Shown here: positions 1-57,899 of the stretch, one piece after another
Numbering within the stretch: the first letter of the stretch is position 1
Layout of the letters: every line of letters begins with the position of its first letter
Position numbers and translations under genes: made by a program
Notes under the pieces: generated by a model
Told to the model about the DNA's origin: nothing
What the model saw: the letters and a program-made list of their open reading frames with translations, nothing else
Database searches by the model: none
DNA from: Pseudomonas phage PaMx25
Sequence record: NC_041953.1
Strand: one strand, 5' to 3'
DNA length: 57,899 nucleotides

Positions 1-20
1 TTTTCGTGAGGGTCTGACAA

Positions 21-131
21 ATGGAAGACGATCTTGATGCGGCTCGCGGTGCAGTGAATGGCGTCTTGCTGAGCATTCCACTCTGGGCGGTGATTATCCT
101 CGCGATCAACCTCATCAGGAGCTGGATATGA
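21..131 (+). CDS. small single-TM peptide (36 aa), possible holin/antiholin-like lysis accessory
   Basis: ATG 21-23, bounded by in-frame TGA 15-17; stop TGA 129-131 overlaps endolysin ATG 128 (ATGA). Translation MEDDLDAARGAVNGVLLSIPLWAVIILAINLIRSWI has one hydrophobic helix. Below ORF-track length cutoff. Confidence 0.3.
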   Translation: MEDDLDAARGAVNGVLLSIPLWAVIILAINLIRSWI

Positions 132-652
132 AACTTGCCTGGGGCAAAAAGGTCGATCAGGCCTTCCGTGACAAAGTGTTTGCCATCTGCGATGGCTTCA
201 AGTGGAACCGCGAGACGCACGCCAGCTGGCTCATGTCCTGCATGGCGTTCGAGTCCGGCGAGACGTTCAGCCCCAGCATTCGCAATGCAGCGGGCAGCGG
301 TGCCACCGGGCTGATCCAGTTCATGCCCAGCACTGCACAAGGTCTGGGGACCGCTACCGCGGAGCTGGCAGAGATGACCGCGCTGGATCAGCTGGATTAC
401 GTCCAGAAGTATTTCCGACCATATGCTTCGCGCATCGGAACCCTCAGCGACATGTATATGGCCATCCTCATGCCCAAGTTCGTGGGGCAGCCGGAGGACT
501 CCGTCATGTTCCTGGATCCGAAGATTAGCTACCGTCAGAACGCTGGTCTGGACGCCAACCGCGACGGGAAGATTACGAAGGCTGAAGCAGCGAGCAAAGT
601 TCGAGCGAAGTTTGATAAAGGCATGCTCGATCGGTACTCGCTGGAAGTGTAG
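128..652 (+). CDS. endolysin, soluble lytic transglycosylase (SLT)-like
   Basis: AFESGE...ATGLIQFMPSTA motif typical of the SLT/lysozyme-like family; first gene of a holin-spanin cassette; no N-terminal TM, so canonical rather than SAR-type. Confidence 0.7.
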   Translation: MKLAWGKKVDQAFRDKVFAICDGFKWNRETHASWLMSCMAFESGETFSPSIRNAAGSGATGLIQFMPSTAQGLGTATAELAEMTALDQLDYVQKYFRPYASRIGTLSDMYMAILMPKFVGQPEDSVMFLDPKISYRQNAGLDANRDGKITKAEAASKVRAKFDKGMLDRYSLEV

Positions 653-747
653 TTTGATTCCTATAGCTTGATGCTTTTCGCATGTGGTACTATCCGCGAA
701 ACAGGGCATGGGCCTCTGTCGAATCAATCGAATAGGGAGCTCATGTT

Positions 748-1113
748 ATGTTACCGGAAGATCCGTGGAATAGCTGGTGGGTGAAGGCTCTAGCCTATGG
801 GCTCTTCGCCATGTTTGGAGGCATGATGGGGCATCTGATGCGTACCATTGACGGCCGCCAGAAAATCAAGTGGAGTCGCGCAGCTCTGGAGGGTGGCGCG
901 GCTGGTTTCGTTGGCCTGCTGATGTTGCTGGTGTGCCAGGCGATGAACCTGTCCGAGCAATGGACGGGCGTGATCGTCGGTGTATCGGGATGGCTGGGGG
1001 CTAATGCCACGATTCGCATGCTCGAGTCTATCGTGCTGAAGAAGCTCGGGATCGAGAAACAACCCTCCGAACCCATTCGGGAGCGACGCGATGATCACCC
1101 TTCTGCTGACTAA
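748..1113 (+). CDS. holin (class I-like, 3 TM)
   Basis: 121 aa, three hydrophobic helices and a charged C-terminal tail (IRERRDDHPSAD); sits between endolysin and Rz; 3' end overlaps Rz start. Confidence 0.55.
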   Translation: MLPEDPWNSWWVKALAYGLFAMFGGMMGHLMRTIDGRQKIKWSRAALEGGAAGFVGLLMLLVCQAMNLSEQWTGVIVGVSGWLGANATIRMLESIVLKKLGIEKQPSEPIRERRDDHPSAD

Positions 1114-1654
1114 GCTGCCCTGGCTTGCAAGCGCCCTGGGCTTCTTCAAGAACAAGACAAGGCTCGTTATCGAGTACGTCCTGATCGGGGTGATAGTCGC
1201 CGCGGCGGGCTTCACCTTCAGCATGTGGTTATCCAAGGAACGCACGGAGAAATCGCTGCTGACCACACAGAACCAGCTTCAAACCGTTCAGCAGCGTCTG
1301 GGCGCGGTTGAATCAGTCAATCAGCAGCAGGAAGCAACCATCGGTGAGCTGAAAGAGCTTCGCTTGCAGGACGCGCAGGCCCTCACGGGCCTGCTGACCG
1401 ATTACAAGGTGCTGGCTGACAACGATGCTCGCGCACGTAACCGCCTTGCAACCTTGGAGAAGTCAAATGAAACTGTTCGGAATTATCTTAATCAGCGCAT
1501 CCCTCCTGATCTTGCCTGCTTGCTCAACAACACCTGTGACGCCGGAAATTCGGGTAGTGACAAAGGTGGAGCGGGCGGTGCCTCCCGAGGGGCTGGTGCA
1601 GCAGTGCCAGCAGGCAGCGGATCGTCAGCTGGTAGTGACAAAAGACCTCATTGA
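1091..1654 (+). CDS. i-spanin Rz
   Basis: N-terminal TM (LVIEYVLIGVIVAAAGFTF) followed by a long coiled-coil periplasmic region; contains an embedded +1-frame lipoprotein gene. Confidence 0.7.
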   Translation: MITLLLTKLPWLASALGFFKNKTRLVIEYVLIGVIVAAAGFTFSMWLSKERTEKSLLTTQNQLQTVQQRLGAVESVNQQQEATIGELKELRLQDAQALTGLLTDYKVLADNDARARNRLATLEKSNETVRNYLNQRIPPDLACLLNNTCDAGNSGSDKGGAGGASRGAGAAVPAGSGSSAGSDKRPH

Positions 1655-1775
1655 TTCGCGTCAGGACTGGATAACGTCCTTCTGCGAATGCGCGTCCAAA
1701 ATGGCTCGCCTTATTGAGTGGAACACCGGCCAAAAGCCTGCAGAATTGCCGGCTTGCCGCAAAATCTCGCCCTGA
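1467..1775 (+). CDS. o-spanin Rz1 (outer-membrane lipoprotein), overlapped/embedded in Rz
   Basis: Internal ATG 1467 preceded by GGAGA; MKLFGIILISASLLILPAC lipoprotein signal with lipobox Cys; Pro/Cys-rich mature part; extends 121 nt past the Rz stop. Confidence 0.7.
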   Translation: MKLFGIILISASLLILPACSTTPVTPEIRVVTKVERAVPPEGLVQQCQQAADRQLVVTKDLIDSRQDWITSFCECASKMARLIEWNTGQKPAELPACRKISP

Positions 1776-1783
1776 TATTCTGG

Positions 1784-1813
1784 TTGCGTATCCGGCCTCA
1801 GAATCGCTATACT
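1784..1813 (+). promoter_or_regulatory. sigma70-like promoter candidate TTGCGT-N18-TATACT upstream of terS
   Basis: Hexamers at 1784-1789 and 1808-1813 in the Rz1-terS intergenic gap; same TTGCnT/TATAnT pattern recurs at four other sites. Confidence 0.3.
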
Positions 1814-1865
1814 CCGATCAAATTGGGCGGGTGATCCGCCTTAACTATCCGATTGGAGTTCCCAC

Positions 1866-2312
1866 ATGGCTGAGAACACATCGGGTCTATATCTGGATCC
1901 TCGGCTCATGGAGCCGGAACCGTCCGGTCAAGAAAAGGCCCTTCGTGATCTATTCGTTCAGGAGTACATAAAGGATTTTGATCCTTTCCAGGCTTGCCTT
2001 CGCGTAGGGTTTCAGGCTGCTTTCGCCGTGGAGTACGCGAAGAAGTTCATGGGCGAGGCTTATGTCCAACGCCGGATCACTGAACTGCAACGCGCGACCC
2101 CTGAAAACGAAGACGCCCAAGCCAAGGAAGACCGTGCCCTGATCCTGAGCGTGCTGCGCCAGGCTGCACAGAATGGCCCCTACGCTTCCCGCGTGCAAGC
2201 TGCCGCCAAGCTGGCCAGCATATACGGCCTTGACCGTCCTGACGGCGGTGAAGAAGGTGAGCAAGCTCTCATTGACGCCTTCCGCGAGTTTGCGACGAGG
2301 GCGCCTGTATGA
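1866..2312 (+). CDS. terS: terminase small subunit
   Basis: LFVQEYIKDFDPFQACLRVGF...AAFAVEYAKKFM resembles Terminase_2-type small subunits; ATGA overlap with terL. Confidence 0.6.
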   Translation: MAENTSGLYLDPRLMEPEPSGQEKALRDLFVQEYIKDFDPFQACLRVGFQAAFAVEYAKKFMGEAYVQRRITELQRATPENEDAQAKEDRALILSVLRQAAQNGPYASRVQAAAKLASIYGLDRPDGGEEGEQALIDAFREFATRAPV

Positions 2313-3631
2313 GCAAGATCATTCTAGAACGCCAGATGGCGCGCTGGTATCAGCTGAAGGACCACGAGGTTCAGCTTCGACTGTTGCGTGCCGTTGAAGA
2401 CGGTGTGCGCTTCCCCATTGTGCCCGCAGGACGACGCTCAGGCAAGACGGAACGCGCCAAGCGTTTTCTGTCACGTCAGGCGATGTGGTATCCGGGCGAG
2501 AAGTATTTCGCAGCCGCGCCCACGTACAACCAGGCCAAGAAGATCTGGTGGGACGACCTCAAGGCGCTGACGCTGTCGTGTATGCACCCCAAGAAGCCCA
2601 GCGAGTCCGAACTCAAGATCTACCTGCCCAACGGGACCGAGATTCACATCATCGGTCTGGACCAGCCCCAGCGGATTGAAGGTATCAACTGGACAGGCGG
2701 TGTGATCGACGAAATTGCGGACGTGAAGGGTGAGGCGCTGCAAGCGAACATCATGCCCGCGCTCAACACCGTGAATCCGACGCGCCCGTACTATCGGGCC
2801 TGGTGCTGGTTCATTGGTGTGCCCGACGGTCTGAACCACTATTACGACATGGCGGAATATGCACGCACCGCCAACGACCCCGACTGGGCGCTGTTCCACT
2901 GGACGTCGGAAGAGATTCTCCCGCCAGACGTCATTGAAGCTGCGAAGCGCACCATGTCGCGGAAGCAGTACAATCAGGAATATCGAGCGAGCTTCGAGAC
3001 CGCCAGCGGTCGTATCTATGAGGACTACTCGAAAGAGAATTTCACAACCGAGCGGATCCTCCCTCACGAAGCGCTGCACTGGACGCACGACCAGAACTTC
3101 ACCCCGCTGAGCTCGGCTATTGTGGTCATCCGCAATGGAGTCCCCTTCTTCCTCGATGAGATCGTTCTTGAGAGCGCAGTGAGCCGGCAGTCGGCAATCG
3201 AGTTCGTTGAGAAGTACAAGGAACACAAGAACAAGACAGTCTATATCTACGGTGACCCAGCGGGTCGCGCGGGTGAGAAGCACGGGCACAAATCCGATTA
3301 CACTGAGATCGAAGACGTGCTACGCTTGCACGGCTGGAAGTTCGAGCGGCGCGTGCGTCCTGCGCACCCAGCTATCAAAGACCGCCAGAACGCTGTGCGT
3401 GCGATGATCCGGAATGCAAAGGGTGAGATTCGTCTCAAGGTGAATCCGCAGACTGCTCTGTGGTGCCACAAGGGTCTCAGCACTGTGCAGCTCCAGACGG
3501 GTTCTTCCTTCCAGGAGGATCAAAAGAACCAATATCAACACATCACCACAGCGATCGGGTATTTTATTGACTGGCACTGGCCCGCTGGACGAATCATTAC
3601 GAAATCGGGTACAGTTACGGGCACTTATTGA
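2309..3631 (+). CDS. terL: terminase large subunit
   Basis: Walker A-like PAGRRSGKT near N-terminus, 440 aa, nuclease-like C-terminal half; directly upstream of portal. Confidence 0.85.
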   Translation: MSKIILERQMARWYQLKDHEVQLRLLRAVEDGVRFPIVPAGRRSGKTERAKRFLSRQAMWYPGEKYFAAAPTYNQAKKIWWDDLKALTLSCMHPKKPSESELKIYLPNGTEIHIIGLDQPQRIEGINWTGGVIDEIADVKGEALQANIMPALNTVNPTRPYYRAWCWFIGVPDGLNHYYDMAEYARTANDPDWALFHWTSEEILPPDVIEAAKRTMSRKQYNQEYRASFETASGRIYEDYSKENFTTERILPHEALHWTHDQNFTPLSSAIVVIRNGVPFFLDEIVLESAVSRQSAIEFVEKYKEHKNKTVYIYGDPAGRAGEKHGHKSDYTEIEDVLRLHGWKFERRVRPAHPAIKDRQNAVRAMIRNAKGEIRLKVNPQTALWCHKGLSTVQLQTGSSFQEDQKNQYQHITTAIGYFIDWHWPAGRIITKSGTVTGTY

Positions 3632-3643
3632 CGGAGGCGCAAA

Positions 3644-5197
3644 ATGGCACTTGATTCGGTTCATCCGAAGTATTCGGAATTCAAAGAGGATTGGGTCACC
3701 ATGCGCGACCTCTACAAAGGTGAGCGCGCGGTAAAGGCGAAGGGTGAAACGTATCTTCCGCCGACCAAGGGTATGCGACTGGACGGCATGGATTCGGGCA
3801 AGCCCGGGCGCGAGGCCTATGACGCCTACAAGCTGCGAGCGGTGTTCCACGACTACGTCAAGGAAGGTGTCGAAGCATACATTGGCCTGATGTGGCAGAA
3901 GACCCCGACGATCGAGCTCCCCGCAAACATGGAAGCGCTCCGCGACAAGGCTACTGCATACGGTGAGCCGCTGGAGCTGCTGTTGCGGCGCATCAACGAA
4001 GAGCAGCTTGTCACCGGCCGCCTGGGCTTGCTGCTGGACTTGCCTGTCAATCCTGACCCGACGAACCCGATGCCCTATGTCGCCATGTACGTGGCGGAGT
4101 CCATTCGGAACTGGGACGATGGCGAAGCAGACGAAGGTGAAGCACGCCTGAACCTTGTCGTTCTGGACGAAAGCGGTTTCCGCCGCAGCACCGACTTCGA
4201 ATGGGTGTCGCAGACCAAGTATCGAGTCCTCCAGCTCGGTGCCAAGGACGAGAACGAAGCGGAAGGTCAGGGCGTCTATCAAGTTGGCGTCTTCACGAAT
4301 AACGACGGTCAGTCCGCGGCTTACGACGAGACGCAAATGGTGCCCCCGCAACTGCGCGGCGTCACTCTGGACAAGATTCCGTTCGTGTTCGTCAATACGA
4401 AAGACATCGTCAGCACCCCTGACGAACCGCCTCTGCTGGGCCTGGGCAGGCTTGCCCTTGCTGTGTATCGTGGGGAAGCGGACTACCGTCAGAACCTGTT
4501 CATGCAGGGCCAGGACACGCTGGTCGTCGTTGGCGGTGTCAAGAAGACCGACGCGACGGAAGACGAAGGCACCCCGCTCCGCACTGGTGCGGGTAGCATG
4601 ATCGAAGTGGAGCAGGGCGGTGACGCGAAGTACATCGGCGTCAATTCGCAGGGTCTGTCGGAGCAGCGCCAGGCGCTGGAGAACGATCGCAAGCGTGCGG
4701 AAACCCGTTCCGGTCAGCTGATCAACTCCGGAGGGAACAACACCGAGAGCGGTTCCGCATTGCAGACCCGTATCGGCGCGCAGACCGCAACCCTGAACCA
4801 GATTGCGATGACTGGTGCATCCGCGCTGGAATCGCTGTTGAAGATCTGCGCTCAGTGGATGGGCGCCAACCCCGACGACGTGAAAGTCACCCCGAACCTC
4901 GAGTTCGCTGACTTCGAGATGTCCGGTAAGGATCTGGTCGATTTCATGACGGCCCGCACCATGGGCGCACCGCTGTCCAAGAAGTCCATCCATGCGATGC
5001 TGGTGGATCGCGGTGTGACGAAAATGGACTTCGACGCCGAAATGGAAGAGATCGGGGAAGAGGACGCCAATGCCCCGTCGGGCGGCGGTACGGGCGCAGG
5101 GGGCGACCCAGCGCTGGAGCCCGGTATGCAGGGGCAACAGGGTGGGCAGCAGCAACAGCAGCCCCCGCAAGGCGGCGCACAGGGCGCGGGAGCGTAA
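3644..5197 (+). CDS. portal protein
   Basis: 517 aa directly after terL and before the MuF-like gene; Gln/Gly-rich C-terminal tail; synteny-based call. Confidence 0.65.
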   Translation: MALDSVHPKYSEFKEDWVTMRDLYKGERAVKAKGETYLPPTKGMRLDGMDSGKPGREAYDAYKLRAVFHDYVKEGVEAYIGLMWQKTPTIELPANMEALRDKATAYGEPLELLLRRINEEQLVTGRLGLLLDLPVNPDPTNPMPYVAMYVAESIRNWDDGEADEGEARLNLVVLDESGFRRSTDFEWVSQTKYRVLQLGAKDENEAEGQGVYQVGVFTNNDGQSAAYDETQMVPPQLRGVTLDKIPFVFVNTKDIVSTPDEPPLLGLGRLALAVYRGEADYRQNLFMQGQDTLVVVGGVKKTDATEDEGTPLRTGAGSMIEVEQGGDAKYIGVNSQGLSEQRQALENDRKRAETRSGQLINSGGNNTESGSALQTRIGAQTATLNQIAMTGASALESLLKICAQWMGANPDDVKVTPNLEFADFEMSGKDLVDFMTARTMGAPLSKKSIHAMLVDRGVTKMDFDAEMEEIGEEDANAPSGGGTGAGGDPALEPGMQGQQGGQQQQQPPQGGAQGAGA

Positions 5198-5200
5198 CCC

Positions 5201-6400
5201 ATGGCCAAGACAGCCAACGAAGAGCTGCTTGACGCGCTGGTGCGTCACCAGATCTACATCCTGCGCTATAGCGGCTATGTCCGCAACCGCATGACCACGA
5301 TTCTGAACGCCAGCGAGGACGAGTTGGCTCGTCGCATCCGTGACAAGCTGCGCACCATGCAAGGTCTGACGAAGCCCGTTGAGTGGCAACGTCTGGAAGC
5401 CTTGCAGGGTACGCTGGCCGCTATCCGAAAAGAGTCCTGGGACGAAGCAACGAAGTTCCTCACCGAGGAGATGGTTCAGCTTTCATACCAGGAACCGATT
5501 CAGCTGGATGAGATCTTCAAGACCGTGCTGCCTGTGGCTGTCGAGACGGTGATGCCCAGCGCGCGGTTCCTGCGCCAGATTGCGCTGTCACGGCCGTTTG
5601 AGGGTCGTCTGTTGAAGGAATGGGCGGACACCATGGCAGCGGACGACATTCGTCGCATCCATAGCTCCATCCAGGCGGGTATGGTGGCGGGCGAGGACAT
5701 GGCTACCATCGCGCGACGTGTGGTCGGTACTGGCACGCTCAAGGGTGCTGACGGGGTAACGGAGATCACCCGTAGGCAGATCCAGACCATCACGCGGACT
5801 GCTGTGCAGCATATCGCCAACGGTGCGCGCGACGCATGGTTCGCTGATAATGCGGACATCCTTACCGCTGAACAGTTCGTCGCGACGTTGGATGCACGCA
5901 CGACACCGATCTGCCGCAGCCTTGACGGAAAGACATTCCCCATCGGCAAGGGTCCGCGGCCCCCGCTGCATTTCAACTGCCGGTCCTTGCGTATCGCCGC
6001 GATTGATGGTACGCTCGCCGGTGACCGTCCTGCAAAGCCCACCACGGAGAAGATCCTTGTGCGGGAATATGCAGACAAGAACGGCCTGGGCGATATCAGC
6101 TCGCGTGACGCGCTGCCGCGCGGTACGAAAGGTGATTACGACAAGTGGGCACGGGGCAGGGTGCGCGAGCTGGTGGGACCGATCCCCGCTTCGACCAATT
6201 ATCAGACATGGCTCAAGGGTCAGTCTGTCGCGTTCCAGGACGAGGTGATGGGCGTAACGAAGGCCAAGCTGTTCCGCGAGGGCGGACTGACGCTGGACAA
6301 GTTCGTTCATCGTAGCGGTGACGAATTAACCCTTCGGGAGCTTGCACAGAAGCACGCAGACGCATTCCGTGCCGCTGGGCTGGACCCGAGCAAGTATTGA
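5201..6400 (+). CDS. head morphogenesis protein (Mu F / SPP1 gp7 family)
   Basis: N-terminus ELLDALVRHQIYILRYSGYVRNRM typical of Phage_Mu_F minor head proteins; position after portal. Confidence 0.7.
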   Translation: MAKTANEELLDALVRHQIYILRYSGYVRNRMTTILNASEDELARRIRDKLRTMQGLTKPVEWQRLEALQGTLAAIRKESWDEATKFLTEEMVQLSYQEPIQLDEIFKTVLPVAVETVMPSARFLRQIALSRPFEGRLLKEWADTMAADDIRRIHSSIQAGMVAGEDMATIARRVVGTGTLKGADGVTEITRRQIQTITRTAVQHIANGARDAWFADNADILTAEQFVATLDARTTPICRSLDGKTFPIGKGPRPPLHFNCRSLRIAAIDGTLAGDRPAKPTTEKILVREYADKNGLGDISSRDALPRGTKGDYDKWARGRVRELVGPIPASTNYQTWLKGQSVAFQDEVMGVTKAKLFREGGLTLDKFVHRSGDELTLRELAQKHADAFRAAGLDPSKY

Positions 6401-6458
6401 TCACAATGGTGTGGTCAGCAACCCGCCACATGAGTGGCATTTGACTAGGAGATGGAGC

Positions 6459-7274
6459 ATGGCTCTCAAAGCGATTCTTGATTCGATCGACGACCTTCCC
6501 GAAGACGTCAAGAAAGAGTATGTGGAGAAGAACGGTAAGTTCGAACTCCAGGTGGAAGGAATGAAGACCCAGGCGGATGTCGAACGTCTGCAGGGTGCGC
6601 TCACCAAGGAACGGAATGACCACAAGGCCGTCCGTGAGCGCCTCGGCTTGCTCGGCGATCGTAAGATCGAGGACGTGCTGGCGACCCTGGACCGCGTTCC
6701 TGAACTGGAAGCTGCGGCCGCAGGCAAGCTGGATGAGAACAAGCTCAACGAGCTGGTCGAAGGTCGCATCAAGACCCGTGTCGCCCCGCTCGAGCGCGAG
6801 AAGGGCCAACTGGCTCAGCGCGTGCAGGAGCTCTCCGGCGTCGTCGAACAGTTTCAGTCCAAGGAAAAGACCCGTACCATCCACGACGCTGTCCGCGAAG
6901 CTGTGGGCAAGGCGCAGGGCTTCCAGTCCAGCGCAGTGGAAGATGCCCTTCTGTACGCCGAGCGCATGCTCGAAGTCAATGAAGAAGGCAAGGTCGTTAC
7001 CCGCGACGGCGTGGGCGTGACTCCCGGTATCGATGCCACCGTGTGGCTCACCGAGATGCAGTCCAAGAAGACTCACTGGTGGGGCCCGTCGCAAGGCGGT
7101 GGCGCTGGTGGCAACCGTAACGGCAGCGGTGGCGGTGCGAACCCGTGGAGCGCTGATGGCTGGAACATGACGGAGCAGGGTCGGATCCTCAAGGAGAACC
7201 GTTCCCGTGCCGAGCAGATGGCCAAGAGCGCTGGTACTACCATCGGGGGCCCGCGCCCGCAGCCCCGCAAATAA
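6459..7274 (+). CDS. scaffolding protein
   Basis: Internal ATG 6459 with RBS AGGAGATGGAG; highly charged coiled-coil protein (EKNGKFELQVEGMKTQADVERLQGALTKER...) directly upstream of the major capsid gene. Confidence 0.6.
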   Translation: MALKAILDSIDDLPEDVKKEYVEKNGKFELQVEGMKTQADVERLQGALTKERNDHKAVRERLGLLGDRKIEDVLATLDRVPELEAAAAGKLDENKLNELVEGRIKTRVAPLEREKGQLAQRVQELSGVVEQFQSKEKTRTIHDAVREAVGKAQGFQSSAVEDALLYAERMLEVNEEGKVVTRDGVGVTPGIDATVWLTEMQSKKTHWWGPSQGGGAGGNRNGSGGGANPWSADGWNMTEQGRILKENRSRAEQMAKSAGTTIGGPRPQPRK

Positions 7275-7420
7275 TCAAACTCAGGGGCTTGCAAGCTAGA
7301 CTGGCTCATGCTACATTGCGATCATTGTGGCATGAGCCATACTAACGATCGAACGCCAGGCCATGGGGTGCTGGATTCGAGTCTAGCAAACTTGATCCGA
7401 ACCTTTTTAGGAGAATTCAT

Positions 7421-8455
7421 ATGGCTTCCGGTGTAACTCGTATCGCTGACGTCGTCGTCCCCGAGATCTTCTCGCCCTACGTCCAGCAAATGACCCAGGA
7501 AAAGTCCCGCCTGATCCGTTCTGGCGCGATCGTCCTGGATGCCCAACTCAACAGCGCCCTCGCGGGTGGCGGTCTGACCTTCAACGAGCCGTCCTTCAAG
7601 GATCTGGACAACGACGCCGAAAACGTCTCGACCGATGATCCGGCGACCGACAGCACGCCCAACAAGATCGGCACTGCTACCGAGATCCAGGTCCGCCTGT
7701 CGCGGAACAACTCCTGGAGCTCCATGGACCTGTCCGGCGACCTCGCTGGTGCGGATCCGATGCAAGCGATCGCCAACCGTGTGTCCGACTACTGGACCCG
7801 CCGCCAGCAGGCCGCATTCGTTGCGACCCTGAACGGTGTGTTCGCGGACAACGCCGCAGCGCCCACCGGCACCGAGCACGTCCAGAACGACATGACCCAT
7901 GACGTTTCCGGCGCCAGCTTCGTGGATGGTGTGACGAACTTCAGCGCGGAGTCGTTCATCGACGCCACCGCTACCATGGGCGACAGCATGGAAGACCTCA
8001 CGATGGTGATGGTGCATTCCATTGTCTATGCGCGCATGCTGAAGAACAACCTGATCGACTTCGTGTCGGACAGCGTCAATGGCAATGCGGTTCGCATCCC
8101 GACCTTCCTGGGCCGCGAAGTGATCGTCGATGACGGCGTGCCTCGCTCCAGCGGTGTGTTCAACACCTGGCTGTTCGGTCGCGGTGCTGTTCGCGGCGGC
8201 ATGGGTTCGCCCAAGGTGCCGACGGAAGTCGATCGCAAGCCGAGCGCAGGTAACGGCGGTGGCCAGGACATCCTGTTCAACCGTACCGAGTGGATCATCC
8301 ATCCGGTCGGCCACGCCTACGCTGGCACCCCGCCGAACGGCGGCCCGAGCAACGCCTCCACCACGAACAACCTGGCTCACGCCGATTCGTGGAAGCGTGT
8401 CTTCTCGGAGCGGAAGCAGATCCGGATCGCGCGTCTCATCACCCGCGAGTTCTAA
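7421..8455 (+). CDS. major capsid protein
   Basis: 344 aa, strong RBS AGGAGAATTCAT ATG; follows scaffold; followed by a GNRA-loop intrinsic terminator; upstream structured leader. Confidence 0.8.
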   Translation: MASGVTRIADVVVPEIFSPYVQQMTQEKSRLIRSGAIVLDAQLNSALAGGGLTFNEPSFKDLDNDAENVSTDDPATDSTPNKIGTATEIQVRLSRNNSWSSMDLSGDLAGADPMQAIANRVSDYWTRRQQAAFVATLNGVFADNAAAPTGTEHVQNDMTHDVSGASFVDGVTNFSAESFIDATATMGDSMEDLTMVMVHSIVYARMLKNNLIDFVSDSVNGNAVRIPTFLGREVIVDDGVPRSSGVFNTWLFGRGAVRGGMGSPKVPTEVDRKPSAGNGGGQDILFNRTEWIIHPVGHAYAGTPPNGGPSNASTTNNLAHADSWKRVFSERKQIRIARLITREF

Positions 8456-8467
8456 TCTGCACTGGAA

Positions 8468-8498
8468 CAGGGGTCGCAAGACCCCCTGTTTCGGATTT
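8468..8498 (+). terminator. rho-independent terminator after capsid gene
   Basis: CAGGGGTC-GCAA-GACCCCTG stem (8 bp, GNRA loop) followed by TTTCGGATTT. Confidence 0.55.
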
Positions 8499-8521
8499 AA
8501 CCCTCTAAAGGAGATGCGATC

Positions 8522-9031
8522 ATGAAAGGCCTTCCTCGTTCTACCAGCCGGGGCTCCCCTGCCCGTCAAGACGTTGTCAAGCAGGTCGTGAAGCTGAACA
8601 AGCTCCCGATCACTGTCAATGGCGCGACCGGCGTGGGCTTCGGCACTGCTGTCCTGGGCGACCTGCCGGAAGGGAACATCCTGTTCCTCGGCGCGGTGTC
8701 GTACGTGCAGATCACCAAGGCGACCGCCGCTGGTGTGCAGGATACGTTCGACGGTGACTACAGCATCGGCAGCGCGCCGACTGCGGACGCAACGCTGAGC
8801 GGTTCCGAAGTGGATATCATTGCTTCGACCGCGCTGGGTGCAGCCACCGCTGGCGTGTCCCCGCGCGCGCGCGGCACCAATGCCACGCAAGTGATCCTGG
8901 ACAACACCGACGGATCCCTGGAACTCAACCTGAACCTGCTGATCGACGATGCCAACATCAGCGCCGACAGCCAGTCCCTGACTGCCAGCGGTGAGCTCCA
9001 TATCGTCTATAGCGTTCTCGGCGACGACTAA
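8522..9031 (+). CDS. virion protein of unknown function (possible decoration/structural protein)
   Basis: 169 aa, strong RBS AGGAGATG; Ala/Thr/Gly-rich beta-type composition; bracketed by two intrinsic terminators, suggesting high independent expression. Confidence 0.4.
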   Translation: MKGLPRSTSRGSPARQDVVKQVVKLNKLPITVNGATGVGFGTAVLGDLPEGNILFLGAVSYVQITKATAAGVQDTFDGDYSIGSAPTADATLSGSEVDIIASTALGAATAGVSPRARGTNATQVILDNTDGSLELNLNLLIDDANISADSQSLTASGELHIVYSVLGDD

Positions 9032-9038
9032 GGGTAGC

Positions 9039-9081
9039 GGACGCCTGCATGTGGTCAGTATAATGCAGGCGTCCGTTTCTT
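9039..9081 (+). terminator. rho-independent terminator
   Basis: 12-bp perfect stem GGACGCCTGCAT/ATGCAGGCGTCC with 12-nt loop, followed by GTTTCTT. Confidence 0.6.
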
Positions 9082-9104
9082 AACCACACACCGGAGAATG
9101 ACTC

Positions 9105-9815
9105 ATGACGAACAAGATTGTTGAAGCGCTGCTCAAGCTGGATGTCAAGAACGACAACCATTGGACGGCGGACGGTCTCCCGCGCCTGGACACCGTCAAG
9201 ATGCTGGCTTCCGACCAGACCCTGACCCGCGATTCCGTCGCTGCGGCGGCGCCTGGCTTTTCCCGCACTACTGCAACCGGCTACACCACACCCAGCGCTG
9301 AACAGCAGGCCCCGCAACAGCAAGGCCAAGGGGGTAGCACCGAGCAGCAGCAAAGCGCGGCCCCTGCCGCCGCGCAAACGGCCCCGCAAGCCACGCAGGC
9401 AACCGAATCCGACCAGCGAGCTGATGACCTCGATGCTGGGCAAGCCGAACAGCCCTCGATGGAAGGTTCCGCTGGCGTGGCAACCGATGACATCGCGGCG
9501 CTCGAAGAGGCGCTGGCCGAGCAGGAAGAGCTCGTGACCAAGATCCGCGCGCACAAAGTGGAGGTCGATAAGGCCTTCGAAGAAGCGCGTGCGAAGGAAG
9601 ACGAGCTCCGTGTCAAGCTGGAAGAAGCGCGTCCGCAGCGCAGCACCAGCAACGACATCCAGGACTATCTGGCCGCTCAGCGCAAGAACCTGGAAGCGCG
9701 TGCTGCCCGCCAGCAGATGATCCGTGAAAGCGGTATCAACCTGAAGGAACTGGCAAGCAACCTGAAGGCACCGATCGACGCTGCTCGCGCACGTCGCACC
9801 ACTCGCGGGGGCTAA
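9105..9815 (+). CDS. hypothetical protein with low-complexity and coiled-coil region
   Basis: 236 aa; Gln/Ala-rich middle, charged coiled-coil C-terminal half; head-tail joining region by synteny. Confidence 0.45.
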   Translation: MTNKIVEALLKLDVKNDNHWTADGLPRLDTVKMLASDQTLTRDSVAAAAPGFSRTTATGYTTPSAEQQAPQQQGQGGSTEQQQSAAPAAAQTAPQATQATESDQRADDLDAGQAEQPSMEGSAGVATDDIAALEEALAEQEELVTKIRAHKVEVDKAFEEARAKEDELRVKLEEARPQRSTSNDIQDYLAAQRKNLEARAARQQMIRESGINLKELASNLKAPIDAARARRTTRGG

Positions 9816-9818
9816 GCA

Positions 9819-10151
9819 ATGAAGCAGGCACAGGTGATCGCAAAGAACCGGAAAGGGCGTCAGAACCGCACAGCATTCGCGGCGCTGATCGATACTCCTG
9901 CCGTCGGAGCGGTCACCCTGCCTGCTGGTGCCCGCCTTGCACTGAAGAGCGTAGCCGGCGCAATCGCCGGAACTACCGCTGCAACCATCGCAGGAACCAG
10001 CAACCGAACGATCAAGACTCCCGCCCTTGTGGCAGGCGAATCCATGACGCTGGACTATGTCGAGCGCGCTGCTGTGGTCACACCGGCAGCAGGCTTCGAA
10101 GTGCTGCTCGATATCGGTCTGGGCCGCTTCGCTAAGATCGGAGGTGCATAA
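9819..10151 (+). CDS. hypothetical protein
   Basis: 110 aa ORF in operon context, ATGA-type overlap with next gene. Confidence 0.4.
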   Translation: MKQAQVIAKNRKGRQNRTAFAALIDTPAVGAVTLPAGARLALKSVAGAIAGTTAATIAGTSNRTIKTPALVAGESMTLDYVERAAVVTPAAGFEVLLDIGLGRFAKIGGA

Positions 10152-10663
10152 TGGCGTTCGTTGTTGAGGACGGTACTGCAAAGGCAGATGCCACTTCGTA
10201 CGTCACAATTACAGAAGCGGACGGGTACTTTTCCGACCGCGGCGTCACCGGCTGGACTGGTGCTGACGCTGTGAAGCAGTCCGCACTGATCAAGGCTACA
10301 GATTACATCGAGGGGCGCTTCGGACAGCGCTTCATCGGAAGCAAGAAGACGACCACACAAGCGCTGGCATGGCCGCGCACTGGTGCAGCAGACTTTGCTG
10401 ACACGGACATTCCTGTGAAGCTGCGCCGCGCGTGCTGCGAGTACGCTTTGCGCGCCCTGACCGCAGAACTTGCGCCCGACCTCAAGGTCGATGCAAGCGG
10501 TCTCACTGTTGTCGCAACGAAAAAGAAGGTCGGCCCGATCGAAACGGAATTCGCTGTTCCGCAGACCGGCCTTGGTGCCACCCCTATGCTGTTCCGTCCG
10601 TACCCTGCGGCGGACATGCTGTTGCGGGGGCTGGTTTATTCGGCAAGCCAGGTTATCAGGTGA
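10151..10663 (+). CDS. putative head-tail connector/adaptor protein
   Basis: YVTITEADGYF...ADAVKQSALIKATDYIE resembles gp6-like/DnaT-like head-tail connector proteins; position between capsid and tail genes. Confidence 0.45.
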   Translation: MAFVVEDGTAKADATSYVTITEADGYFSDRGVTGWTGADAVKQSALIKATDYIEGRFGQRFIGSKKTTTQALAWPRTGAADFADTDIPVKLRRACCEYALRALTAELAPDLKVDASGLTVVATKKKVGPIETEFAVPQTGLGATPMLFRPYPAADMLLRGLVYSASQVIR

Positions 10664-10666
10664 TCT

Positions 10667-11050
10667 ATGGCTACCGATTACAATGAATTCGTCCAACTGG
10701 CGCAAGAACTGATTGCTGAGAATGGCCGGCAGGTGACGCTCCAGAAGCTGGACGCTACCGCTGCTGACACTAGCAAGCCCTGGAAGGGCCCAGGCGCCCC
10801 TGCTGTAGCGCTGGCCAAGGTGCTGCCCGCTGTGTTCGTTCCCGCTTCAGGTTCTGGGCTGGGTCGCGATATCGTGAAAGAAGAGCTTCTTGATAGAGTC
10901 GAGCAGGTCGCACTCGTTGCGCCTACCGATGTGTCACTGGAAGACTTCCACGCAATCCTTGATGACGGTGTGCGCTGGAACATCGATTGGGCGCAAGCGC
11001 TCAAGCCAGGCCCACTGGTCGTCCTGTATGTATTCGGGGTGAAGCGATGA
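10667..11050 (+). CDS. hypothetical head-tail joining protein
   Basis: 127 aa, synteny only. Confidence 0.4.
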   Translation: MATDYNEFVQLAQELIAENGRQVTLQKLDATAADTSKPWKGPGAPAVALAKVLPAVFVPASGSGLGRDIVKEELLDRVEQVALVAPTDVSLEDFHAILDDGVRWNIDWAQALKPGPLVVLYVFGVKR

Positions 11051-11457
11051 CATTTGATGAAGCTCGCGATATCATCCTCGGGTTTTTCAAGACGGCATGG
11101 GATCCAACGGGGTTCCCTGCCGTTTGGACTGACGTGCCCGGCAGTGCTCCCACTAGCGAGACAGTGTGGGCTCGTGCTACAATCCGGCACGCAACTGGTC
11201 GTCAAGCATCGTTATCCGACGATCAAGGTGCGAAGCGCTGGTCGCGCACTGGAACAGTCTATATCCAAGTGTTCGCCCCCGTGGGAGATGGCTCCAAGGC
11301 CGGATACGATGCAGCCCAGCTCGTGGTGGATGCTTTCCAGGCCGCACGACATCCGAATGTCTGGTTCCGGGACGTGAGGATGAATGAAGCTGGGACGAGT
11401 GGGGCGTTTGAGCAATTGAACGTCCTGGCAACCTTCTCTTATGACGACGTGAGGTGA
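11047..11457 (+). CDS. hypothetical tail completion/terminator-like protein
   Basis: Internal ATG 11047 (MTFDEARDIILGFF...) gives ATGA overlap with upstream gene; synteny only. Confidence 0.4.
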   Translation: MTFDEARDIILGFFKTAWDPTGFPAVWTDVPGSAPTSETVWARATIRHATGRQASLSDDQGAKRWSRTGTVYIQVFAPVGDGSKAGYDAAQLVVDAFQAARHPNVWFRDVRMNEAGTSGAFEQLNVLATFSYDDVR

Positions 11458-11461
11458 TCAC

Positions 11462-12991
11462 ATGGCAAACAAAATAGATTCGAACGTAACCGGCCTCCGG
11501 TTCGCCGAAGAGGCTTCTCTCAAGACTCTTCCCGGTTCGCCGGTCTGGTATCCTCTGGAACCGAACTCCTATGCGGACTTCGGCGGACAGATTGCTACCG
11601 TGGCCCGCAACCCCATCAACCCGTCGCGCCAGCGCAAGAAAGGCGTGACGACTGACCTGGACGCCTCCGGCGGTTTCAACCAGGATCTGACCTTCAACAA
11701 CACGACCCGCCTGATGCAGGGTTTCTTCTTTGCGGACATCCGTGAGAAGAAGACCACGGCACCCATGAACACGGCTGCAACGCCGATCACTGGTGTCACT
11801 GGCGCGTCCAAGACCTACGCTGCCGCAGCAGGGCTGACGGGCTTCCTGGCCAACCAGCTTGTGATGGCGTCCGGCTTCGGTGTCACCGCCAACAACGGCC
11901 TGAAGAGCGTCGCCAGCGCGAGCACCGCGACCGCTGTGGTCATCAACGAAGTGATCACCGACGAAGCGTCCCCGCCTGCTGCTGCCAAGCTGGAAGCTGT
12001 GGGCTACCAGTTCGCAAGCGCGACCGTCGATATCACGATGAACGGTTCGCTGGTGCGCCTCAACAAGGCAAGCGGCACGCTCGATTTCACCACGCTGGGC
12101 CTCATCGCTGGTGAATGGGTGTATCTGGGCGGCGATGCTGTTGGCACGCAATTCACGAACAACCGCGGATTCGCTCGTGTCAGCGTCATCAATGCGTCGT
12201 ACCTGGAATTCGACAAGGTGTCCTGGACCCCGCAAGCGGAAGTCGGCACAGGAAAGACGATCCGCATCTTCTTCGGTTCCGTGCTGAAGAACGAAAGCGA
12301 TCCGACGCTGATCAAGCGCCGCACCTACCAAGTGGAGCGCACGCTGGGCGCCGATGCCAACGGTACGATGTCCGAATACCTTGTGGGCGCTGTGCCGAAC
12401 GAGCTGACGCTCAACATTGCGCAGGCTGACAAGGTGACGATGGACCTCACCTTCGTTGCGGTGGATAACGAACAGCGCACTGGCACCCAGGGCGTGAAGT
12501 CCGGCACCCGCCCGACGCTGGTTCCGGGTTCCGCGTTCAACACCTCTAGCGACTTCAGCCGTATCAAATTGGCACTGGCCAGCAGCACCGATGCCGCACC
12601 GACCCCGCTGTTCGCCTTCGCGACCGAAATGTCGCTGTCGGTGAATAACAACGTGAGCCCGAACAAGGCGATCGGTGTGCTGGGTGCGTTCGACACCAGC
12701 GCGGGCACCTTCGAGGTTGGCGGCAGCACTACCGCCTATTTCGCGGACGTCACCGCTGTGCAGGCTGTGCGCAATAACAGCGACGTGACGATCGACATCG
12801 TCATGCTGAAGAAGAACCTCGCTCTGCTGTGGGATATCCCGCTGCTGTCGCTGGGTGACGGTCGTCTGGCGGTGGAACAAGACCAGGCGATCACTCTTCC
12901 GCTGGAAAACAACGCGGCTGAATCCAAGTTCGGCCACACCCTGCTCTTCCAGAGCTTCTCTTACTTGCCGGATGTGGCTGGCGGCGTGTAA
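11462..12991 (+). CDS. major tail protein (tube)
   Basis: 509 aa, immediately upstream of the G/GT chaperone pair and tape measure (lambda V-G-GT-H order); Thr/Ala/Gly-rich. Confidence 0.6.
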   Translation: MANKIDSNVTGLRFAEEASLKTLPGSPVWYPLEPNSYADFGGQIATVARNPINPSRQRKKGVTTDLDASGGFNQDLTFNNTTRLMQGFFFADIREKKTTAPMNTAATPITGVTGASKTYAAAAGLTGFLANQLVMASGFGVTANNGLKSVASASTATAVVINEVITDEASPPAAAKLEAVGYQFASATVDITMNGSLVRLNKASGTLDFTTLGLIAGEWVYLGGDAVGTQFTNNRGFARVSVINASYLEFDKVSWTPQAEVGTGKTIRIFFGSVLKNESDPTLIKRRTYQVERTLGADANGTMSEYLVGAVPNELTLNIAQADKVTMDLTFVAVDNEQRTGTQGVKSGTRPTLVPGSAFNTSSDFSRIKLALASSTDAAPTPLFAFATEMSLSVNNNVSPNKAIGVLGAFDTSAGTFEVGGSTTAYFADVTAVQAVRNNSDVTIDIVMLKKNLALLWDIPLLSLGDGRLAVEQDQAITLPLENNAAESKFGHTLLFQSFSYLPDVAGGV

Positions 12992-13049
12992 GCTACAGGG
13001 GCGCGAGCAATGGTGCCCGCGCCCTGAAACTGCACCATGAGGTGATCTA

Positions 13050-13469
13050 ATGAGTCTCTACAAACAATTCAAGACCGACAACACTCTCGAGAAGGACGGC
13101 ATCCTGCTCGAGTACGGTGAAAACAGCAAGGGCAAGCCGATCTGCATTCGCGTGGCGCGTGCCGGCGGTTCGAACAACGCCTACGCCAAGCGGATGGAAG
13201 CGCGCGTGAAACCCTACCGCCGCCAGATCCAGAACGAGACGATGGAATCCGCGCTGGTGGAGCGCATCGTCAAGGAAGTCTATGCCGAAACGGTCGTCAT
13301 CGGCTGGGAGAACGTCGAAGACGAAAACGGCAACCCGATGGAATTCTCGGTCGAGAACTGCATCAAGCTGTTCGACGACCTGCCGGACCTGTTCCGTGAC
13401 ATCCAAGAGCAGAGCCAGCGTGCTGCACTCTTCCGCGCGGAGGTGCGGGAGGCTGACGCAAAAAACTAA
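13050..13469 (+). CDS. tail assembly chaperone (gpG-like)
   Basis: 139 aa acidic protein ending ...FRAEVREADAKN; slippery heptamer A_AAA_AAC at 13460-13466 immediately before its stop. Confidence 0.7.
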   Translation: MSLYKQFKTDNTLEKDGILLEYGENSKGKPICIRVARAGGSNNAYAKRMEARVKPYRRQIQNETMESALVERIVKEVYAETVVIGWENVEDENGNPMEFSVENCIKLFDDLPDLFRDIQEQSQRAALFRAEVREADAKN

Positions 13470-13825
13470 CGGACGTCCTGCTCTACTACCTGGAGCAGGG
13501 CCCCACGGAAAAGTTCATCATTCAACAGTGCGTTCAACAACGCTTACCGCTACCGGAGAAGATTGCCAATGCCCCTGAGTTGCTGCTAGGACTGGAGATG
13601 TACCATATGGCCTTCCTTGACTTAACCACATGTCGCGGAACTGGCTATAACACCGAAGGCCCTATCAGCTGGCTCGCCATTAAGGAGTGGGCAGACGCAA
13701 ACGATATCGAGGGAGAGCAACGCGAGGATCTGTTCTACCACATACAGGCACTCGACAAGGTCTATCTCGACTTCAAAGCGAAGAAGTTGAAGAGCGCCAC
13801 TCAACAAACGGGAGCGGGCAAATAG
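13050..13825 (+). CDS. tail assembly chaperone GT fusion via programmed -1 ribosomal frameshift
   Basis: Frame -1 is open from 13457 to 13825 with no good start and overlaps the G stop; slip at A_AAA_AAC (13460-13466) gives ...DAKK-LTDVLLYYLEQ...; the listed 81-aa TTG ORF 13580-13825 is the tail of this frame. Confidence 0.6.
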
Positions 13826-14254
13826 ATGGCCGACTTGAGGCAGTTCGCGGGACGGATTCGTGTGATGGGTAAGCGTATCGAAAAGAACGCTGACGCCATG
13901 ACGCGGAAAGTCGCGCTCGCTGTCGATAGTGCTGTGGTCATTGCCACTCCTGTAGATACTGGTCGCGCGCGTTCCAATTGGCAGGTGAATCTCGGTGCGC
14001 CCGCTGATGGAACGCGCGACGCTTTAGACCAGACTGGCCAAGCTGCAATCGCAGAAGGTCAGGCGGAGATCGCAAAGTACAAGGGCGGTTCCGCAATTCA
14101 TATCACGAACAACCTTCCATATATCGGACGGCTGAATGACGGCTGGTCAGCACAAGCTCCATCGGGCTTTGTTGAGAAGGCGGTCTTAGTCGGGGTCGCT
14201 GCTGCGCAGGGCGCCGGAAGCCTGTTGCAGAATGCTTTGAAAGAGGAGCTGTAA
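13826..14254 (+). CDS. HK97 gp10-like tail/head-tail component
   Basis: PVDTGRARSNW motif of HK97 gp10 family; stop/start adjacent to GT (TAGATG) and ATGA-type overlap with tape measure. Confidence 0.5.
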   Translation: MADLRQFAGRIRVMGKRIEKNADAMTRKVALAVDSAVVIATPVDTGRARSNWQVNLGAPADGTRDALDQTGQAAIAEGQAEIAKYKGGSAIHITNNLPYIGRLNDGWSAQAPSGFVEKAVLVGVAAAQGAGSLLQNALKEEL

Positions 14255-17184
14255 TGGCGACCGAAACTATTGACATCCGGATCCGGGAAGACGGTTCTCG
14301 GGTCGTAAAACGGAACCTTGAAGACGTCGGCAACACCGCTGAGAAGGCTGCAAGCGGTGTAGATATCCTCAAGCGCGCCCTCGGCGCGCTGACTGCTTTT
14401 ATCGCCGTCGATCAGATTCGCAAGTATGCTGACGCCTGGGCAAGCGCGTCCGGGCAGATCCGCATCGCGACCAAGGACATCGCTGAAGCTGCTGCCGTGC
14501 AGGAACAGCTCTACAAGACAGCGCAGAACACCCGCCAGGGCTTCACTGACATCGTGGAGCTCTACAGCCGCACCGCGCGATCCGGTAAGGAGCTGGGCGC
14601 GTCCCAGGCGCAGTTGATCAAATTCACGGAGAACGTGGGCAAGACGCTCGCGGCCAGCAGCACCAGCGCACAGCAGGCGCAGGGCGCGCTCATGCAGATG
14701 GGCCAGGCGCTGGGTAGCGGCATCGTTCGGGCGGAAGAATTCAACTCCATCCTAGAAGGTGCGCCAGCGATCCTGCAAGTCGTCGCCAACCACATTGACG
14801 GCGCTGAAGGTAGCATCGGCAAGCTCCGGAAGATGATGCTAGACGGCAAGCTCACATCCAAGGCGTTCTTCGACGCCATGCTTGCGGGTTCCGAAGAGAT
14901 TGACGCCAAGTTCGGCAAGGCATCCTTCACCATCTCGCAGGGCTTCACGCTGATCAGCAATGCGTTCATGCGCTGGATTGGGCAGACTGATTCCGCGCTG
15001 GGCATCAGCAACACGCTCGGCCAGGCGATGAAGTGGATCGCTGACAATATGGACATGGTTGCAGCGGCAGCGCTGTCGGTAGGGGCCGCGATCGCTGTTG
15101 CCTTCGTACCTACGGCGATCACTGCTGTAACGAACGCTGTGCGGGCGCTGTGGGCCGTGCTTGCGGCGAATCCGCTTGCCGCTGTTGTGATCGCGCTCAC
15201 TGCTGTCGTGACTTACCTCACGCTCATGCGGGACGAGATCAACGTGGGCCTGGACGACGTCACTACGCTGGGCGATGTGTTCCGCGCGGTGGGCGAGGAT
15301 ATCGCGGTCGTGTTCGGCGACCTGAAGGAGCTGGCTTCCAGCGCATTCACCGGGCTGGGCGAGATTGTTTCGGACGTATATCAGTCCATCACACAAGCGA
15401 CGGATCAGGAAACGAAAAACTGGCTTGCCCAATATACGACCTTCTATGACGGGGTCGGTTCGGGCTTTGCTGGTGTGGCGAAGGGTATTGCACGCACCAT
15501 CGACGCGATCGCTGGACTGCTGACCGGGCTGGGCATCGCTGTGGTCAGGGCTTTCGCTGGTGTCCCGGACGCGATCAAGGAACTGTTCAACCGCACCTAT
15601 AACGTCGTCGTGGATGTCATGGAGAACATGATCAACACGGTGATCAACGGTGTGAATCGCATGCGCAGTGCTGTCGGGATGGACCTGCTGGAGACGGTCA
15701 AGTTCGATCGGAAGCAAGTCGATACGAAGTTCTTCGAGACTTACGGGCAGAACATCGCTCAGTCCATTGACGCCGGGTTCCAGCAGCAAGGCGGGTTCAT
15801 GGAGAAATGGGTCGATGGTGTCTTCACCCGTGCGCAAGCAATCGGCAAGGAACGCGCCTCGAAGCTAGGCAACCAGACCGGCGTGGATCTGAACCAAGCG
15901 ATGGGCACCTTCAAGGCTCCTGGCCCTGACGAGAAGGAGCTGGAGAAGCAACGCAAGGAACTGGAGAAGCTCAAGAACGAGCTGCGCAGCCTGTTGAACA
16001 CCATTGCGCCGGTAGAGGGTGCCAAGCTGGAAATGGCGAAGGCAGAAGAGACTCTTAACAAGGCGGTGGCCAAGGGTTTGATAACCACACAGGATCAGGC
16101 GCGTTACCTCGAGCTTCTCAAGTTCCACTATCAGGACATCATCGACCCGCTGGGCAAGGTCAATCGCGAGATGGACGAACAGATCCGTCTGCTCGGTATG
16201 TCCTCGCGTGCGCGGCAGGTCGAGTCCGAGTACATGAAGATCGAGAAGGATCTGCGCTCGCAGGGGATCACGCTGACGCAAGAAGAGACCGCTGCATTGC
16301 GCAGCAAGATCGAGATGCTGCAACGGCAGAACGAACTGGTGGCAGCTCAGGATCAGATGCTTGCCAACAGCGTCGAACAGCGCCGCGCGTTCAACACTCA
16401 GATCGAAGCGATGAACAACCTGCTGGCCAACCCGAGCAGCGGCTTCACTGCGGGCGACGCTCAAGGGCAGGTGATGGGCATGCTGGGAGGCATGGGCATT
16501 GACACGGCGGGCATGCAAGGTCAGATGCAGGCTCAGCTGGAGTTGATCCAGACGTACTATGCCCAGCTCGACATGCTTCGCCAGAACGATCTGATCAGCG
16601 AGCAGGACTACTCGAACGCCAAGGTTCAGCTGGCGCAGCGCGAGAACGAATTGAAGACGCAGAACATGCGGAACTTCTTCTCAGGGCTTGCCAGCCTGCA
16701 GAGCTCCAACATCAAGGAGCTTGCTGCGATCGGTAAAGCTGCCGCAATCACCCAGGCGATCATGAACACCTACGAAGGCGCGACCAAGGCACTGGCCCAG
16801 GGCGGCATCTACGGTGCTGCGATGGCTGCTGTCGTGGTGGCACAAGGTATGGCGCAGGTGGCAGCGATCCGCTCCCAGCAGACTCAGGGCTTTATGACGG
16901 GCGGTAACTTCACCGTCGGGGGTACTGGTGGAGCTGACTCGCAAATGGTAGCATTTAGGGCAACGCCTGGTGAGCAGGTCACGGTCAGCACGCCTACGCA
17001 AGTCCGCAAGGGTACAGCAGCACAAGGGCAAGGTGAGCAGACCTCGGCTGCGCCCACTGTGGTCACCCCGAAGATCATCAACGTGCTAGATCCGGCAATC
17101 GTTGGCGACTACCTCGGCACCGACGAAGGCGAACAGTTGATCATGAACGTGGTGCAGCGCAATCAACGCGCGCTGGGCTACTGA
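14254..17184 (+). CDS. tail tape measure protein
   Basis: 976 aa, largest + strand ORF; N-terminal tape-measure domain (QLIKFTENVGKTLAASSTSAQQAQGALMQMGQALGSGIVRAEEFNSILEGAP); helical with Gly-rich C-terminus. Confidence 0.9.
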   Translation: MATETIDIRIREDGSRVVKRNLEDVGNTAEKAASGVDILKRALGALTAFIAVDQIRKYADAWASASGQIRIATKDIAEAAAVQEQLYKTAQNTRQGFTDIVELYSRTARSGKELGASQAQLIKFTENVGKTLAASSTSAQQAQGALMQMGQALGSGIVRAEEFNSILEGAPAILQVVANHIDGAEGSIGKLRKMMLDGKLTSKAFFDAMLAGSEEIDAKFGKASFTISQGFTLISNAFMRWIGQTDSALGISNTLGQAMKWIADNMDMVAAAALSVGAAIAVAFVPTAITAVTNAVRALWAVLAANPLAAVVIALTAVVTYLTLMRDEINVGLDDVTTLGDVFRAVGEDIAVVFGDLKELASSAFTGLGEIVSDVYQSITQATDQETKNWLAQYTTFYDGVGSGFAGVAKGIARTIDAIAGLLTGLGIAVVRAFAGVPDAIKELFNRTYNVVVDVMENMINTVINGVNRMRSAVGMDLLETVKFDRKQVDTKFFETYGQNIAQSIDAGFQQQGGFMEKWVDGVFTRAQAIGKERASKLGNQTGVDLNQAMGTFKAPGPDEKELEKQRKELEKLKNELRSLLNTIAPVEGAKLEMAKAEETLNKAVAKGLITTQDQARYLELLKFHYQDIIDPLGKVNREMDEQIRLLGMSSRARQVESEYMKIEKDLRSQGITLTQEETAALRSKIEMLQRQNELVAAQDQMLANSVEQRRAFNTQIEAMNNLLANPSSGFTAGDAQGQVMGMLGGMGIDTAGMQGQMQAQLELIQTYYAQLDMLRQNDLISEQDYSNAKVQLAQRENELKTQNMRNFFSGLASLQSSNIKELAAIGKAAAITQAIMNTYEGATKALAQGGIYGAAMAAVVVAQGMAQVAAIRSQQTQGFMTGGNFTVGGTGGADSQMVAFRATPGEQVTVSTPTQVRKGTAAQGQGEQTSAAPTVVTPKIINVLDPAIVGDYLGTDEGEQLIMNVVQRNQRALGY

Positions 17185-17198
17185 TAGGAGAATTTGAT

Positions 17199-18713
17199 AT
17201 GGCAAACGAAGTCGGTAGCGCAGCGAACCTCGAAGACCTGTTCGGGAAAATCGTTAGCTTCCTGAACACGAACGCGACGCTGGTGGCAGCGAACCAGCAT
17301 TGGACGATCATGCGCCTGCGTCGCGACAACATCGCGGCGCTGACCACGAACCTCACCGAACCGACGAACGTGCAATATCGCATGACGATTCAGACATGTC
17401 GTTACGATCCGCGTTCGCTCAACACCGACGACGAGAACGCTTCTTACCTCGCGAACTTTTATGCGTCCAACTTCTCGTCCGGGGTGAGCCACGTTACGTG
17501 GCAGATGCGTACAGCAAGGGAGGTGAAGACGGTCCGTCTGCGCGCACCTTTGTCGAGCTCTCATTACCCTCAGATGATTCGTAATTTCCGTCTTCAGTAT
17601 TCTGATAACGGAACGGCCTGGACAACCGCACTCACGGTGAGTTCTAACCCCGTATGGACGCTCGGTGAGATGAAAGATTTCGCTGTACCGGGCACACCGG
17701 GATCTCACCTGTACTGGAGAATCTTGATTGACAGCGTCCAGACGGGTACGACAGTCGTCGCGTGGATGAACATGCTTCTCTTGGAGGCGGATGGCACTGT
17801 TGCCAATCACTTCGGTAGCGAAGTGATTTTCAAGGCGCGGGGTAACGCAGGCACCGACGAGATCTACTGCGGCATTCGTTCCGAATACTACGCGGCAGGC
17901 GGATGGTATAACCTGTTCATGAATGGTTATACGGGTTTTGATCCAAACGAACAATCCTGGTTCAAGCAGCCTGGCGCACTGAACAAGTTCGGTGATCAAT
18001 ACCCGTATGCTGTGCCCATGGTGCCTTGCTGGGACACGACGATGCCATACTGGTTTGTGGCATCTGGGCGTGCATTCAGATTCGGTGTGAAAGTCTCCAC
18101 CAGTTACGAGGGCGGATATCTTGGGTTTATCCTGCCCTATGCAACCCCGGGCCAATACCCTTACCCGTTGGCAGTTGGCGGTTCGCTAGTGCCTCACACA
18201 ACAGTGCGTTCGGCGGAATGGCGCTATTCGTACGCGAACTGGCGTCACGGCTGCTACCCAGGCCCGGGCGTGGATGGCTATACCACGTCTGAAGGTAAAT
18301 GGGGAACACTGTACCTCAGAAACCCAGACGGTGAATGGGGGTACTTCGGGAACCGTGCCAACAGTAACCCGGACCCAGAGACTATCTACGGGCCCAACCA
18401 ATCAGGCTCTGCACCTTACGCCCCCAGCGACTCTTGGCGCAACGTGTGGCCCCATTGCATGAACGACCAATGGACATCCGGTAAGCGTCCATATCGAGAA
18501 TGCCTAGGCGGGGGCTATATCCTTCAACCTTGTATCTTGATGCAGCGCGCGCCGTACAGCGCAGTCTTCGGAGAGCTGGAAGGCACTTACGCGATCAGCG
18601 GGTATCAGAACGCGCCTGAGAATACAACGACATGGGGTGGAAAGACTGTGGTCGTCTTCCAGCACGCATATCGCAACACCGTCCATGAATTCTGGGCGCT
18701 GTCGCTAGACTAA
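17199..18713 (+). CDS. tail/baseplate protein (paralog A)
   Basis: 504 aa, Trp/Tyr/Gly-rich; shares a domain with the next gene (PYWFVASGRAFRFGVKVSTSYEGGYLGF vs AYHFFAPDSKTLYAEVEITTGSFMRFGCGSL) and a similar N-terminal motif. Confidence 0.45.
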   Translation: MANEVGSAANLEDLFGKIVSFLNTNATLVAANQHWTIMRLRRDNIAALTTNLTEPTNVQYRMTIQTCRYDPRSLNTDDENASYLANFYASNFSSGVSHVTWQMRTAREVKTVRLRAPLSSSHYPQMIRNFRLQYSDNGTAWTTALTVSSNPVWTLGEMKDFAVPGTPGSHLYWRILIDSVQTGTTVVAWMNMLLLEADGTVANHFGSEVIFKARGNAGTDEIYCGIRSEYYAAGGWYNLFMNGYTGFDPNEQSWFKQPGALNKFGDQYPYAVPMVPCWDTTMPYWFVASGRAFRFGVKVSTSYEGGYLGFILPYATPGQYPYPLAVGGSLVPHTTVRSAEWRYSYANWRHGCYPGPGVDGYTTSEGKWGTLYLRNPDGEWGYFGNRANSNPDPETIYGPNQSGSAPYAPSDSWRNVWPHCMNDQWTSGKRPYRECLGGGYILQPCILMQRAPYSAVFGELEGTYAISGYQNAPENTTTWGGKTVVVFQHAYRNTVHEFWALSLD

Positions 18714-18724
18714 GGGGAACACGA

Positions 18725-19720
18725 ATGGCTTATCAAACTGGCACATCGAGCGACGTCAATGACCTTCTGGACAAGTTTCGTCTGTTCGCTATCGCGCAGG
18801 GCTGGACGGCTAACCGCTGGGCAACCGTCGGATCTGGTCGCGAACTGTGCATTCAGAAAGGCTCCGCTTATTTCAACTTCAGGAGCTGGAGTAACGAGAC
18901 GATGCTGGTCAATGGCACCAGTACCGCCAGCAAATATGGCATCACTCTGAATGGATCTGACGGTTACGCTGCGGGCAATGCCTGGGACAAGCAACCGGGC
19001 TATCCTGTTCGAGGGACGACACCGAACGAACAATCTTGTGTTCTATTCCCGCTTGTAACCACAACGGGGCCCTTTCCCGCCTATCATTTCTTCGCGCCCG
19101 ATTCGAAGACGTTGTATGCGGAAGTCGAGATTACGACGGGTTCGTTCATGCGCTTCGGTTGCGGATCATTGGATCTGTTCAACCCCGCTGCGCCGGGAGG
19201 AGGGCGATTCTGTTATGCAGTCTGCGGCCATCACGTCACAAACTCCACATCATCCACAAACTGGCTAGGCGCCGATATGGATAACAGCAATTACGCGCTG
19301 GAGTTCGTACCTTTCAGAGGCGCGGATTATTCTTCGAGTAACTCAGGTTATTCTTACGGTTCAATGGTGAGAGCAGCCTTCGGTTCCTTCGACAACTGGG
19401 CAGGGTCTGGCCGTACTGTGGCGACTGCCGGTCTGCGGATGGCCTGCCAGGGCGGAGGGTGTCACGACAAGGTGCTGCGCGATTACAGCCCAAACCCTCT
19501 GAACGGAATAGGGCTTCTGCTTCCAAACATTGTCAGCTTGAATATCGGTGACGAATACTTGTCACCGATAGGGTCTGTGCCGGGCATTCGTTACATGGAC
19601 ATGACAAACTATCTGCCGGGCGATGAATTCACTATCGGATCCGATACTTGGAAGGTGTTCCCGTGGTACGCTAAGGGCGGCATCGGATACAACCGCGGCA
19701 TCGCCTATTTGAAGGTGTAA
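18725..19720 (+). CDS. tail/baseplate protein (paralog B)
   Basis: 331 aa; paralogous to 17199-18713 (KQPG...PNEQS...FxFG block). Confidence 0.45.
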   Translation: MAYQTGTSSDVNDLLDKFRLFAIAQGWTANRWATVGSGRELCIQKGSAYFNFRSWSNETMLVNGTSTASKYGITLNGSDGYAAGNAWDKQPGYPVRGTTPNEQSCVLFPLVTTTGPFPAYHFFAPDSKTLYAEVEITTGSFMRFGCGSLDLFNPAAPGGGRFCYAVCGHHVTNSTSSTNWLGADMDNSNYALEFVPFRGADYSSSNSGYSYGSMVRAAFGSFDNWAGSGRTVATAGLRMACQGGGCHDKVLRDYSPNPLNGIGLLLPNIVSLNIGDEYLSPIGSVPGIRYMDMTNYLPGDEFTIGSDTWKVFPWYAKGGIGYNRGIAYLKV

Positions 19721-19724
19721 GCAT

Positions 19725-21398
19725 ATGGCCGTCATTACGACGTATGGGCTAGTAGGCCCGCTCACCAAGATTCCGCCGTCGGTTCAGTTCAGCACGCATA
19801 TCGACGACTTCGCTCCGGTAGATAACAGTCCGCCGGTGCAGCAGTACGATCAAGCGCGCACTGGCTACGGCGCAATCACGAACAACCTGCCCATCAGTGA
19901 AGTGGCGCAGAACTTCGCAGCGGCCAAAGCCCCGTCGTTCCTCGACGACTATTACTATCGCGTCCATATCAAGCCGGGCATTATCGCGCTGGGCAACCTG
20001 CTGTCGGCACAAGTGCGGACGGTGGAAGTGTGGTCAGCCTACTTCGATCCTAAGCTGCTGTCCTCGCTCACGCAGGCTGGTTCCGAAGGCATCACGCTGA
20101 CCCAGCCTGAGACGCCTCCGACGTACTTCGCGGCGCTTGAGTCCCGCACTTACACGCTGAGCGTCAGCACGAACGGCCCGCCGATCGTTGATGCGATCTA
20201 TACATTCCATTTCCCGGACGAATCCCCGACACTGCAAATCACCGGGCGGCGTGTGGTGCTGTGGCCTTTCGTTCCTGATACAGGGTACGACGAGACCATG
20301 TCGTGGAAAACCGACATCATCGATAGCTTCAACAACGAACAGCGGCTCGCATTGCGGGATGCACCTCGCCAGGCGTTCTCACACAAGTTCCTTCTGGACG
20401 AGGCGCAGTTCAGCCGCGCGAAAGCGATCAGCACACAATGGGCACACCGAGTCTATGGCATCGCTGTATGGGCAGAAGTGACCCCGCTACTCAACGGACT
20501 CACTGCGGGCGCGACCTTCATCCCGTTCGATACCGCGAACGCAGACTATCGAGACGATGATTTGATCCTGCTGTGGGTATCCGACACACAGCTCACCGCG
20601 CTCGAGATCACCACAGTTACGCCGACAGGTGTCAATCTGAAGCTACCGCTGGAAACGAACTGGCCCAAGTGCTATGTCGCTCCGCTGCGCTTTGCGCGCA
20701 CCTTCAGCGGTATCGATTACAAGCGCAGTTCGAACCGCTATATCACCGCGAGCGGTGTATTCGAAGTCACGCAGAACAAAGACCTGGGCGACAACGGTGC
20801 CTATCCGCTGTATCGGGGCAAGCCCGTTCTCACGGATCGTTCCGCTGTCGTTAGTGATCTCAGCGAACGCATTGCTCGTACGATCGACATCTTCGACAAC
20901 GGGTCGGGCCCGATTCAAGTGGATACCGCGACGAATTGGGTGCGCCACATGCAGACGATCGGGTTCATCAAGAACACCCGTGCAGGCATCTGGGCGCTCC
21001 GCAAGTGGATTCATGCGCGCCGTGGTAAGCAACGCGCGTTCTGGCTGCCGTCCTGGAACACCGACCTGATCATCCTGGAGAACGTGGCAAGCACTGCAAG
21101 CGCCATCACCGTATCACCCATCGGATATCCGCTCTATTACGGGGTGAAAGATATCATGGTGCAACTGAAGAACGGGACGCGGGTATTCGCTCGCGTTACT
21201 TCAGGAAGCACGAACGGGGACGGCAACGAGGTTCTCACCCTTTCTGCTCAAATTGGTGCCACATTTGCAACGACCGATATTGATTTCGTATGCTTTATGT
21301 CGCACGCACGATTTGACAGCGATCAGGTCGTTTTCAGCCACAAAGACGTGGGCCAAGTAGCTGCCACGATCGCCATTGCGGAGACGCCTGAATCATGA
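19725..21398 (+). CDS. putative distal tail protein
   Basis: 557 aa between tape measure-proximal genes and the BR0599-like hub; synteny with GTA g12 / lambda M-L position. Confidence 0.4.
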   Translation: MAVITTYGLVGPLTKIPPSVQFSTHIDDFAPVDNSPPVQQYDQARTGYGAITNNLPISEVAQNFAAAKAPSFLDDYYYRVHIKPGIIALGNLLSAQVRTVEVWSAYFDPKLLSSLTQAGSEGITLTQPETPPTYFAALESRTYTLSVSTNGPPIVDAIYTFHFPDESPTLQITGRRVVLWPFVPDTGYDETMSWKTDIIDSFNNEQRLALRDAPRQAFSHKFLLDEAQFSRAKAISTQWAHRVYGIAVWAEVTPLLNGLTAGATFIPFDTANADYRDDDLILLWVSDTQLTALEITTVTPTGVNLKLPLETNWPKCYVAPLRFARTFSGIDYKRSSNRYITASGVFEVTQNKDLGDNGAYPLYRGKPVLTDRSAVVSDLSERIARTIDIFDNGSGPIQVDTATNWVRHMQTIGFIKNTRAGIWALRKWIHARRGKQRAFWLPSWNTDLIILENVASTASAITVSPIGYPLYYGVKDIMVQLKNGTRVFARVTSGSTNGDGNEVLTLSAQIGATFATTDIDFVCFMSHARFDSDQVVFSHKDVGQVAATIAIAETPES

Positions 21399-22204
21399 CT
21401 TATAGCGCCTATGAAGACTCACTAGAAACAGGAACCCCGATTGAGCTCTACGAGTTCATTCAGGGCATCCAGCGCTGGAACTATGTGAGCGGCGCGAACG
21501 AGATCATCAGGCTGGGGCAGACCTTCACTCCGTCACCTGTGAAGCGCGATAGCGTGAAACAGACGACGGACACGTTCAAAGACTCCATCAAGCTGGTATT
21601 TCCCCGTGACGATGCGTTCGCTTCGCAGTACCTCGCGTTCGCGCCTGAAGACGTGACCACAGTAACGATCTATCGCGGCCACTACGGTGACCCCGACAAT
21701 CAATTCATCGTCTATTGGAAGGGTCGTGTCGTAGGTGCCAAGACCAGTGGAAACCAGATTGAGGTTCAGTGTGAGTCCGTCTTCACCTCGATCAAGCGCC
21801 CTGGCTTGCGTGCTCGCTTCGAATACGGGTGCAGGCGCACGCTGTACCTGAAGGGCTGCAATGTGAATCGCGAGCTCTACAAGCACGAGGGCGCTGTGCT
21901 GTCGATTGCGGGCGGGCTGGTCGTTACTGTAGCCGGCGCAGCATTGCAGCCCGACGGGTACTACACAGGGGGCATGATCGTCGCCCCAGACGGCAGCTCG
22001 CGCTTCCTTACCGCCCACACAGGGGACACCGTTACAATGGCGCGCCCCATGGCGAGTCTTGTGGGCGGTCAGACTGTTGCAATCTACCCCGGCTGCGATC
22101 ACCTGAAAGAGACCTGCAACAATAAATTCAACAACCTGAACAACTTCGGCGGGTTCCCTTGGATTCCATCCAAGAATCCGTACGGCGGTTCGTCTATCGC
22201 TTAG
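21395..22204 (+). CDS. tail hub protein, DUF2163 / phage BR0599-like
   Basis: C-terminal YPGCDHLKETCNNKFNNLNNFGGFPWIP resembles the conserved Cys/NFGGFP end of the BR0599 family (GTA g13-like); ATGA overlap upstream. Confidence 0.5.
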   Translation: MTYSAYEDSLETGTPIELYEFIQGIQRWNYVSGANEIIRLGQTFTPSPVKRDSVKQTTDTFKDSIKLVFPRDDAFASQYLAFAPEDVTTVTIYRGHYGDPDNQFIVYWKGRVVGAKTSGNQIEVQCESVFTSIKRPGLRARFEYGCRRTLYLKGCNVNRELYKHEGAVLSIAGGLVVTVAGAALQPDGYYTGGMIVAPDGSSRFLTAHTGDTVTMARPMASLVGGQTVAIYPGCDHLKETCNNKFNNLNNFGGFPWIPSKNPYGGSSIA

Positions 22205-22213
22205 GAGACCGAT

Positions 22214-22447
22214 ATGGCATGGGTCTATGCAATCGTGTTCATCGTCGCGCTGGTCGTCAGCTATGCGATGATGCCCAAGCCCGAAACCCGTCCGCCCGCA
22301 GGGTTGGACGAGATTCAGGCGCCAACTGCTGAAGTAGGCCGGGAGATTCCAGTGCTGTTTGGCACCAGAAAGATGGACGGCCCGAACGTCGTCTGGTACG
22401 GGGATCTTCGAACTGTGCCTATCAAGAGCAAGGGAGGCAAGAAGTGA
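22214..22447 (+). CDS. tail assembly protein, lambda gpI C-terminal domain-like
   Basis: TM helix then IPVLFGTRKMDGPNVVWYGDL, comparable to lambda gpI C-terminus (LPVLYGEMRVGSRVV); the N-terminal ubiquitin-like half of gpI is absent. Confidence 0.45.
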   Translation: MAWVYAIVFIVALVVSYAMMPKPETRPPAGLDEIQAPTAEVGREIPVLFGTRKMDGPNVVWYGDLRTVPIKSKGGKK

Positions 22448-22647
22448 CGACCCCTGTCATCGTTCGCATGGAACACTGCCGCGAGCTGCGCTATTGCGCG
22501 CGGGGAGTTCGAGAGCTGTTCGCACGGTACGGCCTGGACTATACCGATTTCTTGAACAACGGCATCGATTCCGACAAGCTGCTGGAAGCAACAGACAACG
22601 ACGGAATGGCGCTTGCAGCAGTGGAGGTGGCTCGTGGGCGGAAGTAG
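22444..22647 (+). CDS. hypothetical small protein
   Basis: GTG start with GGGAGG RBS 8 nt upstream, GTGA overlap with previous stop; overlaps the J-like start. Confidence 0.35.
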   Translation: MTTPVIVRMEHCRELRYCARGVRELFARYGLDYTDFLNNGIDSDKLLEATDNDGMALAAVEVARGRK

Positions 22648-24811
22648 CAAATCAGTCACAGTCGGATATAAGTATTATCTCGGGATGCACATGGTCTTCT
22701 GTCATGGCCCGATCGATAAAATCATCCGAATCGACTTTGATGACAAGACTGCATGGACGGGCAACGCGACCGGCGGTCAGATCACGATCTCCGCGGAGAA
22801 CCTGTTCGGCGGCCAGAAGCGCGAGGGAGGTGTGTCCGGCGCGGTGGATATCGACATGGGCGGTGACGCGCAGACGCCTAACAGCTACCTCGTGAGCAAG
22901 CTGGGCGCGCTGGTGCCTGGGTTCCGAGGTGTGGTCAGCGCTGTGTTCCGCCAAGTCTATCTAGGCATGAACCCATATCTGAAACGCCCGTCGTTCTGGG
23001 GCCAGCGGATACTGGTGCGCCAGAACGGAATTGCTCAATGGTACAGCGCGAAAGCTGCTATCGGGCAAGACATGAATCCGGCGCACATCATTCGCGAGTG
23101 CCTCACCGACCCGGATTGGGGCATGGGCTACCCTGAAGCAGACGTGGATGACACAGCATTCCAAGCTGCCGCTGATCAGATGTTCAGTGAGGGCATGGGC
23201 ATGTCCATTCTGTGGGACAAGTCCGTGACGTTGGAAGAATTCATTCAGGAGGTGCTCAAGCACATCGATGGCTCCTTGTTCGTTGATCGCACCTCAGGAA
23301 AGTTCGTTCTGAAGCTGGCGCGCGGCGGGTATGATGTGAATTCGTTGCTGGTGCTGGACGAGTCCTCCGTCGATAAGATTTCGGACTTCAAGCGTAACAC
23401 CATAGGAGAGCTGATCAACTCGGTGACTGTTGTCTATTGGGACGCCAGCACAGGTAAGAACAACTCCGTCACGGTGCAGGACATCGCGCTTGCAGCGCAG
23501 CAGCAGTCCGTCGTGAGTACGACGAAGCAGTTCCCAGGCTTCACGAATGGCACCATCGCCACTAAGGTGGCAGCACGGTCGTTGAAGGCGCTGTCAGTCC
23601 CGCTTGCCAGTGGCACCATCTACGCCAACCGCAAAGCGGCATCGCTGAACATCGGTGACGTCTTTGTGCTCAGCTGGCCTCGCTACGGGATCAGCCAGCT
23701 TGTCATGCGAGTGGCGAACGTAGAGCTGGGCGCACTGGACAGCAACGTCGTCAAGATCAGTGCAGTGGAGGACGTGTTCGCACTGTCGAGCGCCATCTAT
23801 GCGCCTCCGCCCCCGAGCGGCTGGACGGATCCGAACAACGCGCCGTCCGCTTGCCCGTACCATTGCGTGATTGAGGCGCCGTTCTGGGAACTATGCCAGC
23901 GCATGGGTGAAACCGATGCGCGTAGCATTCCGACGACAGCGGGTTTCGTGGTGGCCACAGGTGTGCGGCCTACCAGTGACGCGGGTAACGCGCAGCTCCT
24001 CACGAACCCGACGAACACTGCCTACGAGGAGGCGGGTACAGTCGATTTCTGCCCGACAGCAGTGCTCAGCGCTGCCATTACTCCGAACCAGACAGTGATT
24101 CCGATCAGCGGGGGCATTGACCTGGACATCGTCAAGCTCAACACCTATGCAATTATCGACAATGAGCTTGTCGTCGTTACCTCGATCAGTAGCTCGTCAA
24201 TGACTGTGGGACGCGGGGTGCTGGATTCCGTGCCTGTGGTGCATGCGCTCGGCGCGCGGGTGTTCTTCCCTGACGTGTATTTCGAGACGGATACTGTCGA
24301 ATACGCCACGGGCGAAGTGGCTCGAATTAAGCTGCTGCCCACTACGGCCAAGGGTACGCTGGCGGAAGGCTCCGCACCCGTGCAAACCGTCACGATTCAG
24401 GCGCGATCGTCCAAGCCTTACCCTCCGCAAAGGCTACGCATCAACACACAAGCCTATCCCGACACCGTGCGCGGGGATCAGGATATCACTGTGGCATGGG
24501 TGCATCGGGACCGCTTGCAGCAGACCGCAACTCTCGTGGATACGGAAGCAGCAAGCATCGGCCCGGAAGCGAACACGACTTACACCTGCCGCCTTCTAAC
24601 CGCTGCGGGCTCGGTACTGGTGACACATGCGGGGCTGACTGGTGTGGTCACGGACACTTTCACTCTTGCAGAGATGGGGTCCAACTATGGCAGGCTGAGG
24701 ATTCAGCTGTGGGCGGTCCGGGACGGCATCCAGAGTCTGCAGATTCATGATTGGGAATTCACTCGTTCCGGTTACGGGACTGGATATGGCTATTCTTACG
24801 GAGGTGCATAA
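22634..24811 (+). CDS. tail tip / host specificity protein (lambda gpJ-like)
   Basis: GTG 22634 preceded by GGAGGTG gives MGGSSKSVTVGYKYYLGMHMVFCHGPIDK, the canonical J-family N-terminus; 725 aa; terminal TAATG overlap with next gene. Confidence 0.75.
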   Translation: MGGSSKSVTVGYKYYLGMHMVFCHGPIDKIIRIDFDDKTAWTGNATGGQITISAENLFGGQKREGGVSGAVDIDMGGDAQTPNSYLVSKLGALVPGFRGVVSAVFRQVYLGMNPYLKRPSFWGQRILVRQNGIAQWYSAKAAIGQDMNPAHIIRECLTDPDWGMGYPEADVDDTAFQAAADQMFSEGMGMSILWDKSVTLEEFIQEVLKHIDGSLFVDRTSGKFVLKLARGGYDVNSLLVLDESSVDKISDFKRNTIGELINSVTVVYWDASTGKNNSVTVQDIALAAQQQSVVSTTKQFPGFTNGTIATKVAARSLKALSVPLASGTIYANRKAASLNIGDVFVLSWPRYGISQLVMRVANVELGALDSNVVKISAVEDVFALSSAIYAPPPPSGWTDPNNAPSACPYHCVIEAPFWELCQRMGETDARSIPTTAGFVVATGVRPTSDAGNAQLLTNPTNTAYEEAGTVDFCPTAVLSAAITPNQTVIPISGGIDLDIVKLNTYAIIDNELVVVTSISSSSMTVGRGVLDSVPVVHALGARVFFPDVYFETDTVEYATGEVARIKLLPTTAKGTLAEGSAPVQTVTIQARSSKPYPPQRLRINTQAYPDTVRGDQDITVAWVHRDRLQQTATLVDTEAASIGPEANTTYTCRLLTAAGSVLVTHAGLTGVVTDTFTLAEMGSNYGRLRIQLWAVRDGIQSLQIHDWEFTRSGYGTGYGYSYGGA

Positions 24812-25166
24812 TGCCTGCTTCAACTGAACCGCGTAGCGGACTGAGCTTCGGCTGGTCGCTTGGAGAAAACAACTGGAACACGGGGATGGACGCGAACTTG
24901 CTGTCCATCGGTCGGTTCGCTTATCACCTGTCGGTCAAGGATCGGATCTTGCGACCCCTCCGGGAAGCCCGGCAGCGGGTGACACGTATATCGTCGCAGC
25001 CTCGCCCACTGGTGCATGGGCAGGGCAAGCGGGCAAGGTGGCAATCTGGTCGGGCTCTGCCTGGGTATTCGGAACGCCGAGGATTGGCTGGGTAGCCTAT
25101 ATCGAGGACGAAGAAAAGCTCAGCGCCTACAAGGCGGCGGGCTGGTCCGTAGGGATCGCCATCTAA
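24811..25166 (+). pseudogene. DUF2793-like tail fibre-associated protein, reading frame broken (frameshift near 24948-24952)
   Basis: ATG 24811 with GGAGGTG RBS encodes ...NWNTGMDANLLSIGRFAYHLSVKDRIL in frame +1; the C-terminal DUF2793 signature PGSPAAGDTYIVAASPTGAWAGQAGKVAIWSGSAWVFGTPRIGWVAY is in the adjacent frame with no start codon; one extra G after ATCTTG would restore ...DRILATPPGSP... Confidence 0.5.
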
Positions 25167-25170
25167 ACGA

Positions 25171-25196
25171 AGCCCCGCTCAGCGGGGCTTTTTATT
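25171..25196. terminator. intrinsic terminator closing the structural module (bidirectional-like)
   Basis: AGCCCCGC-tca-GCGGGGCT stem followed by TTTTTATT on + strand; A/T run also on the other side; stop of the - strand gene lies in the loop. Confidence 0.6.
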
Positions 25197-25544
25197 GTCG
25201 ATATGAATATACACATCGACTCGATCCGTTGGAACGTACCGATAATCGACATGATACATCTGATCCCGTACTCGCGCAGGATACAGACGATAGCATTGCT
25301 TGATGAACTGCTGATAGGCGGGCTTGCCCTGCATGACCACAGCGACGTCCATCTTGCAACGCGACACCGCTTCCATGCCTGCGTTCCCTTCCTCGCCGTA
25401 AGCGGACAGGATTGGCCCAGTCTCGCTGATACGGGTCTTCGGGTCGCTATTGAACCAGGCCGCCGTGCATTGCCTGTCGCAGGCGTGCGCAGCACCAGCA
25501 AGCGCGAGCGTCGCGCTAACGATCAGTCTTGCGATGACCTTCAT
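25179..25544 (-). CDS. secreted small protein (signal peptide)
   Basis: MKVIARLIVSATLALAGAAHA | CDRQC... SPase-I type signal, 4 Cys; last gene of leftward module, convergent with tail genes. Confidence 0.45.
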   Translation of the reverse strand: MKVIARLIVSATLALAGAAHACDRQCTAAWFNSDPKTRISETGPILSAYGEEGNAGMEAVSRCKMDVAVVMQGKPAYQQFIKQCYRLYPARVRDQMYHVDYRYVPTDRVDVYIHIDNKKPR

Positions 25545-25722
25545 GGCATTGCTCCTTATAGCTGCCCTCGTAGTCGGGCCAGACGCCAGTATGCACGTTC
25601 TGGCAGTACATGTCGAGTTCGAGGAGCTCGTCTTCGTAATCCATTTTTCCGACGATTCCTACCAGAAGCACGATCACGACGAGGATAGCGAGCGTGCGAA
25701 ACGGGGTGTTGGCTTTCTGCAT
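25516..25722 (-). CDS. small membrane protein
   Basis: 68 aa with one TM (LAILVVIVLLVGIVG); overlaps start of downstream gene. Confidence 0.4.
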   Translation of the reverse strand: MQKANTPFRTLAILVVIVLLVGIVGKMDYEDELLELDMYCQNVHTGVWPDYEGSYKEQCHEGHRKTDR

Positions 25723-25783
25723 TGTTTTCTCCGTGTTGAACTAAACTGTGGGCCGCGCTTTCGGGGGTACAGGCCGCGATCGG

Positions 25784-26062
25784 CTAGTGGCCCGCATGGT
25801 TGCATTGGCCACCGCACTGCGCAGCGTAGCGCGGCCAAAACAGCTCGCGATAAGCGCCTGCATTCGTGTCGAAGTGGTGCGCAATACCTTCGACGTCATG
25901 AACGAGATCTTCGTCGGTCGCGATCAGCAGTGCATCCAGCTGAAGCGGGTGCGTCATGTGTGCGTGAAGCACTTTCATGAACAGCAGGTGATCGCCCAGT
26001 GTAGTCATAGGCACGATTGCGCGGTAGCGCAGCACGATCTCTTCGACGAGGGTCTCGTCCAT
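25784..26062 (-). CDS. hypothetical protein
   Basis: ATG at 26062 (MDETLVEEIVLRYRAIVPMT...) preceded by a 27-aa upstream ORF; His-rich C-terminus. Confidence 0.4.
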   Translation of the reverse strand: MDETLVEEIVLRYRAIVPMTTLGDHLLFMKVLHAHMTHPLQLDALLIATDEDLVHDVEGIAHHFDTNAGAYRELFWPRYAAQCGGQCNHAGH

Positions 26063-26245
26063 TTTAGACTCCAAGAATGATGTGAAGGTTATGCAGCCAG
26101 ATCCAGGCGTCGAAGACGCATAGAGCTGTGAAGGTAATCGAGTTCATATCCGTCTCCTTTCCTAGTACGTGATGCAACTGTAGGACACTTCTTGAGCAGA
26201 TGCAAGCACAGAAAATGGGCTTGCCGGCAAAATCCGAAGGCCCAT

Positions 26246-28423
26246 CTAATCAACCTGATATCCAATGGCCTTCAGGATCTTCTCGCACTCCTGTTCATAC
26301 CACTCAAAATCGACGTCGGCAGGGAACTCGTCTGGCAAGTCCATCATGGGCTTAGCACCTTCCGAGCGGGGCACCTTGTTCCCGTTCGTTGCATAGACGA
26401 TCTCACCCTGCACCCCGACGGCGTAGTACCATCGGATTGACTTGCCCAGGTACTCAGTCAGGCCTGGTTTGGATAGCTCGTCCCAGGCCGCCTTGTACGC
26501 GCGTTCGGTGTTCATTGCAGCGCGCCCGATGGTGTCGCCTTCCCTGACCCAGCTATCTTTCGAGAAGGGCACGAACCCCGCCAGCTTCAGAAGCTCCTCC
26601 TGCGAACTGTGCGCGGGAGGCGGAATGCGATCCCACACCTTGACCGCGCCACCCTTCACGCTGCGCACGGACACGAACTTCGTGATGTCCTTGCACCCGC
26701 GCACTGTGGTCATGATCGGTACGTTCTTCGTCAGCAGCGCCTCCACAGCTTCCACGCAGATCGTATTCGTCGGGTTCTTGTGCAGGCGCTCAGCCATGTT
26801 CTTCTTGCTCGCCCACGGGTTGGCATAGGCGCCCTTACACTTCGTGGAACCGTCCTCCTTGACTGCGATGTAGTTATTCACGTCACGAGAATAGAGCGAC
26901 TTGTAGATGGTGCCCTCGGTCTGGAACCCTGTGTCCTGCTCCCATTGAGCGATGATCTGGTCCATGACGTGCTGCCCCTTGCGCGGGCACTTGATCACGA
27001 TGCCGTCCGTGTTCGCACTGACCACATGGATTCCAGCAAGCTCCAAGCGCTCGATCAGCATCAGTAGGCTTAGCTGGCCGGTCACTGTCACTTGGATCAG
27101 CAGGTCGGGTGAGTAGAGGATTGAATACTTGCTGCCCAGCTTACCGAACGACCCGTTGATCGTAATCTTGAGCGAGTCGGCTGTCACCTTGTCGCCACGC
27201 TCCTTGGCTGCAATACGTCGATCAACGATGTTCTTATACACGTGAAGGAACGTCGGGCCTAGGTGATGTGGGTACAGGCCGAGGTTCAAGATGATGAACG
27301 GGTAGTACGACGTGACGTCCTTGTCGATCAGGATGTAATTCTCGTCGCTGTGGTGCGCGGCCGTGCTTTCGCTACTGTGCAGACCGCCAATGCCCATGCG
27401 ATACACGCTGCCGTTGATATCAAGCTGGAGCGCCTTAATCTCTTCAGGCATGCCGATGGAACCAGTCTCATCCACAAGGAAGTTCGCATTCGCAACGACA
27501 CTCAGGGCCCAGTTCATCAGCTGCGACTGGTAGCGAATGAAGTGTGGCACCCTGTAGCGGTACGCTGTGCCCACCTCAATGACGGGCTTCTCTGGCCTGC
27601 GCCCCATGCGACGGGTCATCTCTTCCGCGATTACAGATTCGGCGATCTGTGCGTCGGACTTGCTGCGAAGGTCAATGCCGGTTTCATTCGATAGCGTAGT
27701 GCGCAGATCCAGGTGATCCCGCAAGCACTCATGAAGGAACGCGGTACTCGTTAAGTCGCTGTTGATGTTGTACCAGCGCACGCAGGCGATCTGTTCAGGG
27801 CTGAGCACGGTGTCAGGGTGGAACGGCAAGTCTTGCATTCGTGGAACGTGCAGACGGCCACCGTAGATCTTCAGGCTGGCGCGGAGCGGAGCCACCTCGA
27901 TCAGGTCAATGTGGTCAATCTTAACGCCCTTCACCTTGTATTGCTTCATCACGTCGGACCCGCGCCAACCTTCCAGAATGATCTGGTTCGTTGCACGCTT
28001 CAGCAATGCGTTCGGCTTACCCGCAAGCGCAAGGAATGTGATCGGTAAGTCGTACGACAGGGAGTTGAACCCGACGGTCGTGGTGTTTTCCAGTACCCAG
28101 CGCAGTTTCCCGACGTCAAGCGGGTGCCCATCATACATCTCGAAGAACACTGCTTTGCCTGTGGCGAGCGAGCGGAACGAGGCGATGAAATAGTTCTCAT
28201 AACACTCGATGTCGAACAGCAGCCTGTCGCGGGTCATTGCAGCGTGCAACACCTCCGCGTCGTTCATCACAAGCACGGGGAAGCGCAGAGCTTCTTCTAG
28301 CCCGGGCAGGTAGTCCGGGCGTAACCACACAGGGTCTGGCGGTGTGCGTTTGGCCTTCTCGGCCTTCTCCTTGGGAGGTGGCGGTCGATCCTCCCAGAAC
28401 AGTCCTAGAGCGTCAGCTCGCAT
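26246..28423 (-). CDS. family B DNA polymerase with 3'-5' exonuclease
   Basis: Exo I FDIECYENYF; pol motif A ILIDKDVTSYYPFII; motif B KITINGSFGKLG (Kx3NSxYG); motif C SANTDGI; GAGGA RBS. Confidence 0.8.
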   Translation of the reverse strand: MRADALGLFWEDRPPPPKEKAEKAKRTPPDPVWLRPDYLPGLEEALRFPVLVMNDAEVLHAAMTRDRLLFDIECYENYFIASFRSLATGKAVFFEMYDGHPLDVGKLRWVLENTTTVGFNSLSYDLPITFLALAGKPNALLKRATNQIILEGWRGSDVMKQYKVKGVKIDHIDLIEVAPLRASLKIYGGRLHVPRMQDLPFHPDTVLSPEQIACVRWYNINSDLTSTAFLHECLRDHLDLRTTLSNETGIDLRSKSDAQIAESVIAEEMTRRMGRRPEKPVIEVGTAYRYRVPHFIRYQSQLMNWALSVVANANFLVDETGSIGMPEEIKALQLDINGSVYRMGIGGLHSSESTAAHHSDENYILIDKDVTSYYPFIILNLGLYPHHLGPTFLHVYKNIVDRRIAAKERGDKVTADSLKITINGSFGKLGSKYSILYSPDLLIQVTVTGQLSLLMLIERLELAGIHVVSANTDGIVIKCPRKGQHVMDQIIAQWEQDTGFQTEGTIYKSLYSRDVNNYIAVKEDGSTKCKGAYANPWASKKNMAERLHKNPTNTICVEAVEALLTKNVPIMTTVRGCKDITKFVSVRSVKGGAVKVWDRIPPPAHSSQEELLKLAGFVPFSKDSWVREGDTIGRAAMNTERAYKAAWDELSKPGLTEYLGKSIRWYYAVGVQGEIVYATNGNKVPRSEGAKPMMDLPDEFPADVDFEWYEQECEKILKAIGYQVD

Positions 28424-28474
28424 CTTCTATCCTCATCTAAGGCCATTAAGCGGGCCGTGGCGCTGGGCTACATG

Positions 28475-29428
28475 TTACAGGCGCATGCCTACGATTGCAC
28501 CCCTGAGCCTATCACCATAGAACAGGCAGGGGTTCGGGTACGTGCTGAAGTCGATTTTCTGTGCCACATCCTTCAGCAGTTTGAGCATCTCAATCTGATA
28601 CACACCCTCGAACGGGAAGCCCACCATGTCGAACGATGCGCCTTCACCTTCGTCGATATGGGTCTTGACTGCTTCACCATGGAAGAACGCGCGCCCCAGC
28701 TTGTCGGCGAATGGTTTAATCACTTCCAGCCCTTCGAACAGGCGGGAGTCCATGTCACTCGGGTTGCTCTGCCTGTCAAGCACTTTCGACAGGTCTGGCC
28801 AGTCAGTGCTATACAGCTGGCTCCGGATCCAGCGCCCGTCGGTGTAATGGAATGTGATGCTGTTGTCGGTGCGCTGTGCGTGCGTAGGCGCTTCGTTGAT
28901 ACGGATCATCTCCTTGATTGCCGCCATAGGGATGTTGGCGGTGAAGGGTGTCTGCGAACCGATCCAGTATTCCACCAGGCACACGTTATTCGTGGCGAAC
29001 GCAGACTGACCCCGAAGCAAGATGCCGTTCGTCCAAGGGCGGGACGCATCGTTCCCGACGAACGGTGCAAGCGTCTTGCACGCCTTCAGAAGCTGCTCAC
29101 CGTCAAGATCTACGTGATCGCCTTCCGGCATCACGTGCGGCGTTTCACCATCGATGCAATCCACGAACGCCCGGAACTTACCGCTCTGAATGCGCAGCTT
29201 GCCCGCGGGAGTCATGCTCAGCGTCACTGTGTCGTTGCAGTTCGCAATCGCCTGCACCAGCGGGCCCGCCTTGGGCTTGCAGTCAATGTCAAAGGGGATG
29301 GGGCTGGACAGCGCCAGCGTGCCGTTATACGAGCGCACATGCCCACCCTCGATGGCGAAGTGAGTCATGGCGGGCAGGAGGTCTTTCTTAGCGACTGCGC
29401 CCTGCACGAACTTGAGTTCTTTAAGCAT
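28475..29428 (-). CDS. DNA polymerase sliding clamp (beta-clamp/DnaN-like)
   Basis: ATG 29428 (MLKELKF) overlaps dpdA stop (TAATG); NGTLALSSPIPFD, DWPDLSKVLDRQSNP and C-terminal GAIVGMRL parallel E. coli beta (DGTLSLTGTDLE, FPDYRRVLPKNPDK, VVMPMRL). Confidence 0.65.
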   Translation of the reverse strand: MLKELKFVQGAVAKKDLLPAMTHFAIEGGHVRSYNGTLALSSPIPFDIDCKPKAGPLVQAIANCNDTVTLSMTPAGKLRIQSGKFRAFVDCIDGETPHVMPEGDHVDLDGEQLLKACKTLAPFVGNDASRPWTNGILLRGQSAFATNNVCLVEYWIGSQTPFTANIPMAAIKEMIRINEAPTHAQRTDNSITFHYTDGRWIRSQLYSTDWPDLSKVLDRQSNPSDMDSRLFEGLEVIKPFADKLGRAFFHGEAVKTHIDEGEGASFDMVGFPFEGVYQIEMLKLLKDVAQKIDFSTYPNPCLFYGDRLRGAIVGMRL

Positions 29429-30366
29429 TAGAAGAGCTCCTGAATACGCGCCCGGAACGTGTTCGAGTGCGCAGCGTTGATCATTGTGTTGATCACACCG
29501 AACGCCCACAGGTTGTAAGCGGCGCGTGATTCATACACGGTGGAAAGGCGCTCAAGTGTGAAACCGTGTTTCTCGAGCATCTGCAGAACGTAGTCCTGTT
29601 CAATCGGTGTCAGTGTGGTCACGTGCTGTCCAGCGTCGTGCCTGCTGGGGGACTTCTCCGACACGCTCATAGGAAGTGCCATCGTGCTCTGGCTGTAGCC
29701 TGGGGTGATAATGCTGCCGAATGCTGCGGACTGAATCCAGGAGGACGAGTCACAGGAATACCACGGATAGCGCTCCATGATCGGAACGGCTGTGATACCG
29801 AAGCCATGCACCTTGATCTTCGGATTGCCGCTACCGTCGGTGAGGTAGCGATCCCATATCCTGTCCAGCCAGATACAGAGCTGCTGAGTGCTGGAGCCCA
29901 CCATGCCGCCGAGCGTGATGTATTCGTAGTTCGCGACGTACCATTCCAGATATCGCTCGTCTTCCCCAGCGTGGAAGCAGGGAAGGGGCTTGGCGCCGCG
30001 CTGCTCCATCTCGAGCTGATTGCGCCACGTCTGCAAAGGGTCGCCGATGCCGTCCAGCACAGACGCCATCACGACACCATCTTCAACGCGAATGATGTCT
30101 CTGTTGCGGTTGATATAGTCGCAATACTCCGCGACGCTAATCTCGACGCCCAGCGTGTAGGCAGAGAACGCTCCCGAGTCCAGGAACACTTGAGCACCGT
30201 CACGCCGCATATCATCGACATAACGCTGCTTTCCGACGTAGTGGTACGACTCGAGAATGTGAGGAAGATTCTTGCAGATGTTCTGCTCGTGCTCTGTCAG
30301 CTTGGCATGGCGCGCCTGACCTTCCATGTATCCGTTTGTATAGACTGCCGCCATAAAGATGTTCAT
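29428..30366 (-). CDS. dpdA: DpdA-like tRNA-guanine transglycosylase-family DNA transglycosylase
   Basis: VFLDSGAFSA matches the TGT catalytic DSGGFQ-type motif; 312 aa; embedded in a que/folE cluster. Confidence 0.6.
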   Translation of the reverse strand: MNIFMAAVYTNGYMEGQARHAKLTEHEQNICKNLPHILESYHYVGKQRYVDDMRRDGAQVFLDSGAFSAYTLGVEISVAEYCDYINRNRDIIRVEDGVVMASVLDGIGDPLQTWRNQLEMEQRGAKPLPCFHAGEDERYLEWYVANYEYITLGGMVGSSTQQLCIWLDRIWDRYLTDGSGNPKIKVHGFGITAVPIMERYPWYSCDSSSWIQSAAFGSIITPGYSQSTMALPMSVSEKSPSRHDAGQHVTTLTPIEQDYVLQMLEKHGFTLERLSTVYESRAAYNLWAFGVINTMINAAHSNTFRARIQELF

Positions 30367-30806
30367 GTTGTCACCTTGTTACCCTTAGTTCTGTTCTCCA
30401 TCATTGGAAGGTACTGCAAATTCGACAACACATGCAGGCCGCTCACCGTCTTACCTTGAAGCGGGATCACATGATCGACTTCGTGACCTTCCGGACAATT
30501 TTCGTAGAACTGTTGAATGAGTTCTTTCTCGCTCCATGCAGGCACACGCTTCAAGCGAAGGGCTTGCTGTCTGCGCACATGCGCGAGGGCTGCTTTCGGG
30601 TTCCGCGCATACCAGCGACGCCAGTTTTCTGTCGCGTTAGGAGAAGGCTTTTCACGAGCTTTACGTTTCGCGATCTGCTCAGGCTGGGAATTGATCCGCT
30701 TCACGTTTTCACGATTGCATTCGACACAAGTTCCAGTCGATTTGAACCGATGAGCAATATGTCCGCGCTTGCACGGTTTTCCTGTGAAGTAGAGCTCTGC
30801 TGCCAT
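30363..30806 (-). CDS. HNH endonuclease
   Basis: Start at second ATG 30806 (TTTGGAGGATTG ATG); Cys-rich N-terminal zinc finger (CKRGH...CVEC) and HEVDHVIPLQGKTVSGLHVLSNLQ HNH motif. Confidence 0.7.
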   Translation of the reverse strand: MAAELYFTGKPCKRGHIAHRFKSTGTCVECNRENVKRINSQPEQIAKRKAREKPSPNATENWRRWYARNPKAALAHVRRQQALRLKRVPAWSEKELIQQFYENCPEGHEVDHVIPLQGKTVSGLHVLSNLQYLPMMENRTKGNKVTT

Positions 30807-30818
30807 CAATCCTCCAAA

Positions 30819-30848
30819 ATGTAGGGACATCCGAAGACGTCCCTACAT
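30819..30848 (-). promoter_or_regulatory. 10-bp stem-loop between folE fusion and HNH gene (terminator/processing-site candidate)
   Basis: ATGTAGGGAC / GTCCCTACAT perfect arms with loop containing TTCG, followed on the coding (-) strand by TTTGGAGG; occludes the first ATG of the HNH ORF. Confidence 0.45.
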
Positions 30849-30864
30849 TATAGCGAACTAGCTG

Positions 30865-31758
30865 TTACTGGGCAAGCCGAAGAAACTCGGCACGGGTGTC
30901 GGGCTCATCTTTCATCGCACCGCGAAGAGCAGTCGTCACAGTGTGGTGCCCCTGCTGGCAGATGCCGCGTGACTCCATGCACATGTGGCGCGCCTTGATG
31001 ACCACACCGACGCCTTTCGCTTCCAGGTGCTCGAACAGCGCGTCAGCAATCTGGTCTGTGAGCCGTTCCTGCACTTGCAGGCGCCGCGCATACATGTCCG
31101 CCAGGCGCGACAGCTTGCTGAGCCCTACGATACGACCGTTCGGGATGTAGCTGATCGTCACCGTGCCGAAAATAGGCGCGAGATGGTGTTCGCAATGCGA
31201 ATAGATGGGGATGTCCCGCACCGTCACCATCTGATCATGCTTCTCGGCGCCGTCCTCGAACACCTTCAGGATCGCTTTCGGATCCTTACCGTAGCCCCCG
31301 CACCAGTGACGCCACGCTTTCGCGACGCGATGCGGAGTCTCGAGCAGACCTTCGCGGGCAGGATCGTCCCCGACGTACTGGAGCAGACGGCGGATATTAT
31401 CCTCGATGCCGGATTCGGCGTCACCCTCCCACGGGAACACGATCCAGCGACCCTTGAACTCTTCGTCGGTCTTCTTGTCGATGAGCACGAAGAACGGCTT
31501 GCCAGGGAACTGGTCGCACCAGTGCTCCATCGTGCTGCCGCTGTCGATCAGGTCGTCGATGAAGATGTCCGCCTTTTCGGGGTCGTCGGTAATGCTGAAC
31601 CCCGCGAGCCCTTGCAGCAGGTACGCAACGGGCACACCGCCGCGCGGTACGGGGTAAGCCAGCAGGGTGCGGCCAAGGGTAGCACCGAAGGCCAAAATGG
31701 CCTGTGCCGCCCGCTGCGCGAGCGCTTGCACGTCGTTGTGATTCAGAGTCAGTTGCAT
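30865..31758 (-). CDS. folE: Gpt-like phosphoribosyltransferase fused to GTP cyclohydrolase I (FolE)
   Basis: N-terminus PVPRGGVPVAYLL...IFIDDLIDSGSTM...WIVFPWE parallels E. coli Gpt (AVSRGGLVPGALLA...VIDDLVDTGGT...WIEQPWD); C-terminus carries FolE motifs GLLETPHRVAKAW, YSHCEHHLAPIFG, MCMESRG. Confidence 0.75.
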   Translation of the reverse strand: MQLTLNHNDVQALAQRAAQAILAFGATLGRTLLAYPVPRGGVPVAYLLQGLAGFSITDDPEKADIFIDDLIDSGSTMEHWCDQFPGKPFFVLIDKKTDEEFKGRWIVFPWEGDAESGIEDNIRRLLQYVGDDPAREGLLETPHRVAKAWRHWCGGYGKDPKAILKVFEDGAEKHDQMVTVRDIPIYSHCEHHLAPIFGTVTISYIPNGRIVGLSKLSRLADMYARRLQVQERLTDQIADALFEHLEAKGVGVVIKARHMCMESRGICQQGHHTVTTALRGAMKDEPDTRAEFLRLAQ

Positions 31759-31767
31759 GATGTGTCC

Positions 31768-32190
31768 TTAGTGTGCGTGGAAGGAGGCGGAGCACTTGCG
31801 CGTCTCTTCGACGTCACAATGTACGAGTTTGATGCCGGTGCCTGCGAGCTGCTGCGGGCCGATCACTTCAACGAGGTGTTGAGCGATGTTCTCGGCGGTC
31901 GGGTTGAACGGGACGATCACGATCGTCGGGTCGATCTCGGGCAGCACCTTGGCCCACGGGTCGTTCTCCCAGATGAGCGTCTTGTGATCCCAATTATCTT
32001 CCAGCCACATGCACAGGCGGGACTTCATGTCGCTGAAGTCAATCACGCGGCCGATGTTGTCCAGCGATTCCGCTTCGCAGGTGAAATGGACTCGATAGTT
32101 GTGGCCGTGCAGGTGCGCGCACTTCGACTCGTGCTGGAAGACGCGGTGTCCGCAGCTGATGTCGTGATATCGTTTGGCTTGCCAGGGCAT
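31768..32190 (-). CDS. queD: 6-carboxytetrahydropterin synthase QueD
   Basis: Start ATG 32190 with AGGAG RBS; CAHLHGHNY (CxxHGH) zinc motif; 141 aa. Confidence 0.8.
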   Translation of the reverse strand: MPWQAKRYHDISCGHRVFQHESKCAHLHGHNYRVHFTCEAESLDNIGRVIDFSDMKSRLCMWLEDNWDHKTLIWENDPWAKVLPEIDPTIVIVPFNPTAENIAQHLVEVIGPQQLAGTGIKLVHCDVEETRKCSASFHAH

Positions 32191-32194
32191 GTGG

Positions 32195-33595
32195 TTACTC
32201 CTTCTCGTTAGCGTAAGTGATGACCTCTTCGAGGCCGTTGATTTCGAAAGCAGTCCGACGCATATAGCACGGACCACACGTTCCGCAGTGCTGCTCGCCT
32301 GCGCGGTAGCAGCTCCAGGTCTTGTCGAGCGGTGCGCCAATGCGGTGCCCCAGCTCAACGATCTCATGCTTCATCAGGTTGCCGACAGGCATCATGACGC
32401 GCATGCGCTTTCCATCGCCTACAGCGAATGGCAACAGGTCATTGAACTTAGCAATGAACTCCGGTTCGTTGTCGGGGTAGGCACCAGCTTCCTCGAGGTT
32501 ATTCCCGAGGACGATAGTGTCGAACCCGTTCGCTTCGGCGTAAGCGGTAGCCACACTGAGCAGCAGCAGGTTCCGCGCAGGCACCCATTCATGAGCGAAC
32601 TCAGCACCTTCTTCACCGCCTGCGATCTTGCTGTCCGCTTGCAACAGCGGGGAGTCGCTGGGCTTATAGACTGGCAGGGGGAACACGGTGCAGGGCACAC
32701 CAATCGCGTCCGCGGCGGCCTGCACAGCAATCACCTCGGGGCCTTCCGCTCGGCTACCATAACAGAAGTGAATCAGTTCGGTTTCCACCCCGATCACTTT
32801 CTTGACGTAGGTGGCAGCGACCACACTGTCCAGGCCCCCGCTGCACACGACCAGCGCCTTGGAACGGGCGCCCACATCGTACAGGGATTCGCCTCGGATC
32901 TCAAGGTGATCGCTGAAGTAGAAGCTCATGACCGAATACGGATCAACCATGCGCGGGGTCATGTTGTCCGGGAAGTAGTGTCGGGCGCTTGCAAAGAACA
33001 CGCCGACTTCAGTTACGACGAACCAGATCGGGCGGTAGTTCGCAGCTACCAGCAGATGATTCTTCTGCTCGCTATGCGTCGCCAGGATTGCATAGCTGCC
33101 TTTCAGCTTCTTCACACCCTCGATGAAATGCAGCGCCGTCCGGTACGCATTGGAACCGTCACAGCGATTCGCATCCAGGACTTCTGCGATCGCAGCGCTG
33201 TCGATGCGGGTGGGCACCTTACCCGTGCGCAGGGCCTTGTCGTTTGCGATGGTGCCGTTATGCACGATAGACCAGTGCCCCGCGCTGTAAGGCTGCTGAT
33301 CGTCCTGCGACTTGTTGGCGACATATTCAGTCGTCGGTTCGGCGCGAAGGTTGCTGATGAACGTAGCGGACTCGACGTCGCCTTTGAAGAACTCGACAGG
33401 GTGCCAATCCTTGCCTTCCTTGCGTTCGGTGCTCTTCTCGATAACGATGTCGTCACCGTAGTTTGTCAGGAAGCCCCGACCGTCGCGACCGCGTTCATGG
33501 CTCTGCTGAATGATATGGTTCAGCAGACCGTTGGCCTGCGATCGCGTGTCAGGTGTGGTCAAGCCCCACACCAGGGCGCCAATGATTGCGCACAT
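32195..33595 (-). CDS. queC: glutamine amidotransferase-QueC fusion (Gat-QueC)
   Basis: N-terminal MCAIIG class II (Ntn) amidotransferase nucleophile; C-terminal QueC PP-loop VVCSGGLDS and zinc site C...CGTCGPC. Confidence 0.8.
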   Translation of the reverse strand: MCAIIGALVWGLTTPDTRSQANGLLNHIIQQSHERGRDGRGFLTNYGDDIVIEKSTERKEGKDWHPVEFFKGDVESATFISNLRAEPTTEYVANKSQDDQQPYSAGHWSIVHNGTIANDKALRTGKVPTRIDSAAIAEVLDANRCDGSNAYRTALHFIEGVKKLKGSYAILATHSEQKNHLLVAANYRPIWFVVTEVGVFFASARHYFPDNMTPRMVDPYSVMSFYFSDHLEIRGESLYDVGARSKALVVCSGGLDSVVAATYVKKVIGVETELIHFCYGSRAEGPEVIAVQAAADAIGVPCTVFPLPVYKPSDSPLLQADSKIAGGEEGAEFAHEWVPARNLLLLSVATAYAEANGFDTIVLGNNLEEAGAYPDNEPEFIAKFNDLLPFAVGDGKRMRVMMPVGNLMKHEIVELGHRIGAPLDKTWSCYRAGEQHCGTCGPCYMRRTAFEINGLEEVITYANEKE

Positions 33596-33598
33596 AGC

Positions 33599-34303
33599 TC
33601 ACTCCATGTTGATGATCTTGTGGATCTGTAGTTGAAGGATGTAACCGAACTTCATGCAGGAGTCGATGGCCGCTTGCAGGTTAAGGCGGTTGAGCTCTTC
33701 ATCCTTGGAGTCCATCGGTTGCAGGTAGATCGGGCGTGCCCAATTCTTGGGCGGTCGGGCCACATACGGACTCGCGCGGTGTTCCAACGCACGCAACGGA
33801 AGGCCGTCGTCGTGGATGCTGTCGTGCGCGATCACATACTTGAAGCAGCATGCGACGTCGTTGATGCGGGGATGAACCTTACCAGCTTTCGGGCTGCACA
33901 CCACATAGACGCCGGTTCGGATGTCCGGCATGGTGCTGTAAGGGTACTCGACAGGTTGAAGCGTGCCGTTCGTCTCGATCTGGACATAGAAGCCCGCATC
34001 GGTCAGCACGTTCAGGAGTCGGGTGATGTCTTGGCGGAACGGTTCGCCGCCGGTGATGACCACAAGCCCGCTCGACTGGTATTCCTTCACCTTGTCGAGG
34101 ATCTCTTGAGCGCTTGCAGCGCGCCTGCCTTGGGTGTAGTCGGTGTCGCATGCGGGGCATTGCAGATTGCACCCTGCGAGTCGAACGAATACGGAAGGGG
34201 TTCCGCAGAAAGGGCCTTCGCCCTGGATGGTGTGAAAGATGCTGTGTAAGGACAGCAGGCCGTCAGCGCTTCTGGTGCGCTTCTCGATGGGTTGTAAGTT
34301 CAT
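33599..34303 (-). CDS. queE: 7-carboxy-7-deazaguanine synthase QueE (radical SAM)
   Basis: CNLQCPACDT CxxxCxxC cluster, 234 aa, first gene of the que operon. Confidence 0.8.
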   Translation of the reverse strand: MNLQPIEKRTRSADGLLSLHSIFHTIQGEGPFCGTPSVFVRLAGCNLQCPACDTDYTQGRRAASAQEILDKVKEYQSSGLVVITGGEPFRQDITRLLNVLTDAGFYVQIETNGTLQPVEYPYSTMPDIRTGVYVVCSPKAGKVHPRINDVACCFKYVIAHDSIHDDGLPLRALEHRASPYVARPPKNWARPIYLQPMDSKDEELNRLNLQAAIDSCMKFGYILQLQIHKIINME

Positions 34304-34322
34304 GGAACCTCCGGGGTAGATA

Positions 34323-34348
34323 GCAAAGGGGCATCTCTGCCCCTTTGC
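34323..34348 (-). terminator. strong stem-loop between paralog gene and queE (terminator/attenuator candidate)
   Basis: 11-bp stem GCAAAGGGGCA/TGCCCCTTTGC with 4-nt loop; weak U-tract. Confidence 0.35.
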
Positions 34349-34393
34349 AGGTTTCCCGCTGGGCGGATGCCCAGGGCGCTTTATTGTAGCAGG

Positions 34394-34918
34394 TTAGGCC
34401 TGCTCGGCGCCAGCGGAGGTCGTTTCGGCCTTCGGAGACTCGATACGGCCGGTGATGCCGTGGAACTTGCGCCAGCGGGCATATTCGGCACGGACGTTGG
34501 CTTCGTTCAGACCGTCGGCCTTGGCCAGTTCCATGGACTCGCCGATGGACGCGGGAGCGCCATTCTTCTGCGACACGCTGTCGAAGATGCCCCAGGCCTT
34601 GCCACAGAGGGTGTCCGGCTTCGGGCGGCGGATGCCGTTCTGTTCAGGCATGCGGTTGGCATCGCGGGCAGCCTTGGCGTCGAGCTTGGCCTGTTCCTTC
34701 GCAGCCTTCTCGGCGGCCTTCTTGGCTTCGCGGTCAGCCTTTTCCTGGGCCTTCTGGGCTTCCTTGGCAGCCTTCTTCTCGGCAGCTTCGGCTTCACGCT
34801 TGGCCTTGGCTTCAGCCTTCTCGGCTTCCTTGCGAGCCTTCTCGGCAGCTTTTTCGTCAGCCTTGCGCTGGGCTTCGGCCTGCTCGGCAGCGATCTGTTC
34901 GGCGGTCTTCTCGGTCAT
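34394..34918 (-). CDS. putative DNA-binding protein: Lys/Ala/Glu-rich helical N-terminus + conserved C-terminal domain (paralog 1)
   Basis: ATG 34918 (MTEKTAEQIAAEQ...); KAAEKARKEAEKAEAKAK repeats; C-terminal LCGKAWGIFDSV...EYARWRKFHGITGR shared with two neighbouring genes. Confidence 0.5.
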   Translation of the reverse strand: MTEKTAEQIAAEQAEAQRKADEKAAEKARKEAEKAEAKAKREAEAAEKKAAKEAQKAQEKADREAKKAAEKAAKEQAKLDAKAARDANRMPEQNGIRRPKPDTLCGKAWGIFDSVSQKNGAPASIGESMELAKADGLNEANVRAEYARWRKFHGITGRIESPKAETTSAGAEQA

Positions 34919-35014
34919 GGTCTTTCTCCAGTGAAAGTGAATAAAGTCCGTTGATGGACGGGATTGCAATGTACCACTCCAGGAGCAGGAGTGCAAGCGG
35001 GCAAATCGGATATC

Positions 35015-35686
35015 TTACGCGATCCGCGCTTTCTGCCAGTTGCCAAGCTCATTGGAGCTGCTAGTGCGTTTCACCCCATCCTGCTCCAGCGTGTTCATGA
35101 TATCCTTGCGCAAGGCGAGGACTGTGCTCTTTTCGGTAGGCTTTCCAGCTTCCTCCCACATGCGGTCAGCGACTGCCCAGATCTTCTCGCGCACACCGCC
35201 GGCCCTTGGGGCACCAGTTGCAGCGCGCGGGGCAGCAGCGGGCCGCACAGGCCGCGCAGCACTGCTGGCCGGTACGGTAGCACCGGCACGCACAGCGTCG
35301 CCCGTAGCGTCGGCAAACAACTCAGCAGGACGGGAAGCGCGAAACGAACCCTTCACATACTTGTAGGCCCTCTTGTCGCCGTCCCGAATACTGTCTGCCT
35401 GGCGCTTGACCTCAAGCTCGTCCAGATCCGTAACAGGGAACTCCTCCACAAACTGGAGGATCTTGGACTTCATCTCCGCGACGGGCATGTGGTCAGCTTG
35501 CCCTGGAAAGCACGATCGGAAAAGCATCTTGATCTCCATGTCGGTCTTGTGCTTGACTGTCATGTCGATCGGACAGACATTCACTGCGACGTCGGGGAGT
35601 TCAATATGGACTAGACCGCACACAGCATTCACCGACGAATGCTTATGAACGATCCTCATGTTCTGCATGTCAAGACTAACGTACAT
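35015..35686 (-). CDS. hypothetical protein with diverged copy of the same C-terminal domain (paralog 2)
   Basis: GAGGTG RBS; Ala/Pro/Arg-rich linker; C-terminus IWAVADRMWEEAGKPTEKSTVLALRKDIMNTLEQDGVKR...NWQKARI aligns with the paralog domain. Confidence 0.45.
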   Translation of the reverse strand: MYVSLDMQNMRIVHKHSSVNAVCGLVHIELPDVAVNVCPIDMTVKHKTDMEIKMLFRSCFPGQADHMPVAEMKSKILQFVEEFPVTDLDELEVKRQADSIRDGDKRAYKYVKGSFRASRPAELFADATGDAVRAGATVPASSAARPVRPAAAPRAATGAPRAGGVREKIWAVADRMWEEAGKPTEKSTVLALRKDIMNTLEQDGVKRTSSSNELGNWQKARIA

Positions 35687-35889
35687 CTTTCACCTCGCAT
35701 CTGAAGGGCACCCCTCCGTGCATGTATGCCGCAAGCGGCTGTCGGCATTCTGCCTTGTGCTTGAAGCGCTCAGCGGTAGCGAACACCTCGGAGAAGATCA
35801 GATAGAGCACAAGGATAATGGCTGCAAGCACTAACAGAAACCGAATCATGGCATGCCTCCGGAGGGGCTTTCGCCCCTCGTTGCTGTTA

Positions 35890-36417
35890 TTACTGACGGC
35901 CGCGGATGCCGTTGAACTTGCGCCACTGGTAGAACTCGATGGACGCATTGTTCGGGTTCCAGCCGCGCTCTTCCGCCAGCGCCTTCACCTGCTTGGCGGT
36001 GGGCTGGGTGCCCGCTGCCACCATGTCGTCCAGCGCATCCCACACAGCACGACACTGACCGCCCACGGAGGGCTTCTTGATGCCGTTGCGCTCTTCGCGG
36101 GCCTTTTCAATCTTCAGGCCGCTGCTGGTGCGCTTGGCAGCGGCGGGAGCGCTGCGCTCCTCTTCCTTCTTCTCATTGGCACCCATCATCTGCTGAACCA
36201 TCGTTGCCAGGCCGCTCGGGGCGCTGACAGGTGCTTCCTGCACTTCCTCGGTGACCACAGCTTCCGGCGCAGCTTCTTCCGCGCCCTTGGCGTCAGCGTG
36301 GTGCGCTTCCAGCGCGGCACGCATGCCGTCATTGTTCATCTTGCCGTAGTTCTTGATGCCAGCTTCCTTGCAAGCCTGACGGAGTTCCACTTTGCCCATT
36401 TCGTTGAAGTTGATCAT
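35890..36417 (-). CDS. putative DNA-binding protein: HeH/Rho_N-like N-terminus + conserved C-terminal domain (paralog 3)
   Basis: MGKVELRQACKEAGIKNYGKMNNDGMRAALEAH resembles Rho_N/SAP-like helix-extension-helix; C-terminus CRAVWDALDDMVAAGTQPTAKQVKALAEERGWNPNNASIEFYQWRKFNGIRGR. Confidence 0.5.
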   Translation of the reverse strand: MINFNEMGKVELRQACKEAGIKNYGKMNNDGMRAALEAHHADAKGAEEAAPEAVVTEEVQEAPVSAPSGLATMVQQMMGANEKKEEERSAPAAAKRTSSGLKIEKAREERNGIKKPSVGGQCRAVWDALDDMVAAGTQPTAKQVKALAEERGWNPNNASIEFYQWRKFNGIRGRQ

Positions 36418-36483
36418 TTTAAGCTCCTAGAGGTTGATGGTCTTTCGACCGTTGTTTGATGCACCGCTGCATCCAGGAATCGT

Positions 36484-36511
36484 ACTATAGACGAACTGGA
36501 CAAAGATGCAA
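36484..36511 (-). promoter_or_regulatory. promoter candidate TTGCAT-N16-TATAGT for the paralog/que operon
   Basis: On - strand: -35 at 36511-36506, -10 at 36489-36484; overlaps a terminator-like hairpin (36508-36529) downstream of the helicase gene. Confidence 0.35.
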
Positions 36512-36565
36512 GCCTTTTTTCAGGCTTGCCCGTAAAAAAGATTTTTATCGACATCTAAAAATCGA

Positions 36566-38341
36566 TTAGAACGGAATATCATCGTCCAGATCCGCATAGC
36601 TGGTCGGTTCGCTTGCCCGTTGATCCTCAAGCGGTGCGCTGTGGTGCGTCTGCACGCTGGGGCCTTCGTCGCCGTCACTTGCTTCCTGAGTGCCGAACGC
36701 TGTGCCATCAAAGCACGTCGCAAGGATTTCCGGATACTTCTTGTTGATCCAGACTCTCAGGTGCGTGGGCGTGCGTACCCTGTCGGCACGCTCCAGCGCT
36801 TCCGCTGTAGTGCTGGGCATCGGCTCGTCGCTACGCGCACGCCACCAGTCGCGCGCCTTCTTGCCCGCATAGTTCGTATGCTCGACACAGACGAACTCTT
36901 CGAACATCCGATACCCGCAATAGTAGGTGGCCTTCATCATTGGAGGCCTGCCCTCCTTCTTGTGCTCGATATAGGTGATGTGATCCACCTTGAACACTTC
37001 GACGACGGGCATGTCACCCTTGATCAGCTCCGCGGTGCTGGCACCCTGCTTCAGCTTGGTCTGGAACTTGAATTCGTATGTGCAGTTCGAACCGTCAGGC
37101 ATCAGGCCATTGCACCAGCGCAGGCTGGCATGAACCCATGTGCGGCAGCACGGGCATTCCTTGACAGGCGCATCTCCGCCTTTCTCACCCTTGCGACGAG
37201 GAACCACAGGGTCATTGATCGGCCCGAGCCTGCGCGTGTTGTTCGCAAAGTCGAGCACCAGGCAATTCTCCTTCCCTGTCCAAGGGCTTGGGCGCGTACC
37301 ACGGCCAAGCATCTGCACCCATAACACAGCTGACGCGGTAGGCCTCAGACAGAGGATCAGGTCAATGGCTGGGAAGTCAAAACCTGTGGTCAGCACGTTG
37401 TTATTCACTGCCGCGCGGTACTTCCCAGCCTTGAAGTCCCTGATCGCATTGTCGCGTTCCTTGTCACCCATCTTGGAGTGAATCGCGACAGTCGGGATCC
37501 CCATGTCATTCATGATCTCGGCGGTGTGGATAGCATGTTCCACACCGGCAGCGAACACCAGCCAGTGATTCCGGTTCCAGCCTAGCTCCAGCGCCTCCTT
37601 GACCGCTGCGACTGTGATGTCCATCTTATCGACAGCCGTTTGCAGCTCGCTCGCTATGAACTCGCCGCCGCGCATATGAACGCCATCCACTTCCAACTTC
37701 GTCACAGTGCTCTTGGGCACCAGCGGCGCAAGGAAGCCCTCTGCGATGAGCCGGTTGAATGCCTCGATGCCTGTGATGTCGAAACAGATGTCCGTGAATA
37801 GGCCTGGAACTTCTTCACCCTTGTCGTTCTTCACAGGATCGGTCAGCTTCCCGTGCCCAAGCCGCCACGGGGTAGCAGTCAAACCGATCACCTTCAAGTT
37901 CGGGTTGATGCTCATGAGGCCCGACAGGAACGTCTGATACATGGTCGCTTCGCTGGGGCTTACGAGGTGCGCTTCGTCAATGATGACAAGATCCACATGG
38001 CCAAACATGGCCCACTTCTTAGCGACCGAACCGATACCAGCAAAGGTGATGGGCGCATGCACGTCCCGTCGGTTCAGGCCTGCGCTATACACACCAGCGG
38101 GCGCGAACGCCCACAAGCCCATCAGCTTCTCATAGTTCTGTTGAATCAGCTCCTTGACGTGAGTAAGGATCATCACCCGCTGGTTCGGGTAATACTTGAA
38201 CACCGATTCCAGGAACATCGCGATCACAACGCTCTTACCCGTACCCGTGGGCATAGCGACAACAGGGTTCCCCGTGTTGTTCCCGAAGTAAGTATAGATC
38301 GCGCTGACCGCTTCGACCTGATAGCTTCGAGCTTGGATCAT
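36566..38341 (-). CDS. SF2 DEAD/DEAH-box helicase with C-terminal zinc finger
   Basis: ATG 38341 (ATGA overlap with upstream nuclease); Walker A AMPTGTGKS, motif II IIDEAHLVS, motif VI QMLGRGTR; C-terminal CPCCRTW...C. Confidence 0.75.
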   Translation of the reverse strand: MIQARSYQVEAVSAIYTYFGNNTGNPVVAMPTGTGKSVVIAMFLESVFKYYPNQRVMILTHVKELIQQNYEKLMGLWAFAPAGVYSAGLNRRDVHAPITFAGIGSVAKKWAMFGHVDLVIIDEAHLVSPSEATMYQTFLSGLMSINPNLKVIGLTATPWRLGHGKLTDPVKNDKGEEVPGLFTDICFDITGIEAFNRLIAEGFLAPLVPKSTVTKLEVDGVHMRGGEFIASELQTAVDKMDITVAAVKEALELGWNRNHWLVFAAGVEHAIHTAEIMNDMGIPTVAIHSKMGDKERDNAIRDFKAGKYRAAVNNNVLTTGFDFPAIDLILCLRPTASAVLWVQMLGRGTRPSPWTGKENCLVLDFANNTRRLGPINDPVVPRRKGEKGGDAPVKECPCCRTWVHASLRWCNGLMPDGSNCTYEFKFQTKLKQGASTAELIKGDMPVVEVFKVDHITYIEHKKEGRPPMMKATYYCGYRMFEEFVCVEHTNYAGKKARDWWRARSDEPMPSTTAEALERADRVRTPTHLRVWINKKYPEILATCFDGTAFGTQEASDGDEGPSVQTHHSAPLEDQRASEPTSYADLDDDIPF

Positions 38342-39273
38342 CCGAACACCTTCCGCGGAACGTACTCTCCACAGCCAACGAGCTGCACCTCTTTTGAGAT
38401 CACTTCGTTGGCACCTTCGCCCATAGGTTGGACAGGCCTGTTGCAGATCCACTTGGCACCTTCAGCGGGTTCGCTGTAAGCGCACGTCCGGCAGTTCTTA
38501 TCCGGAGCAGCCTTGAGGTGGCAGACTGGCCTGTGGTCACACCATCTGCACTTGAAGAATCCGGGGGACTCGTTCAGCTTGTTCGGGGGCTCGGGCATCC
38601 AGACGATCTTCTCTCCGCGATCTAAGAACTGATCCGCCACCGCGCTATCCAGAGGAATGATCTCACCGTAGAGCTCGTCATTGTTCTTATTGACTGCAAG
38701 GTACAGCGCCACAGCGATGCCCATCTTGCGCATATACACGTTCATCTGAACGTAGTGTTCGAACTTGGCGTCACGCACACCCTTGGCCTTCAGCTCGGTG
38801 AAGGACTTATCGTTGTGAGTCTTGAACTCACTTAGCGCAGCAGTGCCAGGAGGAAGATCGGGCAAGCCTATGACCACACCGTCTCCGCTGCCTCCGAAGT
38901 GGCCCTCCGCGTGAGAGATACGGAACTGGTTCCCGTTCTCGTCCTGCTGATACACTTCGCAACCGATCATCAGCAGCATTGCGATGAAACGTGCTTCCTC
39001 CAGGTGTCCGCGATTGAACAAGCGCAGCAGGCGGCCCTCAAAGTTCGATTTCGTTGCCCAGCGGAAGTTATACCAGATCGCGCGAGCACATTCCCCGCCA
39101 ATGAGCGATGCGCCCATGTGCGAGCGGTGCCCCTCGTTGCCCGTGCGGTATGCGTCACCGATGTGCCCGATCACCTTTCCGAGCCACTCACGGAAGGCAG
39201 ACCCTTGATCCGCCTTCACCATTGCGTCAATCTTTGCGACAGTGTGCGTCGCGAGAATTACATTAGGCATCAC
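38338..39273 (-). CDS. PD-(D/E)xK nuclease (Cas4/RecB-like exonuclease) with C-terminal Cys cluster
   Basis: GASLIGGECARAIWY, GLPDLPP...SEFKT (D...E.K) core and CRWCDHRPVCH...CRTC cluster. Confidence 0.6.
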   Translation of the reverse strand: MMPNVILATHTVAKIDAMVKADQGSAFREWLGKVIGHIGDAYRTGNEGHRSHMGASLIGGECARAIWYNFRWATKSNFEGRLLRLFNRGHLEEARFIAMLLMIGCEVYQQDENGNQFRISHAEGHFGGSGDGVVIGLPDLPPGTAALSEFKTHNDKSFTELKAKGVRDAKFEHYVQMNVYMRKMGIAVALYLAVNKNNDELYGEIIPLDSAVADQFLDRGEKIVWMPEPPNKLNESPGFFKCRWCDHRPVCHLKAAPDKNCRTCAYSEPAEGAKWICNRPVQPMGEGANEVISKEVQLVGCGEYVPRKVFG

Positions 39274-39297
39274 GCCTCCTTATGTGACTCAGATGGC

Positions 39298-39495
39298 TTA
39301 GGGGAGCTTGAGCAAGTCCCGGCACCGTCCGCAGTGCCCGCCAACCAGTCGTTCGAAGTGTTCGTCACAGTGCTTGCAGATACCAGGCACACCCTTGGGC
39401 ATGTTCGCCGCTCTTGCGCTTATCTCCCGAATATGCGCCTCATCCAGCACTTCCGCGTCTTTGAGTGCGCGGTCAGCATCATCTGCCATTATCAC
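39298..39495 (-). CDS. TraR/DksA-type C4 zinc-finger protein
   Basis: 65 aa; GICKHCDEHFERLVGGHCGRC matches CxxC-x17-CxxC spacing of the DksA/TraR finger. Confidence 0.45.
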   Translation of the reverse strand: MIMADDADRALKDAEVLDEAHIREISARAANMPKGVPGICKHCDEHFERLVGGHCGRCRDLLKLP

Positions 39496-39551
39496 ATCTC
39501 CTCGGAAAAAGAGGGCACACCCTTTCGAGTGCGCCCTCCATGCTGATCAGC

Positions 39552-40394
39552 TTACTGCTGAGGTTGAGCCCAGGGCGGGGTGGCGGTCTGCGGATTGAAA
39601 CCCGCCGGCGCTGCCTGCTGGGGTGCCGGAGCGGCTTGCTGGGGAGCAGGCTGCTGAACCGGAGCTTGCTGCTGGGGCGCTTGCTGCCAGGGCTGGGCCG
39701 CTGCGGGCTGCTGCCAGGGCTGCTGGGCCGGTGCAGCTTGCGCCGGGGCCTGTTGCGGCTGGGGTGCCGGTTGCTGGGCCGGGGCTTGCTGCCACGGCTG
39801 CTGCGGAGCGGCCTGGGGTGCGGGCGCTTGCTGCTGTGCGGGCTGCTGCCACGGTTGCTGTGCGGGTGCCTGCTGGGGCGCAGCTTGCGGAGCGAAACCG
39901 CCTTGCGGGGCACCGAAGCCCGGAGGCATGCCACCAGCCGGCGCACCGCTGAAGCCACCTGCCGGAGCGGCAGCCTGGGAGCCCATATCGACCTGCTCGT
40001 TGATGTTCTTGATCGAGCTGATCTCGTTGGAGTCCTCATACTGACCGGAGGTGTCCTTGCGGAGCTTCACCTTGATCTTCATGGGCAGGCCGTGCAGCTG
40101 GCTGGAGTCCTGGACGTGCAGAACGCCGACAGCGTGCGCGATCGCCGACAGTTGCTTGTAGGCGATTTCCTGGGCCACCGGATTGGTGTTGCGCAGGTTC
40201 AGGCGCATGTAGATCTTGCGGTTGGCGTACTGGCCGTCGATGATGTTGAAACGGGTCTGGAGGTAAGCACCGGAACCGTCCTTGGTCGGTTTCATTTCCG
40301 ACTCGTCGATCATCGCGTTGTACCAGCCCGCGGGGACGGTCTCGAAGCCGAGATCGGGGGCGACTTGGGTTGCATCAAAGTTCAATTGTGCCAT
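39552..40394 (-). CDS. SSB-like/DUF669-like N-terminal domain protein with Pro/Gln-rich PWQQ repeat tail
   Basis: N-terminal ~110 aa globular region (MAQLNFDATQVAPDLGFETVPAGWYNAMI...) then ~150 aa of (A)PQQ(P)WQQ repeats; adjacent to the Sak4-like ATPase. Confidence 0.45.
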   Translation of the reverse strand: MAQLNFDATQVAPDLGFETVPAGWYNAMIDESEMKPTKDGSGAYLQTRFNIIDGQYANRKIYMRLNLRNTNPVAQEIAYKQLSAIAHAVGVLHVQDSSQLHGLPMKIKVKLRKDTSGQYEDSNEISSIKNINEQVDMGSQAAAPAGGFSGAPAGGMPPGFGAPQGGFAPQAAPQQAPAQQPWQQPAQQQAPAPQAAPQQPWQQAPAQQPAPQPQQAPAQAAPAQQPWQQPAAAQPWQQAPQQQAPVQQPAPQQAAPAPQQAAPAGFNPQTATPPWAQPQQ

Positions 40395-40398
40395 GGCA

Positions 40399-41124
40399 TT
40401 AAGCTCCTAGGATTTTGGCAAAACACGCACTGAGGAAAGGAGGTTCCAACGGAGCGAGTGCGCCACTCCGATCCTTTGCTTCGAATTGCAGATCGGGTTG
40501 AGTCTGCAAGAATCGATAGGTTTCGCCCTGAGGCGTCTTATTGACGCCCAGGCGGAAGACTTCATCAAAGAAGTACGGGATCTTCGAACCCAGCTTGGAA
40601 CCGGGCATCGACGGGCCGTACTTGACCACACCAGTCATCTCGTCCTTCATGGGCTCCATCTTGGCAGCCACATAGACGTTCTTCCCGGGCAGGTCGCGGA
40701 ACAGGCGGATGAGCGTCTCCATCTTTTCGATCAGCTCACCGTAAGCCTGGCGCGGGTCTTTGACCTGCCGCTTAGCATTGTTGAGCACAACCTCTGCGAT
40801 TTCAGAGATGCTGTCTAGACCGACGCTTGCGAATTGCTTCGCTTCCGCGCTTCGAGCGCACCACTCATAGGCGTCCGTCAGGTCTTGCACGTTCGTCACG
40901 GTGATGATGGGCATGTTGTAACAGATGTTCGGGTTGCCCACACCGAACAGACGCTCCAGGTTAGCCTTGCGGAGCGACAGCACACCGGACTCGGCGCTGA
41001 TCAGTACGGGGGCAGGCAAGGTGGCCGACAGAACTGTCTTCCCCATACCTGCACCGCCATAGACCAGCGCCTTCACTCCGGAGAGCTGTGACGCCTGCTC
41101 AGCTGTGGTGAATTGCAAAGCCAT
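40399..41124 (-). CDS. Sak4-like RecA-fold ATPase (AAA_24 family)
   Basis: Walker A VYGGAGMGKT, Walker B-like hydrophobic-D (VGLDSISE), 241 aa; typical phage recombination-module ATPase. Confidence 0.7.
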   Translation of the reverse strand: MALQFTTAEQASQLSGVKALVYGGAGMGKTVLSATLPAPVLISAESGVLSLRKANLERLFGVGNPNICYNMPIITVTNVQDLTDAYEWCARSAEAKQFASVGLDSISEIAEVVLNNAKRQVKDPRQAYGELIEKMETLIRLFRDLPGKNVYVAAKMEPMKDEMTGVVKYGPSMPGSKLGSKIPYFFDEVFRLGVNKTPQGETYRFLQTQPDLQFEAKDRSGALAPLEPPFLSACFAKILGA

Positions 41125-42014
41125 CAGCCTTCTCCTTTGTCAAACTCGTCGGCGAGCTTTTGCAGCCGACCCCGTACTTCTTCAACTTCTTTGCAGCGTT
41201 CGTTCCAAAGGCTGAACTCTACCAGACTTTCAACTTCTTTGCTCACGAGACGATGCAGGTATTGCGGGCTGAGCGCATCGAGCTCCCAGCTTTCCTCACC
41301 GTACTGCGCCCGATAGGACTCATAACGGCTGTCAGTGACCTTGGCAGGGTTAGGCGGAGGGTTCTGCTCCTCAACCTGATCCATGTTCAAGGCCAGCCTG
41401 CGGAAGTCAATGCTCACGCGATGCCTGCTGAACAGCTCGAGGCGTTCGTGCAGGTCGCGCGACATGTCGATGCCGCTCGGGTCATGGTCTCCAAGGTGCA
41501 AGACCACAATTTCCTGGCTTGCCCGCATTATACGGGTCTTGGCCAGCTCGCGCAACGTGGTGGCGCTAGGATATCCACGAGCCGGAAGGAGCGGAACATC
41601 CCATTCCTTGCAGGTGCGTTCCAGCACACCGGCCAGAGCTTCCTTCTCCACCACGACGATGACGCGGTTCGGTTGATCCGACCACAGATCTTCATGATAG
41701 CTCTGCGCGCACGCTTGCAGAATGTCGCTACCGCTGGACCAGTGCGAGCGCTCAAGAATGCCGCGCGTGCGGTCTTCGATGGCGTCCCAGTCGATAAGAC
41801 CAGCGAGGCGGGCATTCGTCATCAGCGCGACGATGTTGTCGTAACTGCGCACGGTGTTCTCGATATGCCCGCGCGCCACGAGTTGATAGTAAAGCTGGCG
41901 GATCGTCAGTCGGTAGCCCTGCCCATTGTAGTCTGTGACGATTTCGTCACAGAGTGCAATCAGCTTGAGCGACGCCTTATGAAACCGCGGAGCGTCGATG
42001 TAGGCTTCCTTCAC
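41124..42014 (-). CDS. Spo11/Topoisomerase VI subunit A-like protein (mini-A-like: winged helix + Toprim only)
   Basis: TIRQLYYQLV (RxxYY catalytic-Tyr motif of 5Y-CAP), Toprim Glu in VVVEKEALAGV and DxD in LGDHDPSGIDM; only 296 aa, no TopoVI-B partner. Confidence 0.55.
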   Translation of the reverse strand: MKEAYIDAPRFHKASLKLIALCDEIVTDYNGQGYRLTIRQLYYQLVARGHIENTVRSYDNIVALMTNARLAGLIDWDAIEDRTRGILERSHWSSGSDILQACAQSYHEDLWSDQPNRVIVVVEKEALAGVLERTCKEWDVPLLPARGYPSATTLRELAKTRIMRASQEIVVLHLGDHDPSGIDMSRDLHERLELFSRHRVSIDFRRLALNMDQVEEQNPPPNPAKVTDSRYESYRAQYGEESWELDALSPQYLHRLVSKEVESLVEFSLWNERCKEVEEVRGRLQKLADEFDKGEG

Positions 42015-42283
42015 GATTCGATCTCCAAGTCAATCTGGAGCACGGAACCGCAATGCGGGCAGCTCACTTCGTTGTCGCCTTCCTGCAAGTCTTGCAGTTG
42101 GCCAGCCTGGTGCTCGAGCTGCACTTGCTCCGGCGTGCCATACACGCGGGATTCGAAGCGGTTGAGCAGCGTGCGCAGCGGGCCGTTCAGATTCGGATAG
42201 TAGTGCTCGACGTGCCGGATCAATTCCTCGTCGGAGAAATTACCAATGATGGGCGGCACTTGAGCAGCGGACTTGATTTTCAT
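42011..42283 (-). CDS. small zinc-ribbon protein
   Basis: 90 aa, CPHCG motif near C-terminus; translationally coupled with neighbours. Confidence 0.35.
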   Translation of the reverse strand: MKIKSAAQVPPIIGNFSDEELIRHVEHYYPNLNGPLRTLLNRFESRVYGTPEQVQLEHQAGQLQDLQEGDNEVSCPHCGSVLQIDLEIES

Positions 42284-43182
42284 TTCGCTTCTCCCATGTC
42301 AAGAGGGTTGCGGAAGCCCAGGAACACGGGAAAGCGCGGGGCTTCCTTCACGCCAACCTCGAAATGCTTGTACTTGGCAATCTTGCCCGCCAGCGTGCCA
42401 GCCAGCCACATGGCCCACAGCTCCGCACGCTGCGCCGCCGTGTAGCCCGTACCGATATTGAACTCGATACCTGTGGTCAAGTCACGCACCTTCAGCGCCC
42501 CCAGCGTGCCCATAGGCACCTTGCCGTCCTGATGGGAACTGCGCTTCGTGTAGCCGAGCTCATCGAGCGTCGCTTCGTTGGCATTGTGCATGAGCTCTTC
42601 CACACCGATGACCACAGCTTCCGAGTCTGCGAAGCGCTTCACCTTGAGCAGATAGCCCTCACGCGCGGTGCTGCGACCGAACTTGTAGATGCCCTTCGGG
42701 TCACGGATCATGACGCCCTCGAACCCTTGCTCCAGCGTGATCGTCTCGAACGCATGGAGCTCTTGTTCGTTATGAACGAGCGTCTGCTTGAGCAGCCTGA
42801 TCCGCGGGTAGTTACCCAGCGCACCGTCTTTGAAGGCACGCTCCATCAGGCGCAAGCGCTCACCATAGGGCATCTTGGCATCGGTGAAGAAGTCAAACAC
42901 CCAAAAGGTGAAGTCGGGTTCCCCGTCCCGCGACATGACGCCGCTGGTCGTTGCCTGCATCACGTTCTTGTCGTTTGCTGGGCCCACCGTGAGCTCACCG
43001 TCCAGCCCGTTGAACAGGGCTTGCCCAAGGTAGTCTTGGACGAACCCGTTCGGGATGGGTTTCATGGTGCGCGACATCGCCATGTCTTCGTTGATGACAG
43101 AGCGGATGCCGTCCAGCTTGGCACTAGCATAGACAGGGAACTTGATTTCCTTCGGTGCTTCCACCGCGAGCATGGGCTTCAT
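42280..43182 (-). CDS. ATP-dependent DNA ligase
   Basis: ATG 43182; motif I KLDGIR, motif III FEGVMIRD, motif IV EGYLLK, motif V LKVK. Confidence 0.8.
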   Translation of the reverse strand: MKPMLAVEAPKEIKFPVYASAKLDGIRSVINEDMAMSRTMKPIPNGFVQDYLGQALFNGLDGELTVGPANDKNVMQATTSGVMSRDGEPDFTFWVFDFFTDAKMPYGERLRLMERAFKDGALGNYPRIRLLKQTLVHNEQELHAFETITLEQGFEGVMIRDPKGIYKFGRSTAREGYLLKVKRFADSEAVVIGVEELMHNANEATLDELGYTKRSSHQDGKVPMGTLGALKVRDLTTGIEFNIGTGYTAAQRAELWAMWLAGTLAGKIAKYKHFEVGVKEAPRFPVFLGFRNPLDMGEAK

Positions 43183-43183
43183 C

Positions 43184-43924
43184 TTAACCTCCGAGACGGC
43201 GATACTTGTCATAGAGCGCCATACTGTTCGGCAGGTACTGGCGCAGCAGCTGATCAATGGCCTGTGCGTAGCGCTGCGCCTCGATCTGTGCGTGGCTGTG
43301 GTCACGCAAGCGCAGGAAGTTCAGCATGTTATGCAGGTCTTGCTTCCAGAGCCAGTGTGTGTAGTGGTTGAGGTGCAGCAGCGTCCGCGCATGCTCGGCA
43401 GCGACACCGCGTTCCAGAGCTTCCTGATACAGGCTATAGGACAGCTCGCACTGGCTATGCAGCACACGACGGAACCATTCCTGAGTCGGCTTGTCCAGGT
43501 TGTCTTCCTGCCCCTGCTTCTTGTTGGCAGCCTTACCGCCCACGACTTCCGGAACGTACCATTCCGCCGGGAGCTGCACATAGCGACCGCTCACCTCGTT
43601 GATGGTAGCGGTGCGGTGGCGCACGAACTGACGGGCAACGAAGATAGGCATCTTCATCTCCAGCCAGATTTCAACCATCTCGAACGGGCTGGTGTGCCAG
43701 TTGCGCATCAGGTAGTCTGCCAGCTTCAGATCGGCTTCGCGGGTGCGTTCGCTGTCCATCTGGTCGAACGACATGCGAGCGGATTGTGCCGGATCGATAT
43801 CGTCAGCGTCGAACGGTGCGTCCGGACGACGGTTCGGGCCCGACATGTTGCGCAGGGCCACGAACCCGTGATCCAGGACGTCCAGAGCGATGGCGCCCTT
43901 GCCTTCGTAATTCGGTTGATTCAT
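43184..43924 (-). CDS. thyX: flavin-dependent thymidylate synthase ThyX
   Basis: RHRTATINEVSGRY (RHRxxxxxxxSxRY ThyX signature). Confidence 0.85.
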   Translation of the reverse strand: MNQPNYEGKGAIALDVLDHGFVALRNMSGPNRRPDAPFDADDIDPAQSARMSFDQMDSERTREADLKLADYLMRNWHTSPFEMVEIWLEMKMPIFVARQFVRHRTATINEVSGRYVQLPAEWYVPEVVGGKAANKKQGQEDNLDKPTQEWFRRVLHSQCELSYSLYQEALERGVAAEHARTLLHLNHYTHWLWKQDLHNMLNFLRLRDHSHAQIEAQRYAQAIDQLLRQYLPNSMALYDKYRRLGG

Positions 43925-44388
43925 TGCATCTCCAATTGAACACGGGCGCGAGCCCTTCTCATTGCTTCTTTGGCGCGCTTGTCACACAGATGGTTCGTAA
44001 CGAACCGCGCCTCCTTCTTGCCTGTGTGCCCCTTTACATGCCGGAACACGATTCTCAGGCTATGGTCGGAACGCAGGCGGCGAAGCACCTTCACCGCTTC
44101 CCATTCCTGGGCAGGCAGATTCCTTCGCTTACCCTCGAATGCATCGATTGCAGCCATGCAGTCAGTCTGGATAAGAACTTCGTCCGCTGCCTGCACAAGC
44201 TGGAGGCTGTGCGCAATGTAGAGGGCATTCACTACCGCTTGCATCTCTGCTGCGATGTTACCCTCCACACGACATTTCATCTCACCGCCTCCACCTTGTT
44301 TGCCGCGTTCGGATGCGATCCAATACCCATAGCCGGCGACGTTCGTGTCTGGACAGAACGAAGCGTCAGCTATGATTGTCACCCGCAT
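43921..44388 (-). CDS. RNase H-like nuclease
   Basis: ATG 44388 (MRVTIIADASF...) with conserved acidic residues spaced as in the RNase H fold and a C-terminal HVKGHTG...N..D; track ORF extends upstream from a GTG. Confidence 0.55.
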   Translation of the reverse strand: MRVTIIADASFCPDTNVAGYGYWIASERGKQGGGGEMKCRVEGNIAAEMQAVVNALYIAHSLQLVQAADEVLIQTDCMAAIDAFEGKRRNLPAQEWEAVKVLRRLRSDHSLRIVFRHVKGHTGKKEARFVTNHLCDKRAKEAMRRARARVQLEMQ

Positions 44389-44818
44389 TCTGTGCCCCCG
44401 CTGCCGCACGTTTCTTCGGGAGCACGATTTCCAGTGCAGGCGAACCGGGCTTCACGATCAAGCACTGGTCGAAGAGCTGGATCTGCTCGGCCGTCAGCTC
44501 GCGGTATTCCTTGAGCTTGAGTGAAGGCTTCCACTGGACCATGGCGTCGGGGTGGATGCCGGCCTGGGAGAACTGCTCGCGCATCGCTTGGAACGCACCA
44601 GGATCCACCTCACGGTTGATGGTGTGCTTACCCTTGAGCACATAGCCGTCCGGAAGATCATAGCTGTTCGTTCCTTCAACAGGCGAGGCGAAGAAGTACC
44701 CGAAGATCTTGGTGCGGAGAAGCATCTCGCGCGCCTTCACCTTCTTGAGTTCTTCCTGGAGCTTGTACCACTCGGCGAGATCCGCCTGAGTGACTTGGTT
44801 TTCAGGAATGAGCGTCAT
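44366..44818 (-). CDS. hypothetical protein
   Basis: 150 aa, operon context only. Confidence 0.4.
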   Translation of the reverse strand: MTLIPENQVTQADLAEWYKLQEELKKVKAREMLLRTKIFGYFFASPVEGTNSYDLPDGYVLKGKHTINREVDPGAFQAMREQFSQAGIHPDAMVQWKPSLKLKEYRELTAEQIQLFDQCLIVKPGSPALEIVLPKKRAAAGAQNAGDNHS

Positions 44819-44826
44819 GGCTGTGG

Positions 44827-45219
44827 TTACTCCTTCGGCATACCGATGAAGCTGCGCTCACCCGCCTTGTCGGCGCGCTCTTGCGCGTGCTTGTCGCTGT
44901 AGCTGCCGGAACTGTAGCGCTTGGACAGCTTGGCGATATTGTGCGCCAGGACTTCTTCACGGGTGATGCCCAAGCCCTGGCGAAGGCCTTCCATGTAAAA
45001 CTCCAGGTCGCCCATCTCTTCGATCACGTTTTCACGGTCGATGGGCTTGCGGTAGATCGCAGCCTTCTTGACCGCATCCAACAGCTCGCCAGCTTCACCG
45101 CTGATGCCGACTGCCATGTGCAGCGCGTGAGCATCTTCAGCGGTCAGGCTGGCAACGATGTCCGCGCCCGGCTTGGCCAGTGCGGTCACCAGTTCGGGGT
45201 GAGTGATCTTACTTTCCAT
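44827..45219 (-). CDS. MazG-like nucleotide pyrophosphohydrolase
   Basis: EAGELLDAVKK...VIEEMGDLEFY all-alpha NTP-PPase motifs (EExGE / EE.GD). Confidence 0.7.
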   Translation of the reverse strand: MESKITHPELVTALAKPGADIVASLTAEDAHALHMAVGISGEAGELLDAVKKAAIYRKPIDRENVIEEMGDLEFYMEGLRQGLGITREEVLAHNIAKLSKRYSSGSYSDKHAQERADKAGERSFIGMPKE

Positions 45220-45314
45220 CAGGTTTCTCCTGTACGTGGTTGAACTGCATGAGCGTTAATGTAACGCAACGAACGCGAGCCGGCAAGCCCATTTTCTGGA
45301 TATTTTGCATCGAC

Positions 45315-47765
45315 TTAGGATTTCTTCGCTTGAGCAGCGTAGTCGGGCAGCTTGATCACGCGGTACGCCTTGCCATGATAGTTGTAGGCCTCAGCGACCT
45401 TCGCCTTATCCACTTCCATCAGGTAGCCGTTATTCACAGCGGACTGAATGGCAAGGTCTAGCGCCGCGTTCTGCCCTGCGCGATGGTTGTAATACGACGC
45501 CACGCGCGCTGTGCGGATCTGCAGATAGCTCCGCGGAACGATGCTGTTCTGCCGCATCTCTTCGGGCACCTTGTAACTGGCTGCAAGCGGGTTCGCAAGG
45601 TAGTCGCGCAGCAGTGCCATGAGCTTGCGTTCGCGCGCTGTGTCGCCTGTACCGACGTCACCCGTATCCAGGCGCCTGCTCATGATCATGATGTCCCTGC
45701 GAATCACGTCCAGCGCCCAGTCGAGATGCTCCTTCGTGACACACGGGTTGATCCAGTTGTCCGCTACCGCAAGCAGGCCCGCAATTCGGAGCACCTTGAG
45801 CGCAGCACGGTTCCACATCTGTCGTCGGGACTCGTCGTCAGTGCTGTTGATCTCACGGTCACACTCCTGTTCGAATGCCCACATGATCTGGGCAGCTTCC
45901 TCGGTACGGCCGAGCGGCTGGGATGTCTGCCCACCAATGAGGTTCTGTGCCTGGAATGCGAGCTTCACGAGCGCGTCCTGCAATGCAGCGTCCGGAACCA
46001 TCACCTGCGACGAGTTCATGGGAGGTCGCTCGCCGTCGTACTCGATGATCAAGAAGCGGGAAAGGAACCCGTCTTCCATCATCGACTCAGTGAGCGCCTC
46101 GTAGAACGTGCTCGGTGTGGTTTCGCCGATCATGCTATACGCCACACCGCTGATCGACGCGATGTTGTTATCCTTGTTCGAGTACCCGATGCCGCCAACA
46201 ATGGATTGCGGGCCGGACTTCTGATACAGGTTCGTCATCTGCGTGCGCAGTGTGCTGAGCGGGCCGTCTCGATCGTCATTGGCCAGTCGTTTGAGCTTGC
46301 GCCCCCACTCACCGGACACATTCACGAAAGACGGATTGCTGGCGCATGCCTTGATAAGTGCAGGGCCTGACGCAAAGTCTGTGAAGTCGATGAAATTGTG
46401 GAACGTGGGCATGTTGGAGGTGCAAGCACGAATCAGCGAACTGATCCCGCTGTGCATCGCCTCTTTCCCGATAGCAGAACGCGCCACGAGAATGATATAC
46501 ATGTTCAGACCTGACTGCGGAATGTGCCATGCTTTACCACACAAGCCCGCCAGCAAGCCCAGCGATGCAACGATCGCGACTTCCTTGACGGGGCGCGGTG
46601 CGCTCTGATAGATGTACTGCGCAATCCGTCCGGCGAACCCAGGCGGCCAGGGTAAGCCTTTCGAACCCGCTTGCACGACGTCCATGGACACTGGACCCGC
46701 CATGGTAGCGGCGACAGGTGTGGGCTGACTCAGCTGTACGGGGTCACCGCGCCCCTGTACGTGCAGCGGGACCGCTGTGCGCTGCTGTGGGGCACCAGCC
46801 GCGGGCATACCGCCCTGGAGTCGCTGCACCTCCTGCATGGCAAGCCTGCGCGCTTCCAGCATGGTATCGGCCGCCTGTACCAGTGCGCTGGCATTGACGG
46901 ACTTCTCCCGTGCTTCACGCGAACGAATGGTGGCCAGCGTGCGGTTGAGGTAGCGGTCGTCCTTGACGGACTTCTCACGCTTGCCCAGCGCCGAGTCACG
47001 GAACAACCGCCGGCACTGATCATTCGACGGGCTGTAGAAGGTGAGCATGGACATGAGCGCGAGGTCTGCTTCCGATTGGCTCGGGAAGCCCATCGACTCC
47101 CATTGCCCAAGCCACAGCCCGCAGAACTTGTCCGAGTTGGCCGCGCCCACCGCGCGCACCAGTACAGACCAATCGTCCTCATCCGCTGCAAGCTCTTCCA
47201 GCGCGAAGTCAGCTGCCTGTTCCTTGGGCCGCATCTGCGACGCCATGTTGAGCAGCATGGGCTGACACTCGCGAACGGGCTTGTCCTGAACGACGCTGCC
47301 CGTGCAGATGATGAAACGCTCTTGCGAGTAGATCTCAACCCCGTCGCGACGCACACCCTTCCCGATGCTACCGCGAACCCATATATGCAGGCCCTTCCCG
47401 CTGCGCGACGCTTCCGCATAGCTGTCGAAACCCAGCATGATCCGATAGAACAGATCGTACTGTTCAGGGGTCGTCCAGAGTTCGGGCTTGTCGGGGCAGT
47501 TCTGGGCGTCCTTGACGTCCAGGTCGATGCAGGAATAAGGGTCGGACTCGTGCAGCACGAACCCGATATCGAACCCGTTGGCGAATGCGACTTGTGCAGC
47601 CGTGTCGAAGTCCATCCACTGCGACGGCTGGGTCACAGAGGCGTTGAATAGTTTTCCGTCAGGGCCGACCGACAGCGGAGCCTTGTTAGCACCAGCAACA
47701 CACCACTGGCGCAGGTACTTGAGCTCAGCCGGAAGACGCGCCCATGCTTGAGCGCGTGTGGTCAT
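45315..47765 (-). CDS. primase-helicase (AEP PrimPol domain + C-terminal helicase/D5-like domain)
   Basis: CIDLDVKD and SGKGLHIWV primase-polymerase motifs in N-terminal third; large C-terminal NTPase-like region; likely start at ATG 47765 forming ATGA overlap with the upstream HTH gene (track ORF starts TTG 47804). Confidence 0.7.
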   Translation of the reverse strand: MTTRAQAWARLPAELKYLRQWCVAGANKAPLSVGPDGKLFNASVTQPSQWMDFDTAAQVAFANGFDIGFVLHESDPYSCIDLDVKDAQNCPDKPELWTTPEQYDLFYRIMLGFDSYAEASRSGKGLHIWVRGSIGKGVRRDGVEIYSQERFIICTGSVVQDKPVRECQPMLLNMASQMRPKEQAADFALEELAADEDDWSVLVRAVGAANSDKFCGLWLGQWESMGFPSQSEADLALMSMLTFYSPSNDQCRRLFRDSALGKREKSVKDDRYLNRTLATIRSREAREKSVNASALVQAADTMLEARRLAMQEVQRLQGGMPAAGAPQQRTAVPLHVQGRGDPVQLSQPTPVAATMAGPVSMDVVQAGSKGLPWPPGFAGRIAQYIYQSAPRPVKEVAIVASLGLLAGLCGKAWHIPQSGLNMYIILVARSAIGKEAMHSGISSLIRACTSNMPTFHNFIDFTDFASGPALIKACASNPSFVNVSGEWGRKLKRLANDDRDGPLSTLRTQMTNLYQKSGPQSIVGGIGYSNKDNNIASISGVAYSMIGETTPSTFYEALTESMMEDGFLSRFLIIEYDGERPPMNSSQVMVPDAALQDALVKLAFQAQNLIGGQTSQPLGRTEEAAQIMWAFEQECDREINSTDDESRRQMWNRAALKVLRIAGLLAVADNWINPCVTKEHLDWALDVIRRDIMIMSRRLDTGDVGTGDTARERKLMALLRDYLANPLAASYKVPEEMRQNSIVPRSYLQIRTARVASYYNHRAGQNAALDLAIQSAVNNGYLMEVDKAKVAEAYNYHGKAYRVIKLPDYAAQAKKS

Positions 47766-48022
47766 ACCAGTTCGCCCCTCCGCGCTTGCAGCATGATCCG
47801 CCAAGCGTCCAGGTACGGGCGAACGACATCGCGTTTCCAGATGAAGATCTGCGCGCCATTAACGATAATCGGATCGGGCAGCAGGCCCCGGCGACGCGCA
47901 TTTACGAGGGTGGCACGGCATACACCGAGCTCTTGGCCAATTTCGCTCGACGTGATATAGATCTCGTCAAACTCCTGCTGAGCAGTCTTTTCAACTTCCG
48001 TCATTATGTAGTCCCCGGACAA
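47762..48022 (-). CDS. HTH DNA-binding protein (excisionase/MerR-like fold), likely early regulator
   Basis: SSEIGQELGVCRATLVNARRRGLLP helix-turn-helix; first gene of leftward operon; inverted repeats immediately upstream. Confidence 0.5.
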   Translation of the reverse strand: MSGDYIMTEVEKTAQQEFDEIYITSSEIGQELGVCRATLVNARRRGLLPDPIIVNGAQIFIWKRDVVRPYLDAWRIMLQARRGELV

Positions 48023-48031
48023 ACTAGGAGC

Positions 48032-48090
48032 GCGAACGCGACACCCGAATGGCTCAGCAGTGTAGCGCGTTCGCTGTGTTATCGCAACAC
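48032..48090. promoter_or_regulatory. inverted repeats upstream of HTH gene (operator candidates)
   Basis: GCGAACGCG (48032-40) / CGCGTTCGC (48066-74) and GTGTT-N5-AACAC (48076-90). Confidence 0.3.
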
Positions 48091-48094
48091 ATGT

Positions 48095-48739
48095 TTAGTT
48101 GAGCGGTTTCTGCGCCTTGATAGCTTCGTACTCCGCGCGCTTGGTGGCAACGTACTGAGCCCACTGCACCTCCGCCTCCTTGCGCTGCCTGCATGCGAGC
48201 ATATAAGCGTCATAGGCAACCTTGAGCGCCTTGGCGTGCTCCGACTCAGGGCTGCCGTCGTCTTTCTCGCGCAACTGATGCCGGCGCTGAGCTTCACGGT
48301 TCTGACGTGCGCGCTTCTGGGCAGGGGTTTCCTCCTGGACGTTCTGCTCAGCTAACCACACGGACTGAATCTGGTGTGCGCGCTTCACACGGTCGAGCAT
48401 GGTGTGGCATTCCATTCCCGTGGCATTGCACTTGAACGGCGTCAGTGCGTTGAACAGTATGCTCTTGATCTGAAGCAGATCCACATGGGCAGGGAACTGA
48501 ACGTCGTGCGGACGCTCTGCCCAGCACGCGCGCCACATCTCCATGGCCTGGTCAGTGTAGAACTGTTCCACGGGTACGCACTCCACGCCCTGCGCCAGCG
48601 CTTGCGTGTGCAGCGCTTGCAGGTAGTGCAGCACCACTGACGGATCAGGGTTATCGTTGTCAATCTGGTTGAAGTAACTGAGCGGATCTTGCTGCGCAGG
48701 CTGGGGGAACGCGGTAGCATCGAAATCAAGTTGAGCCAT
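48095..48739 (-). CDS. hypothetical protein
   Basis: ATG 48739 (MAQLDFDATAFPQ...) with AGGAG RBS; shares N-terminal MAQL(D/N)FDAT with the 39552-40394 protein; charged helical C-terminus. Confidence 0.45.
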   Translation of the reverse strand: MAQLDFDATAFPQPAQQDPLSYFNQIDNDNPDPSVVLHYLQALHTQALAQGVECVPVEQFYTDQAMEMWRACWAERPHDVQFPAHVDLLQIKSILFNALTPFKCNATGMECHTMLDRVKRAHQIQSVWLAEQNVQEETPAQKRARQNREAQRRHQLREKDDGSPESEHAKALKVAYDAYMLACRQRKEAEVQWAQYVATKRAEYEAIKAQKPLN

Positions 48740-48905
48740 GATAAAAACTCCTGGAATGAATTGAACAGTGCATAAGCTAAGGCATGGGGAGGGGCATTGC
48801 AAGATATAAGGGAGGGCCATGCTTTATTGGGGCGGCCAAACACACTCGGGGTCGGGTCGGTACGCGCAGCCGGGGGTCAGGATCCCCCTCCCTTAGATAA
48901 GCCTA

Positions 48906-48967
48906 CTGTATATAGTGTTAATATGTTTATTTGTTATATGGTATAGAGGACCCCCGCATTATGCGGG
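48906..48967. promoter_or_regulatory. AT-rich island with multiple -10-like elements plus perfect hairpin in divergent control region (early promoter/origin candidate)
   Basis: TATATAGTGTTAATATGTTTATTTGTTATATGGTATAGA in a >60% GC genome; CCCGCAT-t-ATGCGGG hairpin 48953-67; candidate leftward promoter ATAACA-N17-TATATA on - strand. Confidence 0.35.
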
Positions 48968-49077
48968 CGCGTGCGCGATCAACGCCGACGGCTGGTGGAA
49001 ACCGGAACTGATAAGCCATGGCTCGGGGCTTGCGTGTTAATGTGTTCGGTTCGGTCTAAAAGATTTGCAGAAGTCGC

Positions 49078-49106
49078 TTGCATAGGTCTGAAGTTCGTCC
49101 TATATT
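49078..49106 (+). promoter_or_regulatory. sigma70-like promoter TTGCAT-N17-TATATT for rightward early genes
   Basis: Hexamers 49078-83 and 49101-06, ~34 nt upstream of ATG 49140; best match to consensus in the window. Confidence 0.45.
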
Positions 49107-49139
49107 AACACCATACCGCAACGCACTAGGAGAACTGAA

Positions 49140-49304
49140 ATGACTGTCATCAAATTCACCGCCCAGGCCTACACGCAGATCGGTGAGCTGATCCGTCTGC
49201 CCCGCCCTGAAGCTAAGTTCTGGAAGGTCTATAAGATTGTGGATGGCAAGGCCTACGCTAAGCCCGCTGGCTTTGGCACCGACCCGCGCGTTGCTTGCTG
49301 CTAA
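49140..49304 (+). CDS. small early protein (54 aa)
   Basis: ATG 49140 with CTAGGAGAACTGA leader; MTVIKFTAQAYTQIGELIRLPRPEAKFWKVYKIVDGKAYAKPAGFGTDPRVACC; below ORF-track cutoff. Confidence 0.4.
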   Translation: MTVIKFTAQAYTQIGELIRLPRPEAKFWKVYKIVDGKAYAKPAGFGTDPRVACC

Positions 49305-49328
49305 CTGTGGTTATCTAGGAGAACTGAC

Positions 49329-49631
49329 ATGGCAAACATCATCACCGAACTGACCGCTCGCATCGAAGACTATCGTTCGACCAACAAGAACCCGTGCAAG
49401 AACTACGCCACCCAGGCAGCAGCGGAGAAGGCCACCGCTAAGATGGCCCAGGCTGCTGCGACCTACTTCGACAAGCAGAACCGTGAAGACGCTCCGTCCG
49501 CTGACTACGTTGTCTTCTACGTGGAAGCCTGGGGTCGCTGGGTGGGCTGCATTAACCTGTCCGAGCTCCTGCGCCGCAGCAACTCGACGGGCGGATACCT
49601 CGGCTTCTGCAAAGACTTCTTCACCTACTGA
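49329..49631 (+). CDS. hypothetical early protein
   Basis: 100 aa; same duplicated leader CTAGGAGAACTGAC-ATG as the preceding small gene. Confidence 0.45.
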   Translation: MANIITELTARIEDYRSTNKNPCKNYATQAAAEKATAKMAQAAATYFDKQNREDAPSADYVVFYVEAWGRWVGCINLSELLRRSNSTGGYLGFCKDFFTY

Positions 49632-49692
49632 CAAGCGGAGCCACTGTGGTCATCACAGGGCTTAGCGCTTGCAAGATATCCAAAACGCCCGC

Positions 49693-49721
49693 TTGTGCTC
49701 CGGCACGGTGGGCGTTATAGT
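49693..49721 (+). promoter_or_regulatory. promoter candidate TTGTGC-N17-TATAGT at start of a ~320-nt noncoding leader
   Basis: Hexamers 49693-98 and 49716-21; overlaps a nested hairpin (ACGCCCGC..GTGC-tccg-GCAC..GGTGGGCGT). Confidence 0.3.
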
Positions 49722-50045
49722 ATGCAGCGAGTAACAGCCCACAGCGCAGCAGTGAGCTCCACTATACACGGTGGATGAATCTGCGAGGCTTGGGACTCCC
49801 CTTCCGGCGGGGCAGGAGACCACATAATCCACCGGACGCAACAGAAACGAAACCGCCGTGCCTAGGTCTGTCGGAGCCCGGATATGGGCCTTACTCGCAA
49901 GGACGACAGAACGAAGCGAAACCGTGTGCGTGCCCGTGTGGGCGGGCGTGCAAGCGGGTAGGCCCCACACGCCTACGAATATGGTGCGCGGCCTGGGACT
50001 GGTGCCTGGGTCGCGTTTCCTCTTGACTTCAATAGGAGCTCACCA

Positions 50046-50678
50046 ATGAGCGAATTCAGAACAACCGGAGACGGTAGCTTCAGCCTTGGATCACGCACGT
50101 GGCCCGGACTGAGTAAGCTGGTCGAAGAGTGTGGTGAGGTCTTGCAAATCGCCGGCAAGATCATGGGCACTGGTGGAGCGGTGCAGCATTGGGACGGGCA
50201 AGGTGATCTGGACCAGCGCATTGCCCTGGAGCTGTGCGACCTGTTCGCAGCGGCCCGCGCCTTCTTTCAGCTCAACGGGTTTGACGGCAACCCTGTCTAT
50301 ATTCAGCGAGAGATTCAGAAGTATCGCCAGTTCCTCAAGTGGCATTCCGAGAACCTGCCCGACAAGGACGACAGTATCACCGAAGAGATCCAGGCACTGG
50401 ATCAGATGCTAGAGCCGGATGAGACTTGGCCTGCACAGTTCCCTCAGGCGAACTCCACGCTTATCGGCACGCCGGAAGACCGTGCATCCGGTAAGGTCAT
50501 TGACCTGCCTGTCTATCGTTACGAGGACGCCGAAGGTAAGCCTCACGTCATCTCCAAGTGGAAACTCAGCGCATCCGAGCTCGCAGAGGTCATGCGAACC
50601 GGACACGTCTGGCTCCACGCTTGGGGCACTACCCATCCGCCCATCGCAGTGTCGGGCGCCAACCCGTTCAAGGAGTAA
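50046..50678 (+). CDS. MazG-like (DUF550-type) N-terminal domain protein
   Basis: LVEECGEVLQIAGKIMG and ALELCDLF resemble the EExGE / ELxD MazG-fold motifs. Confidence 0.45.
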   Translation: MSEFRTTGDGSFSLGSRTWPGLSKLVEECGEVLQIAGKIMGTGGAVQHWDGQGDLDQRIALELCDLFAAARAFFQLNGFDGNPVYIQREIQKYRQFLKWHSENLPDKDDSITEEIQALDQMLEPDETWPAQFPQANSTLIGTPEDRASGKVIDLPVYRYEDAEGKPHVISKWKLSASELAEVMRTGHVWLHAWGTTHPPIAVSGANPFKE

Positions 50679-50680
50679 GC

Positions 50681-51199
50681 ATGAATCAACAAGTCGGAAG
50701 TCTGTCCGTGCGCGTCGGTGTGCAGTGCGCCGGCGTGCTGTCGTTCCTGGAGTACCTTCAGGATGCAGTGACGAGCGGTGATATCACTCCGGTGACCGCC
50801 ACCAAGCTGGAAGAGCTGCTGAAGGGCGTCACTGTGGTCACCGCCTCACCCGATGCCAACGTCGAGCGTAACCGCCAGATGCTCCTGGATCGCAGCGTCG
50901 TCGGGCTCAAGAAGTATGGCGTCACGACCGAACGCGAAGATCTGAACCTCGGGCAATGGGTGCAGCATGCCATCGAAGAAGTTCTTGACCTCGCCAACTA
51001 CCTGCAAGCCCTGAAGGCGAACATCGAAGCGGAAGAGAACCGCATCCGCAAGGCGTTCCTGGAAGGGTTCCAGATGCGCGGTGAAGCGGACAGCGCCAGC
51101 CCGAACGGGTGCGTGTGGCGCAGCCCTGAGGAAGCCTGGGTCAATTCCGATGCGGAGGAAGAGTTCCGTGTCGTGATGCGCAAGCAGGCGGGCAGCTGA
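50681..51199 (+). CDS. hypothetical protein
   Basis: ATG 50681 preceded by GGAGTAAGC; 172 aa; ATGA-type coupling downstream. Confidence 0.4.
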   Translation: MNQQVGSLSVRVGVQCAGVLSFLEYLQDAVTSGDITPVTATKLEELLKGVTVVTASPDANVERNRQMLLDRSVVGLKKYGVTTEREDLNLGQWVQHAIEEVLDLANYLQALKANIEAEENRIRKAFLEGFQMRGEADSASPNGCVWRSPEEAWVNSDAEEEFRVVMRKQAGS

Positions 51200-51627
51200 T
51201 GAACGGTGCGACATACGAAGACGCCTTCAACCTGCTGTGCGGCAAGCTGCTCGGTGAGGGTATCCATCGGAAGGTTTTCGAATGTCGCCTGCGCGACGAT
51301 CTAGTCGTGAAGGTGGAGCCTGAAGAGAACTGGCGTTACTTCGCCAACGTGCTCGAGATGCGTTTCTGGAACGATCACGAGCACTACAAGAAGGTGGCGG
51401 ACTGGCTCGCTCCGTGTGAATACCTGTCACCCGACGGGCGCATCTTGCTACAGCGCAAGGCTTCGCCTATAGTGGATCGGTCGGCGCTACCTGAGCAAGT
51501 GCCAGCCTTCTTGAGCGACCTGAAGCCTGAGAACTTCGGTATGCTCGACGGGCGGCTGGTGTGCCTGGACTACGCAATGACGATTCCGAACCCCTCAACT
51601 AGATTGAAGAAAGTGGATTGGCGATGA
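51199..51627 (+). CDS. minimal protein kinase-like protein
   Basis: 142 aa with Gly-rich loop LGEGIHRKVF, Lys in LVVKVE, catalytic-loop-like SDLKPENFG and LDYAM (DFG-like); lacks a C-lobe. Confidence 0.4.
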   Translation: MNGATYEDAFNLLCGKLLGEGIHRKVFECRLRDDLVVKVEPEENWRYFANVLEMRFWNDHEHYKKVADWLAPCEYLSPDGRILLQRKASPIVDRSALPEQVPAFLSDLKPENFGMLDGRLVCLDYAMTIPNPSTRLKKVDWR

Positions 51628-52109
51628 CTCGAATTAACCTTGTTCCGCCCGAAGAACTGATGGATCAGCACCTGTTCGCGGAGTTCCGCGAGATCAAGAT
51701 GGTGCCCAAGAGCTTGCGCCGCAGCTTGCGGGCAGCAGAGGCGCGCGACGTTAAGGCGCATGGCTACCGCGACGCATACGTCCAGGCCCTTATGGGTCAG
51801 GCTATTGTGCTCGAAGCTGTGCCCAAGGCCTACACGCTCAACACCGGACACGTCAGCTTCTTCTACGACAAAGCCCTGTATCTGCGAAAGCGCTATGCCC
51901 TGCTGAGGGCGGAGCTGGAGCGTCGGGGTATCAACTTCAACCGCGAGAGCCTGCTCGACCCTGACGGTGTGTTCGATGCGCTGGACGAGCGCTTCCGCAA
52001 GGACTACGATCCGACGCCCGAAGCGCTTGCACTGGTGCGACAACGCATCCAAGAGAAGATCGCTCTGAAACCGCACTGGTATCGCCACAACGGAAAGCCC
52101 ATCATATGA
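51624..52109 (+). CDS. denV: pyrimidine dimer DNA glycosylase (T4 endonuclease V / DenV-like)
   Basis: MTRINLVPPEELMDQHLFAEFREI..., GHVSFFYDKALYLRKRYALLRAELERRGINF..., PHWYRHNGKPI collinear with T4 endoV ([23 protein letters not shown]..., GHVTFFYDKLEFLRKR..., PTWYKYYGKAI); ATGA overlap upstream. Confidence 0.85.
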   Translation: MTRINLVPPEELMDQHLFAEFREIKMVPKSLRRSLRAAEARDVKAHGYRDAYVQALMGQAIVLEAVPKAYTLNTGHVSFFYDKALYLRKRYALLRAELERRGINFNRESLLDPDGVFDALDERFRKDYDPTPEALALVRQRIQEKIALKPHWYRHNGKPII

Positions 52110-52393
52110 ATAAGGTCTGCACGCTATGCGGTGCCGAAGGTCACACCGCGCCGAACTGCCCGTGGAACGGACAATCAAAGCGAAGTTCGTTCATCGAGGC
52201 TGTCGTCAATACGCTGGTTGGCCTGGTCATTGCTATGCTTGCCACTGCCGCGATCTGCTGGTTCCACGACATTCCGATGCTGTGGGAGAATAACTTCAAG
52301 ATCACGGCGTGGATGACCGCGCTGTCCGTTGCCCGGAGCTACGTCATCCGCCGTTTCTTCAACCGGAGGAATCTGCCGTGCTCGACTTCATGA
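52106..52393 (+). CDS. CCHC zinc-knuckle membrane protein (paralog 1)
   Basis: N-terminal CTLCGAEGHTAPNCP (C-x2-C-x4-H-x4-C) followed by two TM helices; ATGA overlaps on both sides. Confidence 0.5.
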   Translation: MNKVCTLCGAEGHTAPNCPWNGQSKRSSFIEAVVNTLVGLVIAMLATAAICWFHDIPMLWENNFKITAWMTALSVARSYVIRRFFNRRNLPCSTS

Positions 52394-52911
52394 TTATCGG
52401 CTTGCCCAGATCTGGTACGACCTGGGCGGCCAACCTCTTCACGACGGATGCGGTGCTGTGCCACCACGACCCGCTCTATCACACTCACTATTCGGAATGG
52501 GACGACAAGCTCCAGGCCCCTGTGCCCGTCGGTGTGTCTTGCACTGGCATCTGGCGCTGGACAGACTGGCTCAACGCGCACCCCGCCCGGAAGGTGCTTC
52601 TGCATCGTGACGGTGCAGCGATCGCAGACTCCATGCGACAGATCGGTCTGCCCGAGCTCGACCTGCTGGATGCCGAAGTGAAGCTGAATTCCGTCATGGG
52701 CCTGCATGTGCCCCACACGGATCTATTCGATCCTCGGAAGTGCTGCGACCTGTGGGACTACCTGATGGACGGTCGCGTGCCGTTCAACTGGGCGCGCCAC
52801 AAGCTGCTCGTCGATATCGAGATGCAGCCCAAGTTCAGCGGCCTCACTGTGGGCAAGCACGTCACCCGCCGGCTCATGATTGAGCTTGCATCCGCAGGGG
52901 ATGAGGAATGA
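52390..52911 (+). CDS. sulfotransferase-like protein
   Basis: ATG 52390; PAPS 5'-PSB motif GLPRSGTTW and 3'-PB-like LLHRDGAAIADS; 173 aa. Confidence 0.5.
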   Translation: MIIGLPRSGTTWAANLFTTDAVLCHHDPLYHTHYSEWDDKLQAPVPVGVSCTGIWRWTDWLNAHPARKVLLHRDGAAIADSMRQIGLPELDLLDAEVKLNSVMGLHVPHTDLFDPRKCCDLWDYLMDGRVPFNWARHKLLVDIEMQPKFSGLTVGKHVTRRLMIELASAGDEE

Positions 52912-53330
52912 AGATCTGTATCCTGTGCGGAGGGGTAGGGCACGATCAGTCGGAGTGTCCATGGGTAGAGGCCCAGCAGGAGCGCAGCGTCGCGCCGTTG
53001 TTCGCCATCAGTGCGGTAGTGGCGCTGACCTGCATTGCGTCGGCTGTAAGCCTGGCTGTGTGGTTACATGGGGTGAATCTGTCCTGGGCACAGGCTGCAT
53101 GGCTCGTCCTCGAAGTGTTCCTGGCGGTGTCGGGTAGCACAGCGGCATCGACTGCCCTCTACAAGGCGAAGTTCTGGAGGCGCTGGCTTGCGCAGTGGCG
53201 CTATCGCAAGATCGATCCTGACCTGTGCTGCTGTGGCTCGCAGATGGGGCAGGGTGGAAGCATCTGTCATCATGGCGGGTGCAGGAGCGCCAAGGAGTAC
53301 GCGATCACTCGTGAGCTGGGCGGCAAATAG
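52908..53330 (+). CDS. CCHC zinc-knuckle membrane protein (paralog 2) with extra C-terminal Cys/His cluster
   Basis: CILCGGVGHDQSECP knuckle, TM helices, C-terminal CCCGSQMGQGGSICHHGGC. Confidence 0.5.
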   Translation: MKICILCGGVGHDQSECPWVEAQQERSVAPLFAISAVVALTCIASAVSLAVWLHGVNLSWAQAAWLVLEVFLAVSGSTAASTALYKAKFWRRWLAQWRYRKIDPDLCCCGSQMGQGGSICHHGGCRSAKEYAITRELGGK

Positions 53331-53395
53331 GAATTGTGACAGCGCAGATCGATCGCGTACCATACCGCTTTCACAACCGCAAGAGGAAAACCTTG

Positions 53396-55291
53396 ATGGA
53401 TCTCTATCAACAATACATTCACATCTCGCGCTATTCACGTTGGCGCGATGACTTGGGGCGGCGCGAGACATGGGAAGAGACGGTCCAGCGCTATATCGAC
53501 TTCTTCGACAAGCGCACGAAGCACCAGTTCAGCGACGTGCTCCAGGGCAAGGTGAAGCAGGCGATCCTCGACCTCAAGGTGATGCCGTCCATGCGTGCTC
53601 TCATGACCGCTGGTGAGGCACTGGAACGCGAGAACCTCGCAGGCTTCAACTGCTCCTATCTGGCGATCAACACGAAGCGTTCGTTCGCTGAGGCGCTCTA
53701 TATCCTGATGTGCGGCACCGGCGTCGGGTTCTCTTGCGAGCGCCAGGAAGTCACCAAGCTGCCCGCCGTGCCCGACGAACTGCTCAACACCGACGACACC
53801 ATCGTCGTGGCCGACTCGAAGGAGGGCTGGGCGAAGGCCTACCATGCGCTCCTCGGGCATCTGTGGAACGGTGACATCCCGAAAGTCGATTACAGCAAGG
53901 TCCGGCCTGCCGGTGCGCGCCTCAAGATCTTCGGCGGTCGTGCTTCGGGCCCGGAGCCGCTCAAGCGTCTGTTCAAATTCACCGTCGATACCTTCCAGCG
54001 CGCGAAGGGTCGCAAGCTGAACAGCATCGAGGTTCATGACCTGCTGTGCATGATCGGTGAGATCGTCGTGGTGGGCGGTGTGCGTCGCAGTGCGCTCATC
54101 AGTCTGTCGAACCTGTCGGATCAGCGCATGCGTGACGCCAAGGCTGGCCAGTGGTGGAACGACAACCCGCAACGCGGCCTGGCGAACAACTCCGTGGCCT
54201 ACACCGAGAAGCCGAGCGCCGAGATCTTCATGGAGGAGTGGCTGTCGCTCGTGAAGTCCAAGTCCGGTGAGCGCGGCATCTTCAACCGTCGTGCTGCTGC
54301 TGCACAGGCTTCGCGCTGGGGTCGCCGCTCCAAGGAACTGTCCTACGGCTGCAACCCGTGCTCCGAGATCATCCTGCGCGACAAGCAACTCTGCAACCTG
54401 TCCGAAGTCGTGATCCGCGAAGACGACACGATGGTCACGCTCATGGAGAAGGTCGAGATCGCCACCATCCTGGGCACCCTGCAGGCCACCCTCACCGACT
54501 TTAAGTTCGTGTCGGAAGCCTGGGCGCGCAACACCGCCGAGGAAGCTCTGCTGGGCGTCAGCCTGACTGGCATCATGGACAACGCGCTGACCTCCGGTCT
54601 GCTGGGCGCCGACAAGCTCACGCACACCTTGAACAGCATGCGTGACCACGCGCGCCTCGTGAATGCTGAGTGGGCGGAAGCGCTGGGCATCAAGCCTTCC
54701 GCGGCCATCACTTGCGTGAAGCCGAGCGGCACAGTGAGCCAGCTCTGCAACACCGCCAGCGGTATCCATGCTCGCCACAATCGGAACTATATCCGCACGG
54801 TGCGCGTCGATAAGAAGGATCCGCTCTACCAGTTCATGAAGGACAAGGGTTTCGTCACTGAAGACGATGTCATGCGTCCGGACAGCACGGCGGTCGTGAG
54901 CTTCGCTATGTCGGCGCCCGATGGTGCTGTGACCCGTGATCAGGTGACTGCGATGCAGGCCCTCGAACTGTGGTTACTGTATCAACGTGAGTGGTGCGAG
55001 CACAAGCCTTCCGTCACTGTCACCGTGCGTGACGAGGAATGGTTGTCGGTGGGCGCCTGGGTCTATGAACACTTCGACGAGGTGTCGGGCATCAGCTTCC
55101 TTCCGCACACCGATCACACGTACCAGCAAGCGCCCTATCAGGACATGACGCCTGAAGAGTTCGCTCAGTGGCAGAAGGAGCACCCTGTTCCGGAAGTCGA
55201 TTGGCGTGAGCTGGCGGCCTACGAGAAGACCGACAACACCGTCGCGATGCAGACCTTGGCCTGCACGTCCGGAGCGTGCGAGCTTCCGTGA
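53396..55291 (+). CDS. nrdJ: class II (adenosylcobalamin-dependent) ribonucleotide reductase NrdJ
   Basis: ATG 53396 with AAGAGGA RBS; N-terminal ...ISRYSRW...RRETWEETVQRYIDFF and active-site YGCNPCSEIIL (NPC[GS]E); no NrdB partner. Confidence 0.75.
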   Translation: MDLYQQYIHISRYSRWRDDLGRRETWEETVQRYIDFFDKRTKHQFSDVLQGKVKQAILDLKVMPSMRALMTAGEALERENLAGFNCSYLAINTKRSFAEALYILMCGTGVGFSCERQEVTKLPAVPDELLNTDDTIVVADSKEGWAKAYHALLGHLWNGDIPKVDYSKVRPAGARLKIFGGRASGPEPLKRLFKFTVDTFQRAKGRKLNSIEVHDLLCMIGEIVVVGGVRRSALISLSNLSDQRMRDAKAGQWWNDNPQRGLANNSVAYTEKPSAEIFMEEWLSLVKSKSGERGIFNRRAAAAQASRWGRRSKELSYGCNPCSEIILRDKQLCNLSEVVIREDDTMVTLMEKVEIATILGTLQATLTDFKFVSEAWARNTAEEALLGVSLTGIMDNALTSGLLGADKLTHTLNSMRDHARLVNAEWAEALGIKPSAAITCVKPSGTVSQLCNTASGIHARHNRNYIRTVRVDKKDPLYQFMKDKGFVTEDDVMRPDSTAVVSFAMSAPDGAVTRDQVTAMQALELWLLYQREWCEHKPSVTVTVRDEEWLSVGAWVYEHFDEVSGISFLPHTDHTYQQAPYQDMTPEEFAQWQKEHPVPEVDWRELAAYEKTDNTVAMQTLACTSGACELP

Positions 55292-55298
55292 TAACTTG

Positions 55299-55335
55299 CA
55301 GGGCTCATCTTGTATGAACGGGTGAGCCCTGTTTT
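55299..55335 (+). terminator. rho-independent terminator after nrdJ
   Basis: CAGGGCTCA ... TGAGCCCTG 9-bp stem followed by TTTT. Confidence 0.55.
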
Positions 55336-55368
55336 ACTGTACGCCTGTTCAATAACGAGGAAAACTAG

Positions 55369-55830
55369 ATGTCGATAAACATCAGACAGAAGGGGCAAAG
55401 CGGGGAGCGCGAGGTCTGCGACTGGCTCAACGGCATTGCCTACCGTGCGCTCAAGGACGAGGGCTTGCCGTATCCCACCAAGCCGATCTTCCAGCGCAAT
55501 CAGAACCAGTCCGCAGTCGGCGGCAGCGACATCACGAACCCCGTGCTCATGTGCCTGGAAGTCAAGCGCCAGGAACAACTGGATCTGAACGCATGGTGGA
55601 AGCAGTGCGTGACCGCTGCACAGCAGTTCGGCGGACGCCCGATCGTCGTGTTCCGTCAGAATGGCAAGCGCAAGTGGCGCATCCTGATCGAGGCGAACGT
55701 GGCCTATCAGTGTGGTCAGGCTCACTCCCCCATGCGCTGTGAAATCAGCCACGAGGACTTCGAGACCTTCGCCTATAACTGGATGCGTCGTATGCTCCAG
55801 ACGGGCACCTGGAAACCTGTGGAGGCATGA
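55369..55830 (+). CDS. Holliday junction resolvase, Hjc-like PD-(D/E)xK
   Basis: KGQSGEREVCDWL, GGSDI, CLEVKRQE and FGGRPIVVFR follow the Hjc pattern (KGsxxERE...SD...EVK...FGG.P). Confidence 0.55.
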   Translation: MSINIRQKGQSGEREVCDWLNGIAYRALKDEGLPYPTKPIFQRNQNQSAVGGSDITNPVLMCLEVKRQEQLDLNAWWKQCVTAAQQFGGRPIVVFRQNGKRKWRILIEANVAYQCGQAHSPMRCEISHEDFETFAYNWMRRMLQTGTWKPVEA

Positions 55831-56060
55831 TGAATCGAGCACAGCTTCTGCAGGCGATGCAGGAAGAAGTCCTGAAGAACACCGTATATCAGCGGCGCTA
55901 CGACGCCGCGCTGTCGATGTACCAAGCCGCCTGTCTGGATAACCACGGGCAGGAGGCCGACCTCAACAGACAGAACCTCCACGCGCTGCTGGATCTGATG
56001 CTCGATAGCCTGGCGTCGGTGCAGATGCTCCAGCGCCAGCTCATGCTTCTCCGGGACTAA
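55827..56060 (+). CDS. hypothetical protein
   Basis: 77 aa helical, ATGA-coupled to resolvase. Confidence 0.35.
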   Translation: MMNRAQLLQAMQEEVLKNTVYQRRYDAALSMYQAACLDNHGQEADLNRQNLHALLDLMLDSLASVQMLQRQLMLLRD

Positions 56061-56081
56061 GTGAAATCATGTAGAACGGGC

Positions 56082-56110
56082 TTGCACATCCTGCAACGCC
56101 CGTTTATACT
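56082..56110 (+). promoter_or_regulatory. sigma70-like promoter TTGCAC-N17-TATACT upstream of helicase
   Basis: Hexamers 56082-87 and 56105-10; -35 embedded in a nested hairpin AACGGGC-TTGCA-catcc-TGCAA-c-GCCCGTT. Confidence 0.4.
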
Positions 56111-56152
56111 GCAATCACTTTCCACCATGTACTCAATTCTTCGGAGAACACC

Positions 56153-57601
56153 ATGAGCAAGACTTGGAGCCCCCTGCAGACCGCCATCTTCAACCTGATT
56201 GAGGACCCGAACGGCGGCAACGCTATCATCGAAGCTGTTGCAGGCTCCGGCAAGACGACGACCATCGTTGAGGGCGTCAAGCGTGCGCGGGGCACGACCA
56301 TCTTCCTGGCTTTCAACAAGAGCATCGCTGAGGAGCTGAAGTCCCGTGGCGTCAATGCGCGCACCTTCCACTCGCTCACCTATGGGCCCGTCACGCAACA
56401 CAAGGGCGTCCGCACTGTTGAGACTGACAAGCTGCGCCGCCTGTGCGACGCTAAGCTGAAGGGCGAGGAAGCGCAGATCTACGGACCCTTTATCACCCGT
56501 CTGGTGGGCCTGGGTCGGCAAGCTGGTATCGGTTGCCTGATCCCTGACGTCACTCAGAGCTGGCTGGACCTGTGCATCCACCACGATCTGGAACCCGAGA
56601 ACGATAACGCTGACCTCGGGCGTGCCCTGGAACTGGCTTCCGAGCTGCTGGGCTGGTCGAACGCTGCACCGATGGTCGATTTCGACGACCTGCTCTACCT
56701 CGCAGTCAAGGACGGGATCAGCCTGCCCAAGTTCGATTTCATCTTTGTGGATGAAGCGCAGGACACGAACGCCATTCAGCGCGCACTGCTGCGCAAGATC
56801 ATGAAGAAGACCTCCCGCGTCGTTGCGGTGGGCGACCCTGCCCAGGCCATCTATGGCTTCCGCGGTGCGGACAGCGAGTCCATGAACCTGATTGCAGAAG
56901 AGTTCGATTGCAAGCGCCTTCCGCTGAGCATCAGCTACCGCTGCGCGACCAGTGTGGTCAAGTACGCCCAGCAATGGGTGTCCCACATCCAGGCGGCCGA
57001 AGGTGCTGCCGAAGGTCTGGTGGAGGAGCTCGGAAGCAAGTGGGATCACAAGATGTTCCAAGCGAACGACCTTGTCGTCAGCCGTAAGACTGCACCGCTG
57101 ATCACAATGGCCTACAGCTTCCTTCGCGCTCGCGTACCTGTCACCGTGATGGGCCGTGAGATTGGACAGGGGTTGAAGGGTCTTATCAACAAGATGAACG
57201 CGAAGGGCGTTGATCACCTGCTCACCAAGCTGGACGCCTACCGTGACCGTGAGGTCGAGAAGGCCCTCGCTAAGAAGGACGACGCGAAGGTTGAAGCGAT
57301 CGAAGACCGCATCGGTGCGATCACCTGCCTGATCGACAGCATGCCCGAAACCGAGCGCACGATCCCCGCACTGCTCAACACTATCGACAGCCTGTTCGCT
57401 GACAAGAAGAACGCTGTGGTGTTGGCTACCATCCACAAGAGCAAGGGCCTGGAGGCTGACCGTGTGTTCTGGCTCGGCCGCAACGAATGCCCCGCCAAGT
57501 GGGCTCGCCAGGATTGGCAGAAGCAGCAAGAAATCAATCTGTGCTATGTCGCAGCAACCCGCGCCAAGCAGGCGCTCTACACCATCGAGGCAAGACAATG
57601 A
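56153..57601 (+). CDS. UvrD/PcrA-like SF1 DNA helicase (short form)
   Basis: Walker A AGSGKTTT, motif II FVDEAQDTNAIQ (cf. UvrD VDEFQDTN), motif VI TIHKSKGLEADRVF. Confidence 0.75.
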   Translation: MSKTWSPLQTAIFNLIEDPNGGNAIIEAVAGSGKTTTIVEGVKRARGTTIFLAFNKSIAEELKSRGVNARTFHSLTYGPVTQHKGVRTVETDKLRRLCDAKLKGEEAQIYGPFITRLVGLGRQAGIGCLIPDVTQSWLDLCIHHDLEPENDNADLGRALELASELLGWSNAAPMVDFDDLLYLAVKDGISLPKFDFIFVDEAQDTNAIQRALLRKIMKKTSRVVAVGDPAQAIYGFRGADSESMNLIAEEFDCKRLPLSISYRCATSVVKYAQQWVSHIQAAEGAAEGLVEELGSKWDHKMFQANDLVVSRKTAPLITMAYSFLRARVPVTVMGREIGQGLKGLINKMNAKGVDHLLTKLDAYRDREVEKALAKKDDAKVEAIEDRIGAITCLIDSMPETERTIPALLNTIDSLFADKKNAVVLATIHKSKGLEADRVFWLGRNECPAKWARQDWQKQQEINLCYVAATRAKQALYTIEARQ

Positions 57602-57852
57602 TTCCACGATTCCCCATGACACCGGAGACCGCGAAGGCAATAATCGTCGAATACGAGGAGCGTCGCAAGCGCAGGGAGCAGCGCAAGCTGGCCAAAGCGC
57701 TTGCGCGCGAACTTGAGGCTGCTGTGCGCGGCGAGCAGGGGCCGCAGCAGCCGCGCGCGTACTGGCGGTGGCCCATGGGTATTGGCGCGCATGCGATCGC
57801 GCTGTGTGTGCTGGCTGCTGCCGCTGCGCTGGGGTATTGGCTCACCCGCTAA
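57598..57852 (+). CDS. small C-terminal TM protein
   Basis: ATG 57598 in ATGA overlap with helicase stop; charged N-terminal half then hydrophobic helix GIGAHAIALCVLAAAAALGYWL. Confidence 0.4.
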   Translation: MIPRFPMTPETAKAIIVEYEERRKRREQRKLAKALARELEAAVRGEQGPQQPRAYWRWPMGIGAHAIALCVLAAAAALGYWLTR

Positions 57853-57899
57853 GCTGATCAAGTTGCAATCACTGGCTCGGGTTGTTATACTCGGGCCAG

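Follow-up and report, generated by a model that had tools for sequence, protein, structure and literature searches.

A 9g-type gene module in Pseudomonas phage PaMx25 that probably places 2'-deoxyarchaeosine in phage DNA

Direct experimental proof of 2'-deoxyarchaeosine (dG+) formation by such a module comes from phage 9g. E. coli mutants, a queE mutant among them, are complemented by 9g folE, queD and queE; 9g DpdA alone inserts dPreQ0, and DpdA together with Gat-QueC yields dG+ at approximately 9-18% of G in E. coli DNA, even when the strain lacks queC, with traces of dPreQ0 and with dADG below detection (<6 per 10^6 nt) (PMC6884629). In virion DNA of Pantoea phage vB_PagS_Vid5, LC-MS/MS gave dG+ at 7.55% of G and negligible dPreQ0 (PMC8306585), and the extent of replacement differs between the two phages, with approximately 7.5% of G in Vid5 versus approximately 25% in 9g. 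The phages CAjan (Seuratvirus) and iggy possess DpdA1 orthologues and the same FolE, QueD and QueE steps. However, unlike PaMx25 they encode a plain QueC lacking the amidotransferase domain, and their base therefore stays preQ0. Replacement in these phages is post-replicative and motif-specific, at GA in iggy and at GA and GGC, the published DpdA1 motifs, in CAjan, for which a dpdA knockout loses all DNA modification. For phages resembling NP1 and PaMx25, the Gat-QueC proteins of these two phages have been listed with dG+ as the predicted product (Tsai 2017, PMC5567051; Simoliunas 2018, PMC6266253), and Quinobequin-P09 has been assigned to the predicted dG+ group (Hutinet 2019); we found no published chemical or nucleoside measurement for PaMx25 or any Nipunavirus. 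Both the cluster and dG+ as its predicted product have thus already been published for these same phages, and the finding is an ordinary one.

The analysed window of 57,899 nucleotides (NC_041953.1) is the complete genome of PaMx25, a Nipunavirus of the subfamily Queuovirinae. Gene identities were assigned with Pfam, NCBIfam and PHROGs; QueC, QueD and QueE all remained under the NCBIfam equivalog cut-offs. The five-gene 7-deazaguanine set that the earlier note had read on the minus strand is confirmed, with its outer coordinates (29428-34303) and its gene identities, and the module is 93% identical to that of NP1 in nucleotide comparison. QueE, Gat-QueC, QueD, FolE and DpdA follow each other head to tail, spaced by 3-9 nt or overlapping, except for a gap of 58 nt between folE and an HNH gene. 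As regards gene content, the five named genes stand, but the same stretch also holds this sixth ORF (HNH/endonuclease VII-like, 30363-30806), and FolE consists of two fused domains. Upstream of the module is a helicase gene. Downstream on the same strand are a sliding-clamp-like DNA polymerase processivity factor (28475-29428; PHROG 947, 2.6e-87; 9g clamp, 43% identity) and a family-B DNA polymerase (26246-28423; PHROG 1252, 4e-221; weak NCBIfam PolB-type matches; 9g polymerase, 44% identity), so that the gene coordinates support the position claimed for the module beside clamp and polymerase inside the replication block. The clamp gene starts at the nucleotide of the dpdA stop (29428, a 1-nt overlap) and is translationally coupled to dpdA.

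The module opens with queE (33599-34303, minus strand), encoding a radical SAM 7-carboxy-7-deazaguanine (CDG) synthase of 234 aa (Pfam Radical_SAM, 5e-09; PHROG 2076 QueE-like, 2.7e-64; NCBIfam QueE models, 1e-25), which carries the CX3CX2C motif CNLQCPAC and is 51% identical to 9g QueE over its full length. The gat-queC gene (32195-33595, minus strand) encodes 466 aa in which a class-II glutamine amidotransferase (approximately aa 1-215) is fused to QueC (approximately aa 243-466), as matched by Pfam QueC (1.4e-51, residues 246-452), GATase_6 (8.2e-07) and GATase_7 (2.8e-06, both residues 95-207) and, over its full length, by PHROG 10428 (4.6e-268). Profile searches place this protein clearly among QueC-containing proteins, and not outside QueC as the earlier note had allowed for; its nearest solved structures are QueC 3bl5 and 2pg3. 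It aligns end to end with 9g Gat-QueC at 52% identity, with Cys2, the SGGLDS PP-loop and the C-terminal zinc-binding cysteine motif CGTCGPC all kept. The queD gene (31768-32190, minus strand) encodes a 6-carboxytetrahydropterin synthase of 140 aa (Pfam PTPS, 8.8e-25; PHROG 2389, 5.5e-55) with the CxxxHGH motif CAHLHGH and 44% identity to 9g QueD. The longer ORF of 199 aa in the mechanical list, starting at 32367, was rejected in favour of a start at 32190, because the NP1 annotation has this start and 9g QueD aligns only from residue 60 of the longer ORF onwards. The earlier statement that stand-alone QueC, QueF and ArcS are lacking holds: none was matched among the ten larger hypothetical ORFs with Pfam and PHROGs, and none is in the NP1 annotation.

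The folE gene (30865-31758, minus strand) encodes 297 aa, of which Pfam GTP_cyclohydroI (7.4e-71) covers residues 118-296 only. This catalytic domain, GTP cyclohydrolase I (aa 118-297; 30865-31407), scores 222 bits against TIGR00063 (cut-off 181.6), contains the zinc motifs CEHH and HMC, and is 61% identical to 9g FolE. Fused to it is a domain resembling xanthine-guanine phosphoribosyltransferase (Gpt; aa 1 to approximately 115; 31414-31758), which was recognised by profile searches and is absent from 9g FolE. With a profile of six homologues, the top six PDB matches were all XGPRT/Gpt (E 1e-5 to 7e-5), and five of the six members matched NCBIfam xanthine PRTase (best E 1.8e-8); the domain of the window itself reached 0.002, below the cut-off, and matched PHROG 8995 phosphoribosyl transferase (4.5e-5). 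An RGG loop, the PRPP motif IFIDDLIDSGSTM and WIVFPWE are conserved, and approximately 20-28 residues found in Gpt are missing. A tblastn search returned the fusion in 33 phage records, Vid5 not among them, some from phages with plain QueC, and in L011 the domain is free-standing between queD and queE. It hence recurs across 7-deazaguanine clusters in fused or free-standing form. From the fusion and the gene neighbourhood, we infer that it is most likely an accessory which recycles guanine excised by DpdA into the GMP/GTP pool on which FolE draws.

The dpdA gene (29428-30366, minus strand; PHROG 887, 8.6e-100) encodes a DNA guanine transglycosylase of 312 aa of the DpdA1 subfamily. The Pfam TGT model gave no match to this protein, the NCBIfam model for bacterial DpdA gave 17 bits (cut-off 200), and the canonical TGT zinc-site cysteines are lacking. 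Its membership in the TGT/DpdA superfamily, as claimed earlier, is nevertheless supported by the fold search, in which arcTGT is the top match, by profile search and by 70% identity to 9g DpdA; identity is 76% to the Vid5 protein and 100% to that of Quinobequin-P09. Compared with bacterial DpdA, for which an Asp95/Asp256 mechanism has been described (PMC10164549), the TGT-fold enzyme would use D63 as general acid and D206 as nucleophile.

Between folE and dpdA lies the gene for a free-standing homing endonuclease of the HNH/endonuclease VII-like type (147 aa; 30363-30806, minus strand; PHROG 1035 endonuclease VII, 5.6e-24; Pfam HNH weak, 0.03), labelled homing endonuclease in the NP1 annotation, whose stop codon and the start codon of dpdA overlap in ATGA. 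It occurs in five records from four phages (NP1 twice, JG012, PAB2 and Sew_P3) and is missing from 12 records of close relatives; Quinobequin-P09 lacks window positions ~30368-30810 and has the same GGAGG site directly 5' of dpdA. The gene is an insertion outside the pathway. In the preceding gap, after the folE stop and ahead of the following ribosome-binding site, the minus strand contains a 14-bp hairpin with a UUCG loop (30818-30849); Quinobequin-P09 keeps it, with an A-U pair changed to G-U. The RNA of 30800-30870 folds at -32.1 kcal/mol (z = -6.4), and none of 200 shuffles was as stable. A TTGCCC-17-TATAAT match lies just upstream, in a region where promoter-like sites occur at chance frequency. 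The hairpin is a candidate terminator or attenuator, or a candidate 5' stabiliser.

Based on these genes, we propose with good confidence that the module is a phage system of the 9g/Vid5 type which makes dG+ in DNA after replication. By established enzyme chemistry, FolE would convert GTP to dihydroneopterin triphosphate, QueD would make 6-carboxytetrahydropterin and the radical SAM enzyme QueE would make CDG. By analogy with the 9g enzyme, CDG would then be turned via the amide into preQ0 in the QueC domain of Gat-QueC, with consumption of ATP, and the Cys2 amidotransferase domain would free ammonia from glutamine for the conversion of the nitrile to the formamidine of archaeosine. DpdA would remove guanine from the double-stranded phage DNA and put the 7-deazaguanine base in its place; the step from preQ0 to G+ may come before or after this insertion, as is also the case in 9g. 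Replacement of G would be partial and confined to short DpdA1 motifs, namely GA, in which 23% of the G of the window lie, and perhaps also GGC. DNA modified in this way is expected to be resistant to many restriction enzymes of type II, and the NP1/PaMx25-like phages most likely use archaeosine for part of their DNA guanine to escape restriction enzymes. The role proposed in the earlier note, replacement of genomic dG by 7-deazaguanine to block restriction, is supported. Its first-ranked product, 7-amido-7-deazaguanine, is not, as the same gene combination gives dG+ in 9g and Vid5, and its view that the product is not obvious from sequence is out of date, because exactly this combination has been characterised in both phages, with dG+ as the supported product.

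A sequencing record of the same genus bears on this proposal. In PIP, a Nanopore-only Nipunavirus record, 67% of the minus-strand GA sites do not match the window, and GGC ranks second in the frequency of differences; in a normally sequenced relative, approximately 2% of the same sites differ. The differences in PIP fall mainly on the known DpdA target motifs. The signal is strand-asymmetric, probably for technical reasons. The pattern indirectly supports DNA modification within the genus, although PIP is another phage and the pattern speaks to the presence of a modification, not to the chemistry of the base.

The point at which synthesis ends can be read in other ways. With an inactive or inefficient amidotransferase, the module would stop at preQ0 and the genome would contain mainly dPreQ0, as in CAjan and iggy. 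The insertion of preQ0 by 9g DpdA alone (PMC6884629), the 66-72% identity of the window's DpdA to DpdA of dPreQ0 phages, a GATase domain barely above the Pfam cut-off (29.5 vs 27 bits) and the dPreQ0 traces in Vid5 (PMC8306585) and in the 9g expression strains (PMC6884629) are consistent with such an outcome. We consider it unlikely, as the Gat domain, including the Cys2 nucleophile, is conserved end to end with 9g and maintained in Nipunavirus, Nonagvirus and Vid5, and in the two Gat-QueC phages that have been tested, dG+ is present and dPreQ0 negligible. ADG is an intermediate of the QueC reaction, and dADG would result if the QueC domain halted at the amide or if the nitrile were hydrated. 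Some phages do carry it, namely CP220, with the QueC* variant, and MED16 (0.13% of G; PMC8306585). Phage dADG is, however, tied to QueC* or to host or DpdC-type enzymes and not to Gat-QueC, and no DpdC-like gene was found in the window by the NP1 annotation or by searching the ten larger hypothetical ORFs against Pfam and PHROGs. Together with the value below detection for the 9g orthologues (PMC6884629) and a Vid5 report that gives dG+ and trace dPreQ0 and lists no dADG (PMC8306585), this makes dADG a very improbable product.

Two further readings depart from dG+ formation in DNA by DpdA at an earlier point, and we regard both as extremely improbable. The genes could be an auxiliary metabolic cassette that acts on RNA or the host and raises tRNA queuosine or archaeosine without DNA modification, which would agree with the tRNA-guanine transglycosylase fold and with the tRNA-related public annotations of relatives (e.g. 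"queuine tRNA-ribosyltransferase"). Yet 9g DpdA fails to complement E. coli tgt while modifying DNA, and loss of CAjan dpdA abolishes DNA modification; in PaMx25, the missing zinc-site cysteines and Pfam TGT match, the embedding in the replication block and the lack of tRNA genes in the window also argue against a tRNA role. Alternatively, the Gpt-like domain could join the 7-deazaguanine base to PRPP, as toyocamycin/tubercidin PRTase does, with subsequent reduction, phosphorylation and incorporation of the nucleotide by the phage polymerase and a secondary role for DpdA. Several phage lineages indeed have a PRTase domain fused to, or next to, 7-deazaguanine genes, a PRTase takes part in the gene clusters for 7-deazapurine nucleosides (10.64898/2026.04.15.718813), and the genome also encodes a ribonucleotide reductase (NP1 annotation). 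Against this pre-replicative route, 9g reaches its approximately 25% dG+ without the Gpt-like domain, in 9g and CAjan DpdA is by itself sufficient and is also required, Cui 2023 concludes that every phage 7-deazaguanine modification known so far arises after replication, and motif-specific partial replacement fits a transglycosylase and not a polymerase.

Among the closest known systems, phage 9g (Nonagvirus, also Queuovirinae) encodes the same five proteins in the same order, followed by clamp and polymerase, at 44-70% identity over the full length. It differs from PaMx25 in its host (E. coli versus P. aeruginosa), its FolE of 204 aa without the Gpt-like N-terminal domain, a further hypothetical gene of 253 aa that separates queE from gat-queC, and the lack of an HNH gene between folE and dpdA. 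Within Nipunavirus, the whole module of NP1, Quinobequin-P09, JG012 and PAJD-1 shows 92-94% nucleotide identity to that of PaMx25, including the FolE fusion, the sole difference being whether the HNH gene is carried. Vid5, of another genus and with another host, likewise encodes Gat-QueC, FolE, QueD, QueE and DpdA. More distant are the bacterial Dpd systems, in which DpdA (Salmonella Montevideo, PDB 7ui4; marginal similarity to the window's DpdA, E 0.049) requires the DpdB ATPase, modifies <0.1% of G and supplies DpdC, which leads to dADG, within a restriction-modification island; these partner genes are absent from PaMx25. The tRNA archaeosine system with arcTGT possesses a Gat-QueC that shares the architecture of the phage protein and carries out the same conversion (preQ0 to G+), but its substrate is position 15 of tRNA, whereas that of the phage enzyme is DNA, and phage DpdA, with 312 aa versus 577, lacks the C-terminal RNA-binding domains of arcTGT.

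The 7-deazaguanine module of PaMx25 comprises five pathway genes and one inserted gene, all on the minus strand between 29428 and 34303, outer coordinates that the earlier note had placed exactly. In the direction of transcription, queE (34303-33599) is followed by gat-queC (33595-32195), queD (32190-31768), folE (31758-30865), an HNH endonuclease gene (30806-30363) and dpdA (30366-29428), which overlaps the beginning of the sliding-clamp gene (29428-28475, minus strand) by 1 nt; the family-B DNA polymerase gene (28423-26246, minus strand) comes next. All five components of a 9g-type module for 2'-deoxyarchaeosine (dG+), FolE, QueD, QueE, Gat-QueC and DpdA1, are therefore encoded contiguously and in the same orientation. 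Neighbouring pathway genes overlap or lie 3-9 nt apart, and an ATGA joins the HNH gene to dpdA; the sole exception to this tight spacing is a 58-nt gap between folE and the HNH gene. This gap contains a hairpin of high stability, with a 14-bp stem and a UUCG loop (30818-30849, minus strand, z = -6.4), located between the folE stop codon and the next ribosome-binding site, directly preceded by a match to TTGCCC-17-TATAAT, and retained in the related phage Quinobequin-P09 with an A-U to G-U change. The hairpin could act as an attenuator or as a 5' stabiliser of the dpdA-clamp-polymerase message. Counts of promoter and terminator patterns between 26 and 39 kb did not exceed those in shuffled sequence, and we therefore claim no operon boundaries from them. 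The window contains no tRNA gene and no match to an Rfam family such as the preQ1 riboswitch. Two long plus-strand ORFs opposite the module (30985-32211, 408 aa; 32174-33631, 485 aa) are without homologues and were rejected as antisense artefacts, by-products of the high G+C content (58%). Between queE and the helicase gene, two paralogous hypothetical proteins are encoded on the minus strand (34394-34996 and 35890-36417), which have in common a domain of about 65 aa (...W..F......WRKF.GI), located C-terminally behind a Lys/Ala/Glu-rich region; both match gp09 of 9g, encoded at the same position in that phage, and PHROGs gives no function for them.

The HNH gene encodes a free-standing HNH/endonuclease VII-like protein (30363-30806, minus strand), and the insertion (approximately 30368-30810) is placed exactly between the ribosome-binding site and the start codon of dpdA. 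It is present in five records representing four phages (NP1, recorded twice, JG012, PAB2 and Sew_P3); Quinobequin-P09 and 11 further records of close relatives lack it. The folE-dpdA junction thus looks like the site of a presence/absence polymorphism of a homing endonuclease.

Family searches directly supported four of the five assignments made in the earlier note, namely FolE, QueD, Gat-QueC and QueE. FolE reaches equivalog level (Pfam E 7.4e-71, 237.7 bits versus a cut-off of 27; TIGR00063, 222 versus 181.6) and carries the zinc motifs CEHH and HMC. QueD matches Pfam PTPS (8.8e-25, 87.5 versus 22.4) and contains the CxxxHGH motif as CAHLHGH; its TIGR03367 score of 74.4 lies under the cut-off of 89.25, and the QueD of 9g, 44% identical to it, complements an E. 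coli queD mutant (PMC6884629). QueE possesses the CX3CX2C motif and scores above the cut-off for Pfam Radical_SAM, whereas every NCBIfam QueE equivalog remains far below threshold (about 90 versus 200-300); its assignment as a putative QueE is based on the QueE-like PHROG 2076 (2.7e-64) and on 51% identity with the experimentally tested enzyme of 9g. Gat-QueC is a two-domain protein in which the QueC domain (Pfam E 1.4e-51; PF06508, 175 bits versus 22; TIGR00364, 130 bits, under the equivalog cut-off of 150) has QueC structures 3bl5 and 2pg3 as its closest PDB relatives, and the class-II (Ntn) glutamine amidotransferase domain narrowly exceeds the thresholds of GATase_6 (29.5 versus 27) and GATase_7 (27.8 versus 25). 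Its nucleophilic Cys2 directly follows Met1 (MCAIIG, compared with MCSIFG in 9g), and both the PP-loop SGGLDS (SGGxDS) and the C-terminal zinc-binding cysteine cluster CYRAGEQHCGTCGPC are conserved with 9g. Neither the NP1 annotation nor a Pfam and PHROGs scan of 10 larger hypothetical ORFs, all of at least 100 aa, revealed a QueF or QueF-L, an ArcS or a second QueC, in line with the gene inventory that the earlier note had drawn up.

The identity of the 312-aa DpdA is less readily visible to family models. Pfam TGT (PF01702) gave no match even at E values up to 10, the NCBIfam equivalog of bacterial DpdA (NF041059) scored 17.3 bits versus a cut-off of 200, and a single-sequence phmmer search of the PDB returned no match. 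The profile check proposed in the earlier note held for QueC and GATase, both above their cut-offs, while the TGT models missed the 312-aa protein, whose identity we took instead from orthology together with profile and fold searches. The protein shares 100% identity with its counterpart in Quinobequin-P09, 76% with that of Pantoea phage Vid5, 70% with that of 9g (100% of the length) and 66-72% with the iggy-like and Seuratvirus proteins (72% for Seuratvirus), and is thus a close full-length homologue of the experimentally tested DpdA1 of 9g and CAjan. It has the TGT-type (beta/alpha)8 barrel fold, and a profile of 54 homologues (30-72% identity) found Salmonella DpdA (7ui4) as its top PDB match, weakly (E 0.049), in an alignment spanning GGMV...VHGFG...SxDS. 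In bacterial DpdA, Asp95 acts as general acid/base, Asp130 and His181 recognise the base and Asp256 is the nucleophile (PMC10164549). Four residues conserved in at least 90% of the 54 homologues, D63, D105, H132 and D206, would correspond in this order to these positions: D206 aligns in the HMM alignment to the SIDS aspartate of 7ui4, Asp256 in that study, and the other three were mapped by motif and order only, D63 lying within LDSGAF with F67 four residues on, like Asp95 and Phe99. A structural zinc site is reported to be conserved in TGTs and bacterial DpdA (PMC10164549); the canonical site (CxCxxC...H) is not conserved in the DpdA1 subfamily, since the diverse alignment of 54 homologues has no conserved cysteine column and the 312-aa sequence has no CxCxxC. 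Phage DpdA proteins cluster with neither TGTs nor bacterial DpdA in similarity networks (PMC6884629). Orthology, the 7ui4 profile match, fold and active-site residues agree with the earlier call of a DpdA-type TGT paralog, and we conclude that the protein is a member of the DpdA1 subfamily of the TGT superfamily; the scores below the cut-offs of Pfam TGT and NF041059 indicate a separate phage subfamily rather than the bacterial equivalog. In some distant DpdA homologues of about 600-640 aa (P0129, P0133, P0138, P0149 and P0177), an additional stretch of about 310 aa immediately precedes the catalytic SxDSSSW (junctions ...RYPWH|CMTEED...VTGN|SVDSSSW in P0129). This insertion weakly matches LAGLIDADG in P0133 and resembles an active-site intein; the PaMx25 protein is free of it.

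The 297-aa FolE begins with a domain (31414-31758, minus strand; residues 1 to about 115) that has no counterpart in the 204-aa FolE of 9g. A profile built from six homologues matched xanthine-guanine phosphoribosyltransferases in its top six PDB hits (E 1e-5 to 7e-5), and five of the six profile members match the NCBIfam xanthine phosphoribosyltransferase model. The PaMx25 domain itself reaches 17.7 bits with NF006613 versus a cut-off of 138, and E 0.28 with Pfam Pribosyltran. An RGG loop, the PRPP motif IFIDDLIDSGSTM and a WIVFPWE segment are conserved, the latter two aligning to the Gpt motifs IVIDDLVDTGGT and WIxQPWD, and residues P36-V42, D68, D69, T76, K95, P109, W110 and E111 are invariant in the six-sequence alignment. 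We take these conserved motifs to serve PRPP binding and, in the case of the WIxxPW[DE] segment, purine binding. From its RGG loop to its PRPP motif the domain is shorter than Gpt by about 20-28 residues; together with scores that all fall under the family cut-offs, this leads us to describe the domain as Gpt-like and not as a Gpt. A word-indexed homologue search with the domain retrieved five proteins only, and an AlphaFold2 model from the six-sequence alignment reached a pLDDT of 54.

Each of the 33 phage records with this domain has it fused to FolE, and the fusion occurs in at least five lineages besides that of PaMx25. The records include phages whose QueC is plain (Stenotrophomonas phage ply2008005c, Vibrio phage 033B and Sphingomonas phage MMDA13). 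Further loci lie at 5108-6001 of L009, 5029-5931 of L010 and 700-1098 of the metagenomic contig L011, where the domain is a separate gene with queD on one side and queE on the other; a 267-aa ORF with DpdA-like motifs on the same contig was not confirmed as DpdA. The fusion and its neighbourhood tie the domain to the part of the pathway that these phages share and not to the G+ step. A free-standing homologue with 57% identity (P0122) is encoded at 8001-8426 of L004 and also in L005 and L006. These unrelated phage contigs encode a DNA polymerase of family A, and the homologue follows a gene for an Acb2/Tad1 hairpin-domain protein at a distance of about 330 nt; no que genes lie within 8 kb, so that the domain is not restricted to 7-deazaguanine clusters. 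We found no description of the domain in the searchable literature. With considerable reservation, and judging the proposal more apt to fail than to hold, we suggest that the domain represents a previously undescribed sixth component of 7-deazaguanine modules in phages, for which we favour a role in salvage. DpdA frees one guanine per exchange and FolE uses GTP, which makes guanine salvage the simplest idea: the domain would combine the guanine expelled by DpdA with PRPP to form GMP and so refill the GTP pool consumed by FolE. More boldly, its substrate could be the 7-deazaguanine base, which it would phosphoribosylate. Guanine salvage, the reading we favour, is what we infer from these relationships, and it suggests a guanine-recycling step that is absent from published pathway schemes.

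Indirect evidence on the modified base comes from the record of the Nipunavirus PIP (OR687155), which was assembled from Nanopore reads only. PIP matches the window at 76-79% identity, a gap opening about every 22-27 nt, and its gene annotation is fragmented genome-wide; for Quinobequin-P09 the identity is 94%, and 6.5 kb contain five gap openings. In a comparison over 40 kb, PIP disagrees with the window at the A in 67% of the 5'-GA-3' sites on the window's minus strand, mostly through a G call or a deletion, compared with 5% for GA on the plus strand and 2% in the Quinobequin control. Once GA neighbourhoods are masked, the highest discordance left, 38%, falls on the middle G of GGC. GA is the published DpdA1 motif in iggy, and GA and GGC (and GGT) are those in CAjan; over 97% of sites are modified. 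As the PIP errors fall in these motifs, the high divergence reported for this phage is probably in large part systematic basecalling error on modified DNA, and the pattern lends indirect support to a bulky modification of G at GA (and GGC) in the genus, whatever the identity of the base. The difference between strands might be taken for strand-specific modification, which we set aside because the asymmetry tracks the assembly strand in all regions of the genome, whatever the gene orientation; it is probably technical and would arise most simply from a draft read from one strand followed by tied votes in polishing. In the window, 23.2% of all G lies in GA and 7.6% in GGC, so that modification to saturation would exchange about one quarter of the G, a level like that of 9g.

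At the DNA level the module is 92-94% identical to those of NP1, JG012, Quinobequin-P09 and PAJD-1 (Nipunavirus, Queuovirinae), and the window is collinear with NP1 at a coordinate offset of about 30 nt. Xanthomonas phage DoCa3 (nucleotide-search hits H6 and H7) and Variovorax phage VPv62 (H14) are likewise 92-94% identical over the module, with 99% identity in DpdA, a closeness unusual for hosts as different as those recorded, Xanthomonas arboricola and Variovorax paradoxus. DNA of PaMx phages was reportedly first described as refractory to restriction in an earlier study. Tsai 2017 listed the Gat-QueC of NP1 and PaMx25 with 52% identity to 9g and proposed dG+ (PMC5567051), Simoliunas 2018 named NP1, PaMx25, JG012 and JG054 (PMC6266253), Hutinet 2019 placed Quinobequin-P09 within the predicted dG+ group (PMC6884629), and the clusters of these phages were compared in the MMDA13 paper. 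The core module is therefore already known and its description here adds little, since the Queuovirinae are named after these genes, dG+ has been predicted since 2017 and the biochemistry comes from 9g. Practical relevance derives from the use of Nipunaviruses as candidates for therapy against P. aeruginosa: DNA containing dG+ is resistant to numerous restriction enzymes and, to judge from the PIP record, can impair Nanopore basecalling. The errors in that public assembly point to modification at the motifs GA (and GGC) in this genus. Only the Gpt-like FolE domain and the PIP error signature might be worth further work.

Considering the reactions shown for orthologues, we propose that (i) FolE would convert GTP into H2NTP; (ii) QueD would form CPH4 from H2NTP; (iii) QueE would convert CPH4 into 7-carboxy-7-deazaguanine (CDG); (iv) Gat-QueC would use ATP and glutamine to turn CDG into preQ0 and then G+, amidation taking place before or after insertion; and (v) DpdA would exchange the G base in duplex DNA by double displacement with an aspartate as nucleophile. 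The earlier note, right about the module and its purpose, had preferred 7-amido-7-deazaguanine (ADG) as the product while calling the choice not obvious from sequence, a ranking that data from related phages have overtaken. In the 9g system, folE, queD and queE complement E. coli mutants, DpdA by itself puts dPreQ0 into DNA, and DpdA with Gat-QueC yields dG+ at about 9-18% of G, also in a queC deletion strain, with dADG under detection (Hutinet et al. 2019, PMC6884629); Vid5, which has the same gene set, contains dG+ at 7.55% of G by LC-MS/MS (PMC8306585). By analogy, dG+ is the supported product, and it stays a prediction because we found no nucleoside analysis of any Nipunavirus in the searched literature. 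The comparison with 9g extends to the whole module: every protein has a full-length orthologue there (identities of 70% for DpdA, 61% for the FolE domain, 52% for Gat-QueC, 51% for QueE and 44% for QueD), encoded in the same order beside the same clamp and polymerase genes, and the two Gat-QueC proteins have in common the nucleophile Cys2, the PP-loop SGGLDS and the cluster of cysteines at the C-terminus.
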